Source: Acutalibacteraceae bacterium (GTDB lineage: Bacteria > Bacillota > Clostridia > Oscillospirales > Acutalibacteraceae). From it: a stretch of 62,405 nucleotides of DNA. Each line of letters begins with the position of its first letter. Positions within the stretch are counted from its first letter, which is position 1. The translations under genes and the position numbers were made by a program. Where the stretch lies: the NCBI GenBank assembly GCA_045631165.1, contig JAZQUF010000182.1, forward strand, positions 1-62,405, written 5' to 3'. Positions 1 through 62,405 of the stretch are shown piece by piece. The notes under the pieces are model-generated. The model was not told the origin of the DNA. It worked only from the letters and a program-made list of their open reading frames with translations, and ran no database searches.

Positions 1-1010
1 GTCTCGGTGGTATTCTCGGTATGGGTCTTTATATCACCCACTTCCTTGTACCTCCCACACCCGGCCCTCTCGCTGTAATTTCAACCTTCAACGAGCATGG
101 TGCTGCTATTGACCTCGGCTTATACATTCTTGCAGGTGTTGCTTTCTCAGTGCCTCTGTTCATTTTCTCAGTTTTCCTTTTCAGATACTTCGGCAAGAAG
201 TACCCCAACCTTATCGTACCTTATGAAATTGACAGAAGCAAGTACACACCTGAGCAGCTTAAGGTTCTCGACAGAATCCACGAAAAGCACGATAACAACG
301 AACAGCTTGTAACAAGTGACTTCGCTGATCTTCTTGCTTCAGAAAAGCTTCCCAGCGCATTCCTTTCATTTGCAACACTTCTCGTGCCTATCGCACTTAT
401 CTTCGCTAACACACTTGTTGGTCAGATTGATTCACTTGCAGGCACAACAGTTGCAAGCATTTTCACATTCCTCGGTCAGCCTGTAATCGCCCTTTTCGTT
501 TCACTTTGCATGGGCGCATTCCTTCTTTGCCGTACATATGACAAGAAGACCTGTGTTGATATGATGCAGGAAGCTTGCCGCGATGCAGGTCCTATCGTAT
601 TCATCACAGCTGCAGGTGGCGCTCTCGGTGCAGTTATCAATGCAACAGGTGCAGCCGGCATTATGGCAAACTGGATTGTTGAAGCAGGCGTACCTGCAAT
701 TCTCATCCCCATCATCATCGGTGTTGTTATGAGATTCCCTCAGGGCTCAGGTACTACAGCTATGATCACAGGCTCAGCTATTATCGGACCTATGCTGGCA
801 ACTCTCGGTATCAATCCCTATCTCTGTGCTCTTGCACTTTGTCTTACAACTATGTGCCCGAGCTATCTCAACGACTCATACTTCCACGTTGTTACAAACT
901 TCTCAGGTATGGATATCAAGACAAGCCTCAAGACCTGGTCAATCGGTTCAATTCTTATTCCTGTATTCGGCTCAGCAATTCTTGTAGTGCTTTCACTTTT
1001 TATTCACTAA
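1..1010 (+). CDS. GntP-family permease (gluconate/H+ symporter-like), 5'-truncated by window edge
   Basis: Frame is open from nt 3 with no stop before the listed Met at 21. Multi-TM hydrophobic protein with GntP-type motif RFPQGSGTTAMITGSAIIGPM. Stop at 1008-1010 is followed by a hairpin terminator. Confidence 0.7.
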   Translation, partial: LGGILGMGLYITHFLVPPTPGPLAVISTFNEHGAAIDLGLYILAGVAFSVPLFIFSVFLFRYFGKKYPNLIVPYEIDRSKYTPEQLKVLDRIHEKHDNNEQLVTSDFADLLASEKLPSAFLSFATLLVPIALIFANTLVGQIDSLAGTTVASIFTFLGQPVIALFVSLCMGAFLLCRTYDKKTCVDMMQEACRDAGPIVFITAAGGALGAVINATGAAGIMANWIVEAGVPAILIPIIIGVVMRFPQGSGTTAMITGSAIIGPMLATLGINPYLCALALCLTTMCPSYLNDSYFHVVTNFSGMDIKTSLKTWSIGSILIPVFGSAILVVLSLFIH

Positions 1011-1020
1011 GATTAAATTT

Positions 1021-1057
1021 TTACGGCTTATACCTTCGGGTGTAAGCCGTAATTTTT
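1021..1057 (+). terminator. Rho-independent terminator
   Basis: TTACGGCTTA / TAAGCCGTAA 10-bp stem followed by TTTTT. Confidence 0.8.
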
Positions 1058-1124
1058 ATTTATTGAGTTATTAAAAGGAATATGCTATAATCTATCAGAC
1101 AGTAATTCGAAAGGAGATTACAAT

Positions 1125-2594
1125 ATGAAAACAATCAAAAAAATAATTGCGCTGATTCTTTGCGCGGTGCTTATTCTGCCTTGTGCAATACCTGCTTTCG
1201 CTGGTGGTGAAACAGAAGCAGAGACGGAAAGTGTAAATGTTTTTGACAAGATTTCAGATTTCTTTAAAGAGGTATTTGCGAAGATAAAAGATTTTTTTGC
1301 AAATATAACGAGCTTCTTCATCCGTAATAAATTTACGGGGGAAGATTATACTATACCGGAATTGGATTTAAGTGTTATGCCTGATGAACTGAAGGGTACG
1401 GAATATGAATATCTTTACACGTTGTCAACAGTGGACAATTCAAAAGATTATATGGCTCACCCTGACAGTGTTCTTCTTGAAAACGGAAACATTCTCACTG
1501 TGTACCCTGCCGGACATGGTAAAGGTGCGGTTCTCAATAAAGTGAGTATTGATGGCGGTGTAAGCTGGACTGACAGTGTAGAAAACACTCCGGAAAGCTG
1601 GGTGAACTCCCAGGAGACTCCTACAGTTTATCGTCTTGAGTTTGCTGATGGCACTCCTGATAAACTTATTCTCATTTCCGCTAATCCAAAGTGGCCGAAT
1701 TCTTCTACAAACGGAGGCTTTGAGTGTTCGGTTTCAGAAGATGAGGGTAAAACCTGGAGTGAGTTCGAGAGATTTTATGACTTGAAAAGTGACAATTCGG
1801 TTGTGCCCATAGTTGCAATGGCAAGCCTTACAAGACTCAAGGAAAACGGAGCGTTCACAGATAAGTGGATGGGTGTTTTCCACGATGCTGATTTTTATAA
1901 TTACAGCACTGTTCTGACTTTTGATAAGGATGGCAATATGCATTGGAGTAAGCCGGAAAAGTTTCTTTCAGAGCATCGTGATACAGAAAAGAGCGCTCAG
2001 ATGTGTGAGATTGAAATTATCAGATCTGATAAAGGCGTGGGCAATGAGCTTTGTCTTATTGCAAGAAGTCAGTCAAAGAAAATTAACTCAATGATTGCTT
2101 TCTCAAATGATGAGGGTAAAACATGGAGTGAGCCTGTAGAAGCTCCTTCAGCTCTTAACGGTGAAAGACATAAGGCCGAATACACCTCAGACGGAAGATT
2201 GTTCATCACCTTCCGTTCTATCGAAAGAGGAAGCAAGGCAAAGCAGAATGCAAAAAATACAACCGATAAAAATCGCGGTTGGATAAGTGAAGGTCTTGTT
2301 GCCTGGGTTGGCACCTATGATGATCTGAAAAACGGCACAGAGGGAGATTATAGAATAAAGCTCGCTCATATTTATAACGATGACCAGACAAAGCCTGAGT
2401 ACTATGCCGGCTCAGATACGGGATACTGCGGTAATGTTGTTCTTGCTGATGATACAATAGTTACTTGTGGTTACGGTAAATTCAGTCCTGACGAAAAGAC
2501 TGAAGACGGAAAAAGTCTGAAGACTTACATCTGTTCTAAGAGGATAAATCTTAAGGATACTGATGAATTGGTGAAGAGACTTCCGGTCGGATGA
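1125..2594 (+). CDS. Secreted BNR/Asp-box repeat protein, sialidase-like (no FRIP motif)
   Basis: RBS AAAGGAG and N-terminal signal peptide. Three Asp-boxes (SIDGGVSWT, SEDEGKTWS, SNDEGKTWS). No RIP/FRIP motif seen. Confidence 0.65.
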   Translation: MKTIKKIIALILCAVLILPCAIPAFAGGETEAETESVNVFDKISDFFKEVFAKIKDFFANITSFFIRNKFTGEDYTIPELDLSVMPDELKGTEYEYLYTLSTVDNSKDYMAHPDSVLLENGNILTVYPAGHGKGAVLNKVSIDGGVSWTDSVENTPESWVNSQETPTVYRLEFADGTPDKLILISANPKWPNSSTNGGFECSVSEDEGKTWSEFERFYDLKSDNSVVPIVAMASLTRLKENGAFTDKWMGVFHDADFYNYSTVLTFDKDGNMHWSKPEKFLSEHRDTEKSAQMCEIEIIRSDKGVGNELCLIARSQSKKINSMIAFSNDEGKTWSEPVEAPSALNGERHKAEYTSDGRLFITFRSIERGSKAKQNAKNTTDKNRGWISEGLVAWVGTYDDLKNGTEGDYRIKLAHIYNDDQTKPEYYAGSDTGYCGNVVLADDTIVTCGYGKFSPDEKTEDGKSLKTYICSKRINLKDTDELVKRLPVG

Positions 2595-2632
2595 AAACAA
2601 ACTTAAATCTGTTATGATAGGGAGGATCTGAA

Positions 2633-4162
2633 ATGAAAAAGATATTATCTGTTATTTTAGCTTTAGCTGTGCTTTTAAGTATGTTTGTCATTGTAGCCTT
2701 TGCTGAAAGCTATAACAGACCGTTTTACAGCGGTGCTGTTGACTCGAAGACATTTCGTATACCTGCTATTTATACTCTTGATGACGGCTCGGTTATTGCC
2801 GTTGCGGATAAGCGTTATGATGAGGGCCTTGATTCGCCTGCAAATATTGACATTGTTTATGCGATTTCGCAGAACGGTTATACAGATTGGAAGTATGGTA
2901 TGCTTAATCACTTTGAAGATTATGCTGATGGTGCCACCAGTACAAAAAGCGCTTCTTTTATTGATTCGGCAGTTGTTCAGGCAGGAAGCGGAAGAGTTTT
3001 TGTTATATCAGATGCATTTCCGTCAGGTGGAGGCTCTGATTATTCAAAGAAGGGCTCAGGCTTTGCTGAAATCGACGGTGTAAAACATATGCTTCTCACA
3101 TCCGGAAACGCTACGGACAAGCTCAGCAAGTTTGAATACTATATAGGTGAGTTCAATGACGGCTTTGCCGATGTGTTTACTGTGAATGGATCTGAAACGA
3201 CAGAATACAGTGTGGATGAGGAATTTTATCTTTATAAGAATGGTGAGCCTTTATATATTGCTCAGAAGAGTAGTGAGGGCATAAGTGTTCATCAGAATGT
3301 ATATTACAGTGATTCGGAGCTTTGCTGCTTGCGCACATCATATCTCTGGCTCAGATGCAGTGATGATAACGGCAAGACCTGGAGTGCACCTATAAATCTA
3401 AACGCCTTTGTAAAGGCAGAAGATGAGACGTTTCTTGGTATAGGTCCGGGCAGAGGCTTTGTTACAAATGTTGACGGCAGGGAGAGAGTGATCTTCTGTG
3501 TGTATACCAAGAAGGGTGCAAAATTAAGCGTAAGTACAATTTATTCTGATGACAATGGCGCAGTATGGCACAGAGGTGAAGCAACAAGCTTAAAGACCGG
3601 TATTGGCAGAACAAGCGAGGCTCAGATTGTTGAGCTCAATGACGGCGTGCTCAGAATGTTCAGCAGAAACGACTCTAACTATATTGCTTATGCCGACAGC
3701 ACTGACGGAGGTATATCCTGGAGCAAATTCTCAGCAGACACAGATCTTATCGCCAAGGCCAGTTGTATGAGCACCTTCATCAATACAAGCAGAATTATTG
3801 ACGGAAAAAAGGTTATTCTGGCTTCATATCCGTCCAACTTCTTAGACAGGGCAGACGGAGTAGTGAGGGTTGGACTTGTTAATGATAAAAATGATATTGA
3901 CTGGATTTCTACACACAATGTTACGGATGGTTTCTATGCGTACTCGTGCCTTACTGAGCTTTCAGATGGTAATTTTGCACTGCTTTATGAGGATGAGCCT
4001 TATAATATCAACTACAGGATTCTTTCTCTTGATGATAAAGGCGCCCTGACAGAAATAAACGGACATAATATTTATCCGCCGAGGTCGACTCTGTGGGAGC
4101 GTATAGCAGCCGTGTTCAATTCGGCTTTGACCGAGTTTATGGTAGTGCTCAATATGATATGA
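2633..4162 (+). CDS. nanH: Exo-alpha-sialidase (GH33)
   Basis: RBS GGGAGGA and signal peptide. FRIP motif (KTFRIPAI) and Asp-boxes SDDNGKTWS, SDDNGAVWH, STDGGISWS. Confidence 0.8.
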   Translation: MKKILSVILALAVLLSMFVIVAFAESYNRPFYSGAVDSKTFRIPAIYTLDDGSVIAVADKRYDEGLDSPANIDIVYAISQNGYTDWKYGMLNHFEDYADGATSTKSASFIDSAVVQAGSGRVFVISDAFPSGGGSDYSKKGSGFAEIDGVKHMLLTSGNATDKLSKFEYYIGEFNDGFADVFTVNGSETTEYSVDEEFYLYKNGEPLYIAQKSSEGISVHQNVYYSDSELCCLRTSYLWLRCSDDNGKTWSAPINLNAFVKAEDETFLGIGPGRGFVTNVDGRERVIFCVYTKKGAKLSVSTIYSDDNGAVWHRGEATSLKTGIGRTSEAQIVELNDGVLRMFSRNDSNYIAYADSTDGGISWSKFSADTDLIAKASCMSTFINTSRIIDGKKVILASYPSNFLDRADGVVRVGLVNDKNDIDWISTHNVTDGFYAYSCLTELSDGNFALLYEDEPYNINYRILSLDDKGALTEINGHNIYPPRSTLWERIAAVFNSALTEFMVVLNMI

Positions 4163-4164
4163 TA

Positions 4165-4200
4165 AAAAGAAGAGAGAGCAAAATGCTCTCTCTTGTTTGT
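4165..4200. terminator. Bidirectional hairpin terminator between convergent genes
   Basis: AGAGAGAGC / GCTCTCTCT 9-bp stem, A-run upstream and T-rich tract downstream. Confidence 0.7.
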
Positions 4201-4282
4201 GTATAATGTGTTTTTCAGGATGTATCCCCAAGATGAAATAAGGGGGGTAAAGCGACGCGGGAAAAATTATCAATATAACGGA

Positions 4283-5713
4283 TTAAAGATTATTCACTAT
4301 ACCTGTAAAGAGAGGTAAATTACCTTTAGAAATCACAAATACAAAAGGTCTATTGAGTACAAAATCTATTATTTCTTCAGGAGGCATAGGAGAACCTGCC
4401 ATGGGAAATTCAATATAAGAAGCAGCCTTTACGCCTTTTTCGTTGATTTCAACTCTTGCTGACTGATTAACCGCAGAAACATACACAGGTGAATCAGAGG
4501 TGATTGCCGTAAAATCTGAGCGTTCCATATCAAAGACCTTTGTTACGCCCATTCTGCTAAGTCCCTCTTTTAAGTTTGCTGTGGAAGAAATATCAAACTT
4601 CGGTACAGACAGATTGACCTTCATATACTTTTTGTTTTGCCATCCATCTTCACCACTACCCGAAGAAATCATTTCTCCGTAAGCACCGCCACTTAACACA
4701 TCGGCAGTTGTCTTTCCTTCATCGGGAAGAATAAACCACATTGTGCTTCCGTTTTTAAGGCTTAACGCTACTGCACTGTAATCATCATGCCAATAATAAT
4801 ACATTTGATAAAGGCTTTTATTCATATAGGTGACATTGGCATCGCCGTTGAGACCGTGGAAAATATCGTCAGCATTGTTTTTGCTGTTAAACTCATCACT
4901 CCATTTAGCTTGGAAGAAGAGTGTTGAATAGAGGGCAAGAAGGGTTTCGGGAGACAAGTCGATTTTATCGGTGCGGTCTTTTAACATTCCGCCCGTATTT
5001 TTATTGAGCCAATTACCTATTGACTTGTTTGCACTGTCACTTCCAAGATCACTCTTATACACAGAAGCATAATAGTGATATGCAAGGTTATTCATAGTAT
5101 CCTGATTGTAATTAAGTCCGTCTTCAAGCCAAAGAGAATTGGCCAATGTGCATATTTCATTTCCGTCATCCTCATAAACGGATTCCCAGACAGCACTGAC
5201 CTGACTTCTGAGTGTTTCAAGATCACTTACACCGAACAAATCTAAAATTTCCTTGCGGCTGTCACCATCTGTTATTTCGGCAAGCATAGAAAGTCCGATA
5301 TAAGCGTTTATAGGTGACCATAAAGCATTTTCATTGTTCTGTGAAGAGAGGAATTCTGCAGATGCTTCTGTGAAAAAATGTGACAAGGAAACAGCTGCGT
5401 TTTCTCTCGTTGTTCTTCTGTGGTCTGTTTCAGCCTTCCATAGCTCCACATCCGCCATATAGATTTCTCTGTCTTTATAATCATCAAGGTCGGGATGCTC
5501 CATCATACGTGCATCGCCGGGGAGAGCAATGGCGTTTGCTGTAATTATAGGTGTATTGAGGAAAGAGCTGATGCAAATTACAACTGCTAAAACAGCAGCA
5601 ACCGCACCTATCCAATAAGGTCTTTTTCTCATTTTCTTCGGAGCTTTTTCAGCTTCTTTGATGTGTCTATCGTCTATTTTATCCAAAACTTCCAATACGT
5701 GTTTACGCTTCAT
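4283..5713 (-). CDS. Membrane-anchored serpin (short cytoplasmic N-terminus, one TM helix, extracytoplasmic serpin domain)
   Basis: TM segment WIGAVAAVLAVVICISSFL after about 33 charged residues. Serpin core (NALWSPINAYIGLSMLA) and C-terminus EKGVKAASYIEFPMAGSPMPPEE..NRPFVFVI align with the alpha-1-antitrypsin RCL/PFVF region. RBS GGAGGG lies inside the 3' end of the sigma gene. Confidence 0.85.
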   Translation of the reverse strand: MKRKHVLEVLDKIDDRHIKEAEKAPKKMRKRPYWIGAVAAVLAVVICISSFLNTPIITANAIALPGDARMMEHPDLDDYKDREIYMADVELWKAETDHRRTTRENAAVSLSHFFTEASAEFLSSQNNENALWSPINAYIGLSMLAEITDGDSRKEILDLFGVSDLETLRSQVSAVWESVYEDDGNEICTLANSLWLEDGLNYNQDTMNNLAYHYYASVYKSDLGSDSANKSIGNWLNKNTGGMLKDRTDKIDLSPETLLALYSTLFFQAKWSDEFNSKNNADDIFHGLNGDANVTYMNKSLYQMYYYWHDDYSAVALSLKNGSTMWFILPDEGKTTADVLSGGAYGEMISSGSGEDGWQNKKYMKVNLSVPKFDISSTANLKEGLSRMGVTKVFDMERSDFTAITSDSPVYVSAVNQSARVEINEKGVKAASYIEFPMAGSPMPPEEIIDFVLNRPFVFVISKGNLPLFTGIVNNL

Positions 5714-6269
5714 AGTAATAACCCTCCTTAATAAGATGTTCTTTTAATTTTGCTCTGATGCGGTTTAAGCGTACCGAAACAGCACCGCTTTTCATATTAA
5801 CGGCTTTTGCTATATCCTCAACTGAATCTCCATACCAATACCGACGCATAAAAATATATCTGTTCATATCAGTATCCTGTTCCAAAAAGTTATTTATGGA
5901 GTCGGCAATCTCCTGAATAATAACAGCCTGTTCAGGGTTAATATCATTATCGGGCAGACAAGCACCAAGCTCGTCCAAGGATACGTCATAACTGTTGTTT
6001 CGTTTTTCTGCTGAAAGATATTCTAACCGTTTCAGTGCCATATTTCTTCCTGTACGGTATACATAAGGAGCCAAGGGGTCAGGCTCTTTAGGCGGTATAG
6101 CATTCCAAATGGCAAGGTATGTATCGTTTGTTGTTTCTTCTGCATCGTGATGATTACCGAGAATGTTCATTGCGATTTTGTATAAGGTGTTGCCGAAACG
6201 CACCCTCAAGACTTGAATTGCCTCTTCAGCTCTCGCAAAGAAAAGCTTTATTATTTGTTTATCTTCCAT
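5703..6269 (-). CDS. ECF-type sigma-70 family RNA polymerase sigma factor
   Basis: Region 2 (DAEETTNDTYLAIWNAI) and region 4 HTH (SVEDIAKAVNMKSGAVSVRLNRIRAKL). Start chosen at MEDKQII with RBS GAGGAGG 7 nt upstream. Its stop overlaps the serpin start by 11 nt. Confidence 0.85.
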   Translation of the reverse strand: MEDKQIIKLFFARAEEAIQVLRVRFGNTLYKIAMNILGNHHDAEETTNDTYLAIWNAIPPKEPDPLAPYVYRTGRNMALKRLEYLSAEKRNNSYDVSLDELGACLPDNDINPEQAVIIQEIADSINNFLEQDTDMNRYIFMRRYWYGDSVEDIAKAVNMKSGAVSVRLNRIRAKLKEHLIKEGYYYEA

Positions 6270-6427
6270 CTGAAAACCTCCTCTCACTTATATAAACCGA
6301 TTTTATCGGATTCATCTTACATAAAGTTTAACATTATTTTTTTAGGAATACAATATTTATCGTCTTGGCTTTTTGAATCCGTAGAATAAAATTACAGCAG
6401 TCTGTTTGTGCAAAGCACAACATCGTT

Positions 6428-6521
6428 CATTTGTGTCCGCAAGCGAACAATGATGTATTCGCTACGCTCATAATGATGTTGACCTACGGTCAAATGATGT
6501 TGTGTCCTGCGGACACAAATG
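6428..6521. repeat. 13-bp perfect inverted repeat enclosing three phased AATGATGT direct repeats and small hairpins
   Basis: CATTTGTGTCCGC (6428-6440) pairs with GCGGACACAAATG (6509-6521). AATGATGT occurs at 6449, 6472 and 6493 (spacing 23 and 21 nt). Inner hairpins are AGCGAA/TTCGCT, TTGACC/GGTCAA and TGTGTCC/GGACACA. Confidence 0.8.
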
Positions 6522-6552
6522 AAAAAATCCAAGTCGAAAGACTTGGATTTTT
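6522..6552 (-). terminator. Hairpin terminator abutting the tRNA-Arg 3' fragment (probably the ancestral tRNA terminator)
   Basis: AAAAAATCCAAGTC GAAA GACTTGGATTTTTT: 14-bp stem with GAAA loop, and A/T runs on both sides. Confidence 0.75.
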
Positions 6553-6597
6553 TGGCACCCCCCTGCGGGAATCGAACCCACATCTAATCCTTAGGAG
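6553..6597 (-). repeat. Truncated copy of the 3' 44-45 nt of tRNA-Arg(CCT); att-like direct repeat
   Basis: TGGCACCCCCCTGCGGGAATCGAACCCACATCTAATCCTTAGGAG matches 8467-8510 apart from one extra C. Identity ends exactly at the 5' edge of the anticodon loop. Confidence 0.85.
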
Positions 6598-6927
6598 TTT
6601 GTCCCAAAGGGTGTTATTTTGTTCACTTTTTGTCACTTAAAAACCATCACAAACCCTTATTTTACTAGGGCTAGCGGGTGTTGTGGTGTTAACAGAGTCA
6701 CTCTCGGTTTTCTCTGATATTTAGCAGTTTTGCTAATGAAAATTAGCAGAATATTAGCAAGCGAGCGACATGCAGGCGAATGATATTTCGCTATTTTTCA
6801 GTTCTTTAAAAATCAACTGATTTATGTCAAAAAACATTGCAAACAATTATGTTTCTATGATATACTTTACAAGTATCAAATACGAATTTACAAGTCATTG
6901 TAAGCAAAAAAGACAAGAGGTGCAAAT

Positions 6928-8385
6928 ATGAGAGTTGTAATTATTGGTTGCGGAATCACCGGAATGAGTGCAGGTATAATGTTGCAGAAAGCCGGAATTG
7001 ATACCGTTATTTTTGAAAAGATGAATAATCCCGGAGGGGTTATAGCTATATATAAAAAAGACGGCATACTCATTAATAATGTATTAGAGTTTGTCTTAGG
7101 TACTGCTCAAAACACCTTCGCAAATGACATGTGGCAAAGCTTAGGTCTATTCAAAAAATCACCGGAGATTAAAAATTGTTTCAAAAGATTTTTGTGGGAT
7201 AATAATTCTGTCAGTATTTATAAAGATTTTAATAAAACTGTCAACGAGATGATTTCTCTTAGTCCACAGGATAAAAAAATGATTTTAAAACTGGCGAAAT
7301 CTGTAAAAAAATTCCAAAAACTCGAATTGCCACTGATTACTAAAAAAAGCAGAAACATATTAGTCCGATTGTTTAGCTTGTTTTTACACTGTTTTACGGT
7401 TATTCCCGATGTGTTATACTACGGAACAATAAATTGCAAGAAATACGGCAAAAAAATCAAAGGACGCGAGTTAAGAGAATTTTTTTCCGACGTACTGAAC
7501 AGAGAAAGAACTGTTCTGCAATATATTGCTTTATGGTCGTTTTTTTCGTCCGGTAACTTCAACATACCTGAGAATAATCAACAAGAAATGGTGGAAACAC
7601 TGTATGATAATTATATCAACTCAGGCGGTGAAGTGTTTTTTAACAAATGTCTGACTGAGGTGATGATCGAAAATAAGAATATACGTGAATTGAAATTCAT
7701 TGACGGTACCGAGTGTAATTTTGATTATGTGATTTTTTCCAACGATATTGCTTCTGTTAACAAAGTTATGACCAATTCAAACAAAAAGCTGCCGATATTA
7801 GAAAAAACAATAGCAAAGGAACATGTTACAAGCTCTTGCGTATTGTATTTCAGACTGGATTGTGCAGATACATATAGCATAGACGAAAATGTATCAATAC
7901 CATGCAAACCTTTTAAGGTTGGCAACAGATATTTAAATAATTTTTCTGTTCGCACTCAAAAAAATACAAACACTTACAATTCGGCAATTTCTGTAACTAT
8001 TTATCAAAATGAAAACGATTTCCTGGAATGGAAAGCAATTTATAATGTCAGCAAAGATCTGTATAATAAAGAAAAATACAGAATAGCTCAGGATATTTTG
8101 AATTCTATTGAAGAACAATTTCCTGATATTCGTGGAAAATTACAACTTTGTGATATGGTTACACCATTAACTTATCATCGCTATACCGGTGTGAATTACG
8201 GTGGTTGGATGCCGGAAAGTTGGAATCCTCTTATATATTTACGATTTGGAAGAGGTCATATGCCCGGCATACGAAATGCTTCAATAGCCGGACAAAAAGT
8301 TTTTCCCATAGGAGGTATAACTATCGGCGCTTTTTCCGGTGTTAAATTAGCTGAGAAAATTATAAAAATTGCAAATAAAAATTAA
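6928..8385 (+). CDS. NAD(P)/FAD-dependent oxidoreductase (phytoene-desaturase/amine-oxidase-like)
   Basis: N-terminal Rossmann motif VVIIGCGITGMSAG..EK..PGG. C-terminal GGITIGAFSGVKLAEKI is typical of the CrtI-like family. Low-GC codon usage differs from neighbouring genes. Confidence 0.65.
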   Translation: MRVVIIGCGITGMSAGIMLQKAGIDTVIFEKMNNPGGVIAIYKKDGILINNVLEFVLGTAQNTFANDMWQSLGLFKKSPEIKNCFKRFLWDNNSVSIYKDFNKTVNEMISLSPQDKKMILKLAKSVKKFQKLELPLITKKSRNILVRLFSLFLHCFTVIPDVLYYGTINCKKYGKKIKGRELREFFSDVLNRERTVLQYIALWSFFSSGNFNIPENNQQEMVETLYDNYINSGGEVFFNKCLTEVMIENKNIRELKFIDGTECNFDYVIFSNDIASVNKVMTNSNKKLPILEKTIAKEHVTSSCVLYFRLDCADTYSIDENVSIPCKPFKVGNRYLNNFSVRTQKNTNTYNSAISVTIYQNENDFLEWKAIYNVSKDLYNKEKYRIAQDILNSIEEQFPDIRGKLQLCDMVTPLTYHRYTGVNYGGWMPESWNPLIYLRFGRGHMPGIRNASIAGQKVFPIGGITIGAFSGVKLAEKIIKIANKN

Positions 8386-8421
8386 ACTTTTAAATTTTTC
8401 AGAAAAGAAAAAAATATAAAA

Positions 8422-8462
8422 AAGCCGAAAAACCTTGTGAAATCAAGGCTTTTCGGCTTTTG
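8422..8462. terminator. Long hairpin terminator between the oxidoreductase and the tRNA-Arg 3' end
   Basis: AAGCCGAAAA / TTTTCGGCTT outer stem plus CCTTG/CAAGG inner stem, with A-run and T-run flanks. Confidence 0.75.
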
Positions 8463-8466
8463 AGAT

Positions 8467-8541
8467 TGGCACCCCCTGCGGGAATCGAACCCACATCTAA
8501 TCCTTAGGAGGGATTTATTCTATCCATTGAACTAAGGAGGC
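8467..8541 (-). tRNA. tRNA-Arg (anticodon CCT)
   Basis: 75-nt cloverleaf folded by hand: acceptor GCCTCCT, anticodon stem AATCC/GGATT, loop CTCCTAA, T-arm GTGGG TTCGATT CCCGC, encoded CCA. Confidence 0.85.
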
Positions 8542-8652
8542 GTATATGAAGTAATAAGTAAAAGGGAATAGTGAATAGGTTTTTATTTTACCATCCTTTT
8601 AGCTCAAAGTCAATATTCTTCGGCAGAGTACGAAATAAATGTGGTTAAAGAT

Positions 8653-8681
8653 TTGACAATCGGATAAAATTGTATTATTAT
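8653..8681 (+). promoter_or_regulatory. Sigma-A-type promoter upstream of the mrp-like gene
   Basis: TTGACA, 17-nt spacer, TATTAT. Confidence 0.5.
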
Positions 8682-8752
8682 ATAATTTAGTCCGGATTTT
8701 TATTATGATATGTAATTCATAATTCATAATTTTTCGAAAGGTAGTGTTATAT

Positions 8753-9574
8753 ATGAGTGGATGCTCAGGTAACTGTTCATCATGTTCATCAGCTTCAGGA
8801 TGCAAGGATAAAGAAAAGGATATGCACCTTAAGCAGAATGAATACAGCAATATCAAAAAAATCTATGCCGTTGTCAGCGGCAAGGGCGGTGTAGGTAAAT
8901 CATCAGTTACTTCACTTCTTGCTACTGCTATGCAGCTTCGCGGTAAACAGACTGCTGTTCTTGATGCCGACGTAACGGGCCCGTCTATTCCTAAAATGTT
9001 CGGTATTGAAGGTCAGGTTGAAACTAACAATATAGTAATGTTCCCCAGAGAGTCAAGAGGTGGCACAAGAGTTATGTCTGTAAACCTTCTTCTTCCCTCT
9101 CAGGATGCTCCCGTTGTATGGAGAGGACCTGTTATCAGTGGTGTAATTCAGCAGTTCTTCACGGACGTTGCATGGGGCGATGTTGACTATATGTTTGTTG
9201 ATATGCCTCCCGGTACAGGTGATGTGCCTCTTACAGTTTTCCAGAATCTTAAGGTTGACGGTATTATTGTTGTAACAACACCTCAGGATCTTGTTGGTCT
9301 TATCGTAAGTAAGGCTCTCAATATGGCTGAGATGATGAATATTCCTGTTGTTGGTCTTGTTGAAAATATGAGCTATTTTGTGTGTCCTAACTGCGATGAA
9401 AAGCACTATATTTTCGGTGAAAGTAAAACAGAAGAGGTTGCGGCTAAGTTCGGTGTACCCGTTCTGGCAAAGCTTCCTATTGATACAAGAACACCTGCTC
9501 TTGCTGATAAGGGTGCAATAGAGCTCGCTGACACAGATCCTGTTCAGAGTGTTATTGATAAGCTTCTTTCGTAA
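8753..9574 (+). CDS. mrp: Mrp/NBP35 (ApbC) family iron-sulfur cluster carrier ATPase
   Basis: Deviant Walker A VVSGKGGVGKSS. Cys-rich N-terminus SGCSGNCSSCSSASGC. CPNC motif (FVCPNCDEKH). ATG at 8753 preferred over the listed 8744. Confidence 0.85.
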   Translation: MSGCSGNCSSCSSASGCKDKEKDMHLKQNEYSNIKKIYAVVSGKGGVGKSSVTSLLATAMQLRGKQTAVLDADVTGPSIPKMFGIEGQVETNNIVMFPRESRGGTRVMSVNLLLPSQDAPVVWRGPVISGVIQQFFTDVAWGDVDYMFVDMPPGTGDVPLTVFQNLKVDGIIVVTTPQDLVGLIVSKALNMAEMMNIPVVGLVENMSYFVCPNCDEKHYIFGESKTEEVAAKFGVPVLAKLPIDTRTPALADKGAIELADTDPVQSVIDKLLS

Positions 9575-9708
9575 TAATTAGTTTACAAAGGAAATATATC
9601 TCTGCATAACTTCATTAACACAAGTTTTACAGGGATTTGCTTGATTTTTACAACTTAAATCTGTAATCTTATAATAAATGATAATCAGTATTTATAAGGA
9701 GTTTGTAT

Positions 9709-10776
9709 ATGAAAAAAATACTGCGTAGAATTTTAGTGTGTATCCTGATACTCACAGTTGCGGGTGTAGGTGGAGGTATTTACTATTTCACCTATGATCC
9801 TGAAAAGGCAACAATAAACGATAACGGATACGTTACCGATACCGAGGGTATGACTTATACTATGGTAGCCGACAAGGAAGGGTCAACCTATGTTGTTGTT
9901 ACGGATGATGGAGGTAATCGCTATGCTGCAGAGTTTGACGGCACAACTGTCGGCAGTACAGTAGGTGATATCAACGGAGAGGTTGCTCTGGATGATGTGC
10001 CGACAAATTTTACAGGTACTCACGTAGATGTTACAAATGATATCAACAAGTTCCAGGGTGAGGTATCTACAACTCTTCCTACAACAACTGAAAGCTCTCG
10101 TCAGGATGATACCACTACCACCAAAAAGTCGGGTACTACAGACGGAAATAAAGAAGACGTCACAACTACAAAGAAGCCTGAGGAAGATAAGCAGGACAAT
10201 AACCTGAAGGCTTACAGAATTGACAAATATCAGCAGATATTCAAAAACGGTACATATCTTATGAAAATCACCATGAATGATGACAGTATGGGTGATCAGC
10301 CGATAACTATGGCTATTAAAAACGGTAATATGCGCGTAGATATGTCAATGGAGCTTGAAAGTACCTCTATGAACTGCAGTATGCTTTATCTCAAGGGTAA
10401 GGATACTATGTATCTTATCTTCAATGATTGGAAAAAATATTGTAAGATGCCTGAGGATATGATGGGCGAGGATATGGATATCGGAGCGATGATGGAACAG
10501 ATGGGTGATGACGATATCGGTAAAATCACTGTTTCTGAAGTTGAAATCAACGGTGAAAAGCTTATTCTCGAAAGCTATAACAGCACTACAGACGGAACAA
10601 CAGTCAACTATTACTTCGATGGTGATATGCTCGTAAGAAGGGATAATGTTTATTCTGACGGTCATGTGGATTCAACATATTTTGCACAGATTACAACCGA
10701 TGTTCCCGATTCATATTTTGAAATACCTAAAGGCTACAGCTACATCAATCTTGATTGGCTGAGTATGCTCGGATAA
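9709..10776 (+). CDS. Hypothetical membrane-anchored/secreted protein with Thr-rich linker
   Basis: RBS AAGGAG 7 nt before the ATG at 9709. N-terminal TM/signal sequence. Linker TTLPTTTESSRQDDTTTTKKSGTTDG. No motif recognised. Confidence 0.6.
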   Translation: MKKILRRILVCILILTVAGVGGGIYYFTYDPEKATINDNGYVTDTEGMTYTMVADKEGSTYVVVTDDGGNRYAAEFDGTTVGSTVGDINGEVALDDVPTNFTGTHVDVTNDINKFQGEVSTTLPTTTESSRQDDTTTTKKSGTTDGNKEDVTTTKKPEEDKQDNNLKAYRIDKYQQIFKNGTYLMKITMNDDSMGDQPITMAIKNGNMRVDMSMELESTSMNCSMLYLKGKDTMYLIFNDWKKYCKMPEDMMGEDMDIGAMMEQMGDDDIGKITVSEVEINGEKLILESYNSTTDGTTVNYYFDGDMLVRRDNVYSDGHVDSTYFAQITTDVPDSYFEIPKGYSYINLDWLSMLG

Positions 10777-10827
10777 ATTTATAATTGAAAGAGGCTGTTG
10801 CGCTGAGCACAGACCCGAAAGACCTGA

Positions 10828-10867
10828 CAGATGTGTTTAAGATGATTTTGAACACATCTGTTTTTTT
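10828..10867 (+). terminator. Rho-independent terminator
   Basis: CAGATGTGTT / AACACATCTG 10-bp stem followed by TTTTTTT. Confidence 0.85.
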
Positions 10868-10934
10868 GTTGTTACATAGCACTGGAGCAGTCTATAAAGA
10901 AAAATAACTCGGGCTTATTTTTGTGTATAAGTCA

Positions 10935-10964
10935 TTGACTTATATGAGGTTTTGGTATTATAAT
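10935..10964 (+). promoter_or_regulatory. Sigma-A-type promoter
   Basis: TTGACT, 18-nt spacer, TATAAT. Confidence 0.5.
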
Positions 10965-11012
10965 GGACTTAAAAGACAAAAAAGAAAAATTGTCTTAAAA
11001 AGGAGAGAAAAT

Positions 11013-12428
11013 ATGAAAAAACTTTATTTGGACACCAAGGAAAAAATCTACCGTGCCACCGCAATAATTTTTATTGTTCAGCTTTTCGGTGCTCTCGGTG
11101 CAGGATTTTTCTTCTTTTTGCAGAACATATTTCAGACTTATCACATTTTAGGTTGGACAGGCGCAGAAACAGAACCCACACTCTGGTTTATACTCTTTTG
11201 GGCAACTGACTTTTTCTTTGTAGTATTGGCGGTGATAGTTTCTTATCTTATAGCCGGTCTTCCCGGTGTGGCGCCCGCATTGGCTTTGTCACTGTACTTT
11301 GCTCATTTTACTTCAGCGCCTGCTGATGCTGTAAATACATATGTATGCTTTTTTGCAACACCTGAGAATTACGGAAAAGCTACATCTATAGGCTATATGG
11401 GATATCTTATTATGGCAGTAATGCTTGCGCTTCTTATAAAGCTTCTTTATGCAGGCTGGTCAAATCTCAAACCCGTAATAGGCTCAAAAATCGATAAGCT
11501 TCTTTCAAAAATCAAGGCTATACCCGATACAGTAAAGGGTCTCGAGATAATTGAGGGCGTGGATCTTATCGTGCTCATTCTTATTATTCCTGTGGCTTCA
11601 GCAGCAACAACCTTTATAATTATCAAATACGGAATACAAATACCTTTTGCTGCTATTGCAGAGTCTCTTGGAAATACTCTTAATGCTGCGGCTGAAAGCA
11701 ATATTGTTGCAGCGGCTCTGATTATGGGCCTTATGGTCGGCTTTGACCTTATAGGACCGGTTTCACTTGCTGCTTTCTCAGTTGCCACATCAGCTTATCT
11801 TGCAACAGGCAATGCACAGCTTATCACAATTTACAGCGTGTGCTTCATTGCAACCGGTTGGACAGCTTTCTTCGGTGTTCTTCTCTGCAAGATATTCAAG
11901 AAGGGCAAGACCGATACAGATGATATGAACTTTGCTACATCAGGGCCTATCAATGCGTTTTTTGAAAACATCAAGCTGACAACAGCATTCTCAATGCCTC
12001 TTGCTTGCAGAAGTCCTTTTACAGTTATTCCGGGACTTATGGCCGGCTCTGCTGTAGGCGGTGTTTTAACAGCTCTTTTCGGTATAGTCAATACTGCTTA
12101 TACAGACGGTTCACTTCCTGTATATGCTACTGGTAACTATACTTACGGCAATGTAACCTACACGTTTGCTGAGCTTTTTGAAAGAGGCGAAATCTATATG
12201 AGCTTCACTCTTCCTCTTCGTTCGGGTGATTGGCTCACCTGCCGACTCCCCTTGTTTGCTATTATTATAGGATGCGCAATTATAGGCGGATTTGTGATTA
12301 TGCTTCTCAAAGAGGGTGAATACCGATTTATGTCAAAGAGAGGTATGTTCTTTGAGCCTAAGGGTGACTTTGTTCTTGAAATGCGTGAGCATGGCAAGAA
12401 GCTTGCAAAACAGCTCAAGGGCGAATAA
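11013..12428 (+). CDS. Polytopic membrane protein, distant PTS EIIC (fructose family)-like
   Basis: RBS AGGAGA before ATG 11013. About 10 or more TM segments. YLIAGLPGVAP and GFDLIGPV resemble the Fru-family EIIC motifs IADRPG(L/F)(A/V)P and FDMGGPVNK. No IIA/IIB gene adjacent. Confidence 0.45.
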   Translation: MKKLYLDTKEKIYRATAIIFIVQLFGALGAGFFFFLQNIFQTYHILGWTGAETEPTLWFILFWATDFFFVVLAVIVSYLIAGLPGVAPALALSLYFAHFTSAPADAVNTYVCFFATPENYGKATSIGYMGYLIMAVMLALLIKLLYAGWSNLKPVIGSKIDKLLSKIKAIPDTVKGLEIIEGVDLIVLILIIPVASAATTFIIIKYGIQIPFAAIAESLGNTLNAAAESNIVAAALIMGLMVGFDLIGPVSLAAFSVATSAYLATGNAQLITIYSVCFIATGWTAFFGVLLCKIFKKGKTDTDDMNFATSGPINAFFENIKLTTAFSMPLACRSPFTVIPGLMAGSAVGGVLTALFGIVNTAYTDGSLPVYATGNYTYGNVTYTFAELFERGEIYMSFTLPLRSGDWLTCRLPLFAIIIGCAIIGGFVIMLLKEGEYRFMSKRGMFFEPKGDFVLEMREHGKKLAKQLKGE

Positions 12429-12440
12429 TAAGGATAAAGA

Positions 12441-12480
12441 TAAAAAACAGCTGTACCGAAACGAAGCGGTACAGCTGTTA
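12441..12480. terminator. Bidirectional terminator between convergent genes
   Basis: AACAGCTGTACCG / CGGTACAGCTGTT 13-bp stem with A-run upstream. Confidence 0.8.
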
Positions 12481-12855
12481 TCATATGTTTTTTATTTTGT
12501 CGAGATGATTTTTTATGGCGTTGAAGCTTTCTTCAGAAAGAATATGCTCAATTTTGCAAGCGTCTTCCGTAGCGGTCTCTTTAGAAACACCTAAAAGAGA
12601 AAGTAATTCTGTAAGTATCGTATGTCTGCTGTAAAGTCTTTCTGCAATTTCTTTTCCGGGTGGCAGAAGAACGATAGAGCCGTCACCCAAAACGTCTATA
12701 TAATTGTTTTCTCTGAGGTTTTTCATAGCGACGCTTACGCTGGGCTTTGAAAAGTTCAGCTCGTTGGCGATATCTATTGATCGTACACTGCCGTTTTTTT
12801 GTGAGAGCATCAATATAGTCTCAAGATAGTTTTCTGCCGATTGTTGTATCTTCAT
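12481..12855 (-). CDS. DtxR/MntR-family metal-dependent transcriptional regulator (short form)
   Basis: N-terminus SAENYLETILML..GSVRSIDIANELNFSKPSVSVAMKNL is the typical DtxR winged-helix. Confidence 0.8.
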   Translation of the reverse strand: MKIQQSAENYLETILMLSQKNGSVRSIDIANELNFSKPSVSVAMKNLRENNYIDVLGDGSIVLLPPGKEIAERLYSRHTILTELLSLLGVSKETATEDACKIEHILSEESFNAIKNHLDKIKNI

Positions 12856-12917
12856 ATAAGTTCTCCTAAGTGGTTATAAAATAATTATATCATAATAAGA
12901 TTATTTTTTCAAGTTTG

Positions 12918-14303
12918 TTAATCTACAACAGAATTCAGCCATACACCCTTCTTGACGAAGATATAGCCCAGAAGACATTTAATGATATCGGTGCTCAGAA
13001 TTACAGTGTAGAGATATACGATATCAATATCGGTAAAACGGCTGAGTGCAAATGCCAGAGGTACATTGATAAGCCATACAAAGCCACTGTCAAAAATGAA
13101 GGTGATAAAGGTTTTTCCTCCTGAGCGTAAGGTGAAATAACCTGCATTGGTGCCTGCCTGAATTGGCATAAACAGTGCATTGAGCAGAATAAGATATGTT
13201 GCCAGGTGTCGCACTGAATCATTGGTATTATATATTTCAGGGAACAGAGGTGCAAACGCAGACATAAGTGCAGCTATGATGATAACTGCTGTTACGGAAA
13301 AAAGGAAGAGCTTTGGCGCAGCAAATTTTGCCTGCTCTTTTTCTCCTGCACCGAGCATCTGGCTGAGAATAATACCAATTGCACATCCAAAAGCAATAAA
13401 GGCAACACCGAAAACATTGCTCAGGGTGGAAACGATATTTATTGAGGCAACAACGTCAAGCCCTCTTATAGAATAACACTGGTTAAGCGTTGCTATGCCT
13501 GCAGACCAGAGAGTTTCATTGAGAAGCAAAGGAAGCATAACAATGGTAATTTTTTTGATCTGAGCTTTTGTTATGGTGAAACGGGTGAAAAGTCCCGGGA
13601 TGAATTCGTATTTTTTCTTGTGGGTATGAGACCATATTACAAGAATGGCAAGCTCAATAAATCTGGAAAATACGGTTGCGATAGCAGCGCCGTTAATACC
13701 GAGCTCAGGAAATCCGAATTTGCCGAAAATAAGCAGATAGTTGAATATAAGATTGACAAATACTGCAGACACTGTTGCGACCATAGGAATAACTCTGTCA
13801 CTGGTTTCTCTCATAGTTCCGGCATAGGCCTGAGAAAGTGCGAAAGGCACAGTTCCTATAAGCATAATTTTAAGATAGCTTTTGCTATAAGTCATAACAG
13901 CGGCTACATCTGCAGGAGTACCATCTCCACGGAGATATGCCGATATGAGAGCCTCGCCACAAAAGATAAACACACATATGCCTATTACCGAAATAATAAT
14001 GCTGCTTATAAGCTTATATTGAAGAGTTGAACGCATTCCGTCATTATCTTTTTTTCCGTAGAACTGTGCTGTGAAGATACCTGCGCCGGACATTGCACCG
14101 AAAATACAAAGATTGAAGACGAATATAAGCTGATTGACAATAGAAACGCCTGTCATTTGCAAGGTTCCGACTCTGCCTACCATAATGTTGTCAAGCATAC
14201 TGACGAAGTTGGTAATACCGTTTTGTATCATTATAGGTATGGCAATAAATATCATTCTTTTAAAATACGGTAAGGATGCTTTTATGTTTTCTTTTAAATT
14301 CAT
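12918..14303 (-). CDS. MATE-family efflux transporter
   Basis: 12-TM protein with MATE-like N-terminus (IPIMIQNGITNFVSMLDNIMVGRVG). Start moved to MNLKEN (14303), which has RBS AAGAGG; the listed ORF extends to 14330. Confidence 0.8.
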   Translation of the reverse strand: MNLKENIKASLPYFKRMIFIAIPIMIQNGITNFVSMLDNIMVGRVGTLQMTGVSIVNQLIFVFNLCIFGAMSGAGIFTAQFYGKKDNDGMRSTLQYKLISSIIISVIGICVFIFCGEALISAYLRGDGTPADVAAVMTYSKSYLKIMLIGTVPFALSQAYAGTMRETSDRVIPMVATVSAVFVNLIFNYLLIFGKFGFPELGINGAAIATVFSRFIELAILVIWSHTHKKKYEFIPGLFTRFTITKAQIKKITIVMLPLLLNETLWSAGIATLNQCYSIRGLDVVASINIVSTLSNVFGVAFIAFGCAIGIILSQMLGAGEKEQAKFAAPKLFLFSVTAVIIIAALMSAFAPLFPEIYNTNDSVRHLATYLILLNALFMPIQAGTNAGYFTLRSGGKTFITFIFDSGFVWLINVPLAFALSRFTDIDIVYLYTVILSTDIIKCLLGYIFVKKGVWLNSVVD

Positions 14304-14327
14304 AATATGACCTCTTGTGTTATTGCT

Positions 14328-14364
14328 CAAAAAAATTCGCTAATACGTTGGCGTATTAGCGAAT
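14328..14364 (-). terminator. Rho-independent terminator of the small secreted-protein gene
   Basis: ATTCGCTAATACG / CGTATTAGCGAAT 13-bp stem with a T-run on the minus strand. Confidence 0.85.
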
Positions 14365-14385
14365 AAGGATTGTTGTGGTTTTATA

Positions 14386-14703
14386 TTAACCAAGAACACC
14401 ACTGTTGAGAAGATTGCCGATTACATCGTTGAGAGTAACGCCAATAACTCTGAGCCATAAGTCGAACTGGATATAAAAGTCACCGAGAGCTTCATGGAAT
14501 CCGTCGAAATAAGGCACGAATGCTTCAAGCTTGAAGAAATCAGATATTGCCATAAACACATCATTGAGTGAAGGTGTAGAGCCTGTGCTGGGCAATATTG
14601 TTTCGGTACCGCCGGTGGTGAATGAACCGTCTGCAGCTGATGCTGTAACAGCGATTGACATCATAAGAACGAGAACTAAAACTAAGCTTAAAATCTTTTT
14701 CAT
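14386..14703 (-). CDS. Small secreted hypothetical protein (105 aa)
   Basis: RBS AAAGGAG. Signal peptide ending ASA-AD. Own consensus promoter and terminator. Confidence 0.65.
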   Translation of the reverse strand: MKKILSLVLVLVLMMSIAVTASAADGSFTTGGTETILPSTGSTPSLNDVFMAISDFFKLEAFVPYFDGFHEALGDFYIQFDLWLRVIGVTLNDVIGNLLNSGVLG

Positions 14704-14737
14704 TGCTTTTTACTCCTTTTATTAATATAGTGTAAGA

Positions 14738-14766
14738 ATTATAACAAATATCGGAGCAATATGCAA
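14738..14766 (-). promoter_or_regulatory. Sigma-A-type promoter for the small secreted-protein gene
   Basis: On the minus strand: TTGCAT, 17-nt spacer, TATAAT. Confidence 0.6.
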
Positions 14767-15007
14767 CAGTTTTATGTAAATTTAAGGACATCAGAGGTCT
14801 TTTTATTTATTTGTTTAATTAATTAACACTTAGATTACACAAATGAATTGTTTCTTTTCCGGAGCTGCAGTAGGATACAGCTCCGGTATAGTGACTGTAA
14901 AGGGGAGATAACCGGCTTTTCGCGGAGATGGAATTAATATCTCACCGGTTGCCTTATACAGTAAAGCGAAAAACGCCTGTAGTTTATTTTATGCTCTTAA
15001 GCAGACA

Positions 15008-15037
15008 TTGACATAGAGGGAGTTAATGGGATATAAT
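15008..15037 (+). promoter_or_regulatory. Sigma-A-type promoter upstream of mtnN
   Basis: TTGACA, 18-nt spacer, TATAAT. Confidence 0.6.
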
Positions 15038-15128
15038 AAAAAACAAGGTTAATTGTCATTTAAACCTATGCTTATTTAATAAAATGAGTAAAAAAATCAA
15101 AAGTTTACTTTGAAAGGAAAATTTTACT

Positions 15129-15845
15129 ATGAATAAAACCGTAGGCATACTTTTTGCAGATATTATGGAATACGGTCCGTTTTTACAGTGGGCAAAGGAA
15201 AATTCAGGTGTTGAAAGTGTAAGAAGAGGAAACGATTCGTGTGCAGTCAGACTCGAAAAGGACGGCAGGGTACTCGATATAATCGGTGTCAGATGCGGCA
15301 TCGGTAAGGTAAATGCTGCTTCTGCTACAGCTTTCTTAATCGGTGATGACAAAGCTGATATTATTCTTAATGCAGGACTTTCCGGTGCTGTGCAGAAGCT
15401 CAGAAGAGAAGATATGATTGCAGTGGAAAGCTATGTTGAGTGCGATTATGATCTTACAGCAATAGGAAAGCCTTTAGGTGTTAAGGCTGACGGACAGAAA
15501 TATATTTACTCTGCCGATGAAAAACTTATGTCCTATGCGCTTATGAGCGAGGGCATTATCAGAGCAAAGGCAGGCACAGGTGATATATTCCTTACCGATA
15601 AGGTTAAGAAGGAGCTGTATAAGGATACCTTCGGTATCGAATCTTTTGATATGGAATCAGCTGCTATTGCCGGTGTATGCGATAAGTGTGGTGTACCGAT
15701 GCTGTCTCTGAGAAAGATAAGCGATGATGCCGATGATGCTTCTGTTGAGGATTACAGAGAAATGAACAACAGACAGGAGTCCTGTCTGACAGAGCTTCTT
15801 GCAAATATCTTTTCGAGAATTATCGAAGATTCTTCACAGTGGTAA
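15129..15845 (+). CDS. mtnN: 5'-methylthioadenosine/S-adenosylhomocysteine nucleosidase
   Basis: PNP_UDP_1 fold motifs GIGKVNAASATAFLI and ESFDMESAAIAGVC. Length 238 aa. Confidence 0.8.
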   Translation: MNKTVGILFADIMEYGPFLQWAKENSGVESVRRGNDSCAVRLEKDGRVLDIIGVRCGIGKVNAASATAFLIGDDKADIILNAGLSGAVQKLRREDMIAVESYVECDYDLTAIGKPLGVKADGQKYIYSADEKLMSYALMSEGIIRAKAGTGDIFLTDKVKKELYKDTFGIESFDMESAAIAGVCDKCGVPMLSLRKISDDADDASVEDYREMNNRQESCLTELLANIFSRIIEDSSQW

Positions 15846-16032
15846 TCAGAAAAAAGTGACAGAAGCATTAAAAAATCTGATATTTAAGCCAAATTCCCCT
15901 TGAAAAAACTGCAAAATCAGAGTATAATGATATTATTATTGCGGTACTTTAACCTTTTTTAGGGCGTAAACGAAACCTGACATATAGTTTAACCTTATAA
16001 AAGCTAATAAAACAAAGGAATGGGGAGTTATT

Positions 16033-16905
16033 TTGAAAGCAGATTTACATTGCCATACGAAACTTTCAGACGGTACATTAGGTATCGACGACATAATTAT
16101 TCTTGCGAAAAATAGCGGCGTTACAACTCTTGCAATTACTGACCATGATTGTCTTGCAGGTACAGTCAGAGCTTCTATTATAGGCGAAAGACACGGAATT
16201 ACGGTGATTCCTGCTGTTGAGTTTTCTGCTACAGATGGCAAGAGAGGTGCTAAAGCGCACATTCTCTGTTATCTTCCCGACAAGCCCGAGAGACTCGAGG
16301 GCCTTTGCAAGAGCAATTCCGATAAGAGAAAAAGAGCCGCAAGAATTATGATAGCGAAGGTGGCAAACAAATTCCCTGTTACCCCTGAGCTGATTATGAA
16401 ATGTGCAACAGGTTCAACAAATATATATAAGCAACACATTATGCAGTCTCTTATGGAGTGTGGATATACCACAACAATTTTCGGCGATTTATTCAATATG
16501 CTCTTCTCTAAAGAGTCAAGAATGAATGTGCTTATGGAATGTACATATCCGGAGCCTGCAGAGATTATTGAAGCTATTCATGAAGCAGGCGGTATCGCTG
16601 TGCTTGCTCATCCGGGCTTCTATAATAATTTTGAGCTTTTAGAAGAGCTCATTCCTCTGGGGCTTGACGGTGTGGAAGTATGGCATCCTGAAAATACACC
16701 TGAACAGCAGGAGCTTCTTATTGGTATTGCAAAGAAAAACGACCTTCTTATGACAGGCGGAAGTGATTTCCATGGTGCATATAATGCTTATCCTGTAAAG
16801 ATAGGCGAATATGGTCCTGATGAAGCAAATGTAGCACAGCTTCTGTCATACAAGGCTAAAAAACGCAGAAAGCTTAAAAGACAGGCTGCTGCAGAAGCAA
16901 AATAA
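16033..16905 (+). CDS. PHP-domain phosphoesterase (TrpH/YciV-like)
   Basis: TTG start after RBS GGGGAG. Motifs DLHCHTKLSDG, AITDHD, LAHPG, GGSDFHG. Lys/Arg-rich C-terminal tail. Confidence 0.8.
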   Translation: MKADLHCHTKLSDGTLGIDDIIILAKNSGVTTLAITDHDCLAGTVRASIIGERHGITVIPAVEFSATDGKRGAKAHILCYLPDKPERLEGLCKSNSDKRKRAARIMIAKVANKFPVTPELIMKCATGSTNIYKQHIMQSLMECGYTTTIFGDLFNMLFSKESRMNVLMECTYPEPAEIIEAIHEAGGIAVLAHPGFYNNFELLEELIPLGLDGVEVWHPENTPEQQELLIGIAKKNDLLMTGGSDFHGAYNAYPVKIGEYGPDEANVAQLLSYKAKKRRKLKRQAAAEAK

Positions 16906-16927
16906 ACACTACAAACGGAGTTAAAAC

Positions 16928-17497
16928 ATGAGTGAAAACGATGTAAGAATTTATGTCAGCAAAAAAGAAATGAATAAGAGTGCCTCGGAGTTTATCGGTA
17001 ATTTTGATGCAGTAATGTGTCAGAGAGCCAATGGCAATATTGATAGAGCGCGTAAATTAGGTGCAACACTTGCAACTATTGCTCCTACGAGCGACGGTGA
17101 GGGTATTTTTGTAAATCTTAAGGATCATCTGTCACCGAAATTCTTTGTGCAGGATATTCTTTATCAGGTGAGAGTTCTTCTTGTTTTTGCCTGTGAAACT
17201 CTTCTTCAGATTGAACTTCCCTCAGAGCTTTTGTCAACAACGGCAATAGCCTCTATGTATGATGCAATGGAAAAGGATATGCCGGGCTTTTACAGTAATA
17301 TAGCTAACGGTGCGGCATTTACCTTCTATTACCTTGCCATACAGAAGGGCGGAGATATTTCCGAAAACATCGGTGAAGCCTTCGCTATGCTTTGCTCTGT
17401 GAAGAACAAAGACAGCTTTGTCCTTGCCGGTAAGACAGTCTGGAATCTGGCTGTGGATATAATCGAAAAGGAAATCGAAAAGGCTGAAATTAAATAG
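16928..17497 (+). CDS. Hypothetical protein (189 aa)
   Basis: RBS ACGGAG, coding-like composition, followed by a hairpin. No motif recognised. Confidence 0.55.
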   Translation: MSENDVRIYVSKKEMNKSASEFIGNFDAVMCQRANGNIDRARKLGATLATIAPTSDGEGIFVNLKDHLSPKFFVQDILYQVRVLLVFACETLLQIELPSELLSTTAIASMYDAMEKDMPGFYSNIANGAAFTFYYLAIQKGGDISENIGEAFAMLCSVKNKDSFVLAGKTVWNLAVDIIEKEIEKAEIK

Positions 17498-17508
17498 TTT
17501 GTAATCCG

Positions 17509-17532
17509 GCGGGCATTATTATGCCCGCTTTA
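17509..17532 (+). terminator. Weak hairpin terminator
   Basis: GCGGGCAT / ATGCCCGC 8-bp stem followed by TTTAT. Confidence 0.5.
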
Positions 17533-17554
17533 TGTATAAAATCTCACATATTCT

Positions 17555-17917
17555 ATGGAGGATAATATGAACGTTAATGACATTAAAGAAATTCTTGGTG
17601 CTGAAGTTATTTGCAGAGCCGACCTTTTGGAAACACCGGTAAATGCTGCATGCGGCAGCGATATGATGAGCGATGTTCTTGCTTTTGTTAAGGAGCAGGC
17701 CGTTCTTCTGACAGGTCTTGTTAATCCTCAGGTAGTGCGCACTGCCGAAATGATGGATATGCATTGTATAGTTTTTGTCAGGGGTAAACGCCCTCATCTC
17801 GATATGATTGAAATGGCTGAGGACAGAGATATGGTTATGCTTTGCACTGAGCTTGAGATGTTTACATCCTGCGGTAAACTTTATTCGGCAGGCTTGAGAG
17901 GAGGCAGCGGAAAATAA
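17555..17917 (+). CDS. DRTGG-domain protein
   Basis: Motif LLTGLVNPQVVRTAEMMDMHCIVFVRGKRP. Start may be the second ATG at 17567. Stop overlaps the next start (TAATG). Confidence 0.7.
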   Translation: MEDNMNVNDIKEILGAEVICRADLLETPVNAACGSDMMSDVLAFVKEQAVLLTGLVNPQVVRTAEMMDMHCIVFVRGKRPHLDMIEMAEDRDMVMLCTELEMFTSCGKLYSAGLRGGSGK

Positions 17918-18339
17918 TGTCTGAGAGCATTAAACTTCATTATGATGTTTCCGGTACGGATTTTACCAGAGCCGGTGCTGCTTCAAGCGACGTCAAACGT
18001 AATCTTAAGCAGCTTGGTGTATCGCCCAATGCTATAAGAAATGTTGCCATAGCTATGTATGAGGGCGAAATCAATATGGTTATACACGCCGGTGGCGGAG
18101 AAATAGATGTAGAAATTACGGAAAATGATATAAATATGATACTTGAAGACCACGGCCCCGGTATCGAAAATGTGGAGCTCGCTATGAAAGAGGGCTACTC
18201 AACTGCGCCTGACAATATCCGCTCTCTCGGATTCGGTGCAGGTATGGGTCTGCCTAACATCAAGAAGTATACTGATGATTTTAAGATCGAAACCGAGGTA
18301 GGCGTAGGCACCAGATTAATATTGAAGGTAAACATATAA
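17917..18339 (+). CDS. HATPase_c-type ATP-binding protein (RsbW/SpoIIAB-like anti-sigma regulatory kinase fold)
   Basis: 140 aa with N-box-like EGEINMVIH and G-boxes DHGPGI and GFGAGMGL. Confidence 0.7.
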   Translation: MSESIKLHYDVSGTDFTRAGAASSDVKRNLKQLGVSPNAIRNVAIAMYEGEINMVIHAGGGEIDVEITENDINMILEDHGPGIENVELAMKEGYSTAPDNIRSLGFGAGMGLPNIKKYTDDFKIETEVGVGTRLILKVNI

Positions 18340-18372
18340 GGTGATAGTCACCTTGCAAAAAGAGGTGGAAAT

Positions 18373-19695
18373 ATGGCTGTTATTTTTCATTCTGTACGCC
18401 TGGATGCAGATAAATGTCAGGGCTGTACCAATTGTATAAAGCGTTGTCCTACAGAGGCAATACGAGTGAGAAACAAAAAGGCATACATCATATCTGACAG
18501 ATGTATCGACTGCGGTGAATGTATAAGAGTTTGTCCGCACCATGCAAAGTACGCAGTGAGTGAGCACTTTAACGAGATTGTCAACTATAAATACAGAATA
18601 GCCCTTCCGGCACCTGCTCTTTACGGACAGTTCAACAATCTTGAAAATGTTGATTACGTGCTTACGGGTCTCAAAAAAATGGGCTTTGACGATATTGTGG
18701 AGGTATCGAAGGGCGCTGAAATACTCAGCTCGGCAACAAGAGAAATGTTTGAAAACGGTGAGCTTAAAAAACCTGTTATTTCATCTGCCTGTCCGGCTGT
18801 TGTAAGACTTATCAGAACAAGATTCCCTAATCTTCTGGGAAATCTCTTGCCGACATGTGCGCCTATTGATATTGCGGCAAAGATTGCAAGAGAAAAAGCA
18901 AAGAGGGAAACCAATTATACCGACGAGGAAATAGGTGTATTTTTTATAACACCTTGTCCTGCAAAAAGAACGGCTATCAGAAGTCCGCTGTGTCATGAAA
19001 ACTACGGCATAAACGGAGCTGTTGCGATAAAGGATATATATCCTGTTTTGGTGCAGACAATGGATAAGCTCAGAACAGATGAGATTGAAGCAATCAACGA
19101 CTCGGGTATTATCGGTGTCGGTTGGTGCAGCAGCGGTGGTGAAGCTGCCGGTCTTCTCAAAGAGAGATATCTTGCGGCAGACGGTATAGAGAATGTAATA
19201 AATGTACTTGAAGAGCTTGAAGACGAAAAGCTGAATGACCTTGATTTTATAGAACTTAATTGCTGTACGGGCGGTTGTGTAGGCGGTGTGCATACGGTAG
19301 AGAATCCCTATGTTGCCAAGGCCAGAATTCAGAGACTCCGTAAGTTTATGCCAATATCCTGTAATTCGCTTGAGGATTATTTCAATCTCGATGATCTCGG
19401 CTGGACTAAGGAGCTTACTCCGTCACCGGCAATGAAGCCTGCGGCTAATGTTATTACGGCTATGAAGATGATGTCTAAGCTCAGAGAAATTGAAAGTAAC
19501 CTTCCGGGTCTGGATTGCGGTATCTGTGGTGCACCCAGCTGCAGAGCCCTTGCGGATGATATCGTTCGCGGATATGCTCAGGAAGCCGACTGTGTTTTAC
19601 ATAATATCCGTGTGGGTGGTAAAGATGATTGGTTGCCTGCACCATTCAGAATCAAGGTGCAGAATGAAGATACAGGTGAAAAAAATGAAGATTAA
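18373..19695 (+). CDS. [FeFe]-hydrogenase large-subunit-like Fe-S protein (putative sensory, degenerate H-domain)
   Basis: Two CxxCxxCxxxCP ferredoxin motifs. H-cluster-like motifs SSAC(140)P, TPC(195)PAKR, NCC(298)TGGC(302)VGG. C-terminal CGICGAPSC motif. Confidence 0.7.
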   Translation: MAVIFHSVRLDADKCQGCTNCIKRCPTEAIRVRNKKAYIISDRCIDCGECIRVCPHHAKYAVSEHFNEIVNYKYRIALPAPALYGQFNNLENVDYVLTGLKKMGFDDIVEVSKGAEILSSATREMFENGELKKPVISSACPAVVRLIRTRFPNLLGNLLPTCAPIDIAAKIAREKAKRETNYTDEEIGVFFITPCPAKRTAIRSPLCHENYGINGAVAIKDIYPVLVQTMDKLRTDEIEAINDSGIIGVGWCSSGGEAAGLLKERYLAADGIENVINVLEELEDEKLNDLDFIELNCCTGGCVGGVHTVENPYVAKARIQRLRKFMPISCNSLEDYFNLDDLGWTKELTPSPAMKPAANVITAMKMMSKLREIESNLPGLDCGICGAPSCRALADDIVRGYAQEADCVLHNIRVGGKDDWLPAPFRIKVQNEDTGEKNED

Positions 19696-20011
19696 AGAAT
19701 TCGTTGAAACATTAGATCTCAAGGTGCTTACTCCCTATGACGCCGAAAGAGAAATAACAGGCTGCTACAGCGGAGATCTCTTGTCATGGGTTATGTCCAG
19801 AGCAAAAGAGGGGGATGTGTGGCTTACGGTTATGGGGAATATCAACGCCGTTGCTGTGGCTGTGCTCAGTGATTGTGCTTGTATATTGCTCACAGAAAAC
19901 GCTGCTCTTGATGAACAGGCTAAAGTGAAAGCTGAGATGCAAGGTGTATGCTTTCTGCAAAGCTCAAAGAATGCCTATGAACTGGCTGTAGAAATATCTG
20001 AGCTGATATGA
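19685..20011 (+). CDS. DRTGG-domain protein (second copy)
   Basis: Start at MKIKEFVETL (19685) overlaps the upstream stop by 11 nt. The longer listed ORF (19490) lies inside the previous gene. Confidence 0.65.
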   Translation: MKIKEFVETLDLKVLTPYDAEREITGCYSGDLLSWVMSRAKEGDVWLTVMGNINAVAVAVLSDCACILLTENAALDEQAKVKAEMQGVCFLQSSKNAYELAVEISELI

Positions 20012-20733
20012 AACTGTATTATGATTTGCATCTTCATTCATGTCTGTCGCCTTGCGGAGACAATGATATGACTCCTTATAACCTTGTCAATATGGCAAAG
20101 ATTTTCGGTTATGATATTATTGCATTGACAGATCATAACAGCTGTAAAAACTGCGAAAGTGCTATGAAAATAGGGGCGAAAATCGGAATTACCGTTGTGC
20201 CGGGTATGGAGCTTTGTACCAGTGAGGAAATTCATAATGTTTGTCTTTTTCCGTCTCTTAAGAAAGCGATGGAGTTTTCCGATTATATTTACAGCACCCT
20301 GCCACCTGTGAAAAACAGAGAGAAAATCTTTGGTGAGCAGCTTGTTATGGACTGCGAAGACGGTGTGCTCAGTAAGGAAGAAATTCTGCTGACAACGGCA
20401 AGCTCTGTAAGTATCAGTGAGCTGGGTGAAATTGTAGAGAAGTATGACGGCGTTTGCTATCCTGCACATATTGACAGAAACTCATACAGTATTATTTCTG
20501 CTTTAGGCGATTTTCCGCCTGAGGTAGAGTCGAGATGCTTTGAGCTTACACCCGGTGCAAGGGCTGAGGAATATCTTGAAAAGTATCCTGCAACAAAAGG
20601 AAAGCTTATAATCAGAAGCTCGGATGCTCACTATCTTGAAAATATGCGTGAGCCTGAATTTATGATGGATTTACCTGAAAACAGCGCAATTGCACTGATA
20701 GATTATCTGAAAGGAAGACACAACAATGAATGA
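20008..20733 (+). CDS. PHP-domain protein (second copy)
   Basis: ATGA start/stop overlap. Motifs DLHLHSCLSPCGD, ALTDHNS, PAHIDR, SSDAH. Confidence 0.75.
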   Translation: MKLYYDLHLHSCLSPCGDNDMTPYNLVNMAKIFGYDIIALTDHNSCKNCESAMKIGAKIGITVVPGMELCTSEEIHNVCLFPSLKKAMEFSDYIYSTLPPVKNREKIFGEQLVMDCEDGVLSKEEILLTTASSVSISELGEIVEKYDGVCYPAHIDRNSYSIISALGDFPPEVESRCFELTPGARAEEYLEKYPATKGKLIIRSSDAHYLENMREPEFMMDLPENSAIALIDYLKGRHNNE

Positions 20734-21178
20734 AAAGGAAAGAGCCGTCAGTCTTTTTAAAGAAGGATATAACTGTTCGCAGTCAGTGTTTGTGGCTTTT
20801 TCTCATCGTTTCGGTTTAGATGAAGAAACGGCCAAAAAGATATCGGCAGGTCTTGGTGGCGGACTCGGAAGAATGAGAGAGGTCTGCGGAGCTGTAAGCG
20901 GTGCTGCAATGGTTATAGGCAGTATATGTGCACCTGTTGACGGTAAAGACAGTGAAAGCAAAATGGCAAATTACGAGCTTGTCCGTGAATTCGCTGACAG
21001 ATTTACAAAAAGAAACGGCAGTATTATCTGCCGTGAGCTTCTTGGTCTTGATGTTAAAATGGAAAAGAGTGCCGAGCCTGAAAAAAGAACAGCAGAGTAC
21101 TATAAAAAAAGGCCGTGTGTGGAATTGGTTGCAGATGCAGCTGAGATTTTAGAGGAGCTTATAGCAGAAAACAAGTAA
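20726..21178 (+). CDS. C_GCAxxG_C_C family (putative redox-active) protein
   Basis: N-terminal EGYNCSQSV, central CGAVSGA and C-terminal KRPCVELV, matching the family pattern. Overlaps the upstream stop by 8 nt. Confidence 0.75.
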   Translation: MNEKERAVSLFKEGYNCSQSVFVAFSHRFGLDEETAKKISAGLGGGLGRMREVCGAVSGAAMVIGSICAPVDGKDSESKMANYELVREFADRFTKRNGSIICRELLGLDVKMEKSAEPEKRTAEYYKKRPCVELVADAAEILEELIAENK

Positions 21179-21181
21179 AGC

Positions 21182-21231
21182 TCTTTTGATTACTTTTCTT
21201 TCGGGAAAAGTAATGCCCGTACGACGTGGAG
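21182..21231 (+). repeat. Family-A post-stop hairpin element, copy A1
   Basis: TCTTTTGAT + ATTACTTTTC/GAAAAGTAAT stem + tail GCCCGTACGACGTGGAG. Starts 4 nt after the stop at 21178. Confidence 0.7.
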
Positions 21232-21244
21232 AATAATAAAAGAG

Positions 21245-21284
21245 AAACAGCTCTGTTTTGAAATGAAACAGAGCTGTTATTTTA
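21245..21284. terminator. Bidirectional terminator
   Basis: AACAGCTCTGTTT / AAACAGAGCTGTT 13-bp stem between convergent genes. Confidence 0.8.
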
Positions 21285-21287
21285 TAA

Positions 21288-22235
21288 TCAGATATGATCT
21301 TTATATCTTTCGGCAGTGATAATGCCGTCTTCTACGTGAAGCTTGCATATACGTGCATTTCTTGCATCAAATGCGCTAGCGCCTGTAGCGTTGTCGTAGT
21401 CTCTTGCGTGATAGATGGCATACCACTGACCTTCGTGTTTTATCATTGAATGATGGCCTGTGCCTTCCTCGAATTCATTTGCTTTGAGTACGGGGTGGTA
21501 GGTAGTGTCATCGGGATATTTTTCAAATTTAATCTTTGTAAGGTCGGTTTCATCAGTCTTGGCTCTTGCATAACCGATGTAGTATGTAGGTTGCTCGAAG
21601 CAGTTGCCTGAATACATAAGGTACTGCCAGTCGCCCTCTTTGAAATAGAAAGCGCCCTCGATGGTGTGCCAGTGCTGACCTTTTTTATATCTGTCACGGC
21701 AGTAGATATCCTCATCGAGAGTAGGCTCAACAACGAGTACGGGATTCTCTGCGGGAGTGAGAGGATCGAGCATTTTATCAACATAGATGCAGGTGCCGAT
21801 TCTTTCGCCTTCGAATCTGTTTGCTGAATAGAAAAGGAAAAGTCCTGCTTCGTTTTTAACGATGTGTGAGTCAATTGAGAAAGGATGAAGGATTCTCTTG
21901 ATGCAGGTGAAAGGTCCGAGGGGATTATCTGCAACGCTTACGTGCATTGCACCTCTGTGACCGCCCTTGTCAGGTGTATCGTCATAAATCTCAATTGAGT
22001 TGTACATATAGAATTTACCGTCAAGCTCGATAACGCTGGGCGCCCAGAAGGAATCTCTTTCGGGTACTGTCATAACGATGCCGTGGTACTCCCAACCCTC
22101 AAAGAGGTTGTCTGAATGATAAGCATAAACTCCGTCGTGGCCTGTGACATAGATATAGTATCTGCCGCCGCTTTCTAAGATATAGGGGTCAGCCTGACCC
22201 TGATAGTTTCCGCTTTCAACTTTAAGTAAATGCAT
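21288..22235 (-). CDS. Glycoside hydrolase family 43 protein
   Basis: Motifs ADPYILE (catalytic Asp region), WAPSVIE, IEGAFYF. Start set at MHLLKVES (22235); the listed extension to 22445 overlaps the divergent phosphatase gene. Confidence 0.75.
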   Translation of the reverse strand: MHLLKVESGNYQGQADPYILESGGRYYIYVTGHDGVYAYHSDNLFEGWEYHGIVMTVPERDSFWAPSVIELDGKFYMYNSIEIYDDTPDKGGHRGAMHVSVADNPLGPFTCIKRILHPFSIDSHIVKNEAGLFLFYSANRFEGERIGTCIYVDKMLDPLTPAENPVLVVEPTLDEDIYCRDRYKKGQHWHTIEGAFYFKEGDWQYLMYSGNCFEQPTYYIGYARAKTDETDLTKIKFEKYPDDTTYHPVLKANEFEEGTGHHSMIKHEGQWYAIYHARDYDNATGASAFDARNARICKLHVEDGIITAERYKDHI

Positions 22236-22416
22236 AGATTTTCTCCTGTAAGTTTTATTTTCTTGATTATATAATGAATGACGGTAAATTGCAAGAAAAA
22301 TATGAAAGCGGTATTTTGATAAAAGCTTTCCCGGTGGATAATTAAGAGTTATCTTATACTTGATTTCTTCATAAAAAATGATATAATTATATAAAATAAT
22401 TTGGGAGGAGAAAATC

Positions 22417-23544
22417 ATGTTAAATTCTTTTATGGTAAAAATCACAGCTTCATTTATCAGTTTTATACTTGCTTTCGGAACCTTCTTCGGTGCATATAAG
22501 GCACCGAAAACACAGGAAGCTTCAAAGTATTTTGATGATAATATTAAAAATGTAATCTATCTTATCGGTGACGGTATGGGCTTCAATCACCTTGAAAAAA
22601 CGAAGGTAGAGAGAAATACCGAGCTTGTTATGGATACATTTGAAATCAAGGGCAGTTCAATGACCAGATCATTCAACAAAAAGGTTACTGACAGTGCCGC
22701 AGGCGGTACAGCCTTGTCTTCGGGTATCAGAACAAACAACAGTGCCGTTGGTGTTTATCCTTTTGATAAGCAGGCTAAATATTCATATCCGAAAAACATT
22801 ACCGAGCTTTGTATGGAAAGAGGTATGCTTACAGGCGTAGTTACCTCAGATGCAACAACAGGCGCAACACCGTCATCGTTTTCAGCTCACGAATCAAACA
22901 GAAATAATACTGCAGAACTCACTGCGGATCAGTTTGAGTCAGGTATAAATCTTATCTGGGGTCTTTCAAATGGCGTTGCAACCAAGAGCAATGCCGAAAG
23001 CGCAGGATACGAATATATCACAACATATGATGAAATGATGAGTCTTGAAGAAGGCAGTTACAGCTATGCACAGTTTAATAACAATCTGTGGACTGTTGAG
23101 CAGTCAGACAGTGAGACGCCTACTCTCGAGCAAATGTCAATGAAAGCTATTGATATTCTTGATGATACAGATGAGGGCTTCTTCCTTATGATTGAGGGTG
23201 CACACATTGACAAGCACTCACACAGCAACGATTCGGATGAAATGACAGAATCACTTGAGTCTTTTGATGATACCATTGAAGCTGTTCTCGAATATGCAAA
23301 GGCTGACGGTGAAACCCTTGTTGTTGTAACTGCTGACCACGAAACAGGAGCAATCACATCCGAGGGCGACGGTTATATATTCACAAGCGGTGACCATTCA
23401 GCTGCTGATGTACCCGTGCTTGTTTACGGCTCAGAAAAGCTTATTGCAAATGGAGAGAAGCTCAACAACTACGAAATTCCCATCAGAATAGCTTATGTTT
23501 TAGGCTTCGATGAAACACAGTTCCCCGTGGCTGTTAAAGTCTGA
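22417..23544 (+). CDS. Alkaline phosphatase (PhoA family), secreted
   Basis: Motifs IGDGMG, DSAAGGTALSSG (Ser nucleophile), EGAHIDKHSH, TADHETG. RBS GGGAGGAG. Confidence 0.85.
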   Translation: MLNSFMVKITASFISFILAFGTFFGAYKAPKTQEASKYFDDNIKNVIYLIGDGMGFNHLEKTKVERNTELVMDTFEIKGSSMTRSFNKKVTDSAAGGTALSSGIRTNNSAVGVYPFDKQAKYSYPKNITELCMERGMLTGVVTSDATTGATPSSFSAHESNRNNTAELTADQFESGINLIWGLSNGVATKSNAESAGYEYITTYDEMMSLEEGSYSYAQFNNNLWTVEQSDSETPTLEQMSMKAIDILDDTDEGFFLMIEGAHIDKHSHSNDSDEMTESLESFDDTIEAVLEYAKADGETLVVVTADHETGAITSEGDGYIFTSGDHSAADVPVLVYGSEKLIANGEKLNNYEIPIRIAYVLGFDETQFPVAVKV

Positions 23545-23553
23545 TATTAAAAG

Positions 23554-23588
23554 TACCCTGCCGAAAAGGCAGGGTATGATTTTTTTTA
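23554..23588. terminator. Bidirectional terminator
   Basis: TACCCTGCC GAAAA GGCAGGGTA followed by T8. Confidence 0.85.
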
Positions 23589-24671
23589 TGAGAGCATTGC
23601 GATTATTTCTTTGAACTCTGCCGAGGACTTGAAGTCGTCGGATAGGGGGTAGTTCTGAATGGTTTCTTTCATCCAGCTTTTAGCTATGAAGGTTGTGCCG
23701 AGAGATTGCTTGTCAAAGGTTTTGCCCTCAAAGAGAGTTGAGTGAAGAGTAGTAACTCTGTCAAGATTATCAAATTTAACAGCGAGTTCTGCACTTCTTC
23801 TCAGATTGTGCAGAGCTTTTTCTTTGTCGCCTTTTTCGAAATAAAACCAACCAAGCATACCATAACAGCGACTCATTACAGTTCTCCACATTCTGCCGTA
23901 GTTGCCGTCATCGTAGATGTAATTGAAAAAGTCTTTTGTCCTTTCTGATATTTCAATCTGATAATCACGGCTGAATTTGTCGGTGTAATAATAATCTGAA
24001 ACAGCACAGTAAAACAGAAACATCTGTTCTTCTATAGCTTCCATAATTATTTTGTCAGCATCGGGATGATTGTGAAGTCGATAGCAGTAACAATAATTTT
24101 CTCTGCCGTCTCTCATAAGTGGCATTTCTCTTATAATAGGCTCATAATCCTCGAAAGTTACTGTAGGATTCTTTTTACAAGCAAGATTACTCATAAGATC
24201 AATATAATATCTCTTGGCACAAATGCGGATAGAATCCTTGGTGCAGTTGTTCTGTATATTTTGATATATGGACATAATCTGAGGAATGCGCTGTTCAAGG
24301 GTATCATAATCATCATAAAAAATAAGATAGCCCAACCATCTAAGTTGTACTCTGAAATCTGTCGGATATTTTTCTCTTAGGTTTGTTATAGCTTTTAATA
24401 TAAGCTTTGTATCAGTGAAATTATCGTGCTCTTTGAGAAGTTGTTTTATTTCCTCCTCATCCTGAGCCTTATTCACGCCCATAAGCTCGTCGATTGACAC
24501 ACTGAAGAAACCTGCAATGGCGGGAAGAAGTGTTATGTCAGGGTAACTTTCCCCGCGTTCCCACTTGCTTATGCTCTGAAAGGTAACGCCTAAAAAATCA
24601 GCGAGGTTTTCTTGTGTTATATCTTTTTCACGGCGAAGCCTCTTAATGTTTTCACCAATGTAAATGTTCAT
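23586..24671 (-). CDS. XRE-family HTH regulator with large helical/TPR-like C-terminal domain (RRNPP-like architecture)
   Basis: N-terminus IKRLRREKDITQENLADFLGVTFQSISKWERGESYP. About 290 aa of helical repeat region (..GWFYFEKGDKEKALHNLRRSAELA..). Confidence 0.7.
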   Translation of the reverse strand: MNIYIGENIKRLRREKDITQENLADFLGVTFQSISKWERGESYPDITLLPAIAGFFSVSIDELMGVNKAQDEEEIKQLLKEHDNFTDTKLILKAITNLREKYPTDFRVQLRWLGYLIFYDDYDTLEQRIPQIMSIYQNIQNNCTKDSIRICAKRYYIDLMSNLACKKNPTVTFEDYEPIIREMPLMRDGRENYCYCYRLHNHPDADKIIMEAIEEQMFLFYCAVSDYYYTDKFSRDYQIEISERTKDFFNYIYDDGNYGRMWRTVMSRCYGMLGWFYFEKGDKEKALHNLRRSAELAVKFDNLDRVTTLHSTLFEGKTFDKQSLGTTFIAKSWMKETIQNYPLSDDFKSSAEFKEIIAMLS

Positions 24672-24886
24672 ATTATCACCTCTGATAAATTATTACTGAT
24701 CAGCCTGAATCTATAATACTCTATATGCAAAGTAAATACAATAACTTGATTGTTGAGAAATTTTCAACTGAAGATTGAAAAAATGTTAAAAAAGTGTTTG
24801 TGAAAAAATAAAGAATATTAGTTTTGTTGACTTTTAATAATGCTTTTTGATATACTTGTTCGTAGTAAACATAAAGGAGTTTCGAA

Positions 24887-26107
24887 ATGTTTTCAGAAAA
24901 TAAACTTTCAAACCGCAAGATTTTTCTTGCTGTGGGCGTATTTGCTATGCTCTTTTCAGGCATCCTCTATGCCTGGTCAATATTAAAGGTGCCTCTCAAA
25001 GCTGAATTTGCTTTCAGTGATTCGGCTCTGGCTTTTAACTTTACTCTTACAATGAGCTTTTTCTGTATCGGTGCTTTTCTCGGCAGTAAGCTCTTTAAAC
25101 GTATCGGTACAAAGTTAACTATAATTTTATCCGGTGTTCTTGTTGGTATCGGATTCTTCTGCACAGGCATAATGCCCGGAAATATTGCTTTTCTTTATAT
25201 TTTTTATGCTCTCTTTGCAGGGCTTGGCATTGGTATTGCATACAATGTTGTGATATCTACTGTCAGTGCGTGGTTCCCCGATAAAAAAGGTCTGTGCTCA
25301 GGTGCGCTTATGATGGCTTTCGGTGCAAGTACTCTTATTCTTGGTAAGGTTGTTGAATTCCTCTTTGCCTCAGAGGGTATAGGCTGGAAGAAAACGTATA
25401 TGATTTTCGGCGTTGTACTTGCTCTGGTACTAATCCTTACAGGTTTTATACTTAAGCGTCCCGGTGCAGAGGTAGTTTTCCCTGAGACTAAGGCAACTAA
25501 ATCAGCCAACAAAGAAAACTTTGAAAGCAAGGATTATACCACAACCGAGATGGTTAAGCGTTTTACCTTCTGGCGCGCTTTTATATGTCTTGTTTGTCTC
25601 ACTGCAGTCGGTAGCTCTGTTATCAGCTTCACAAGAGATCTCGTGCTTTCAGTTGGTGCAGAGGCGTCTCTTGCAACTACGTTGGTAGGTGTGCTCTCAA
25701 TTTGTAACGGACTTGGCAGAATTTTCACAGGCGCACTTTTCGATGCTGTAGGTCGTCGCATTACTATGCTTGCAGCTAATATTGTTACTATCCTGGCAGC
25801 AGGTATCACACTGCTTGCAGTATTCGCAAGCTCGTTGCCTCTTTGTATTGCAGGACTTTGCCTTACAGGTATATCATACGGCTCATGTCCCACAGTCGCT
25901 TCTGCATTTACAGCGGCATTCTACGGAACCAAGAACTTCCCTACAAATTTCAGTGTTACAAACTTCAATCTTTTAGTTGCTTCATTTATTGCAACTGCAA
26001 GCAGCAACCTTCTTATGTCAACAGGTAGTTATGTTGCACCGTTTATAATGCTTCTTGCTCTTTCAAGCTTTGCTTTGGTGCTTAATGTAAGTATTCGTCG
26101 TCCGTAA
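24887..26107 (+). CDS. MFS transporter (oxalate/formate antiporter-like)
   Basis: 12 TM segments and RBS AAAGGAG. OFA-like N-terminus and loop FPDKKGLCSGALMMAFG. Confidence 0.65.
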   Translation: MFSENKLSNRKIFLAVGVFAMLFSGILYAWSILKVPLKAEFAFSDSALAFNFTLTMSFFCIGAFLGSKLFKRIGTKLTIILSGVLVGIGFFCTGIMPGNIAFLYIFYALFAGLGIGIAYNVVISTVSAWFPDKKGLCSGALMMAFGASTLILGKVVEFLFASEGIGWKKTYMIFGVVLALVLILTGFILKRPGAEVVFPETKATKSANKENFESKDYTTTEMVKRFTFWRAFICLVCLTAVGSSVISFTRDLVLSVGAEASLATTLVGVLSICNGLGRIFTGALFDAVGRRITMLAANIVTILAAGITLLAVFASSLPLCIAGLCLTGISYGSCPTVASAFTAAFYGTKNFPTNFSVTNFNLLVASFIATASSNLLMSTGSYVAPFIMLLALSSFALVLNVSIRRP

Positions 26108-26130
26108 GGGTGAAATAATATAAAAGAATG

Positions 26131-26158
26131 ACCGACGGTGTAAAAACCGTCGGTTTTG
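26131..26158 (+). terminator. Rho-independent terminator
   Basis: ACCGACGG / CCGTCGGT stem followed by TTTTG. Confidence 0.7.
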
Positions 26159-26289
26159 TGATGTTGTGATAATTGTGGGCGGTTCAATTGATGGCTCTTG
26201 CTTTTATATGTAAGTTTAATAAAAATAATGAATAATACAAAGATGATTTGTCAAACTAAGTGCAACACTTTTTGATGGAATCCTCAAAC

Positions 26290-26317
26290 AAAAAAACAGT
26301 AACCTTTCAGTTACTGC
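26290..26317 (-). terminator. Terminator downstream of tRNA-Pro
   Basis: CAGTAAC / GTTACTG stem with a T7 run on the minus strand. Confidence 0.7.
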
Positions 26318-26324
26318 TTTTTTA

Positions 26325-26401
26325 TGGTCGAGGCGACAGGACTTGAACCTGCGGCATCCTGCTCCCAAAGCAGGCACTCTACCAAACTGAGCTACGCCTC
26401 G
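26325..26401 (-). tRNA. tRNA-Pro (anticodon TGG)
   Basis: 77 nt. Acceptor CGAGGCG/CGCCTCG, anticodon stem CCTGC/GCAGG with loop TTTGGGA, T-loop TTCAAGT, encoded CCA. Confidence 0.9.
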
Positions 26402-26413
26402 AATTGCTTTGTT

Positions 26414-26442
26414 ATTATACACTTTAACCATATATTTGTCAA
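26414..26442 (-). promoter_or_regulatory. Consensus sigma-A promoter driving tRNA-Pro
   Basis: Minus strand: TTGACA, 17-nt spacer, TATAAT, ending 12 nt before the tRNA 5' end. Confidence 0.75.
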
Positions 26443-26474
26443 GAGTTTTGTCTTTTTTGACGGGTAATATTTTG

Positions 26475-26503
26475 TTGACAGCCGAACCCTGACAAGGTAA
26501 AAT
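26475..26503 (+). promoter_or_regulatory. Sigma-A-type promoter for the esterase gene
   Basis: TTGACA, 17-nt spacer, TAAAAT. Confidence 0.55.
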
Positions 26504-26551
26504 TATATTGTTGGATTGTTATAAAATATTTTTAATAGGAGATGAAACATT

Positions 26552-27460
26552 ATGTGGGAAAAAATAGTGGCATTTTTTATGACTGTTATTGCATTTTTTA
26601 CCGGGCTTTTCGGCATTGAAAATAAAGATTATGTGTTTAAAAATCTTTCTTACGGTGATCATGAGAGGCAGATTATGGATTTGTATCTGCCTGAAAAAAG
26701 CGATGGTGAAGTAGGACTTATACTCTTTATTCACGGAGGTGCATGGATAGCAGGTGATAAAGACGGTTATAAAAAAGCATTGAAAACCGCTTGCAAGGAT
26801 TTGGGTTATGCTGCGGCGGCTATAAATTACAGATATCTTTCGGAAAAAGTGAGTCTGCATGATATTGCTGACGATATTGATCTTGCTCTTAAAAAGATCA
26901 AGGAAAAAGGTGCGGAAAAGGACATAAATATCAACAAGGTGCTTCTTACGGGCTCGTCGGCCGGCGGACATCTTTCGTTGTTCTATGCATATTCAAGAAA
27001 AGATACTGCACCGATTACTCCGGCGGCCGTTGTAAGTAACTGCGGTCCTGCAGATCTGACAGACGATAACTATTATTATAATTCCGATCTTGGTATGAAC
27101 AGTGAGCTTGGCGCATTTGAGGATATCGCTAAACTGTTTTCATATGCCTGCGGAGAAAAGTTTACTTATGAGACAAGGAACAGTGCCGAGGAAGCACTGC
27201 TTAAAGTTTCGCCTGTATATTATGTGAATTCAGGTACAGTTCCCACTGTTATTAACCACGGACAGAAGGATACCATTGTGCCGTTCAGCAATGCTGTTGC
27301 CCTTGCCTCGAAATTAGAGGAAAACGGAGTGTCTTATGATTTTAATGTATATCCGAACTCGGGACATGGCCTTGATAAGGATGAAGCTAATATTAAAATA
27401 GCTGATGAGTTGCTTTACGAGTATCTTTTCACATATCTTGGGAAAGAGTCAAAGGCTTAA
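26552..27460 (+). CDS. Alpha/beta hydrolase (esterase/lipase-like)
   Basis: HGGAW oxyanion motif, nucleophile elbow GSSAGG, C-terminal GHG. Confidence 0.75.
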   Translation: MWEKIVAFFMTVIAFFTGLFGIENKDYVFKNLSYGDHERQIMDLYLPEKSDGEVGLILFIHGGAWIAGDKDGYKKALKTACKDLGYAAAAINYRYLSEKVSLHDIADDIDLALKKIKEKGAEKDININKVLLTGSSAGGHLSLFYAYSRKDTAPITPAAVVSNCGPADLTDDNYYYNSDLGMNSELGAFEDIAKLFSYACGEKFTYETRNSAEEALLKVSPVYYVNSGTVPTVINHGQKDTIVPFSNAVALASKLEENGVSYDFNVYPNSGHGLDKDEANIKIADELLYEYLFTYLGKESKA

Positions 27461-27471
27461 TGATAAAGAGC

Positions 27472-27502
27472 AGCAGGCTGTCAATGACGGCCTGCTTTTT
27501 TT
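27472..27502 (+). terminator. Rho-independent terminator
   Basis: AGCAGGC / GCCTGCT stem followed by T7. Confidence 0.7.
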
Positions 27503-27527
27503 GTGGGATGGTGGTCTGCGGTGTCAG

Positions 27528-27606
27528 GCGGCTCCGTAAAATCGCAGAGCGATTTTCGTGAGTGCGGAGCACTCACGTGCCGGACGGAGTCCGGCGACGG
27601 AGCCGC
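27528..27606. repeat. Cloverleaf palindromic element, copy 1 (closing stem plus three perfect hairpins)
   Basis: GCGGCTCCG/CGGAGCCGC closes AAAATCGC-AGA-GCGATTTT, CGTGAGTGC-GGA-GCACTCACG and GCCGGAC-GGA-GTCCGGC. That is 33 bp with no mismatch in 79 nt. Confidence 0.85.
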
Positions 27607-27629
27607 TTAAGGCTGTTTCCTGCACTAGC

Positions 27630-28121
27630 TTAAATGGGAAGCAGATAAAACTCTGCAAGATTATTCCACGTCACTTTATCCACCTGACCGCTTTCTGTGT
27701 GTGATATGACTCGTTGCCAGCGACTGACTTCTCTTTCGGTATTTTCGTCAAAAAGAGACTGAAGAGGTAGCGGTGTGAAATTATCATAGCGAGCTGCGAC
27801 ATTGTTCAGCATAAGATGTAAGGTATAAACCAGAGTATTATCCATACCTATTGTCAGAGGTAAATCCTCATTTGTTATTCTTACTATCTGTAAAGGCTCC
27901 GAGGCTTCAAAAACAGCCTCGGAGTTTTTTCTTTTTATACTTTCCCAGGTTTCGAAATTTACTACACCGGTTTCTGCCAAAGAGTATTTTTTCTGAAAGC
28001 TTTTGACGGCGGCGGTGGTTTCTTCTGCAAAAATGCCGTCGGGAACCACCCGAGAAATATCGTTGTCAAGTCTGCTTATATTGCGAAGATAGCTTTGCAC
28101 TTCAAAAACTGCGTCATCCAT
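27630..28121 (-). CDS. Peptidoglycan-binding (PG_binding_1-like) domain protein
   Basis: Two repeats of the ..AVKSFQKKYSL..TGVV...TW..I pattern. Last gene of a tightly packed three-gene unit. Confidence 0.6.
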   Translation of the reverse strand: MDDAVFEVQSYLRNISRLDNDISRVVPDGIFAEETTAAVKSFQKKYSLAETGVVNFETWESIKRKNSEAVFEASEPLQIVRITNEDLPLTIGMDNTLVYTLHLMLNNVAARYDNFTPLPLQSLFDENTEREVSRWQRVISHTESGQVDKVTWNNLAEFYLLPI

Positions 28122-28124
28122 AGT

Positions 28125-29531
28125 TTATGCCTCCTTCAATTCTCTGCCGGGAAATTGACCGGGAAGTCTTTGTTGTCCGAGTCTCAGTGTTCGGTAAACA
28201 TCGGCAATGGTGTTCCAGGTTGTTTCGTCTACCTGACCTGTCTGCGGAAGCTCGAATATGCGCTGAAACTCTTTTACGGCATTTTGTGTGCGCAGGTCAA
28301 AGATATTATTTACAGCCAAAGGCTGAGATTCGAAAAAAACTTTTCCGATATATGCCAGATATTCTTTGAATATACGTACACTTGGTCCTACATCACCACG
28401 CTTGAGTATCACACCCGGGTAAGGTTCTGTGGGCACATCAAGAAGCTGGTTTTCTTCATCAAGATAGTCAACAACACCCTTATATGCGCTGTAGAGACTT
28501 TCCCATGTTGTTTCGTCAACTTCTCCGGTTACGGGTAAGCCCTTGTATCGTTGGAAGGCTGAAACAGCGTTTGCGGTTCCACTGCCGTAAATTCCGTCGA
28601 TGGCGATATCCGGAATGAAATTGACAAACCTGCCAAGCAGTGTTAAAAAGTACTGGACAGTAACAACTGCTCCGCCTGTATCGCCGGTGCGCAATGCTCC
28701 CTTGAACTGCTTCGGGATGTTTTCGTAGCCTATGCCCTCTGAGTCAAGCTCGGCAAGCTTTGTTACAGAGTCGTATATATATACTATTTTATACCAGGTA
28801 GCTTTGCCGATGATACCGTCCCTGGTGAGGGAGAAAATTTGCTGAAAGGATTTGACGGCATTTTCGGTATTTTCATCAAATGCTCCGTTGATTACAGCAA
28901 TTTTTGGTATTGACGGATAGTTTCCTGATATTCTGTTGAGATAAATCTGCATACGGCGTACGCTTTCGTTGAGATCACCTTTTTTCAGAGGTGTGCCGGG
29001 GTAGGAGGGAATGTTTTCGGCAATGGGCGCGTCAACAACAATTTCGATATCGTCACCGTAATAGTATTCGAGTATATCAACGTCCGTATATCCCTGATTG
29101 GCAAGGGTCTGAGAGCCCCATTGTGAAAGTCCGTTGCAGGTGACAGTGGTGCCGTTGCAGTATTGGGCAAAAAATGGATTGACGGTGCCTTGTTTGCGAA
29201 GATAGTCGTTGAATAGCTCGTCAACAATCTGGCTGATGTTTTCATATATGTTTCTGCCATTGATGAACTTCTGATCGTAAAAAGTATCGTTGGTAATGTC
29301 GTAGTCGTATCCTCGCGCAGTGTACCATTCGGTGTATATTCTATTGAGAGCAAAGGAAACCTGAGCAAAAATATTTGCTCTTAGTGCAGCTTCATCCCAG
29401 GTAGAAAAGATTTCTGAGGATGCGACATTTTTGATATAGTCTGCAAAGGGTACAGTGACTGTAGGGGCATTGCTGCCCGGTGAATCCAAATGCACCCTGA
29501 TATTAGTAGGAATCTGAGGAATTACAGCCAT
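28125..29531 (-). CDS. Cell-wall protein: SpoIID/LytB-like N-terminal domain plus three PG_binding_1 repeats
   Basis: N-terminus DYIKNVASSEI..W.EAALRANIFAQVSFALNR..DITNDTFYDQKF resembles SpoIID. Three repeats of V..(L/F)Q..L....G..DG.(F/Y)G..T..AV..FQ. Confidence 0.55.
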   Translation of the reverse strand: MAVIPQIPTNIRVHLDSPGSNAPTVTVPFADYIKNVASSEIFSTWDEAALRANIFAQVSFALNRIYTEWYTARGYDYDITNDTFYDQKFINGRNIYENISQIVDELFNDYLRKQGTVNPFFAQYCNGTTVTCNGLSQWGSQTLANQGYTDVDILEYYYGDDIEIVVDAPIAENIPSYPGTPLKKGDLNESVRRMQIYLNRISGNYPSIPKIAVINGAFDENTENAVKSFQQIFSLTRDGIIGKATWYKIVYIYDSVTKLAELDSEGIGYENIPKQFKGALRTGDTGGAVVTVQYFLTLLGRFVNFIPDIAIDGIYGSGTANAVSAFQRYKGLPVTGEVDETTWESLYSAYKGVVDYLDEENQLLDVPTEPYPGVILKRGDVGPSVRIFKEYLAYIGKVFFESQPLAVNNIFDLRTQNAVKEFQRIFELPQTGQVDETTWNTIADVYRTLRLGQQRLPGQFPGRELKEA

Positions 29532-30125
29532 TTAATCAATCCTTTCTGAAAGGGGAGTCAGCTCTGCGTTCAAAAGTATATCTGAGCCGCCTACAGCTGA
29601 GACCAAGAGCTTCCTGGCTTCGTAAAATCCGTCAGCGGCGATGTCGGCAGAGTAGTTGACAGACTGTTTTGTATTTTCAGGTATTAAAGAGTTCAGCTCG
29701 GGATAGGATTCAAGCCGTATTCTTTTTGTTTTGCCGTTTTCATCTGTAATCAGGAAAGCATAGAGCTTGCCGTCCAGATAAACGGATATCTTAGCATTAG
29801 CTACAGGATAAGCCTGGTTGCCTGTAAAAACATTCGCGGAAAAGAATGCAAAATTTTCGGGATTGCCTGAAGGTGTTTCCTCTGAATAGGAGGCTTTCGG
29901 ATTTTTAACCTCTTCGGAGGCTAAGGCAGGGCCCTGAGGTGTAGTCTCGGAAACAGTGGTTTCTTCGGCTTCAAGCGTGGAATCTGATATCGGTTCAACC
30001 GTTTCCTCGGGCAGTGACACTGTAGCTTCTTTTTCTGTTGTAATGCCCAATTGCGACCACTTTTCCTTAAGCTTTATCAGGTCGTCGGTATATTCACTTA
30101 TGAGTTCGTCGAGTTCTTTGTCCAT
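29532..30125 (-). CDS. Hypothetical protein (acidic N-terminal region, beta-rich C-terminal domain)
   Basis: Start set at MDKELDELI (30125). Stop abuts the next start (29531/29532). No confident motif. Confidence 0.5.
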   Translation of the reverse strand: MDKELDELISEYTDDLIKLKEKWSQLGITTEKEATVSLPEETVEPISDSTLEAEETTVSETTPQGPALASEEVKNPKASYSEETPSGNPENFAFFSANVFTGNQAYPVANAKISVYLDGKLYAFLITDENGKTKRIRLESYPELNSLIPENTKQSVNYSADIAADGFYEARKLLVSAVGGSDILLNAELTPLSERID

Positions 30126-30262
30126 AAAAAATCTCCTGTTACAGTTATTTCCATAATATGTATATTCATCGGATTCGAAAAAATACACAGAGAGAAAGTA
30201 TTGTGTAAAATTAAAACTACTGATACATAATAGAGTCATAATATAAAAAAGGGAGATATAAT

Positions 30263-31213
30263 ATGTGCACAGCAGTAAGCTTCAAGACAAAAGACAGCTA
30301 TTTCGGACGGAATTTAGATCTTGAAAAATCCTATAATGAATGTGTTGCAATCACACCGAGAAACTACAGATTGCCTATGCGTACCCTGCCGGCTCTTGAA
30401 CACCATTATGCCATGATAGGTATTGCAACGGTAGTGGAGGGGTATCCTCTTTATTTTGAAGCAACAAATGAAATGGGGCTCAGTATGGCGGGACTTAACT
30501 TTCCTGATAATGCAGACTATAAGGCTTATGATGAAAGCAAGGAAAATGTTACACCCTTTGAGTTTATACCTTACGTTCTGGGTAAGTGTAAGGATGTTGC
30601 TCAGGCGAAAAATATTCTGGGTGGCATCAATCTTGTGAAAATAAATTTCAGTGATGATTTGCCATTATCACCGCTTCACTGGATAATAAGCGACAGGGAT
30701 AAGTCTATAGTTGTAGAAAGTGTAAAAGAAGGACTGAAGATATATGACAACCCATACGGAGTGCTGACAAATAATCCCACCTTTGATTATCACCTGATGA
30801 ATATCAATAACTATATGGGATTGCACGAGGACTTTGCCGAAAACAGACTTTCCCAAAAGAGAGATTTCAACAACTATAGTCTCGGTATGGGTGCTATCGG
30901 TCTGCCCGGTGACTATTCATCAGCGTCTAGGTTTGTCAGAGCTGTTTTTATAAAAGAAAAATCACCCTCATTTGAGAGTGAGACAGAAAGCGTGAGCCAG
31001 TTTTTTCATATACTTAGCGGTGTGGCAATGCCTAAGGGATGTGTGATGACGAGAGATGGTGAATTTGAATATACGAGATATTCAAGCTGCTGTAATGCTG
31101 ACAGAGGTATTTACTATTATACTACTTACGATAACAGTACAGTTACGGCAGTGGATATGCACCGATATGACCTTGACGGAAAAAGTGTTTTTAAGACTGA
31201 ACTTGTGATGTGA
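30263..31213 (+). CDS. Choloylglycine hydrolase family (bile-salt hydrolase/penicillin V acylase-like Ntn hydrolase)
   Basis: N-terminal MCTAVSF with nucleophile Cys2. Motifs FGRNLD and NNPTFDYH. About 316 aa. Confidence 0.8.
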   Translation: MCTAVSFKTKDSYFGRNLDLEKSYNECVAITPRNYRLPMRTLPALEHHYAMIGIATVVEGYPLYFEATNEMGLSMAGLNFPDNADYKAYDESKENVTPFEFIPYVLGKCKDVAQAKNILGGINLVKINFSDDLPLSPLHWIISDRDKSIVVESVKEGLKIYDNPYGVLTNNPTFDYHLMNINNYMGLHEDFAENRLSQKRDFNNYSLGMGAIGLPGDYSSASRFVRAVFIKEKSPSFESETESVSQFFHILSGVAMPKGCVMTRDGEFEYTRYSSCCNADRGIYYYTTYDNSTVTAVDMHRYDLDGKSVFKTELVM

Positions 31214-31265
31214 GGTTGATTTTTTAACACGGAAATGATAAGATGTTAAAAAGGAAGTGGTATTT

Positions 31266-31907
31266 ATGAAGAACAAAAAGGTTGTTATATTACTTGGTGT
31301 CGTCTTTGTTGCGGCAGCGGCTGTTTTATTTATGATTTTAAACGGTGTTATTGTTCTGGACAGAAGTGGCGAAAGACTCTTCGAAAACGGTCTCAGGTGG
31401 AAGGGTAATGAGTATGTTGCCGTATCCGGTAAGTATAACGAGGGGAAAACTATTGCAAAAACAAATGACGGATTTGATATAAACGAAGTTGAGGGAGATG
31501 ACAGCCATAACTTTCTTGTTATGAGAAGCTTTCTTGATCAGTGGTTGGTTGTGAGAGACGGTTATAATATTCCTAAGTCGGGAAAAATTACCAAAGCATA
31601 TTGGTCTTATCAGTTTATAGAAGATGAAGAGTTTCTTGGTGCGATAGAAGAAATGATAACAAAGGTAAAGCCTGATTTTGAATATGACACCGACGGCAAA
31701 AAGATATATGAGTATACAGATAATCAGAATATGAAGGAGCTCTATATCGCATATGAAGGCTGTCCTGTTCCGACAATTTATCTCGGGTATATGGGTGTTA
31801 TAAACGGCAGTTTCTATCTCACAACAGGTATGGGATACGGCGATACGGTTTATTGCTATACTATACCTGAGGAGTATGCGGTAATATTTGAACAGTATCT
31901 CTCGTAA
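31266..31907 (+). CDS. Hypothetical membrane-anchored protein
   Basis: RBS AAGGAAG before ATG 31266. N-terminal TM VVILLGVVFVAAAAVLFMIL. Confidence 0.55.
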   Translation: MKNKKVVILLGVVFVAAAAVLFMILNGVIVLDRSGERLFENGLRWKGNEYVAVSGKYNEGKTIAKTNDGFDINEVEGDDSHNFLVMRSFLDQWLVVRDGYNIPKSGKITKAYWSYQFIEDEEFLGAIEEMITKVKPDFEYDTDGKKIYEYTDNQNMKELYIAYEGCPVPTIYLGYMGVINGSFYLTTGMGYGDTVYCYTIPEEYAVIFEQYLS

Positions 31908-31910
31908 TAA

Positions 31911-31941
31911 AAAGGTACACGATTGGAAATCGTGTACCTTT
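31911..31941. terminator. Bidirectional terminator
   Basis: AAAGGTACACGAT / ATCGTGTACCTTT 13-bp stem. Confidence 0.85.
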
Positions 31942-31950
31942 AGTTTGTTT

Positions 31951-33048
31951 TTATTTGAATAAATGACTTGATTTTACCATTATGGTGCTGTATAAGAACA
32001 GTACATCCTGATTGGTAAACTCGATATATCGGGACATCATTACGGGGTTGATGTATCTTGTATCAATCACAGTGATTTCGCCATAACCGCTCATAAGAAG
32101 CGGTGTGAGACTGCTGCCGAAGGAGTCTCGGAAAACAACAAGCTTTTTGTCGGCATTGCCCATAGGATTAGTTATCTTTATAAGTGAAACAGCACCTGAA
32201 AGATAGATGTCATAGTGGTCTATGGCCTCGAGTTTTTCGAGATTATAAATCGGTACAGTTTTATCGCTTTCATAGAGATATGCCTCGGATGAAACTATCT
32301 CCTCGTTTTCGAGATAAATGATTTCGTCGGGCTCAAGGTCAAGTGCTGACTGACCGTAATAAACTCCGTAAAAATCACCTGCAGACTTTTCTGTATAATC
32401 GGTGACAGCTTCCATACCGAATTGCTCACGGATGTAGTTTGCAATATCAATAATGCTTTCCTGCTTCCAGTGAGTGTCTGTGGTATAGTACTGTTCAATA
32501 GTGAGCTTGTCTTTGATTGTGATTTCCTCAAAGTCGCTGTTCAGACCTTTATTTATCTGTGAATACACATAGTCGTAATCGTAAGCCGGATAGCCGTTCT
32601 TTTCGGCAAGGAAATAGTTCTTATCGGGTACGATTGAATATAAAACCTTACAGTCTGAACCCTTGATGTAGTTTTCATAAAGAGAGTTTACTTTGCTGAC
32701 GAAAACTGAAATCTGCTCATCTGTTATACTGCCTGCATATTCACTTGCATAGCCGTCGGCGATGTAAATTTTGTTGTTATCCTTCTGATTGTAAACGTCA
32801 AATAAAACCTTTGCCTTGATTCTTCTGAAGGTATCTCTCAGAGGGAACTGATCGTTGACGTAGCTTTCAAACTCGGACATAAACTTACCGTTCATAAGAG
32901 TTTCGTAGGAAAGCTCGGGAAACTGCTGAAGCTTACGTCTTTCCCATTCGGAGATTTCACCGTCTTCCTTGGCTAAGAGCCAGAGTGAGGCGCCACCTAT
33001 GAGAAGACAAAAGACAAGGATAATTGAAATAAATTTTGCTTTTTTCAT
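31951..33048 (-). CDS. DHHW-family protein (AlgJ/AlgX-like partner of MBOAT)
   Basis: N-terminal TM anchor and TDTHW motif. Lies immediately downstream of the MBOAT gene. Confidence 0.7.
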   Translation of the reverse strand: MKKAKFISIILVFCLLIGGASLWLLAKEDGEISEWERRKLQQFPELSYETLMNGKFMSEFESYVNDQFPLRDTFRRIKAKVLFDVYNQKDNNKIYIADGYASEYAGSITDEQISVFVSKVNSLYENYIKGSDCKVLYSIVPDKNYFLAEKNGYPAYDYDYVYSQINKGLNSDFEEITIKDKLTIEQYYTTDTHWKQESIIDIANYIREQFGMEAVTDYTEKSAGDFYGVYYGQSALDLEPDEIIYLENEEIVSSEAYLYESDKTVPIYNLEKLEAIDHYDIYLSGAVSLIKITNPMGNADKKLVVFRDSFGSSLTPLLMSGYGEITVIDTRYINPVMMSRYIEFTNQDVLFLYSTIMVKSSHLFK

Positions 33049-33062
33049 TGTGGGTCACCTCC

Positions 33063-34454
33063 TCAGAATCTGAAATAAAGGAATGGGTTGAAGGAGCCGT
33101 CAACGAGATATGCAGTTGAAACAATGAGAATAACTGCAATGACAAGAGGTTCAAGGAGAGTGCTGATTTTTGTGCCTTCGATTTTCTTGCCGAGGTTTCT
33201 GAATAAGGGTGTTGCAGCAAGAAGTGAAACGACAAGCAGTACTGCATAGGAGCGAAGATTGTAAAGGGTATCGGCAGTGTACAGAGGAAGATCTGTGGCG
33301 CCGAACATTATCTTCAGATCTGAGAATGCCATTGTAAATGTATCTGCATTGAAAAGCACAAATGAGATGATAACAATGAACACTACATAAATGTGCTGTA
33401 CAAACGAGGGTGCCTTTTCAAGATGTTTCTTGAGGAAGAGCTTCTCGATGATGAGAAGTATGCCGAAATAAAGACCCCAGCTCATAAAAGTCCAGCCTGC
33501 ACCGTGCCAGAAGCCTGTGAGACACCAGACAACCATAATATTTAAAATCTGACGAAGAGGTTTTACTCTGTTGCCGCCAAGGGGGATGTAAACATAGTCT
33601 CTGAACCATGAACCGAGACTGATGTGCCATCTTCTCCAGAATTCTGTGATGCTTTTTGAAATATAGGGATAATTGAAGTTTTCGAGGAAACGGAATCCTA
33701 AAATTTTGCCCATACCTATTGCCATATCGCTGTAAGCTGAGAAGTCAAAATAAATCTGCAGTGAGAATGAAACTGCGTAAATCCAGCTGAAAAGAACGCT
33801 GGGCTCTGCTGATTCGCGATATGCAGCGCAAAGTCCGCCCAGAAGATTTGCTATGAGAACCTTTTTGCCAAGACCGAACACAAATCGTCTGATGCCGAGA
33901 GCAATATTCTCCATGCTGTGCTTACGGGTGTCAAGGTCTTCGGCTACAGTAGTGTATCTTACGATAGGGCCTGCAATAAGCTGAGGGAAAAGCACAACAT
34001 AGGTTGCAAGATTTATCCAGCTTTTCTGCACAGGTGTATCGCCTCTGTAAACGTCAACAACATAGCTCAGGGCCTGGAAGGTATAAAAGCTGATACCGAT
34101 AGGCAGTGCAAGCTTAAGAAGGGGAATATCGGCGCCTGTAAGACTGCCCACAGTGCCAAGAAAGAAATCTGCATACTTGAAAACTCCGAGGAATAAAAGC
34201 GGAACCGCTACTGAAATATACAGTAGCGGTTTTGCAAATCGGGTATCCCGTAGTTTTTCAGTAAGCAATCCCGCAAGGTAACAGAAGGTGATAGTTACAA
34301 GCATCAGTATTGTGTATTTTGGCTCGCCCCACCAATAGAAGGCGAGGGAGAAAATCAACAGAACTATGTTTTTTAACTTCTTCGGTACTATAAAGTACAC
34401 TGCCAGCACCGCCGGCAAAAATACATATAAAAACGGAATTGATGAAAAAACCAT
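33063..34454 (-). CDS. MBOAT-family O-acyltransferase (AlgI/DltB-like)
   Basis: Polytopic. Signature FWRRWHISLGSWFRDYVYIPLGG with the invariant His. Confidence 0.85.
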   Translation of the reverse strand: MVFSSIPFLYVFLPAVLAVYFIVPKKLKNIVLLIFSLAFYWWGEPKYTILMLVTITFCYLAGLLTEKLRDTRFAKPLLYISVAVPLLFLGVFKYADFFLGTVGSLTGADIPLLKLALPIGISFYTFQALSYVVDVYRGDTPVQKSWINLATYVVLFPQLIAGPIVRYTTVAEDLDTRKHSMENIALGIRRFVFGLGKKVLIANLLGGLCAAYRESAEPSVLFSWIYAVSFSLQIYFDFSAYSDMAIGMGKILGFRFLENFNYPYISKSITEFWRRWHISLGSWFRDYVYIPLGGNRVKPLRQILNIMVVWCLTGFWHGAGWTFMSWGLYFGILLIIEKLFLKKHLEKAPSFVQHIYVVFIVIISFVLFNADTFTMAFSDLKIMFGATDLPLYTADTLYNLRSYAVLLVVSLLAATPLFRNLGKKIEGTKISTLLEPLVIAVILIVSTAYLVDGSFNPFLYFRF

Positions 34455-34464
34455 AATTTAAATC

Positions 34465-35034
34465 TTATGCAGCAATGTCGCCCTCAAGAACAACTTCAAA
34501 GCCTTCGAGACCTGAAACTGTTGTCTTGAAGTAGTCCATAATGTCAGCAACGCCATAAGCTGTTACGATGTAGCTGCCTGACTTGAGAACAACGAACTTC
34601 TCGGGGAAGCCGCACATCCAACGTGCATTGTCGAGCTCAGCCTTGAAATCTGCAGCGAAAGCAGCAGCGTCAGCATCAGCAACAAGCTTGTAAGCAGCGC
34701 CTGTGAAGCTGTTAGCGTTCATAGCGTGCATAGCAGTAGCAGCGTCTTCGATGCTTGCAGCCTGAGTAGCGGGAAGCTTAGCTACAGAATTGAGTTCATC
34801 AGCGAGAGTATAGTCATACTTAGCGGGAGCTTCAAATGACATGTTAGCTTCGTCACCACCGGCAACGGGGAACTTGTTTTCTTCAGCATAAGCGCCAAAG
34901 ATAGTTGTGAGTACTTCTACTGCATCTGTGTATGCAGGACCTTCGTTTGCTTCGGGAGCTTTTTCACCGCCGCAAGCTGCGAAAGCTGCAACAACTACTA
35001 CAAGTGCGAGTACGATTGCGAGAATTTTTTTCAT
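34465..35034 (-). CDS. Hypothetical lipoprotein
   Basis: Start at MKKILAIVLALVVVVAAFAACGG (lipobox AACG). Ala-rich mature part. 10-nt gap to the MBOAT start. Confidence 0.6.
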   Translation of the reverse strand: MKKILAIVLALVVVVAAFAACGGEKAPEANEGPAYTDAVEVLTTIFGAYAEENKFPVAGGDEANMSFEAPAKYDYTLADELNSVAKLPATQAASIEDAATAMHAMNANSFTGAAYKLVADADAAAFAADFKAELDNARWMCGFPEKFVVLKSGSYIVTAYGVADIMDYFKTTVSGLEGFEVVLEGDIAA

Positions 35035-35252
35035 AGGGATGTTCCTCCTAAAAATATTATTGGTCCTCTGTGGGACATACATCGGTTTTATATCACAGTA
35101 TTGATACGTAACTAAGTACAATCTATTAACCAGTTGTTAATATCTCATATTTAGTTATTACAAAGATGTCATAATATATTCTGATAGGGATATAATGCGG
35201 AAAAACGCATAAATGAACAAAAAAACTTAATATTTTTCTATAGAATTCACAA

Positions 35253-35281
35253 TTGACATAGTGGCATAAATATTGTATAAT
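35253..35281 (+). promoter_or_regulatory. Consensus sigma-A promoter for the aminotransferase-aldolase pair
   Basis: TTGACA, 17-nt spacer, TATAAT. A small leader hairpin GGTGAGT AGT GACTCACC follows. Confidence 0.7.
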
Positions 35282-35342
35282 AAATGAGACTAGGTGAGTA
35301 GTGACTCACCAAACCGAATATTTTATTTAGGAGATGTAAAAC

Positions 35343-36821
35343 ATGGACACAAGATTCTCAATTTCAAATTATCCTGATGCCAGAGCTGTTACAAAGCAGC
35401 TTGAAGATCTCATCAAGCTTCCTATGCATTCAATTGCTCCGGACGTTCTTAAAAAGTATGAAGAAGAATACTTTGATGCAAAATGCCAGAAGTCAAAGGC
35501 TATGATTTCTGAAGCTAAGCAGATCATCCCCGGCGGTGTTCAGCACAACCTTGCATTCAACTATCCGTTCCCCCTTGTTTTCACAAAAGCTGAGGGCGCA
35601 AAGCTCTATGATATCGACGGCAACGAATACTACGACTTCCTTCAGGCAGGCGGTCCTACAGTTTTAGGCTCCAATCCTCCTGAGGTTCGCGATCAGGTTA
35701 TTGACCTTCTTAAGACTTGCGGTCCTTCAACAGGTCTTTTCCATGAGTTCGAATATAAGCTTGCTAAGAAAATTTCAGACTCAGTTCCCACAGTTGATAT
35801 GTTCCGTATGCTCGGTTCAGGTACTGAGGCTTGTATGGTAGCTTGCCGTGTTGCAAGACTTGCTACAAAGAAAAAGCACATCCTCAAGATGGGTGGCGCT
35901 TACCACGGTTGGTCAGATCAGCTCGGTTACGGTATCCGTGTTCCCGGCTCAAAGTTCACTCAGGCAAGCGGCGTTCCTATGCGTCTTATGAGAGATACAC
36001 AGGAATTCTTCCCCAACGATCTTAACGATCTTGAAAAGAAGCTCAGAAGAAATCAGCTCAACGGCGGTACAGCTGCTGTATTTATCGAGCCCGTTGGTCC
36101 CGAAAGCGGTACACGTCCTCTTGATTTCGAATTCAACAAGGGCGTTGAAAGACTTTGCCGTAAGTACGGCGCACTCCTTATCTTTGATGAGGTTGTAACA
36201 GGCTTCCGTCTTGGTATGGCTGGTGCTCAGGGTTACTTCGGTGTTGAACCTGACCTCACAATCTTCGGTAAGGTTATCGCTGGCGGTTATCCCGGTGCAG
36301 GCGGTATCGGCGGTAAGAGAGAATATATGCAGTACATGGGTGCAGGTCTTGATGCAAGCGGCATGAAGATCAAGAAGGCATTCTGTGGCGGTACTCTTGC
36401 AGCTACACCTATCTCATGCGTAGCAGGTTACTACACTCTTGAAGAAATCGACAAGCAGAACGCTTGCCAGAAGGCTGGTATCATGGGTGACAGAATCACC
36501 GCAGGCCTTAACAAGATTATCGACAAGTATAATCTTCCTTTCGTAGCATTCAACCAGGGCTCAATCTGCCACATGGAAACTGTTGGTACACTTGCTTTCT
36601 CACTTAACTGGAGCAAGCCTTGGGAAATCCCCGGTATCATTAAGGAAACAAGCAAGCGTAAGGCTGAAATGACTCATATGGGTGCAGCTTACATGGCTGA
36701 AGGTCTTGTAACTCTTGCAGGTTCACGTCTCTATACATCAGCAGCATACACAGAAGAAATGATCGACGATGCTCTTGCTCGTTTCGACAAGGTATTCGCA
36801 AACATCACTGTTGTTGAATAA
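35343..36821 (+). CDS. Class-III PLP aminotransferase / glutamate-1-semialdehyde aminomutase-like protein
   Basis: Motifs GSGTEA, LIFDEV.TGFR, and FGKVIAGGYP with the PLP-lysine context as in HemL. 492 aa, longer than HemL. Strongly biased (highly expressed-like) codon usage. Confidence 0.7.
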   Translation: MDTRFSISNYPDARAVTKQLEDLIKLPMHSIAPDVLKKYEEEYFDAKCQKSKAMISEAKQIIPGGVQHNLAFNYPFPLVFTKAEGAKLYDIDGNEYYDFLQAGGPTVLGSNPPEVRDQVIDLLKTCGPSTGLFHEFEYKLAKKISDSVPTVDMFRMLGSGTEACMVACRVARLATKKKHILKMGGAYHGWSDQLGYGIRVPGSKFTQASGVPMRLMRDTQEFFPNDLNDLEKKLRRNQLNGGTAAVFIEPVGPESGTRPLDFEFNKGVERLCRKYGALLIFDEVVTGFRLGMAGAQGYFGVEPDLTIFGKVIAGGYPGAGGIGGKREYMQYMGAGLDASGMKIKKAFCGGTLAATPISCVAGYYTLEEIDKQNACQKAGIMGDRITAGLNKIIDKYNLPFVAFNQGSICHMETVGTLAFSLNWSKPWEIPGIIKETSKRKAEMTHMGAAYMAEGLVTLAGSRLYTSAAYTEEMIDDALARFDKVFANITVVE

Positions 36822-36897
36822 TTCTGATACATATTTACAAGGCAGGCATACCCGCCTGCCTTGTGCTAACTAATACTATATAGAAGAGGTGTAATAA

Positions 36898-38124
36898 ATG
36901 GACATCTTAGAAGCTAAGAAAATAGTTGTAGAAGCAGGTAAGCAGCTTGTTTCAACAGGTCTTATTGCACGTACATGGGGTAACGTAAGCTGTCGTATCG
37001 ACGACAAGCAGTTTGTTATTACTCCCAGCGGTAAGGCATATGAGGGTCTTACTCCTGACGACATCGTGCTTGTAAATATGGACGACCTTTCATACGAAGG
37101 CGACATTAAGCCCTCAAGTGAAAAGGGTATCCACGCTCAGTGCTATCTTCACAGACCCGAAATCGGTTTTGTCATCCACACACATCAGGCTAATGCAAGT
37201 GTTGTTTCAACTCTCGGCTGTGACCTCAACGGTATCGAAGGCTACAGCAAGGATATCATCGGTGACCACATTGCAGTAAGTGCATACGGTCTTCCCGGTA
37301 CAGGTAAGCTTCGTCAGGGCGTAATCGATACACTCGAGCGTTCAGATTCAAAGGCTATCTTCCTTAAGTCGCACGGTGCAGTTTGTATGGGTACTGACTA
37401 TGATGATGCTTTCAAGGTAGCTAACGAAGTTGAAGCAGTTTGCGCTAAGTACGTTTTCGATAAGTACAATGAAACAACAGGTAAGGTTGCTCAGTCATTC
37501 AATGATGTATTTGCTTACATTGCTGATCTTAAGAAGAGAGCAGATATGATGCCTGCTGCTAAGCTTACAGCATACGATAGTATTCGTATCGACGATGCTA
37601 TTATTCTTTCAGATAAAGAGGGTAACAATGTAGCAACTGTTGGTCTTTGCCCCTGCTGTGATGAGCTTATCACTGGTGATAAGTATCCCTCAGAAGCTGA
37701 CCTTCACAAGGCTATCTATAATAAGCGCGAAGATATCGGTGCTATCATCCACTCACAGGAGCCTGCAATTATGGCTACATCAAAGATCGGCAAGACAATC
37801 AAGCCCTTCCTTGATGACTTTGCACAGATTGTTGGTGTAACTGTTAAGTGTGCAGACTTTGATCCTAATGACACAATGAAGTCATCAAAGAAAGCTGCAA
37901 AGAAAATGTCAGGCAAGTTCAGAAACGCTATGTTCCTCAGAGACAATGGCGCAGTTTGCTGCGGTCCTAACACAGAGGAAGCTCAGGCAACTGAGATGGT
38001 AATGGAAAAGAACTGCAAGACAATGCTTGCAGGTGAAGTGTTCGGCGGTGCTAAGAATCTTAGTGCACTTGATTGTGTTGTAATGAACGTAGTTTACAGA
38101 CTCAAGTATTCAAAGCAGAAATAA
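36898..38124 (+). CDS. Tandem (duplicated) class II aldolase/adducin-family protein
   Basis: N-half: PSSEKGIHA, VIHTHQ, KSHGAVCMG. C-half: PSEADLHKA, IIHSQE, RDNGAVCCG, which has lost 2 of 3 putative Zn histidines. Confidence 0.7.
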   Translation: MDILEAKKIVVEAGKQLVSTGLIARTWGNVSCRIDDKQFVITPSGKAYEGLTPDDIVLVNMDDLSYEGDIKPSSEKGIHAQCYLHRPEIGFVIHTHQANASVVSTLGCDLNGIEGYSKDIIGDHIAVSAYGLPGTGKLRQGVIDTLERSDSKAIFLKSHGAVCMGTDYDDAFKVANEVEAVCAKYVFDKYNETTGKVAQSFNDVFAYIADLKKRADMMPAAKLTAYDSIRIDDAIILSDKEGNNVATVGLCPCCDELITGDKYPSEADLHKAIYNKREDIGAIIHSQEPAIMATSKIGKTIKPFLDDFAQIVGVTVKCADFDPNDTMKSSKKAAKKMSGKFRNAMFLRDNGAVCCGPNTEEAQATEMVMEKNCKTMLAGEVFGGAKNLSALDCVVMNVVYRLKYSKQK

Positions 38125-38126
38125 GT

Positions 38127-38182
38127 AAAGTTTTGGTCAAGCTTTTACAAAAGCTTGCGGGGTGCGGGGCGGAGCCCTGCCA
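38127..38182 (+). repeat. Family-A (variant B) post-stop element, copy A2
   Basis: AAAGTTTTGGT + CAAGCTTTT/AAAAGCTTG stem + GCGGGGTGCGGGGCGGAGCCCTGCCA. Starts 3 nt after the stop. About 93% identical to 39046-39100. Confidence 0.8.
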
Positions 38183-38195
38183 CAAGATAAAGATT

Positions 38196-38228
38196 AAGGA
38201 GACTCGGTGTGAGTCTCCTTTTTGTTTT
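38196..38228. terminator. Rho-independent terminator (bidirectional context)
   Basis: AAGGAGACTC GGTGT GAGTCTCCTT followed by TTTGTTTT. Confidence 0.85.
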
Positions 38229-38282
38229 ATTGAAACGCGTCAAACCTGAGAAGAAAAGGCGAGGTTTATCCCGCCGAGTTGG

Positions 38283-38930
38283 TTATGAGTTGTCTTTGGG
38301 TCTGAAAATGTAACCTCGTTTAGCTTTGACAGTGCAGAGGATGAGGATAGCAAGAGCTATCCATATACCCCAACCCCAGAGAAAATGAATTTCGTATCCC
38401 TTGGTGTAAATTATCGGGTCGAAAATCATAAATGGAGAAATGCGTGTAAAAAATGGTAAAGCTGCCACGCCTATGATATAGGTTGCCCAAGAAGTAATCA
38501 GCCAAGGGTGTTGGACGTTTTTAGCTAATAGTATGCCAAGAACAATAACTGCACCCGGGATAACAGCAAAGATTGTACCTCCCATTGCAAGTATAACTAT
38601 TGTTATAAGTGCAAAGATTACAGCAAGCACTATGCCCACATATTTTCTGACTATCTTCTCGTTGTGCTTAGAAACGTTTTCACTGTCAGAGTCTTTAACA
38701 TAGATATAAACAGGCTCAGGCTCGACTATGGTTCTACCTTTCAATATATAATCCGTAGACACACTGAAAATTTCACTCAGCTGCAGAAGCTTTTCTGCTT
38801 CGGGAAGGCACATATTGTTCTCCCATTTGGATATAGTTTGTCTTGATACATCAAGTTTATCTGCGAGATTGCCTTGGGACATATTATTTCGGTTTCGCAG
38901 GTCATAGATTCTTTCGCCGATGCTTGTCAT
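38283..38930 (-). CDS. XRE-family HTH protein fused to a 4-TM membrane domain
   Basis: N-terminus IYDLRNRNNMSQGNLADKLDVSRQTISKWENN. C-terminal half is hydrophobic. RBS AAAGGAG. Confidence 0.75.
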   Translation of the reverse strand: MTSIGERIYDLRNRNNMSQGNLADKLDVSRQTISKWENNMCLPEAEKLLQLSEIFSVSTDYILKGRTIVEPEPVYIYVKDSDSENVSKHNEKIVRKYVGIVLAVIFALITIVILAMGGTIFAVIPGAVIVLGILLAKNVQHPWLITSWATYIIGVAALPFFTRISPFMIFDPIIYTKGYEIHFLWGWGIWIALAILILCTVKAKRGYIFRPKDNS

Positions 38931-39045
38931 TTGTATCAGCTCCTTTCTGATTAAAGTTTAGCATAATGGGGGAGGTTTGTCTATCAATGTTGGTTTAAAA
39001 TTTAGCAACTTCAGGTTGCATAGGGTGAAAATGGGGAAAATAAGG

Positions 39046-39100
39046 AAAGTTTTGGTCAAGCTTTTACAAAAGCTTGCGGGGTGCGGGGTAGAGCCCTGCA
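39046..39100 (+). repeat. Family-A (variant B) element, copy A3 (not adjacent to a stop codon)
   Basis: 43 nt identical to copy A2 (AAAGTTTTGGTCAAGCTTTTACAAAAGCTTGCGGGGTGCGGGG), then 2 substitutions and 1 indel. Confidence 0.8.
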
Positions 39101-39132
39101 ATACTGATAAAGAAAGTTATAATAATATTTTC

Positions 39133-39230
39133 ATCAGCGCTCGCCGCGTGGTGTTGCTTTTTTGACCCCTCAGTCATCCTTGCGGATGACAGCTCCCCTT
39201 TCAGGGGCGCCAAGTCGTAACCCAAAAAAC
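39133..39230 (-). repeat. Expanded family-A element, copy A9 (loop replaced by two GC hairpins)
   Basis: Minus strand: GTTTTTTGGGTTAC..[GCGCCCCT GAA AGGGGAGC][GTCATCC GCAA GGATGAC]..AAAAAAGCAAC ACCACGCGGCGAGCGCTG. A T-run/A-run stem closes it. Confidence 0.6.
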
Positions 39231-39330
39231 TTTACTTATTTTTCTCTAAAAATTACTGCTAAACTCTTGATATTTCTTTCAAAATTTGAGATAATATAAT
39301 GAATTATCATAACCAAAGGAGGTTAATACA

Positions 39331-40986
39331 TTGAGTGATAACTTAAAGCTCGCTGAGCTTTTATTCCCCAATATAACAGAAACACCCGATGATATGGAAG
39401 CTAAATTTCCACCCCGTAACCTTAAAGAAGGCGTGAGAGTAACAAGACTTGCTCCCAGCCCCACAGGCTTCCTGCACTTCGGTAACCTCTTCGCAGGTAC
39501 AGTTGCTTACAGAACAGCTAAAACTACCGACGGTATCTTCTTCGTACGCGTTGAAGACACCGACCAGAAAAGAAAAATCGAAGGCGCAGTTAAGGTTATG
39601 CTCGACGGCCTTGAGGCTTTCGGTGTAACTGCTGATGAAGGTGTAGTAGGTGAAGATGTAGAAAAAGGTGACTACGGCCCCTACTATCAGAGCAAGAGAA
39701 AAGACATCTACCATGTTTTTGCAAAAACTCTTGTAGAAAAAGATCTCGCTTATCCCTGCTTCTGCAGTGCCGAAGAATTAGACGAAATCAGAGCACAGCA
39801 GGAAAACGAGCCTCAGAAAGGGTACTGGGGTAAATACGCAAAATGTCGTAATCTCAGCTTTGCTGAAATCGAAGAGAAAATCAATGCAGGTGTTCCCTGG
39901 ACTCTTCGTCTTAAGTCACCCGGTAATGCAGAAAACAAATGCTTTATCGATGATATGATTAAGGGTAAAATCGAGATGCCTGAAAATGTTCAGGATATCG
40001 TACTTCTCAAGAGCGACGGAATTCCTACATATCACTTCGCTCACGCTGTGGATGATCACCTTATGCGCACAACTCACGTAGTTCGCGGTGACGAATGGAT
40101 GTCAAGCTGTCCCGTACATCTTCAGCTCTTTAAGTGCCTTGGCTTCAAGGTGCCTAAGTATGCTCACGTAGCTCCCATTATGAAAGAGGAAAACGGCGGT
40201 AAGCGTAAGCTTTCAAAGAGAAAGGACCCCGAGGCTGCTGTTACATTCTACATTGAGCAGGGCTATCCCAAAGAGAGTGTCAACGAATATATGATGACTC
40301 TTATGAACTCCAACTTTGAAGACTGGAGAAAGACAAACAAGGATGCATCAATTGATGCATTCCCCTTTAATCTTAAAAAGATGAGTGTATCAGGTGCTCT
40401 CTTTGATATGGTGAAGTTCAACGACGTATCAAAGAATGTTATCTCACTTATGAATGCTGAAACAGTTTATAACTACACAGCTGAGTGGGCAAAAGAGTAT
40501 GATGCAGACTTCTATGCTCTTCTTACTAAAGAACCCGCACACTCAACAGCAATTCTTAATGTAGACAGAGATACTCCCAAGCCAAGAAAAGACATCGCTT
40601 GCTGGAGCGAGGTTAAGGATTATATCAGCTACTATTTCGATGAGATTTTTGATAATAATCTCGAAATGTCTGAAAACATCACAGCTGATATGGCTAAGGA
40701 AATTCTTGAAGCTTATATTGCTGTATATAATGAAAATGACACCAAGGACGAATGGTTCCAGAGAATGAAAGATCTTTGCGAGCCTCTCGGTTACACTCCC
40801 AATGTTAAGGAGTTCAAAAAGAATCCTGAAGCATTCAAGGGACACGTAGGTGACGTTTCAACAGTTGTCAGAGTTGCCGTAACAGGCAGAAGAAATACTC
40901 CCGACCTTTATTCAATTATGAGCCTTCTCGGTAAGGATAAGGTTATGGAAAGACTTAACTCAGCGCTGAAGTATTTCAGTGCGTGA
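39331..40986 (+). CDS. gltX: Glutamate--tRNA ligase
   Basis: TTG start after RBS AAAGGAGG. Motifs [16 protein letters not shown] (HIGH) and KLSKRK (KMSKS). 551 aa. Confidence 0.9.
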
Positions 40987-40999
40987 AAGGAAGTGCACA

Positions 41000-42655
41000 A
41001 TGGAAGAAGCAGTAAAAATTTCTAATTTTATCCACGATTTCATTGACGAAGATCTGGAAAAAGGTGTCTACTCCCACGTACAGACCCGTTTCCCTCCCGA
41101 GCCTAACGGTTACCTTCATATCGGCCACGCGAAGGCTATACAGATTGACTTCTCAACTGCAGAAAAGTACGGCGGTACTTGTAATCTCCGTCTTGATGAT
41201 ACTAACCCATCTAAGGAAGATGTTGAGTACGTAGATGCAATCAAAGAAGATATTGAGTGGCTCGGCTATAAGTGGGACAAGGTGCTCTATGCATCAAGCT
41301 ATTTCGATTTCATTTATGATTGCGCTGTCAAGCTTATCGAAATGGGTAAGGCTTATGTATGCGACCTCACAGCTGATGAAATCAGAGAATACCGCGGTAC
41401 TCTAACAGAGCCGGGTAAAAACAGCCCCTACAGAGAAAGAAGCATTGAAGAAAACCTTGAACTTTTCAAGAGAATGACAGACGGCGAATTCCCCGACGGT
41501 GCAAGAGTGCTTCGTGCTAAGATCGATATGGCATCACCTAACATCAATATGCGTGACCCTGTAATTTACAGAATCGCTCATGTAAGCCATCATCAGACAG
41601 GGGACAAGTGGTGCGTGTATCCTATGTATGACTTTGCACATCCTCTTTCAGATACACGCGAGGGTGTAACTCACTCACTTTGCTCACTTGAGTTTGAAAA
41701 CCACAGACCTCTTTATGACTGGTTCCTTAAAGAGCTTCAGTTCAAAGAGCCCTCACGTCAGATTGAGTTCGCAAGACTTAACCTCAACTACTGTCTCACA
41801 AGTAAGCGTAAGTGCTTACAGCTTGTAACAGAGGGCATTGTTGATGGCTGGAATGACCCGAGAATGGTTACCATCAGCGGTATGAGAAGAAGAGGTTACC
41901 CTGCAGAAGCTATCAGAGACTTCATAGGTCGTGTAGGTGTGTCAAAGGCTTACAGTGTTGTTGACTTCGGTCTTCTTGAAGCTTGTGTAAGAGACAATCT
42001 CAACGCAAATGCTCCCAGAGCTATGGCTGTTCTCAGACCTCTTAAGGTTATTATCGATAACTATCCTGAGGATTTAATTGAAGAAATTGAGCTTCCCATT
42101 AATCAGGATAAGCCCGAACTCGGCACAAGAACAATCCGTTTCTCAAAAGAGATTTACGTTGAAAAAGAAGACTTTATGATTGAGCCTCCCAAGAAGTATT
42201 TCAGACTCTTCCCGGGCAACGAGGTAAGACTCAGAGGTGCATATTTTGTTAAGTGTGTCGGTTACGATACAGACGATAACGGCGAGGTTACAGCAGTTCA
42301 CTGCACATACGATCCTGAAAGCAAGGGTGGTAACTCACCTGACGGCAGAAAGGTCAAGGGTACTCTTCATTGGGTAAGTGCTAAAAACAGCATTGACTTT
42401 GAAGCAAGACTTTACGACAGACTCTTCAATAATCCAAATCCCTCTGATGAGTCAAGTGGCAGCTTCAAGGATAATCTTAATCCTGATTCACTCACAATTC
42501 TTGAGGGTTGTAAGTTAGAAGACGGTGTAGGTAATCTCAGTGTCGGAGATACATTCCAGTTTATGAGACAGGGTTATTTCTGTGTTGATACAACATCGAC
42601 AGATGAAAAGCTTGTATTTAACAGAACAGTTGACCTTAAGTCATCATGGAAATAA
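41000..42655 (+). CDS. glnS: Glutamine--tRNA ligase
   Basis: [17 protein letters not shown] (HIGH) and a KMSKS-like LTSKRK. Start at [11 protein letters not shown] (41000) with RBS GAAAGGAAG. Confidence 0.9.
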
Positions 42656-42697
42656 ATTCAAAAGTTGAAAAAAACAGCTTAAAGGAGTAAATTAAAA

Positions 42698-43396
42698 ATG
42701 AAAATTGCTTATCGCATCATTACCCCGCTTCTTGCAATCGGTGCAGTAGTAATGGGCCTTATGCTCAAGCTCTTCTATTTTGCAATCGGCGGTCTTACGG
42801 ATGAAATCACATCTATCGTTACACTTGCTGAACAGCTCGGTGTTAAGACAAAGTATGAATTTTCGGCTATCGATATCATTGATATGCTTATGAATGCAGA
42901 TCTCAGTGGTGCAGCAGAAAATACAGAAGAAGCAGCAAGCTTCCTGACAATAGCAGAGCCTATTATGCCTCATCTTATTGCTTTTGTTGTATTCTTTGTT
43001 ATTGCGCTTTTACTTTTCCTTGCAACAGGTGTTGTAGCGGCAGTAAAAGATAACAGAAAGACAGTAATATGGATGTGTGTATCTGGTCTTGTAATCACTT
43101 TCGTTTGTATAATTATTTCAAGATTAGCTTTTGATAAGATCATCGGTGGTGAAATCAGCCTTACAGATCTGGTTGGTGTATTCTCTGAAAGTGCCTGGAC
43201 ACAGCTTCTCGCCGCCGTTGTAACAATTAAAGTAGCGATGCTTTCGGCAGGCTTCTATGCAGTATTTGGTATGTATATTCTTGTTATTCTCTGGACTGTG
43301 TTAGCTAACATGCTTATCAAGACACCTATTCAGTTCGAGAAGAAGCACAGAAGAAAGAAGCCTCTTCCCAGAGTTTCAGCTATCTTCCACAGATAA
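42698..43396 (+). CDS. Hypothetical integral membrane protein
   Basis: RBS AAAGGAG. 5-6 TM segments. Basic C-terminal tail KKHRRKKPLPR. Confidence 0.6.
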   Translation: MKIAYRIITPLLAIGAVVMGLMLKLFYFAIGGLTDEITSIVTLAEQLGVKTKYEFSAIDIIDMLMNADLSGAAENTEEAASFLTIAEPIMPHLIAFVVFFVIALLLFLATGVVAAVKDNRKTVIWMCVSGLVITFVCIIISRLAFDKIIGGEISLTDLVGVFSESAWTQLLAAVVTIKVAMLSAGFYAVFGMYILVILWTVLANMLIKTPIQFEKKHRRKKPLPRVSAIFHR

Positions 43397-43402
43397 AAAA
43401 TT

Positions 43403-43442
43403 AAGGAGACTCATACGCCGGCGTAAACGAGTCTCCTTTTTC
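43403..43442. terminator. Bidirectional terminator sharing stem sequence with 38196-38228
   Basis: AAGGAGACTC ..16-nt loop.. GAGTCTCCTT followed by TTTCG. Preceded by A6. Confidence 0.8.
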
Positions 43443-43443
43443 G

Positions 43444-44355
43444 TTATTCTGATATTCCGAGATGTCTGATAAGTGCATCTGCTTGCTCATCGGTGATTTT
43501 TATTACACCACCGTGACGTTTTCTCCTTTTGCCCATATCAAAGCTGTCGGTGCTCAATTGTTCGAAATTACCTGTTGATAAGTCATCGCATAAAAATGGA
43601 GTATAGCCTTTATGGGTGTGGTATTGATCGGCGATCAGACACCATTTTCCGATTTCATCAATGTAATATGTTTCAGGACCCTCAAGTCCGTAGAATTTTG
43701 AAAAAACGTCTGAATGTATTGTTTCCCAGACATCACTCAGAAGCTCGGGGCTTCTTTCGACAGTGATAATCTTATTAGTCTCATCTTTTGAGAATCTGTA
43801 GTAATAACCTTTATCGTACACAATATTAGTGTCGATTACATCTGTTTCAGCATCTATATACTTGAATGCCGGTGTGAATTCCTTGAAATTCTTTGTGAAA
43901 GCGCCGTAAATTCTTTGCTTGCTATGTAAGTGTCCCTTCTCTCTTACGCGAGATGCAAAGAAAACAAACCATGCATCTTTTTTCTTGCAGAAAACAGCTT
44001 CAGGAGCCCAGACACAACCTGCTCTGTCTATGCCAACCTCAACAAGTCTTTCCTCTGACCAGTTTATCAGATCTTCGCTTTCCCACACAAAAAGTGAGCG
44101 GCTTCCTTTATGAGCGAAATTATACCAATTGCCGCTTGTAGTAAGTAAATCGGTTGCGATTATAAAATATTTCTTCAACTTTTCGTCATACACAATGAAT
44201 GGGTCACGAATACCTTTTGTGCCGAGGTTTGCTGAAAGCAGAGGAGTCTCACCGCCTAAATCCTTCCAGTGTAATCCGTCATAGCTTAAGGCAAACCATA
44301 TGGATTCTTTATCGCCTGTTTTGTCTTCTGTGAAATGTGTGAACAGATATGCCAT
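43444..44355 (-). CDS. Glycoside hydrolase family 43 protein
   Basis: Motifs IRDPFIVYDE, VWAPEAVF, LEGPETYYI. No signal peptide. Confidence 0.8.
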   Translation of the reverse strand: MAYLFTHFTEDKTGDKESIWFALSYDGLHWKDLGGETPLLSANLGTKGIRDPFIVYDEKLKKYFIIATDLLTTSGNWYNFAHKGSRSLFVWESEDLINWSEERLVEVGIDRAGCVWAPEAVFCKKKDAWFVFFASRVREKGHLHSKQRIYGAFTKNFKEFTPAFKYIDAETDVIDTNIVYDKGYYYRFSKDETNKIITVERSPELLSDVWETIHSDVFSKFYGLEGPETYYIDEIGKWCLIADQYHTHKGYTPFLCDDLSTGNFEQLSTDSFDMGKRRKRHGGVIKITDEQADALIRHLGISE

Positions 44356-44511
44356 AGTTGAAATCCTCGTTTATCATTTTTGTTTATTATATCACAACAA
44401 GCTTCGAAAAATCAAAGTGGTATTATGTACGAATAGTTATTGTAATATTTGTGCAATACCATCAAATGAAATAAAACAAATAACCACGCGTCTGATATGT
44501 GATTCTACGAT

Positions 44512-44546
44512 ACAAAAAGCCGGGCTGAAATTAATCAGCCCGGTTG
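44512..44546 (-). terminator. Rho-independent terminator of the PFOR transcript
   Basis: CCGGGCTGA / TCAGCCCGG stem with a T-run on the minus strand. Confidence 0.8.
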
Positions 44547-44559
44547 ATTTTATTTTATT

Positions 44560-44616
44560 CCGCTCGCCGCGAAGGCGTTACTTTTTGCCAGCGCACAAAA
44601 AGTAACCAAAAACGCG
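44560..44616 (-). repeat. Family-A post-stop element, copy A4
   Basis: Minus strand: CGCGTTTTTGGT + TACTTTTTG/CAAAAAGTA stem (loop TGCGCTGG) + ACGCCTTCGCGGCGAGCG. Starts 7 nt after the PFOR stop. Confidence 0.8.
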
Positions 44617-44622
44617 CTGTTA

Positions 44623-47600
44623 TTATTCAGCGTCCGGAGCGTAGAGATCCTTGAGCTTGAGAAGGTGAGCGTATCTGTCCTTAGCAACCTGCTCACTCTT
44701 AGCGAAGAGTGCTTCAGCTCTTTCGGGGAACTCACGCATAAGTCTTGTGTAACGAGCTTCATTCTTGATGAATGCCTGATACTCTGCGTTGGGCTCCTTG
44801 CAGTCAAGTGTGAAGGGATTCTTACCTTCGTTCTTGAGAGCGGGGTTGTAACGGAAGATATTCCAGTAACCGCATTCTACAGCCTTCTTCATTTCAGCCT
44901 GACAGTTAATCATACCGCCCTTGATTGAGTGCATTTCGCAGGGTGAGTAGCCGATGATGAGTGAGGGACCGGGATATGCTACAGCTTCCTGGATAGCCTT
45001 AAGAGTCTGAGCCATATTAGCGCCCATAGCGATCTGTGCAACGTATACATAGCCATAGCTCATAGCAATTTCAGCAAGGCTCTTCTTGTTGATTTCCTTA
45101 CCTGCAGCTGCGAACTGTGCAACCTGTCCGATGTTTGAAGCCTTTGAAGCCTGACCGCCTGTGTTTGAGTAAACCTCAGTATCAAATACGAATACGTTTA
45201 CATCCTGGCCTGATGCGAGTACGTGGTCGAGACCGCCGTAACCGATATCGTATGCCCAACCGTCACCACCGAAGATCCATACTGATTTCTTTGAAAGGTA
45301 TTCGCTGTTATCAAGTACGTCTTTGATGAGAGGACAGTCATATTCTACTGTCTTGAGAGCTGCAACGAGAGCTTCTGCTGCTGCAGTGTTCTTAGCGCCG
45401 TCGTTTGCTGTTGCAAGGTACTCAGCAGCTGCTGCCTTAACTTCAGCAGGAGCCTTTTCATAATCACCGATTGCCTTAACGTTATCGATAAGTCTGTCTC
45501 TGATAGCCTTCTGGCCGTAGAACATACCAAGACCGTGCTCAGCGTTATCTTCGAAGAGTGAGTTAGCCCAAGCGGGACCGTGGCCGTTCTTATCAACGGT
45601 GTAGGGTGATGTTGCTGCGGGGCCGCCCCAAATTGATGAACAGCCTGTAGCATTTGAGATATACATTCTGTCACCGAAGAGCTGGGTAACGAGACGAGCA
45701 TAAGCTGTTTCAGCACAACCTGCACATGAGCCTGAGAACTCGAGGAGAGGTTTCTTGTACTGGCTTGAAACAACGTTCATAACTGCAGTTGTTTCGTTCT
45801 TTTCTGTTACGTTTGCTACGCAGTAATCGAATACCTTCTGTTCTTCAAGCTGTGATTCCTTGGAAACCATCTTGAGTGACTTAGTGGGACATACGCCTAC
45901 GCATACGCCACAACCCATACAGTCCATAGGTGAAACTGCAAGAGTATATGTGTAATTTGTCTTAACAACAGGCTTTGGAGCCTTCTTCATGTTTGCGGGA
46001 GCTGCTGCAACTTCTTCATCACTCATAGCGAAGGGACGGATTGTAGCGTGAGGACAAACATATGAACACTGGTTACATTTAGCACAGGTTGTTGCATCCC
46101 ATTCGGGAACGAGAACTGCAACGCCTCTCTTTTCGTAAGCTGATGCACCGTGTTCGAAAGTACCGTCACCGTGATCATAGAATGCTGAAACGGGAAGTGA
46201 GTAACCGTCCATAAGACCAACGGGCTTGAGGATAGTGTCAACCATCTTGACGAGTTTTTCTGCACCTTCTGATTTAGCTGCTGCTGCATCATCTGTTGCA
46301 TCTGCCCAAGCTGCAGGAACATCTACCTTATGGTAAGCTGATGCACCGGCATCAATAGCGTTGTGGTTAGCATCAACAATATCCTGACCCTTCTTTGAGT
46401 AGGATTTTGTAGCAGCGTCCTTCATATACTGGATAGCTTCTGCTGAGGGCATTACGTTAGCAAGTGCGAAGAATGCTGACTGAAGAACTGTGTTTGTTCT
46501 CTTACCCATACCAACCTTTTCAGCAAGGTCAATAGCGTTAACTGTATAGAGCTGGATGTTGTTGTTTGCAATATATCTCTTAGCTTCTGCATTCAGATGC
46601 TTGTCGAGCACTTCGTCATTCCACTGGCAGTTGATAAGGAATACACCACCGGGTTTAACGTCATTAACCATCTTGAAGCCTTTGTCAACATATGATGGGT
46701 TATGACAAGCTACGAAGTCAGCCTTGTTGATATAGTAGGGGCTCTTGATGGGCTTATCACCGAAACGAAGATGGGAGATTGTGATACCACCGGTCTTCTT
46801 TGAGTCGTACTGGAAGTAAGCCTGAACATATTTGTCGGTATGGTCACCGATGATCTTGATGGAGTTCTTGTTAGCACCAACAGTACCGTCACCGCCGAGA
46901 CCCCAGAACTTACATTCGATAGTGCCTTCAGCTGCTGTGTTGGGAGCGGGCTTTTCTTCAAGTGAAAGACCTGTAACGTCGTCAACGATACCGATTGTGA
47001 ACTGCTTCTTGGGAGCAGCCTTAGCAAGCTCGTCATATACTGCGAAAATGCTTGCGGGTGCTGTATCCTTTGAACCGAGACCGTAGCGGCCACCGATTAC
47101 TTCAATGTCGCCTCTGCCGTTTGTAGCAAGAGCTGTAACAACGTCAAGGTAAAGAGGTTCGCCAAGTGAACCGGGTTCCTTTGTTCTGTCGAGAACTGCG
47201 ATTTTCTTAACAGTTTCGGGGATAGCTGCAAGAAGGTGCTTAGCTGAGAAGGGTCTGTAAAGACGAACCTTAACAAGACCAACCTTTTCGCCCTTAGCTG
47301 TAAGATAATCAATAACTTCTTCAGCTACGTCATTTACTGAGCCCATAGCGATGATGATCTTTTCAGCATCGGGAGCACCGTAGTAGTTGAAAAGCTGATA
47401 GTTTGTGCCGAGCTTAGCGTTAACCTTACCCATATATTCTTCAACGATTTCGGGAACTGCATCGTAGTACTTGTTACAAGCTTCTCTGTTCTGGAAGAAA
47501 ATGTCGTCGTTTTCGTGTGAACCGCGCATTACGGGACGTTCGGGGTTAAGAGCTCTCTTACGGAATGCTTCAACAGCATCCATATCTGTCATTTCCTTGA

Positions 47601-48171
47601 GGTCGTCGAAATCCCAGACTTCAATTTTCTGAAGCTCGTGTGATGTACGGAAACCGTCAAAGAAGTTAAGGAAGGGTACACGGCTCTTGATTGTTGCAAG
47701 GTGAGCAACGGCACCAAGGTCCATAACTTCCTGTGTATTTGTTTCAGCGAGCATTGCAAAACCTGTCTGACGGCAAGCGTAAACGTCTGAATGGTCGCCG
47801 AAGATGTTAAGTGCGTGTGATGCTACACAACGTGCTGATACGTGGAAAACGCTGGGGAGAAGCTCACCTGCGATTTTGTACATATTGGGGATCATAAGAA
47901 GAAGACCCTGTGATGCTGTGTAGGTTGTGGTGAGAGCACCTGCTGCGAGTGAGCCGTGAACAGTACCTGCGGCACCTGCTTCAGACTGCATTTCAACAAC
48001 GTTTACTCTTGTACCAAAAATATTTTTTAATCCCTGAGCTGACCACTGATCAACATAGTCTGCCATAGGGCTTGACGGTGTAATAGGATAAATACCTGCA
48101 ACTTCTGTGAAAGCATATGACACGTGAGCAGCGGCATTGTTACCGTCCATGGTTTTCTTTTTTCTAGCCAT
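44623..48171 (-). CDS. nifJ: Pyruvate:ferredoxin (flavodoxin) oxidoreductase
   Basis: 1182 aa single-chain PFOR. Two ferredoxin CxxCxxCxxxCP motifs and a TPP region (GGDGWAYDIGYGGLDHV). Start at MARKKK (48171) with RBS AGGAGG. Confidence 0.95.
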   Translation of the reverse strand: MARKKKTMDGNNAAAHVSYAFTEVAGIYPITPSSPMADYVDQWSAQGLKNIFGTRVNVVEMQSEAGAAGTVHGSLAAGALTTTYTASQGLLLMIPNMYKIAGELLPSVFHVSARCVASHALNIFGDHSDVYACRQTGFAMLAETNTQEVMDLGAVAHLATIKSRVPFLNFFDGFRTSHELQKIEVWDFDDLKEMTDMDAVEAFRKRALNPERPVMRGSHENDDIFFQNREACNKYYDAVPEIVEEYMGKVNAKLGTNYQLFNYYGAPDAEKIIIAMGSVNDVAEEVIDYLTAKGEKVGLVKVRLYRPFSAKHLLAAIPETVKKIAVLDRTKEPGSLGEPLYLDVVTALATNGRGDIEVIGGRYGLGSKDTAPASIFAVYDELAKAAPKKQFTIGIVDDVTGLSLEEKPAPNTAAEGTIECKFWGLGGDGTVGANKNSIKIIGDHTDKYVQAYFQYDSKKTGGITISHLRFGDKPIKSPYYINKADFVACHNPSYVDKGFKMVNDVKPGGVFLINCQWNDEVLDKHLNAEAKRYIANNNIQLYTVNAIDLAEKVGMGKRTNTVLQSAFFALANVMPSAEAIQYMKDAATKSYSKKGQDIVDANHNAIDAGASAYHKVDVPAAWADATDDAAAAKSEGAEKLVKMVDTILKPVGLMDGYSLPVSAFYDHGDGTFEHGASAYEKRGVAVLVPEWDATTCAKCNQCSYVCPHATIRPFAMSDEEVAAAPANMKKAPKPVVKTNYTYTLAVSPMDCMGCGVCVGVCPTKSLKMVSKESQLEEQKVFDYCVANVTEKNETTAVMNVVSSQYKKPLLEFSGSCAGCAETAYARLVTQLFGDRMYISNATGCSSIWGGPAATSPYTVDKNGHGPAWANSLFEDNAEHGLGMFYGQKAIRDRLIDNVKAIGDYEKAPAEVKAAAAEYLATANDGAKNTAAAEALVAALKTVEYDCPLIKDVLDNSEYLSKKSVWIFGGDGWAYDIGYGGLDHVLASGQDVNVFVFDTEVYSNTGGQASKASNIGQVAQFAAAGKEINKKSLAEIAMSYGYVYVAQIAMGANMAQTLKAIQEAVAYPGPSLIIGYSPCEMHSIKGGMINCQAEMKKAVECGYWNIFRYNPALKNEGKNPFTLDCKEPNAEYQAFIKNEARYTRLMREFPERAEALFAKSEQVAKDRYAHLLKLKDLYAPDAE

Positions 48172-48494
48172 ATTTATTCCTCCTAATCTCTGTTCTAGCA
48201 ATAAATAAGATTACCATTTGCTATTTTATCACTTTAACCTGTAAATGTAAATACGATTTGCGTAATTTTTTTACTCATATAATGTAAAAGATAGGATGTT
48301 TTGGCAGATTGCTGAAAACAGAACGATTTTTATGTGCATATGTGTTAATTTATAAAAAAGAAGCCGTCTGTCAGCTGCTTTGCGTGATGAAAACATTTTC
48401 AACGGAGGTTGATTTTTTGTTGTTATATATTGATTTTATTTGTTTTATGTGTTAAAGTATTATTAAGAAAATGTTTTTTGAAAGGAAAGAAAAT

Positions 48495-49718
48495 ATGGAT
48501 CTCAAAAAAATCATTGACAAAAAAGACTCTATGGCGCAGTATATGGTTGACGAAATCACATATATCTGCAACAAATTTGAAAAGAGAGCTCCCGGCTCTT
48601 ACGGCGAAAAGCAGGCTTGCAAATACGCTGCAGAACAGATGAAGGAATACGGCTGTGACCGTGTTTATGTTGAAGGCTTCAAGGAAAATCCCGGATCATT
48701 CTATGGCTGGATTTACTTCACCATTACCTGCTGCTTCTTAGCTCTTGCATCATACTTCTTTGTGCCTGCGCTTTCAATCGTATTCATCGCAGTGGGACTT
48801 GTTCTCTGTGTGTTACAGTTTGGCCTTTATAAGAAAACCGTTGACAAGTTCTTCAAGGAAGAAACAGGTCATAACGTTGCAGGCTTCAAAAAGCCTACAG
48901 GTGAAGTAAAACGCAGAATTATATTCAACGGACATCCCGACGCTGCTTGGGAGTGGCCCTTCAAGTATAAGTTTACATACCTCGGCTTTGATATTCACAT
49001 GATGGTCTGCTTTGTAGGTGCTTTCTATACACTTGGTCTTGCTATTGCAAAGCTTGCAGGTGCATTTGATGCAAATCCCGACCTTGCTCTTAAGCTTGGT
49101 CTTATCGGTCTTGTATTTGTACCCTTCTGGTTTGGCCTTTACTTTATGTGGAACAGCAAGAGAGTAGTTGACGGTGCAAACGATAACCTTTCAGGCTGCT
49201 ATATCGGTATGGCAATTCTCAAGGCTCTCAAGGATGAAGGCATTGAGCTTGAAAATACAGAAATCGGTGTTGTTCTCACAGGTTCAGAAGAAGCAGGTCT
49301 TCGCGGTGCAAAGGCTTGGGGTGCGGCTCACGCTAAGGAATTCGAGGATGTTCCTACATTCGTTTATTCTTATGACACAATTGCACAGTCGGAACAGCTT
49401 ATGGTTAACTACCGTGACCTTAACAGCACAGTAAAGGTTGACAAGGACGTTTCTGATCTGTTTATGGAAGCTTGCCAGGAGCTTGGTATTCCCTGTAAGA
49501 AGGGCTTTGTACCTCCTCTCGGTGGTGCAACAGACTCAGCAGGCTTTGCTCAGGCCGGTATGCGTGCAACAGGTATCACTGCACTTAACCATGCACTTCC
49601 TGATTTCTATCATACAAGACTCGATACACCTGATGCACTTAACAAGGATTGTCTTGCAAAGTGCTATGCAGCAAGCGTAAAGGTGCTTGAGATGTTTGAT
49701 AACGGTGCTAAGCAGTAA
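48495..49718 (+). CDS. M28-family membrane-associated metallopeptidase
   Basis: Motifs GANDNLSG and TGSEEAGLRGA with internal TM segments. Start at MDLKKII (48495) after RBS AAAGGAAAG. Confidence 0.7.
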   Translation: MDLKKIIDKKDSMAQYMVDEITYICNKFEKRAPGSYGEKQACKYAAEQMKEYGCDRVYVEGFKENPGSFYGWIYFTITCCFLALASYFFVPALSIVFIAVGLVLCVLQFGLYKKTVDKFFKEETGHNVAGFKKPTGEVKRRIIFNGHPDAAWEWPFKYKFTYLGFDIHMMVCFVGAFYTLGLAIAKLAGAFDANPDLALKLGLIGLVFVPFWFGLYFMWNSKRVVDGANDNLSGCYIGMAILKALKDEGIELENTEIGVVLTGSEEAGLRGAKAWGAAHAKEFEDVPTFVYSYDTIAQSEQLMVNYRDLNSTVKVDKDVSDLFMEACQELGIPCKKGFVPPLGGATDSAGFAQAGMRATGITALNHALPDFYHTRLDTPDALNKDCLAKCYAASVKVLEMFDNGAKQ

Positions 49719-49734
49719 GTAAAAGAATATAATA

Positions 49735-49790
49735 GCGTGTTTTTGATTCTTTTTTCACGCGAGAAAAAAAGAATGCCTGTCCGGCGAGGA
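49735..49790 (+). repeat. Family-A post-stop element, copy A5
   Basis: GCGTGTTTTTGATTC..: ATTCTTTTTT/AAAAAAGAAT stem (loop CACGCGAGA) + GCCTGTCCGGCGAGG. Lies 17 nt after the stop. Confidence 0.8.
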
Positions 49791-49809
49791 CACTGAACAA
49801 AATAAACTA

Positions 49810-49848
49810 AAAGTAGCAGATACTGTATCTGCTACTTTGTTTTTTTCT
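49810..49848. terminator. Bidirectional terminator
   Basis: AGTAGCAGATA / TATCTGCTACT stem followed by a T-run. A-run upstream. Confidence 0.85.
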
Positions 49849-49850
49849 TT

Positions 49851-49892
49851 TTGCAAGGCTTCGCCCTGCACCTGCAACCTTTTGAAAAAGTT
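49851..49892 (-). repeat. Partial family-A (variant B) element, copy A6
   Basis: Minus strand: TTTTTCAAAAGGTTGCAGGTGCAGGGCGAAGCCTTGC resembles AAAAGCTTGCGGGGTGCGGGGCGGAGCCCTGC. Lies just after the MocR-like gene stop. Confidence 0.55.
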
Positions 49893-49911
49893 ATATGAAA
49901 CTTTACTTGTT

Positions 49912-51333
49912 TTATATACACTCAAACAATAGCTCGATATCTTCGTTAATTTTGTCTTTTGGGAGACCTGAATAGTTGATAATCAGAGTGTGCTGTGGAG
50001 CGACGGTTTTTTCTTTATAATAATGGCTAAGACAAGAAATGTTTATTCCTTTATCTTTTGCCTTAAGCACCAATTCCTCATCCGTAAGATTTGTGTCAAC
50101 ACTCATAAGGAAGTGAAGTCCTGAGTTTTCCTCCTTTATCTGTACCTTATAATAAAGGGGATGACTTTTAATTGCGGACATAACAGCATCACGCTGAGTG
50201 CGGTAATAGTTTCTCATGCGGTTAATGTGCTTCTCAAAAAATCCCTGCTCAATAAAAGAAGCAAGGGTGTATTGCTCGAAGGTTGAAACTGTGCATGAGT
50301 AGAAGCTCAGCTCTTTTCTGTAAAGCTCCATCAGAGATTTCGGCAATACCATATAGCTTATTCTGATGGTGGAGGTCAGAGATTTGGAAAAGGTATTGAT
50401 ATAAATAACCTTGTCGAGCTTGTCGATGCTCTGAAGTGACGGAATCGGCTTGCCTGAAAAACGGAACTCACTGTCATAGTCGTCCTCTATTATGTATCTG
50501 TTGTCGGATTGGTTTACCCAAGCAAGAAGCTCATATCTTCTGCTGACAGGTGTAATAATTCCTGTTGGAAAATGGTGTGACGGTGAAATGTGAAGCACGT
50601 CCGCTTCGGAATTTTCCAGTGCAGATGTGTTTATGCCGTTTTCATCTAAAGGAATATAGTCGAAGGTTACATTGTTTGCCTTATAAATCTGCGAGATTTT
50701 ACGGTAACCCGGGTCTTCGAGGGCGTATTTTTTGTTTCTGCCCAGAAGCTGAATGATAAGGGAGTAAAGATATTCTGTACCTGCGCCTATGACAATGCAG
50801 TCCGGGTCGGCACTCATGCCGCGGAACTGAAAAAGATAGTCTGATATGGCGCAGCGTAGCTCTCTGATGCCGACGGATGGTGAACTCATTGTAAGCTGCT
50901 CTCTTCTGTCTGTCATAGTCTGCCTCATCAGCTTGCTCCAGGTGGCAAAGGGAAAGCTTTCCTGAGAGGAAGAGTTGCCTGCAAAATCAGCATGGTATGT
51001 AATCAGCTCATCAGGCTCTTTCACGTCAGGGTACATATTTTTCTGAGGAGGATTCTGAAGCTTAAGAGAGGCAATGGATGAAACATAATAACCACTTTTA
51101 GGCTTTGAATATATGTAGCCCTCTGCCATAAGCTGATTGTAGGAGTTTTCAACAGTAATAGTGCTTATGTTGAGGTGCTCTGCCAATGCTCGCTTTGACG
51201 GGAGCTTTTCTTCGGGGGAAAGCTTGCTACAGAGAATGTCGTCTCTGATGCTTTTATAAAGAAACTCATAAAGGCTGTCTTTGCCTTTGCTTTCGAAGGA
51301 ATAGGTCAGCATATCAATTCTCTTTCTGACCAT
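49912..51333 (-). CDS. MocR/PdxR-type regulator (GntR HTH fused to aminotransferase-like domain)
   Basis: GntR-type HTH (LPSKRALAEHLNISTITVENSY) plus fold-type-I domain (..NTFSKSL..). Divergent from the pyridoxal kinase gene. Start may be Met at 51312. Confidence 0.8.
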   Translation of the reverse strand: MVRKRIDMLTYSFESKGKDSLYEFLYKSIRDDILCSKLSPEEKLPSKRALAEHLNISTITVENSYNQLMAEGYIYSKPKSGYYVSSIASLKLQNPPQKNMYPDVKEPDELITYHADFAGNSSSQESFPFATWSKLMRQTMTDRREQLTMSSPSVGIRELRCAISDYLFQFRGMSADPDCIVIGAGTEYLYSLIIQLLGRNKKYALEDPGYRKISQIYKANNVTFDYIPLDENGINTSALENSEADVLHISPSHHFPTGIITPVSRRYELLAWVNQSDNRYIIEDDYDSEFRFSGKPIPSLQSIDKLDKVIYINTFSKSLTSTIRISYMVLPKSLMELYRKELSFYSCTVSTFEQYTLASFIEQGFFEKHINRMRNYYRTQRDAVMSAIKSHPLYYKVQIKEENSGLHFLMSVDTNLTDEELVLKAKDKGINISCLSHYYKEKTVAPQHTLIINYSGLPKDKINEDIELLFECI

Positions 51334-51423
51334 ATAAAATATTGTGATTTTGGCTCTTTCAATATGGTCAAATATAAGTATAATACTAAATATAAAATTT
51401 GTAAATATATCAGGTGACGAATT

Positions 51424-52257
51424 ATGAAAAGAATAGTAACAATCCAGGATATTTCATGTGTCGGTAAGTGCTCACTTACAGTTGCGCTTCCTATTATTTC
51501 GGCTATGGGTGTTGAAACAGCTATAATTCCTACAGCTGTGCTTTCAACTCATACTATGTTCAAGAATTTCACTGTCAAGGATCTCACCGATCAGATTGAG
51601 CCTATAACAAAGCACTGGCTTGATGAAAAAATAGACTTTGACGCTCTTTACACAGGCTATCTTGGTTCTTTTGAGCAGATCGACCTTATGAAAAAAATGT
51701 TCAAGGAGTTCAAAACTGATAGCAATATCACTTTCGTTGATCCTGCTATGGGTGACCATGGTAAGCTTTATCCTGCATTTGACGAAGCTTTCGCTAAGCA
51801 TATGGCTACACTTTGTGCTGTTGCTGATATTGTGATGCCAAACGTAACAGAGGCTTGTTTTATGACTGGCACAGAGTATAAAGAAGTATATGACGAGGCG
51901 TATGCAAAAGACCTTCTTAAGAAGCTCAGCGACCTTGGCGCTAAAATTGCTATTCTCACAGGTGCATCCTTTGAAGAGGGCAAGACAGGTGTTATGGGTT
52001 ATGACAAGGAGAAGGATGAATTTTATTATTTCAGCCACGATAAGCTTGCGTCAAGCTATCATGGTACAGGCGATATTTTCTCCAGTACTTTTGTCGGTGC
52101 TATGATGAATGGTTTTGATTGGAAAGAGGCTGCAGGAATTGCTGCAAAGTACACTGCTGAGTGCATCAGACTTACAATGGAAGACGGCAAGCTTCAGTGG
52201 TATGGTGTTCATTTTGAGCAGGCAATGCCTTATCTTATGAAGCTCTTAGGAAAATAA
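51424..52257 (+). CDS. pdxK: Pyridoxal/pyridoxamine kinase (ribokinase superfamily)
   Basis: Motifs DISCVGKCSL, YTGYLGS, HGTGDIFSS. 277 aa. Confidence 0.8.
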   Translation: MKRIVTIQDISCVGKCSLTVALPIISAMGVETAIIPTAVLSTHTMFKNFTVKDLTDQIEPITKHWLDEKIDFDALYTGYLGSFEQIDLMKKMFKEFKTDSNITFVDPAMGDHGKLYPAFDEAFAKHMATLCAVADIVMPNVTEACFMTGTEYKEVYDEAYAKDLLKKLSDLGAKIAILTGASFEEGKTGVMGYDKEKDEFYYFSHDKLASSYHGTGDIFSSTFVGAMMNGFDWKEAAGIAAKYTAECIRLTMEDGKLQWYGVHFEQAMPYLMKLLGK

Positions 52258-52262
52258 TTAAA

Positions 52263-52317
52263 GCGCATTTTGGTCACTTTTGTGCGCCAGCAAAAGTGAC
52301 GCCTGCCCGGCGAGGGC
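52263..52317 (+). repeat. Family-A post-stop element, copy A7
   Basis: GCGCATTTTG + GTCACTTTTG/CAAAAGTGAC stem (loop TGCGCCAG) + GCCTGCCCGGCGAGG. Lies 6 nt after the stop. Confidence 0.8.
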
Positions 52318-52338
52318 GATAATAAAGCAAATATCATT

Positions 52339-52368
52339 GGTACGCGGGTAAAATTCGCGTACCTTTTA
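52339..52368 (+). terminator. Rho-independent terminator
   Basis: GGTACGCG / CGCGTACC stem followed by TTTT. Confidence 0.75.
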
Positions 52369-52395
52369 CTTTTATTCCGCCGATAAAGCACACTC

Positions 52396-52427
52396 AAAAA
52401 GGACACCCCGAAAGGAGTGCCCTTTTC
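52396..52427 (-). terminator. Imperfect hairpin terminator for the metallophosphoesterase gene
   Basis: GGACACCCC GAAA GGAGTGCCC (7 of 9 pairs) with a T5 run on the minus strand. Confidence 0.5.
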
Positions 52428-52436
52428 TGGTATTAT

Positions 52437-53456
52437 TCAGCAATAAATCGGCTTGAAGTCATACATATCCTTTATGTTGTCTTCTTCGGTATGAATAGTT
52501 ATCATCGAACTTGCAACCACCATCTGAGGTGCCACATGATAATATGTGTTATTATAAAAACTGCACTGATCATATAAAGGGTGATTGTGACCCATAGAAA
52601 GAAGCCCCACACAACCGCTTGCATTAAAGACATCGTCAAGAGGCTGATTTTTAGGTATATTGTATTTTTCCATTCTCAATCCTAATGTAGGATAACCGAA
52701 CTTATAAGCCTTGCCCTCTCTTGCCGCACGGAAAAAGTCAGGTGTGTTTTCGTGTAGAAAAACACTGATTGTTACATCACTGTTTTTATTGAGTTTTTCT
52801 TTTATTTCTTCTTCGCACCACTTAACCTGATCTTCCTGCACATAACCGTAAATATGATCAGGGTCATCATTATCGTAATCCATAGTATCAATAAACAGCA
52901 TTGAATGAGTCATTTTATTGCCACTTATAATATCAATACTATACTGGCAACCACCTGAAATATCAGGTTTATCCGCTACAAGACAATGTTCATATTGCGA
53001 CAAATAAGCTACCACGTCTTCAGAAGTACCATAATTTATACCATCATTATTGCCAGGAACATACGCCCAATACTGGTCTGCATTTTCAAAGATTTCTGCT
53101 ACAGTGCGCAGAATGTAGGCTTTATTGAAATCTCCATCATTGCCATCATCAATCATGTCTCCCGATACAACCACAAGATCAGGCTCATATTTTTCTGTAA
53201 GGTTTTTCATTTTGCTCAGAAGCTGCATATCAGAAAAAGTTACACCTGTAGTAAAGTGAGTGTCACTGAACTGAAGCACCGTAAAATCTCCGTTTTCATC
53301 CGCATAAAGCTCAGGAAGCTCTTTCTGTACATTTACCGTTTGAGCAAAACCTGAGATATCACCTTTGTTTTTCATTTCATCTGCAAGCTCACCACCCGAA
53401 GCAAGAGACACGAAAACAGTAATAAACGCCATAAGTGTTGCTAAAAAATTGGTCAT
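52437..53456 (-). CDS. Secreted calcineurin-like metallophosphoesterase
   Basis: Motifs FSDTHF, VSGDMIDDG, GNNDG, FLHE, GHNH. N-terminal signal/TM. RBS AGGAGG. Confidence 0.8.
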   Translation of the reverse strand: MTNFLATLMAFITVFVSLASGGELADEMKNKGDISGFAQTVNVQKELPELYADENGDFTVLQFSDTHFTTGVTFSDMQLLSKMKNLTEKYEPDLVVVSGDMIDDGNDGDFNKAYILRTVAEIFENADQYWAYVPGNNDGINYGTSEDVVAYLSQYEHCLVADKPDISGGCQYSIDIISGNKMTHSMLFIDTMDYDNDDPDHIYGYVQEDQVKWCEEEIKEKLNKNSDVTISVFLHENTPDFFRAAREGKAYKFGYPTLGLRMEKYNIPKNQPLDDVFNASGCVGLLSMGHNHPLYDQCSFYNNTYYHVAPQMVVASSMITIHTEEDNIKDMYDFKPIYC

Positions 53457-53505
53457 TGATTTTTCCTCCTGTAATTTAATATTAGGGTCGCCTTTTCAGC
53501 TGAGG

Positions 53506-53536
53506 CAAAATAAAAAGTGCGTCCCAAAGAGACGCA
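53506..53536 (-). terminator. Intrinsic terminator inside the intergenic region, about 50 nt upstream of the metallophosphoesterase start
   Basis: GTGCGTC TCTTTGG GACGCAC followed by TTTTTATTTT on the minus strand. Confidence 0.7.
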
Positions 53537-53774
53537 CAAAAAATGCATCTCATTTGTTGTCACACAAATTTCACTCTTACTCCGCTTGGGATATAGGCAA
53601 ACAGAGACACATTTTTACCGATAGTGTCCCCAAACGAAAAGAGTTTAATATGAAATTTATGTGACAAGGATAGTTTACCACTATTTGCAATAAAAATCAA
53701 TACTACAAATAAAATACCGCGACTATAAAGGCGGGATAAAACCTATCCGCAACTCTCAAGTATGATGCGTACCA

Positions 53775-53815
53775 ATAAAAAAGACAGCCTGATTTTCAGA
53801 CTGTCTTATCTTTTT
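53775..53815 (-). terminator. Terminator of the flavodoxin-like gene transcript
   Basis: AAGACAG / CTGTCTT plus CTG/CAG, with a T6 run on the minus strand. Confidence 0.65.
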
Positions 53816-53817
53816 AT

Positions 53818-53898
53818 GTGGCAGGGCTTTGCCCTTGCAACCCACCGCTCGCCGCGGGGCATACTTTTTGCTGTCGCGCAAAAAGTATCAAAAACGCG
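53818..53898 (-). repeat. Family-A post-stop element, copy A8 (long tail form)
   Basis: Minus strand: GCGTTTTTG + ATACTTTTTG/CAAAAAGTAT stem (loop CGCGACAG) + GCCCCGCGGCGAGCGG + TGGGTTGCAAGGGCAAAGCCCTGCCAC. Lies 6 nt after the stop. Confidence 0.8.
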
Positions 53899-53903
53899 AT
53901 TTG

Positions 53904-55325
53904 TTATTTTGCTTTTACAGTTTCCTTAGCTTTTGAAAGAGCATCAACAATAATCTCACTGCCCTCAGCTATAACCTTGCCACTTGATTTCCTGGCATTG
54001 TCCATAACCTTCTTATAAGGCATAAGCATACCTTCAGTCATCTTGTTGCCCATCTTGGACTTGATCTTTTCACTTGAAAGAAGTGCGCCTACAAGATACA
54101 TTGCAACAACTCTGCCCTTGTGCTTCTGCGGGAAGTCGTACTGACCGTGTGATTTGTAGAACTTGTGGTCAGCTTTCATCATACCCTGCATTGTGTAAAT
54201 AAGGTCGCGGAAAATCTTCATACCGCCAACACCGTAGAAGTTAGCAGGCTGAACATATTTATTCTTAAGAGCGTAAGTGAGCATATCAGCCATACGGTCG
54301 ATGGATTTGTCTGCATCAAGCTCATCTGATGCAATACCTGCAAGGAAGTTGCCGCCTACCTCTGCTCTGCCTTCGAGAATCATTCTGAGGTTCATTTCCT
54401 TTGAGTATTCACCGCTGATAAGATAAGCAACAGGCATGCCCATTGTAACTGTTCTGTGACCGTTGCAGAACTGTCTGTCATCATACATCTTGAAGCGTGC
54501 TCCGAGAGAGTGATCTTTTATTGTGAATGCATAAACAATAGCGTCTGCTGCCTGAATTTCATTTCTGAGGAAAGCATCAAAGCCGTCCTTATATACACAG
54601 GTGCCGTCAACTGCACAGTTGAAGCAGCCGAGACAGCCACCCTTGAAGGGATATTCTGCGATGTTGACTACTCTTGAATTCATAGGAAGAACTGCCTTGA
54701 AGCGCTCAATCATAGCGCTGAGCTGTGTATCGCCTTCGTTGAGATCGGCAACGATTACAACATCACCCTTTGATTTTTCTGTGGCTTCGGGTATGGAAAT
54801 TTTGCTGAGAGTTTTAGCTTCTTCTGAGGGGATAATGGGTTCGCTGTGATCGTTTTCCACACTCCAGAGAATATATCTGAAGAAATCAAGGGCGTCATTC
54901 TGACCTTTTTCAGTTGTAAGGTCATCCATATCGGCTGAAAGTCCCTTGATAACCTTCATTCCCATATCCTGACAGTTATCCTCTATATATCTGTGGGCTG
55001 TGATGTCCCAGAAGTGTTTTGAGGTTGTAATCTGAGTTGTGAATTTGCCTGCAACGTCAGTGCCGCTTTCTTTCATAAGCTCAATGAAATAGTGAAGCTG
55101 ACAGGGGGCAATGAAGGTGTAAACGGGATATGAGAAAACAATGAGATCAGCTTCTTCCAGAGCCTTCTTTGAGTCGGAGAAATCTCTCTGAATCTTTTTT
55201 ATCTGCTGACCTGCATGTATAACGCTGAATTCGTGCTCGGGAAATTTGAGCGCAAGGTAATTGAGAGTCTGAAGAGTAACACTGTATTTACCCTTGGGAC
55301 TGCCGTTGACGATAAGAATCTTCAT
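53904..55325 (-). CDS. Two-domain flavodoxin-like / NAD(P)H-dependent FMN reductase family protein
   Basis: N-terminus MKILIVNGSPKGKYSVT. The second flavodoxin-like half has GGCLGCFNCAVDGTC. Confidence 0.65.
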   Translation of the reverse strand: MKILIVNGSPKGKYSVTLQTLNYLALKFPEHEFSVIHAGQQIKKIQRDFSDSKKALEEADLIVFSYPVYTFIAPCQLHYFIELMKESGTDVAGKFTTQITTSKHFWDITAHRYIEDNCQDMGMKVIKGLSADMDDLTTEKGQNDALDFFRYILWSVENDHSEPIIPSEEAKTLSKISIPEATEKSKGDVVIVADLNEGDTQLSAMIERFKAVLPMNSRVVNIAEYPFKGGCLGCFNCAVDGTCVYKDGFDAFLRNEIQAADAIVYAFTIKDHSLGARFKMYDDRQFCNGHRTVTMGMPVAYLISGEYSKEMNLRMILEGRAEVGGNFLAGIASDELDADKSIDRMADMLTYALKNKYVQPANFYGVGGMKIFRDLIYTMQGMMKADHKFYKSHGQYDFPQKHKGRVVAMYLVGALLSSEKIKSKMGNKMTEGMLMPYKKVMDNARKSSGKVIAEGSEIIVDALSKAKETVKAK

Positions 55326-55505
55326 ATCTTTTCACATTCCTTTATAATAATGTTTGTTTTTTTACCACTGTCTATGATATCATAAAAAATCAAGTGGGTC
55401 AAGGATAGATGTCCAAAAGTATAATTGTTATGAAAATTGTCGTTACCATTGTAAAAAATACAGGTTTATGATATTATAAATATATCACAATCTCAGGAGG
55501 AAAAC

Positions 55506-56834
55506 ATGGATACAATTCAAAAGAAAAAGACATCCGGCTTCAGAATGTGGACTCTGATATGGGGGCTCGGACTTGCCGGACAGATCTGCTGGAATATGGA
55601 AAACCAGTGGTTCAATACCTTTGTTTACACAAAAATCGCAAAAGAGCCGTCTATTATAACAGGTATGCTTATCTGCAGTGCAATGGCTACAACCTTTGCT
55701 ACCTTCTTTTTCGGCACATGGGCAGACCGTACAGGTAAGCGCCGTACCTTTATAAGCGTCGGATATATACTCTGGGGTATATTTACTATAGGCTTCGGTC
55801 TTACTGAATTTATCAGCAAGGATATGTATCTGCTTGCTGCTGTCAGTGTAGTTCTGGCTGATACAGTTATGAGCTTTTTCGGCTCAATGGGTAACGATGC
55901 AGGCTTTAATACCTGGACAACGGATATTCTGACAGATAAAAACCGCGGACAAATCGGTGCCGCACTTGCAACTCAACCTGTGCTCGGCACTATTCTCGGC
56001 ACAGTAGTCGGCGGTCTTCTTGTGGGTGAAGAGAATAATTATATGCGTCTTTTTGTTACAATGGGCGCGTTTGTAATCGTGTTCGGCATCATATCACTTG
56101 TTTTTCTTAACAAAAATGATGACGTTGAGCCCTCTGTAAGAGGTAGCTTTATTCAGCAGTTCCTCAGCGTATTCAATTTCAGGAAGTTCTTCCAACTTAA
56201 AGAGCTCGTATGGGTAAATATCGCTGTTGCCGTTTTTTTTATCGGCTTCAATGTTTACTTTGCATATATGGGCAACTATATCATCTACTACCTTGGGTAT
56301 ACTGCCGATATGATGGGCATTATAGAGGCTGTTCCTCTTGTGCTTTCAATGACAATGGCTATTCCTGCATCAATGCTTATCAATAAAAATAAGCACGTGG
56401 CAGTTTCGGTTGCTGCTGTTATCGCAAGTATTATCGGTCTTCTCATCATCTATCCGATCACTCCCGATATGATAGACAATACAAAAATCTTTGATCTGAG
56501 ACTCTGGCTCGGTATCTTCTTTGTGGGTGTTGGTTATGTAACAATTCTTCAGACCACAAAGGTGTGGACAAAGCAGCTTTATCCTCAGGACAGTAAGGGT
56601 CAGTTTGAGGGAATATGGATTCTGTTCTTTGTACTTATTCCTATGATAGGCGGCTCGGCTATCGGTGAGGCTGTTGTAAAAACAAGTGGTGAAAGCGTGC
56701 TCAATGAGGTCAGCGGCCAGATGGAATACATACCTAACGGAAACATTTTCCTGGTTGGTGCAATTCTTTCGGCGCTTTGCATTATACCTGTGCTTATTAC
56801 CAAAAAGTACAACAAGGAACGACTTGGAAAATAA
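55506..56834 (+). CDS. MFS transporter
   Basis: 12 TM segments, RBS AGGAGG, MFS loop motif WADRTGKRR. Confidence 0.75.
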   Translation: MDTIQKKKTSGFRMWTLIWGLGLAGQICWNMENQWFNTFVYTKIAKEPSIITGMLICSAMATTFATFFFGTWADRTGKRRTFISVGYILWGIFTIGFGLTEFISKDMYLLAAVSVVLADTVMSFFGSMGNDAGFNTWTTDILTDKNRGQIGAALATQPVLGTILGTVVGGLLVGEENNYMRLFVTMGAFVIVFGIISLVFLNKNDDVEPSVRGSFIQQFLSVFNFRKFFQLKELVWVNIAVAVFFIGFNVYFAYMGNYIIYYLGYTADMMGIIEAVPLVLSMTMAIPASMLINKNKHVAVSVAAVIASIIGLLIIYPITPDMIDNTKIFDLRLWLGIFFVGVGYVTILQTTKVWTKQLYPQDSKGQFEGIWILFFVLIPMIGGSAIGEAVVKTSGESVLNEVSGQMEYIPNGNIFLVGAILSALCIIPVLITKKYNKERLGK

Positions 56835-56840
56835 ACTTTT

Positions 56841-56876
56841 ACCCCGGAAGCTTAAGTCAGTTTCCGGGGTTTATTA
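56841..56876 (+). terminator. Rho-independent terminator
   Basis: ACCCCGGAA / TTCCGGGGT 9-bp stem followed by TTATT. Confidence 0.75.
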
Positions 56877-56953
56877 TTCGGCAGGGTACCATAAAAATTT
56901 AGCTTGATTATTGCACAGCTCTGGATTATAATAGATTAAAAGGAGTTGATATC

Positions 56954-57133
56954 TTGGCAAAGTTTTGCTGCGAACAATGCGCATATTACGATTACGACGA
57001 GGAATATGATGAGTATTTCTGCAGTGTTAATTTAGATGAAGACGAAATGGAAAAGTATATGAGCGGAAACACGGATTCGTGTCACTATTTCACTCTTTAC
57101 GATGAATATAAGGTAGTAAGAAAACAGAATTGA
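56954..57133 (+). CDS. Small acidic Cys-rich protein (59 aa, TTG start), absent from the ORF track
   Basis: RBS AGGAG 8 nt upstream of TTG. Translation (L/M)AKFCCEQCAYYDYDEEYDEYFCSVNLDEDEMEKYMSGNTDSCHYFTLYDEYKVVRKQN has a CxxC..C..C pattern. It resembles small DUF-type clostridial proteins as I recall them. Confidence 0.55.
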   Translation: MAKFCCEQCAYYDYDEEYDEYFCSVNLDEDEMEKYMSGNTDSCHYFTLYDEYKVVRKQN

Positions 57134-57178
57134 TATAAAATCAGGCAAGAGAATTTAAATGAAAAGCAGGAGAATGTT

Positions 57179-58390
57179 ATGAAATCACTCAGATATTTAT
57201 ATAAAACAGGCAGAGGTCCCTCCTCGTCTCATACTATGGGTCCTGATAAAGCCGCAAAATATTTCAAGGGTGCATATCCGGATGCTGACAGCTATAAGGT
57301 GATATTATACGGTTCACTTTCCAGTACAGGCAAGGGTCATAAAACCGATGAAGCCATACTCGATGTTTTCGAGGGCGAAAAAATTGAGCTTATTTTCGGC
57401 AGCGGTGAAGCAGAAGGCTTACCCCACGAAAACACCATGGAATTCATTGCCTATAAAAACGGTGAAGAATTTGCAAAAGAACGCATTATGAGCGTCGGTG
57501 GCGGTCAGATAGTCGTTGAGGGAAAGCCTGAGCTTGATGAAGCAGATATTTACGATTTGCCTACCTTCGGACAGATTGCGGAATATTGCAATACTCACAA
57601 TATCAGACTGTGGGAATATGTTGAAAAGTGCGAAGGTAAGGAAATATGGCCTTATCTTCACGAAATCTGGAAGACAATGAAAAACGCCATAAACGAGGGG
57701 CTTTCAACAAGAGGTGTTCTTGACGGAGGTCTCGGAGTGGAGAGAAAGGCGCAGTATCTTTATAATCAGTCGCATATTGATGAAAGTGATATAACAAGAG
57801 AAAACAGACTTGTTTGCGCCTATGCTTTTGCTGTCAGTGAGCAGAATGCAGGCGGTGGTGTAATTGTAACTGCTCCCACCTGCGGAGCCTGTGCGGTGAT
57901 TCCCAGTGTGCTGAAATATATGCAGGATAAAAAGGGCTTCAGTGATGACGATGTATGCAAGGCTCTTGCTGTCGGCGGACTGGTAGGAAATCTTGTAAAA
58001 ACCAATGCATCAATAAGCGGAGCTGAATGTGGCTGTCAGGCAGAGATTGGCACAGCCTGCTCTATGGCTGCGGCTGCTCTTTGTGAGCTTTTCCATATGG
58101 GTATCGGTCAGATTGAATATGCTGCCGAAGTTGCAATGGAGCATATGTTGGGTCTCACCTGTGATCCGGTATGCGGACTTGTACAGATACCCTGTATCGA
58201 AAGAAATGCGGTTGCGGCAATGAGAGCTATTAATGCTTTATCTCTTGCAAACTTCCTTTCAACAACAAGAAAAATAAGCTTTGATACTGTTGTTGAAACT
58301 ATGTATAAAACAGGAAAGGATTTGAATGCTATGTACAGAGAGACTTCTCAGGGAGGTCTTGCTGCGACATATATGCATCCGGGAAGTTAA
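57179..58390 (+). CDS. sdaA: L-serine ammonia-lyase, iron-sulfur dependent
   Basis: Motifs GRGPSSSHTMGP, TAPTCGA and CGCQAEIGTACSMAAA. Confidence 0.8.
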   Translation: MKSLRYLYKTGRGPSSSHTMGPDKAAKYFKGAYPDADSYKVILYGSLSSTGKGHKTDEAILDVFEGEKIELIFGSGEAEGLPHENTMEFIAYKNGEEFAKERIMSVGGGQIVVEGKPELDEADIYDLPTFGQIAEYCNTHNIRLWEYVEKCEGKEIWPYLHEIWKTMKNAINEGLSTRGVLDGGLGVERKAQYLYNQSHIDESDITRENRLVCAYAFAVSEQNAGGGVIVTAPTCGACAVIPSVLKYMQDKKGFSDDDVCKALAVGGLVGNLVKTNASISGAECGCQAEIGTACSMAAAALCELFHMGIGQIEYAAEVAMEHMLGLTCDPVCGLVQIPCIERNAVAAMRAINALSLANFLSTTRKISFDTVVETMYKTGKDLNAMYRETSQGGLAATYMHPGS

Positions 58391-58400
58391 TTACAGTCAG

Positions 58401-58435
58401 ATGCGGAGTACGTTTTAGTGCTCCGTATTTTTTTG
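58401..58435 (+). terminator. Rho-independent terminator
   Basis: ATGCGGAGTAC / GTGCTCCGTAT (with G-U pairs) followed by T7. Confidence 0.7.
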
Positions 58436-58456
58436 CAGGGCGGAACAGGGGAGGAC

Positions 58457-58540
58457 GGCGGCTCCATAGCGAACAAGGTTCGCTGCGAAGGCTCCGCAGG
58501 TGCCCTCGCAAATCGCCACAGGCGATTTAATGGAGCCGCC
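58457..58540. repeat. Cloverleaf palindromic element, copy 2 (inverted relative to copy 1)
   Basis: GGCGGCTCCA/TGGAGCCGCC closes AGCGAAC-AAG-GTTCGCT, GCGAAGGC..GCCCTCGC (2 mismatches) and AAATCGCC-ACA-GGCGATTT. Confidence 0.85.
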
Positions 58541-58699
58541 TCTCACTTTTACCGCAAAGGTTCCGGATGAAATATGTTCTTTTTTGTCTAATCTTATAAA
58601 AACACCTGCTATTATTTTTACATTTAAAACTATTTACTTTTTCATTTCGTTATGATACTATTTTCTATAAGAATGATTAAGAAATCAGGAGGAAAAAAC

Positions 58700-60058
58700 A
58701 TGAAACTTTATTATGACATTCAAGACAAACCAAAGTTTCCGCAACTTGTAGTGTATGCTGTTCAGCAGCTTCTTGCTATTATGGCGGCAACTCTTGTAGT
58801 TCCCCTTATTATCGGTAACGGTATGCAGCCCTCAGCAGCACTTTTCGGTGCAGGTATGGGTACGCTGATCTATCAGCTCTTCACACGAGGAAAGAGCCCT
58901 GTTTTCCTGGGCTCATCTTTTGCATTCATCGGCTCAATGTCAGCAGCTTTTGCAGGTGGTGTATCAGCGGCACTCGGCTATGTGGGTATAATCATCGGTG
59001 CAATTTTTGCGGGTCTTGTTTATGTTGTTATTGCTCTTCTTATCAAAGGTGTAGGCGTTAACTGGATTGATAAGCTTATGCCTAAACAGGTTATCGGCCC
59101 CACAGTTGCAATCATCGGTCTTTCACTTGCAGGTAATGCTATCGGCGATCTTCAGAAGGGTGATGTAAGCACTCTTGTAGAGGTTGAAGGCGAAACGGTA
59201 AGCCAGATGGTAACTAATCCTCTTATTGCTGTGCTTTGCGGTCTTGTAGCTCTTTTTGTTACAATGCTCTGCTCAACTTACGGTAAGAAGTCAATCAAGC
59301 TTATCCCCTTTATCATCGGTATTCTCTCAGGCTACGGCCTTGCAGCTGTCTTTACAGTTATCGGTAACAGTGCAGGCATCGACGCTCTCAAGGTTATTGA
59401 TTTCAGCGTGTTTAATGATATGTCACTTTTAGAGGTTCCTCAGTTCACATTCCTCACTGCTATGGATGGTGTTAAGGAGATTAACGCTTCCTATATCGGT
59501 ACAATTGCAATGGCATATCTTCCTGTTGCACTTGTTGTATTCGCTGAGCATATCGCAGACCACAAGAACATCTCATCAATCATTGAAAAAGACCTTCTTA
59601 AAGAGCCCGGTCTTGATAAGACTCTTATGGGTGACGGTGTGGGTTCAATGGTTGGTGCATTCTTCGGCGGTTGTCCCAACACAACTTACGGTGAAAGCGT
59701 TGCTTGTGTAGCTATCACAAGAAATGCATCTGTTGCAACTATCAGAGCGGCTGCTCTTGGTGCGATTCTTATTTCTTTCTTCTCACCCTTCGTTGCATTT
59801 GTAGATTCAATCCCTGCTTGTGTAATGGGCGGTGTATGTATGGCTCTTTACGGCTTTATTGCAGTATCGGGTCTTAAGATGATTCAGGCAGTAGACCTTG
59901 AAGAAAATAAGAATTTGTTCACTGTTTCAGTAATTCTTATTGCAGGTATCGGCGGCCTTACACTTAACTTTGGTAACATTACAATCACATCGGTTGCTTG
60001 TGCTCTTATCCTTGGTATGGTTACAAATATTGTTCTTGGAAAAAAGAATAAGGACTGA
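58700..60058 (+). CDS. NCS2-family nucleobase (uracil/xanthine) permease
   Basis: Start at MKLYYDIQDKP (58700) after RBS AGGAGG. Motifs QQLLAIMAAT, FAEHIADH, GGCPNTTYGES. Confidence 0.8.
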   Translation: MKLYYDIQDKPKFPQLVVYAVQQLLAIMAATLVVPLIIGNGMQPSAALFGAGMGTLIYQLFTRGKSPVFLGSSFAFIGSMSAAFAGGVSAALGYVGIIIGAIFAGLVYVVIALLIKGVGVNWIDKLMPKQVIGPTVAIIGLSLAGNAIGDLQKGDVSTLVEVEGETVSQMVTNPLIAVLCGLVALFVTMLCSTYGKKSIKLIPFIIGILSGYGLAAVFTVIGNSAGIDALKVIDFSVFNDMSLLEVPQFTFLTAMDGVKEINASYIGTIAMAYLPVALVVFAEHIADHKNISSIIEKDLLKEPGLDKTLMGDGVGSMVGAFFGGCPNTTYGESVACVAITRNASVATIRAAALGAILISFFSPFVAFVDSIPACVMGGVCMALYGFIAVSGLKMIQAVDLEENKNLFTVSVILIAGIGGLTLNFGNITITSVACALILGMVTNIVLGKKNKD

Positions 60059-60068
60059 TAATTATATA

Positions 60069-60106
60069 AATGCAAGGTGCAATTTTGTGCCTTGCATTTT
60101 TTGTTT
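60069..60106 (+). terminator. Rho-independent terminator
   Basis: AATGCAAGG / CCTTGCATT stem followed by a T-run. Confidence 0.8.
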
Positions 60107-60205
60107 TTCTATTGACATTATCGTGGTAATGTGTTAATATATTACCACGCTAAAGCGATGAATTTGAAATCGCAAAAACAATAACCCGAAAGGAAGAAAA
60201 TCATT

Positions 60206-61030
60206 ATGAAAAAGAAAACTATTGCCATTATTATGGCTATCCTCGCAGTTGTACTCTGCTTCTCACTTGCAGCTTGCGGCGACAAGCCCGATGCAAATGA
60301 AGCTAACTCGGATCTTGATTATATCAAGGCAAAAGGTGAAATGATCATTGGTTACACAGAATTTGCTCCTATGAACTATATAGATGCTGAAGGTAACTTT
60401 GTAGGCTTTGAAACAGAGTTTGCAAAAGCAGTTTGTGAAGAACTTGGTGTAGAAGCTAAATTCCAGAAAATCGACTGGAAAGCTAAGGAAACCGAACTTG
60501 CCAGCAAAAACATTGACTGTATCTGGAACGGTATGACAATCACTCCTGAAAGAGAAGAAGCAATGTCAATCTCGACACCTTATATGGCTAACAAGCAGGT
60601 TCTTATCGTTAAGGCTGAAAATGCAGATAAGTATCTCACAGCCGAAGATGTAAAGGGCGCAAACATCGTTGCTGAAATCGAATCAGCAGGTGCAGGTGTT
60701 GCTCAGGAAGATCCTTTCTTTGCTGAAGCTAACTATGCTGATGTTGACACTCAGGCTAAGGCACTCTTTGAAGTTAAGTCCGGTGTTGCAGACGCTTGTG
60801 TAGTTGACTATGTACTTTCAATCGGTATGATCGGTGAAGGCACAGACTATGAAGACCTCGTAGTTGTTGACGGTGTTGCATTTGCTGACGAACAGTACGG
60901 TATTGCCTTCCGTAAAGACAGTGACACAACAGAAGCAGTCAACGAAGCGATCTCCAATCTTGTAGCAAACGGTAAACTTGCAGAAATCGCTGCAACCTAC
61001 AAGCTTCAGGAACAGATTATCGCTGAATAA
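60206..61030 (+). CDS. Amino-acid ABC transporter substrate-binding lipoprotein
   Basis: Lipobox LAACG. Family-3 SBP motifs (IDWKAKETELASKNIDCIWNGMTITPER). Confidence 0.8.
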   Translation: MKKKTIAIIMAILAVVLCFSLAACGDKPDANEANSDLDYIKAKGEMIIGYTEFAPMNYIDAEGNFVGFETEFAKAVCEELGVEAKFQKIDWKAKETELASKNIDCIWNGMTITPEREEAMSISTPYMANKQVLIVKAENADKYLTAEDVKGANIVAEIESAGAGVAQEDPFFAEANYADVDTQAKALFEVKSGVADACVVDYVLSIGMIGEGTDYEDLVVVDGVAFADEQYGIAFRKDSDTTEAVNEAISNLVANGKLAEIAATYKLQEQIIAE

Positions 61031-61052
61031 TTAAAAAATGACGAATAACCAT

Positions 61053-61079
61053 ATGCCGTCTTTGAAAGACGGCATTTTG
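61053..61079 (+). terminator. Hairpin (attenuating terminator) between SBP and permease genes
   Basis: ATGCCGTCTT TGA AAGACGGCAT followed by TTTGG. Confidence 0.65.
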
Positions 61080-61114
61080 GCTGTATATATGAGTTCTAGA
61101 ATTGAGGTTAAATA

Positions 61115-61765
61115 ATGTTTAGTGTTGTAAACAAAGAATTGCTCGAGGGCTTTCTGTATAATGTCGAGCTTTTCACAATCACACTTTTGCTTGCATTGCC
61201 GTTGGGACTTGTGGTTGCATTTGGTTCGATGTCAAAGTTTGCTCCTTTAAAAGTGCTGACAAGAGGCTTTGTCTGGGCTATAAGAGGCACACCTCTTATG
61301 CTTCAGCTTTTTGTTGTTATGTATATGCCCGGACTCGTTTTCGGTTGGCAGATTCCCGGTAGTAATCCCAGAATGACAGCGGCAGTAATAGCGTTTGTAA
61401 TAAATTATGCCTGCTATTTTTCAGAAATTTATCGTGGCGGTATCGAGAGCATTCCCAAGGGTCAGTACGAGGCAGGTCAGGTACTCGGTATGACAAAAAC
61501 TCAGACCTTTTTCAAAGTAGTTCTTCTTCAGGTTGTAAAAAATATAGTACCGCCTATGAGCAATGAAATAATGACCCTTATAAAAGATACATCACTTTCA
61601 AATGTTATTGCAGTAACTGAAATCATTATGGCTGCAAATGCATTCTCGGGTAAAGGTCTTATATGGCCGTTGTTCTATACAGGCATCTTCTTCTTGCTGT
61701 TCTGCGGTATCCTTACTATAGTGTTCAACAAGATAGAAAAGAAGCTGGACTATTTCAAATCATAA
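61115..61765 (+). CDS. Amino-acid ABC transporter permease (His/Glu/Gln/Arg family)
   Basis: Motifs FRGTPLMLQLF and an EAA-like motif (YEAGQVLGMTKTQTFFKVVLLQ). Confidence 0.85.
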   Translation: MFSVVNKELLEGFLYNVELFTITLLLALPLGLVVAFGSMSKFAPLKVLTRGFVWAIRGTPLMLQLFVVMYMPGLVFGWQIPGSNPRMTAAVIAFVINYACYFSEIYRGGIESIPKGQYEAGQVLGMTKTQTFFKVVLLQVVKNIVPPMSNEIMTLIKDTSLSNVIAVTEIIMAANAFSGKGLIWPLFYTGIFFLLFCGILTIVFNKIEKKLDYFKS

Positions 61766-61778
61766 GGAGGGAAAGGCT

Positions 61779-62405
61779 ATGGCTATACTTGAAGTTAAAG
61801 ATATTAAAAAGAGCTTTGGCAAAACTGAAGTCCTCAAGGGCGTATCCTTTTCTCTTAATGAGGGCGAAGTGCTGTCAATTATCGGCTCATCAGGTAGCGG
61901 TAAGACAACACTGCTTCGCTGTATAAACTTCCTTGAAACGGCAGACAGCGGACTTATTACAGTTGACGGCGATGTGATTTTTGACGGCAACGATAAATCT
62001 AAGAAAAATGCAAAAGAGACACGCGAAAAGCAGCTTAAGATTGGTCTTGTATTTCAGCAGTTCAATCTTTTCCCGCAGTACGACGTACTCGATAATGTAA
62101 CACTGGCCGTTAAGCTTCAGGCTAAGGAGAGACCCGACTACAAGCAGAATAAGAAGCAGATTTTGGCTGAGATAGAAGAAAAGGCACTGAAGCTTCTCAG
62201 TGATATGGGACTTAGTGAAAAGATACACAACTATCCTTGTGAGCTTTCAGGCGGTCAGCAGCAGAGAGTATCAATTGCCAGAGCAATGGCACTTGAACCT
62301 AAGATTCTCTTCTTTGACGAGCCTACATCGGCTCTTGATCCCGAGCTTACAGGTGAGATTCTCAAGGTTATCCGCGAGCTTGCCAAGACAAATATGACAA
62401 TGGTT
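61779..62405 (+). CDS. Amino-acid ABC transporter ATP-binding protein, 3'-truncated by window edge
   Basis: Not in the ORF track because there is no stop in the window. RBS AAGGAGG, then MAILEVKDIKKSFG. Walker A GSSGSGKT, signature LSGGQQQR, Walker B ILFFDEPTSALD. Confidence 0.9.
   Translation, partial: MAILEVKDIKKSFGKTEVLKGVSFSLNEGEVLSIIGSSGSGKTTLLRCINFLETADSGLITVDGDVIFDGNDKSKKNAKETREKQLKIGLVFQQFNLFPQYDVLDNVTLAVKLQAKERPDYKQNKKQILAEIEEKALKLLSDMGLSEKIHNYPCELSGGQQQRVSIARAMALEPKILFFDEPTSALDPELTGEILKVIRELAKTNMTMV

Follow-up and report, generated by a model that had tools for sequence, protein, structure and literature searches.

A conserved ECF sigma factor operon of gut Clostridia with a membrane-anchored serpin as its putative anti-sigma factor

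RsiV, the anti-sigma factor of the SigV/RsiV pairs of Bacillus subtilis, Clostridioides difficile and Enterococcus, undergoes signal-peptidase cleavage once it has bound lysozyme (PMC4183432, PMC5014341, PMC6066255). RsiP, of the SigP/RsiP pair of Bacillus thuringiensis, is likewise cut by signal peptidase, the trigger being a beta-lactam-dependent signal (PMC8844934). In both, the ectodomain directly binds the hostile molecule and an AxA site just outside the membrane is cut only after the ligand has bound; a site-2 protease acts next, and the operon is autoregulated. Signaling by RsgI has also been described (PMC10328401). As for serpins, the siropins of a related gut Firmicute inhibit elastase-type proteases (PMC5127057), and the serpin operon of Bifidobacterium breve is autoregulated via a two-component system, according to the passage of PMC8201313 that cites Alvarez-Martin 2012. 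Siropins, miropin, the Bifidobacterium longum serpin and tengpin appear in the literature as inhibitors only, with no sigma linkage or cytoplasmic module reported. The Bifidobacterium serpin operon is reportedly induced by host proteases; its regulated expression is known but, to our knowledge, no protease sensor has been identified.

Here we analyzed a 62,405-nucleotide stretch of DNA (the window) from an Acutalibacteraceae bacterium, for which an earlier sequence-only reading had suggested that an ECF sigma factor is paired with a serpin acting as its anti-sigma factor, an arrangement said to have no described precedent. Our literature search agrees, as it found no publication on a serpin anti-sigma factor or a sigma-serpin arrangement. 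The two genes are conserved as a pair, together with their coupling and promoter; the N-terminal module of the serpin protein is common to the partners of sister sigma factors, and the protein carries a full serpin with a conserved reactive-center loop (RCL). Our preferred reading, which we regard as evenly poised between right and wrong, is that of a self-contained, autoregulated sigma/anti-sigma operon in which an inhibitory serpin would be the extracytoplasmic domain of the anti-sigma factor.

Organization and conservation of the sigma-serpin operon

The two genes form a two-gene operon on the minus strand (Table 1), and their coordinates, sequences and 11-nt overlap are those given in the sequence-only reading. 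The sigma open reading frame runs from ATG 6269 to TAA 5703-5705 and the serpin frame from ATG 5713 to TAA 4283-4285, the overlap being ATGAAGCGTAA. The ribosome-binding site (RBS) of the serpin gene, AAGGAGG, lies within the 3' end of the sigma gene, and that of the sigma gene is GAGAGGAGG (6277-6285). A longer sigma frame starting at GTG 6287 was dropped in favor of ATG 6269 because the GTG falls within the sigma RBS, directly after the predicted -10 element. The Pfam search proposed in the earlier reading did return both Serpin (PF00079) and Sigma70_r2 with r4_2. The sigma factor consists of the sigma-2 and sigma-4 regions alone, with no regulatory extension of its own, scores 77 bits against NCBIfam TIGR02937 (sigma70-ECF; cut-off 42.9) and fits ECF group 4 in having two regions and 188 aa (typically about 180-200 aa). 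By NCBIfam it is not a SigV equivalog. An anti-phage defense reading of the locus was dropped since PADLOC returned no matches there.

Table 1. Features of the sigma-serpin locus, in window coordinates
Feature	Position	Strand	Basis or remark
Terminator-like hairpin upstream of the operon, 14-bp stem then T run	6522..6553	-	
Candidate sigma-A-type (housekeeping) promoter, TTGTAT, 17 nt, TGtTAAACT	6325..6353	-	Conservation in orthologues
ECF-type promoter candidate, -35 TGTAAG, 16-nt spacer, -10 CGGT	6296..6321	-	
ECF (group 4) sigma factor, 188 aa	5703..6269	-	Pfam Sigma70_r2 and r4_2, TIGR02937
Membrane-anchored serpin, 476 aa, putative anti-sigma factor	4283..5713	-	11-nt overlap with sigma gene
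N-terminal module, residues 1-24, MKRKHVLEVLDKIDDRHIKEAEKA, two short helices	5642..5713	-	Putative sigma-binding element
Transmembrane helix, residues 34-52, WIGAVAAVLAVVICISSFL	5558..5614	-	Sequence; model helix 32-52
A59-N60-A61, signal-peptidase-I-like AxA, Pro at -7	5531..5539	-	Candidate site-1 cleavage site
Juxtamembrane segment and N-terminal extension, residues 62-116	5366..5530	-	Model, alignment
Serpin domain, residues 117-475	4289..5365	-	PF00079, E = 5.9e-67
Hinge and RCL, EKGVKAASYIEFPMAGSPMPPEE, residues 425-447	4373..4441	-	Alignment with conserpin and alpha-1-antitrypsin
Bidirectional terminator, 11-bp stem, T runs on both strands	4170..4194	.	Common to the convergent BNR/sialidase-like gene

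The operon is bounded by terminators at both ends, and the upstream hairpin is a candidate for shielding it from upstream transcription. The sigma-A-type promoter candidate is weak in the window, where a consensus promoter scan did not report it; TTGTAT-N17-TGCTAAAAT is kept at the equivalent position in orthologous loci. The ECF-type candidate, TGTAAG-N15/16-CGGT, occupies a constant position in 33 loci, about 51 nt ahead of the ATG, even where protein identity is only about 50%, and its -35 and -10 elements are conserved around a spacer of variable sequence. A related TGTAAC/TGTAAG...CGTA/CGGT layout is found at sister sigma loci. The pattern has a single match in the 62-kb window (0.26 expected), and a regulon search of the window found no site besides the operon's own. 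Its conservation upstream of the operon and its single occurrence in the window suggest autoregulation, and we presume that the operon is transcribed by its own sigma factor from this promoter.

Adjacency of the two genes, which the sequence-only reading had asked to be surveyed, was counted over every related locus having upstream DNA. The sigma gene lies directly upstream of the serpin gene in all 34 genome loci (Acutalibacteraceae, Ca. Fimenecus and Faecousia), which have an 11-nt or 4-nt overlap and identities down to 48%, in 9 of 9 serpin-type metagenome loci, and in each of six distant anchored serpin clusters (L118, L119 and L121-L124; 35-59% identity). Such adjacency is far beyond chance. 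As a control, the lipoprotein-type serpin L120 has no sigma gene at its locus; it is the one examined among about 13 lipoprotein- or signal-peptide-type clusters in the nearest 150. The start/stop overlap is ATGA in most of roughly 70 loci, and in nearly all of some 120 loci the sigma stop codon falls within an overlap with the downstream partner gene. Serpin-linked sigma factors fall into at least two clades of one family and one unrelated ECF lineage, the latter pairing with serpins of a different N-terminus (MxRYKKANExIHAP). Among the nearest 150 serpin clusters, at least 106 matched an HMM of the N-terminal module described below, all scoring above every shuffled control, so the arrangement is not peculiar to this genome. 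The protein P0262 (668 aa, with Sigma70_r2 and Serpin matches) was considered as a Rosetta-stone fusion and dropped because a frameshifted sigma gene there reads through into the serpin, its sigma part being out of frame beyond about residue 95.

The two sialidase-like neighbors in the window, from which a host-interface role had been argued, are not conserved, one of them being kept in only 1 of 45 related loci. The argument therefore fails, and we dropped these genes as functional context.

N-terminal module, membrane anchor and serpin domain

The serpin protein had been described as about 33 charged residues followed by one transmembrane helix and a full serpin fold, and this description holds in the PF00079 match and in the transmembrane helix of our structural model (Table 1). 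Pfam and NCBIfam gave no match outside the serpin domain. The predicted cytoplasmic N-terminus of 33 residues contains 12 K/R and 6 D/E, and its first ~22 residues follow the motif MKxxxLxxAxxxIDDxxIxEA, with helices 3-12 and 15-22 modeled at a pLDDT of ~81. This module, found at residue 1 and at a constant distance in every partner, also heads about 29 unrelated non-serpin partner families of sister sigma factors. Some of these bear RsgI_M and PepSY (E = 2e-20), others are of DUF4179 type (with weak matches in L085 and L052), and the RsgI central domain PF23750 is present among the sister partners of the sigma family. Because the module is common to many sister-sigma partners, the serpin can be seen as one ectodomain of a modular, anti-sigma-like family. 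The module has no meaningful match in Pfam, and a profile of 36 N-modules found nothing significant in the PDB (best E = 0.77, unrelated proteins). A class I anti-sigma domain (about 70-90 aa, three to four helices) is absent from the cytoplasmic part. That this part is much shorter than a class I domain and belongs to no Pfam or PDB family counts against our preferred reading. The sigma/anti-sigma layout proposed earlier thus stands as regards the conserved, coupled operon and the module common to sister-sigma partners; binding or inhibition of the sigma factor by residues 1-33 is a step further, which we infer. We suggest tentatively that the ~22-residue module could represent an anti-sigma domain of a new, minimal class that dozens of ectodomains have in common, with covalent capture by the serpin as the signal in this instance.

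Basic KKMRKRPY immediately precedes the hydrophobic segment W34-L52 and the segment beyond it is acidic, which by the positive-inside rule predicts an N-in protein with a single transmembrane helix. With its 33-residue n-region, conserved motif and lack of a lipobox Cys, the protein is unlike serpins secreted by the Sec/SPI or lipoprotein routes. The AxA site reads ANA, AKA, AEA or VKA in serpin orthologues and is found at the equivalent position only in anchored forms, not in lipoprotein-type relatives (18 aligned sequences). Signal peptidase would be expected to cut at P55...A59-N-A61, before I62. The model places residues 60-63 in a beta-strand packed against the body of the serpin (pLDDT 80-92), and a long helix (82-122, pLDDT > 90) runs into the serpin core; in our alignment, the juxtamembrane and N-terminal extension segment also occurs in lipoprotein-type serpins. 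If the AxA were a constitutive signal-peptide site, the serpin would simply be secreted, a point against the preferred reading and one that the sequence-only reading had itself named as a refutation. AxA cleavage and anti-sigma function can coexist, since RsiV and RsiP do both.

The protein matches 168 PDB serpin sequences at E < 1e-10, including conserpin, alpha-1-antitrypsin and tengpin, and its RCL aligns with that of alpha-1-antitrypsin as the sequence-only reading had described. By canonical counting, P17 is E425, P15 is G427, P14 is V428 and P12-P10 are A430-A431-S432, with Ser441 as the predicted P1 and Pro442 as P1'. The hinge E-K-G-V-K-A-A-S agrees with the inhibitory-type consensus, as had been claimed from the small residues at P12-P10, apart from an atypical Tyr at P9, and by this hinge the serpin is probably of the inhibitory type. 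The P9 Tyr and P1' Pro of the window copy are atypical of efficient inhibitors and count against the preferred reading. Over 150 serpin clusters the hinge is conserved as DE[EK]G[VC]xAA[AS][YF]. The RCL is the best-conserved region of the protein, with 78% identity between genera versus 57% in the core, and is almost invariant across genera whose hosts differ (roe deer, sheep and goat among them). Over the family, the P1 region is mostly Ala, Ser and Gly.

An AlphaFold2 model of the serpin protein built from an alignment of 139 diverse sequences has a mean pLDDT of 90.5 and a pTM of 0.84, and comprises the two short N-terminal helices, the transmembrane helix and the serpin core, with loop 437-447 at low confidence (pLDDT < 50). 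A shallow alignment (28 sequences, >=75% identity) gave a pLDDT of 40.7 and was not usable. The top 50 Foldseek matches to the model are all serpins, with target-normalized TM-scores of 0.70-0.83 and tengpin in first place (E = 1e-29). The lowest rmsd is to cleaved CBG and PAI-1 (cleaved/latent serpins), and hinge P15-P8 is drawn as a strand. As the model resembles loop-inserted states, it is no reliable guide to the native state.

Proposed mechanism and alternative explanations

Since many uncultured relatives have an operon with an anchored serpin, this protein may be a sensor through which protease attack is turned into gene expression. The two-helix module (residues 1-24) would hold the ECF sigma factor at the membrane, and the outward-facing serpin would trap a serine protease with an elastase-like preference for small P1 residues. 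Loop cleavage with the irreversible stressed-to-relaxed change, or else the bulky covalent complex, would expose the juxtamembrane segment, which would then receive a site-1 cut, most plausibly by signal peptidase between A61 and I62 as in RsiV and RsiP, and the membrane stub would be removed by a site-2 protease. The freed sigma factor would transcribe from TGTAAG-N16-CGGT and replenish both sigma factor and serpin. The net result would be a consumable sensor, with inhibitor output matched to protease load. We know of no mechanism coupling serpin loop insertion to juxtamembrane cleavage, which counts against the preferred reading. The wider proposal, that a large undescribed ECF sigma/anti-sigma family of gut Clostridia has a serpin sensor in which covalent protease capture leads to regulated proteolysis of the anchor and so to transcription, seems to us plausible but somewhat doubtful.

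The features around the membrane could also be those of a secreted protein. The N-terminal module and transmembrane helix would then be a long, constitutively cleaved signal peptide and the serpin would be released, with no protease sensing; the sigma factor might be held only up to the point where export of its partner is complete and the remaining signal peptide has been broken down, in the manner of FlgM, or the circuit might be plain feed-forward. The c-region is indeed a textbook one, with P55 at -7 and A-N-A at -3 to -1 ahead of a conserved mature domain. In the 18-sequence alignment only the anchored forms have this AxA, lipoprotein-type relatives begin their mature protein at the equivalent position, after the lipobox, and the gut serpins characterized to date are regarded as inhibitors that are secreted (PMC5127057, PMC13376542). 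Export, however, needs no 33-residue n-region with a 22-residue motif common to dozens of partner families, and constitutive release would leave the anti-sigma factor pointless. The modeled docking of the AxA strand on the serpin body is what would be expected of a protected, conditional site, for which RsiV and RsiP provide precedents, and we consider constitutive secretion unlikely. A still simpler arrangement, in which the sigma factor merely drives an exported protein and the N-terminal motif is a targeting or maturation signal unrelated to sigma, draws on the module's lack of similarity to known anti-sigma domains in Pfam and the PDB, the sigma interaction being a predicted one. We find co-transcription of this kind highly improbable in view of the near-universal start/stop overlap, the invariant placement of the module in every partner, the partners with RsgI_M or DUF4179, and a sigma factor devoid of any regulatory extension.

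Two further accounts accept the anti-sigma factor and differ on what the serpin does or meets. The serpin could be the payload rather than the sensor, with the anti-sigma factor titrating its own sigma factor and negative feedback keeping the level of surface inhibitor constant; release of the sigma factor would depend on some different cue (envelope stress, for instance, or a different site-1 protease) or on turnover. The great diversity of ectodomains joined to the module points to release by a generic mechanism, and since the window has the promoter motif only ahead of this operon, the serpin may be the chief output. Nevertheless, the exceptional conservation of the loop and the recruitment of serpins by three sigma lineages suggest that protease interaction is central. 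The payload account, to which we give a small chance, would merge into the sensor model if complexed serpin were cleared faster than free serpin. Alternatively, the target could be an endogenous or competitor bacterial serine protease (subtilisin-, HtrA- or signal-peptidase-like) instead of a host protease, and the circuit would then monitor proteolysis by the cell itself or by its neighbors. The loop has many small residues of AxA type, Ala, Ser and Gly dominate the P1 region over the family, and the near invariance of the loop in genera from roe deer, sheep and goat would suit a bacterial target. Small P1 residues, however, fit pancreatic and neutrophil elastases, the siropin targets, equally well (PMC5127057), and the conserved cassette of related loci contains no protease gene; a bacterial target strikes us as decidedly unlikely. 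Elastases are inhibited by the B. longum serpin as well.

If the sensor model is true, it would explain in concrete, testable terms how commensals of the gut detect proteases of the host or of competitors. Serpins would then be signaling receptors as well as inhibitors, and the pair would be the first case of a receptor whose signal is the consumption of a suicide substrate. The short module appears to be the sigma-binding end of diverse Clostridial membrane sensors, most with ectodomains of no assigned function, and many "hypothetical" proteins could then be annotated through it as signaling proteins. The model also suggests that those gut serpins which have been studied as recombinant ectodomains, including some of therapeutic interest in IBD, may natively be regulatory membrane proteins. 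For synthetic biology, the pair would offer a compact two-gene protease biosensor.

Comparison with described systems

Class II anti-sigma domains, as in CnrY/CnrH, have a very short cytoplasmic part, about two helices long, ahead of a single transmembrane helix. The serpin protein resembles CnrY in its short cytoplasmic segment, with two predicted helices, and its one transmembrane helix, but there is no detectable sequence similarity (module profile against the PDB, nothing at E < 0.7). It shares the serpin fold and inhibitory hinge with siropins, miropin, the B. longum serpin and tengpin, the last of which, its top structural match, also has an N-terminal extension. As in Bifidobacterium, serpin expression in a gut commensal would be autoregulated; there, however, a histidine kinase and response regulator act on a separate secreted or anchored serpin, whereas here the serpin is fused to the putative regulator. 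The family also recalls SigI/RsgI, modular Clostridial anti-sigma factors in which one N-terminal and transmembrane part is combined with many ectodomains (CBMs, glycoside hydrolases). Rsi24C-GH5 of Clostridium thermocellum is likewise a modular anti-sigma factor with a sensing ectodomain. Unlike SigI/RsgI, the serpin protein has neither RsgI_N nor RsgI_M, its partner is a plain ECF sigma factor, and its target would be a protease, not a polysaccharide.

By analogy, the system closest in logic to the sigma-serpin pair is RsiV with lysozyme. As in SigV/RsiV and SigP/RsiP, an ECF sigma factor is co-transcribed with a single-pass, here putative, anti-sigma factor that has a short cytoplasmic N-terminus. 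Where RsiV has DUF4179/DUF3298, the ectodomain here is a serpin, a suicide inhibitor that acts covalently, and DUF4179 finds no match in the protein. The N-terminal module is a motif of another kind, as yet undescribed, and in place of reversible binding an irreversible change of conformation would act as the trigger.

Gene pair, operon and neighbours

The sequence-only reading had proposed an ECF sigma gene paired with a gene for a membrane-anchored serpin, and Pfam, NCBIfam and our reading of the open reading frames agree on the pair tabulated below. The two frames overlap by 11 nt (ATGAAGCGTAA), as had been described, and the ribosome-binding site of the serpin gene, AAGGAGG, sits within the 3' end of the sigma gene. 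Residues 1-33 of the serpin protein, which include 12 K/R and 6 D/E and end in KKMRKRPY, are followed by a 19-residue hydrophobic stretch (W34-L52) and then by an acidic segment. Because the N terminus is basic and the segment past the TM helix acidic, the positive-inside rule predicts an N-in, C-out topology.

Features of the sigma-serpin operon and its surroundings in the window
Feature	Position	Strand	Details
ECF sigma gene	ATG 6269 to TAA 5703	minus	188 aa; Sigma70_r2 + r4_2 (Pfam), TIGR02937 sigma70-ECF (NCBIfam)
Serpin gene	ATG 5713 to TAA 4283	minus	476 aa; Pfam Serpin, residues 117-475, E = 5.9e-67
Serpin hinge			P17 E425, P16 K, P15 G427, P14 V, P13 K, P12-P10 A-A-S, P9 Y (canonical counting)
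Serpin reactive loop past P9			I-E-F-P-M-A-G, P1 S441, P1' P442, then M-P-P-E-E (canonical counting)
ECF-type promoter candidate	6296-6321		TGTAAG-N16-CGGT, ~51 nt upstream of sigma start
TATA(T)AGGTGAAG element	~6281-6295		between predicted -10 and ribosome-binding site
Terminator-like hairpin	6522-6553		ahead of the operon
Bidirectional terminator	4170-4194		closes the operon and the convergent BNR/sialidase-like gene
BNR-repeat (sialidase-like) genes	1125-2594, 2633-4162	plus	N-terminal signal sequences
tRNA-Arg(CCT)	8467-8541	minus	
Copy of tRNA-Arg 3' end	6553-6597	minus	~44 nt, near-exact
FAD-dependent oxidoreductase gene	6928-8385		

In an AlphaFold2 model of the serpin protein, built with 139 diverse family members as input (mean pLDDT 90.5), the N-terminal module forms two short helices (residues 3-12 and 15-22), residues 32-52 form a TM helix and residues 60-63 a short strand; a long helix (82-122) runs into a complete serpin core, and the loop at 437-447 is of low confidence. 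All Foldseek matches to the model are serpins, with tengpin at the top. A search by sequence puts conserpin (7e-36), alpha-1-antitrypsin (4e-31) and tengpin (1.6e-29) nearest among solved structures. The model (m8ef4619c4838) draws hinge positions P15-P8 (residues 427-434) as a beta-strand, and its lowest rmsd values are to cleaved CBG (3.8 A) and cleaved PAI-1 (3.9 A), which are loop-cleaved/latent and not native serpins; this relaxed-like hinge may reflect a bias of the predictor toward the relaxed state.

The operon promoter is ECF-type in appearance and is predicted to be autoregulated. Its TGTAAG...CGGT element recurs at an equal distance in 33 related loci, with a variable spacer and in some cases at only ~50% protein identity, and TGTAAG-N16-CGGT has one match in the 62-kb window versus 0.26 expected. 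Loci of sister sigmas, relatives of the window sigma, have the same layout: an A-rich spacer separates a TGTAAC/TGTAAG-like -35 from a CGTA/CGGT -10, and a conserved TATA(T)AGGTGAAG comes after the -10. Just upstream of the ECF-type element there is also a weaker promoter of the housekeeping type, which reads TTGTAT-N17-TGnTAAAAT in orthologues. The TATA(T)AGGTGAAG element is found family-wide (loci L046, L061, L065, L077, L078, L084, L086, L100, L118, L122 and L123), in some loci apart from the ribosome-binding site, and could be a start-site region or a leader element.

The adjacent sialidase-like genes, which are convergent with the serpin gene and have the bidirectional terminator in common with it, had been taken as a sign of a host-interface locus. 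Such a neighbour is kept in only 1 of 45 related loci, and that suggestion did not hold; the sigma-serpin cassette stands by itself as a unit of two genes, and its neighbours vary. On its other side, the operon begins just beyond the tRNA-Arg repeat, whose two copies lie 1.9 kb apart and point the same way. Between the copies of this att-like duplication sits the oxidoreductase gene, which is missing from the syntenic locus L011.

Conservation of the pair and its N-terminal module

When one genome was scanned for each species, relatives of the window serpin turned up at 36 loci, in uncultured Acutalibacteraceae / Ca. Fimenecus as well as in Faecousia and other Oscillospiraceae; ruminant rectal samples are named in several of the records, and no host is stated in others. 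The sigma gene lies directly upstream of the serpin gene, with an overlap of 11 nt or 4 nt, in all 34 loci having upstream DNA, and the adjacency persists down to 48% identity of both proteins. A metagenome scan with the sigma alignment returned 80 loci (39-58% sigma identity), and a serpin was the next gene in 9/9 of those with the closest sigmas (>= 49% identity).

More distant relatives came from a profile-free exhaustive search of 1.84 billion cluster representatives, which gave 30,361 serpin matches. Among the 150 closest serpin clusters (35-59% identity), an HMM found the N-terminal module, the first ~22-24 residues, in 106, all scoring above every shuffled control; it is visibly degenerate in many more. 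Roughly 13 begin with an ordinary signal peptide or a lipobox, and 5 have another N terminus, MxRYKKANExIHAPExLK, followed by a TM helix. Genomic context was looked up for seven clusters (L118-L124). An ECF sigma gene of 183-191 aa lies immediately upstream of all four module-bearing serpins (L118, L121, L122, L123), and a different ECF sigma of 155-157 aa, with a 4-nt overlap, precedes both RYKKAN-type serpins (L119, L124); no sigma was present at the locus of the lipoprotein-type control, L120. Adjacency in relatives thus extends to 6/6 TM-anchored distant clusters, and the pairing, far from peculiar to this genome, is widespread in the closest serpin clusters. In a neighbour-joining tree without support values, the serpin-linked sigmas fall into two or more clades of the family and an unrelated third lineage; serpins have therefore become linked to ECF sigmas more than once, and the link has lasted.

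The RYKKAN-type serpins (L119 636-2554 and L124 1537-3455, proteins P0168 and P0256; same N terminus in P0194, P0229 and P0237) are linked to sigmas with 18-22% identity to the window sigma at the two loci, and look like a separate serpin recruitment by another sigma/anti-sigma family. Two loci carry a paralogous second ECF sigma and module-bearing partner directly downstream of the pair (L005 5700-7081, L121 3571-5395; partners of 273 aa and 426 aa without a Pfam domain), and sigma/module cassettes can therefore form tandem arrays. At L120 (3-2258), the sigma-free lipoprotein-type serpins form a tandem pair beside a cyclase/formamidase-like gene. An apparent Sigma70_r2 + Serpin fusion of 668 aa (P0262, L117 3001-5007) is a frameshifted sigma read through into the serpin, hence a pseudogene or assembly error and no true fusion.

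The module is also found with other ectodomains. At 71 metagenome loci the gene that follows the sigma gene does not encode a serpin; its start nearly always lies within the end of the sigma gene, in a 4-nt overlap (ATGA). The product begins M-(K/N)-x3-h-x2-A-h-G-x-I-D-D-x-(Y/H/L)-I-x-E-A, and after this come basic residues, a single TM helix and an ectodomain that varies between partners. These partners form ~29 unrelated clusters, the majority without a Pfam domain; the largest matches RsgI_M, the central domain of RsgI-like anti-sigmas (2e-20), together with PepSY, and others have a weak DUF4179 (RsiV-type domain) or a DUF5050 propeller. The module begins at residue 1 in every case and has no match in Pfam or the PDB. 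The most parsimonious reading of this context is that the module provides a family of modular sensors with their sigma-binding (anti-sigma) end, and that the serpin is one ectodomain of this family. The RsgI-like/PepSY protein, the commonest non-serpin partner (L084 2144-3460 and 16 similar loci: L082, L086-L089, L091, L093-L095, L097-L099, L102, L111, L114 and L116; many from human-gut metagenomes), is apparently a further uncharacterised sensor.

Reactive loop, with a candidate cleavage site and a candidate mechanism

A PDB sequence search reproduced the earlier alignment of the hinge and reactive loop to alpha-1-antitrypsin. The hinge had been called inhibitory in type; it does fit inhibitory serpins, but the bulky P9 departs from them. 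The orthologues share the loop consensus DEKGVKAATYIEIPGAGSAMPPEE, and the wider family conserves the hinge DE[EK]G[VC]xAA[AS][YF]T and the P' side xPP[ED][ED]E[IV]DF around a variable, small-residue-rich P7-P1. In the 93 loops that were parsed, the putative P1 is most often Ala (40 loops), then Ser (20) and Gly (18), and such small residues would suit elastase-type enzymes, which are inhibited by siropins, serpins of a related gut Firmicute (PMC5127057). Identity between two genus-level groups is 78% from hinge to P5', 57% in the core and 35% in the N-terminal module; since hinge-to-P5' is the best-conserved part of the protein, this argues for a conserved target.

Past the TM helix, N53-T-P-I-I-T-A59-N-A61 followed by I62-A-L-P forms a textbook signal-peptidase-I c-region. 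I62-A-L-P aligns with mature-protein segments (LAAP, LGNA, ITAA) of lipoprotein-type relatives, and of the 18 sequences in the alignment only TM-anchored forms have the AxA that directly precedes I62. The strand at 60-63 (pLDDT 80-92) is predicted to dock on the serpin body. This c-region and alignment therefore leave room for constitutive cleavage by signal peptidase, with the serpin simply secreted. The same arrangement, however, serves RsiV and RsiP, where signal peptidase is the site-1 protease and cleaves only after its site has been uncovered by a bound ligand (PMC4183432, PMC5014341, PMC6066255, PMC8844934).

The likeliest mechanism is protease sensing, to which, its steps taken together, we give an even chance. 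The sigma would be held at the membrane by the N-terminal module until a protease is caught by the serpin, which would face outward; the juxtamembrane strand would come free through insertion of the loop or through the covalent complex, signal peptidase would cut between A61 and I62, and a site-2 protease would clear the stub. The released sigma would then transcribe its own operon and so replenish the serpin. The N terminus of a serpin lies at the pole where the trapped protease ends after translocation, and the complex would therefore end up at the membrane-proximal linker of an N-anchored serpin, a geometry that fits sensing. Rival accounts are that sigma release is coupled to serpin secretion, that the serpin is a payload exerting homeostatic feedback on its own sigma, that its target is an endogenous protease, or that sigma and serpin are merely co-transcribed.

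Relation to known systems

The sequence-only reading knew of no sigma system with a serpin sensor, and our search, incomplete in its coverage of full texts, likewise found no description of a serpin linked to an anti-sigma, an ECF sigma or a sigma factor. The ECF re-classification paper leaves serpins unmentioned, and the siropin paper, gut serpinome review and serpin phylogeny paper mention neither a sigma factor nor a membrane anchor. By sequence, the serpin protein falls outside the class I, RsiV-type (DUF4179) and CnrY-type anti-sigma families. We rate the ECF sigma with a single-pass anti-sigma and regulated proteolysis as known in outline, and the putative serpin sensor domain and the undescribed, putative anti-sigma module as new. 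The nearest system in logic is SigV/RsiV, in which the anti-sigma RsiV acts as the receptor of a host enzyme, and the nearest in modularity is SigI/RsgI.
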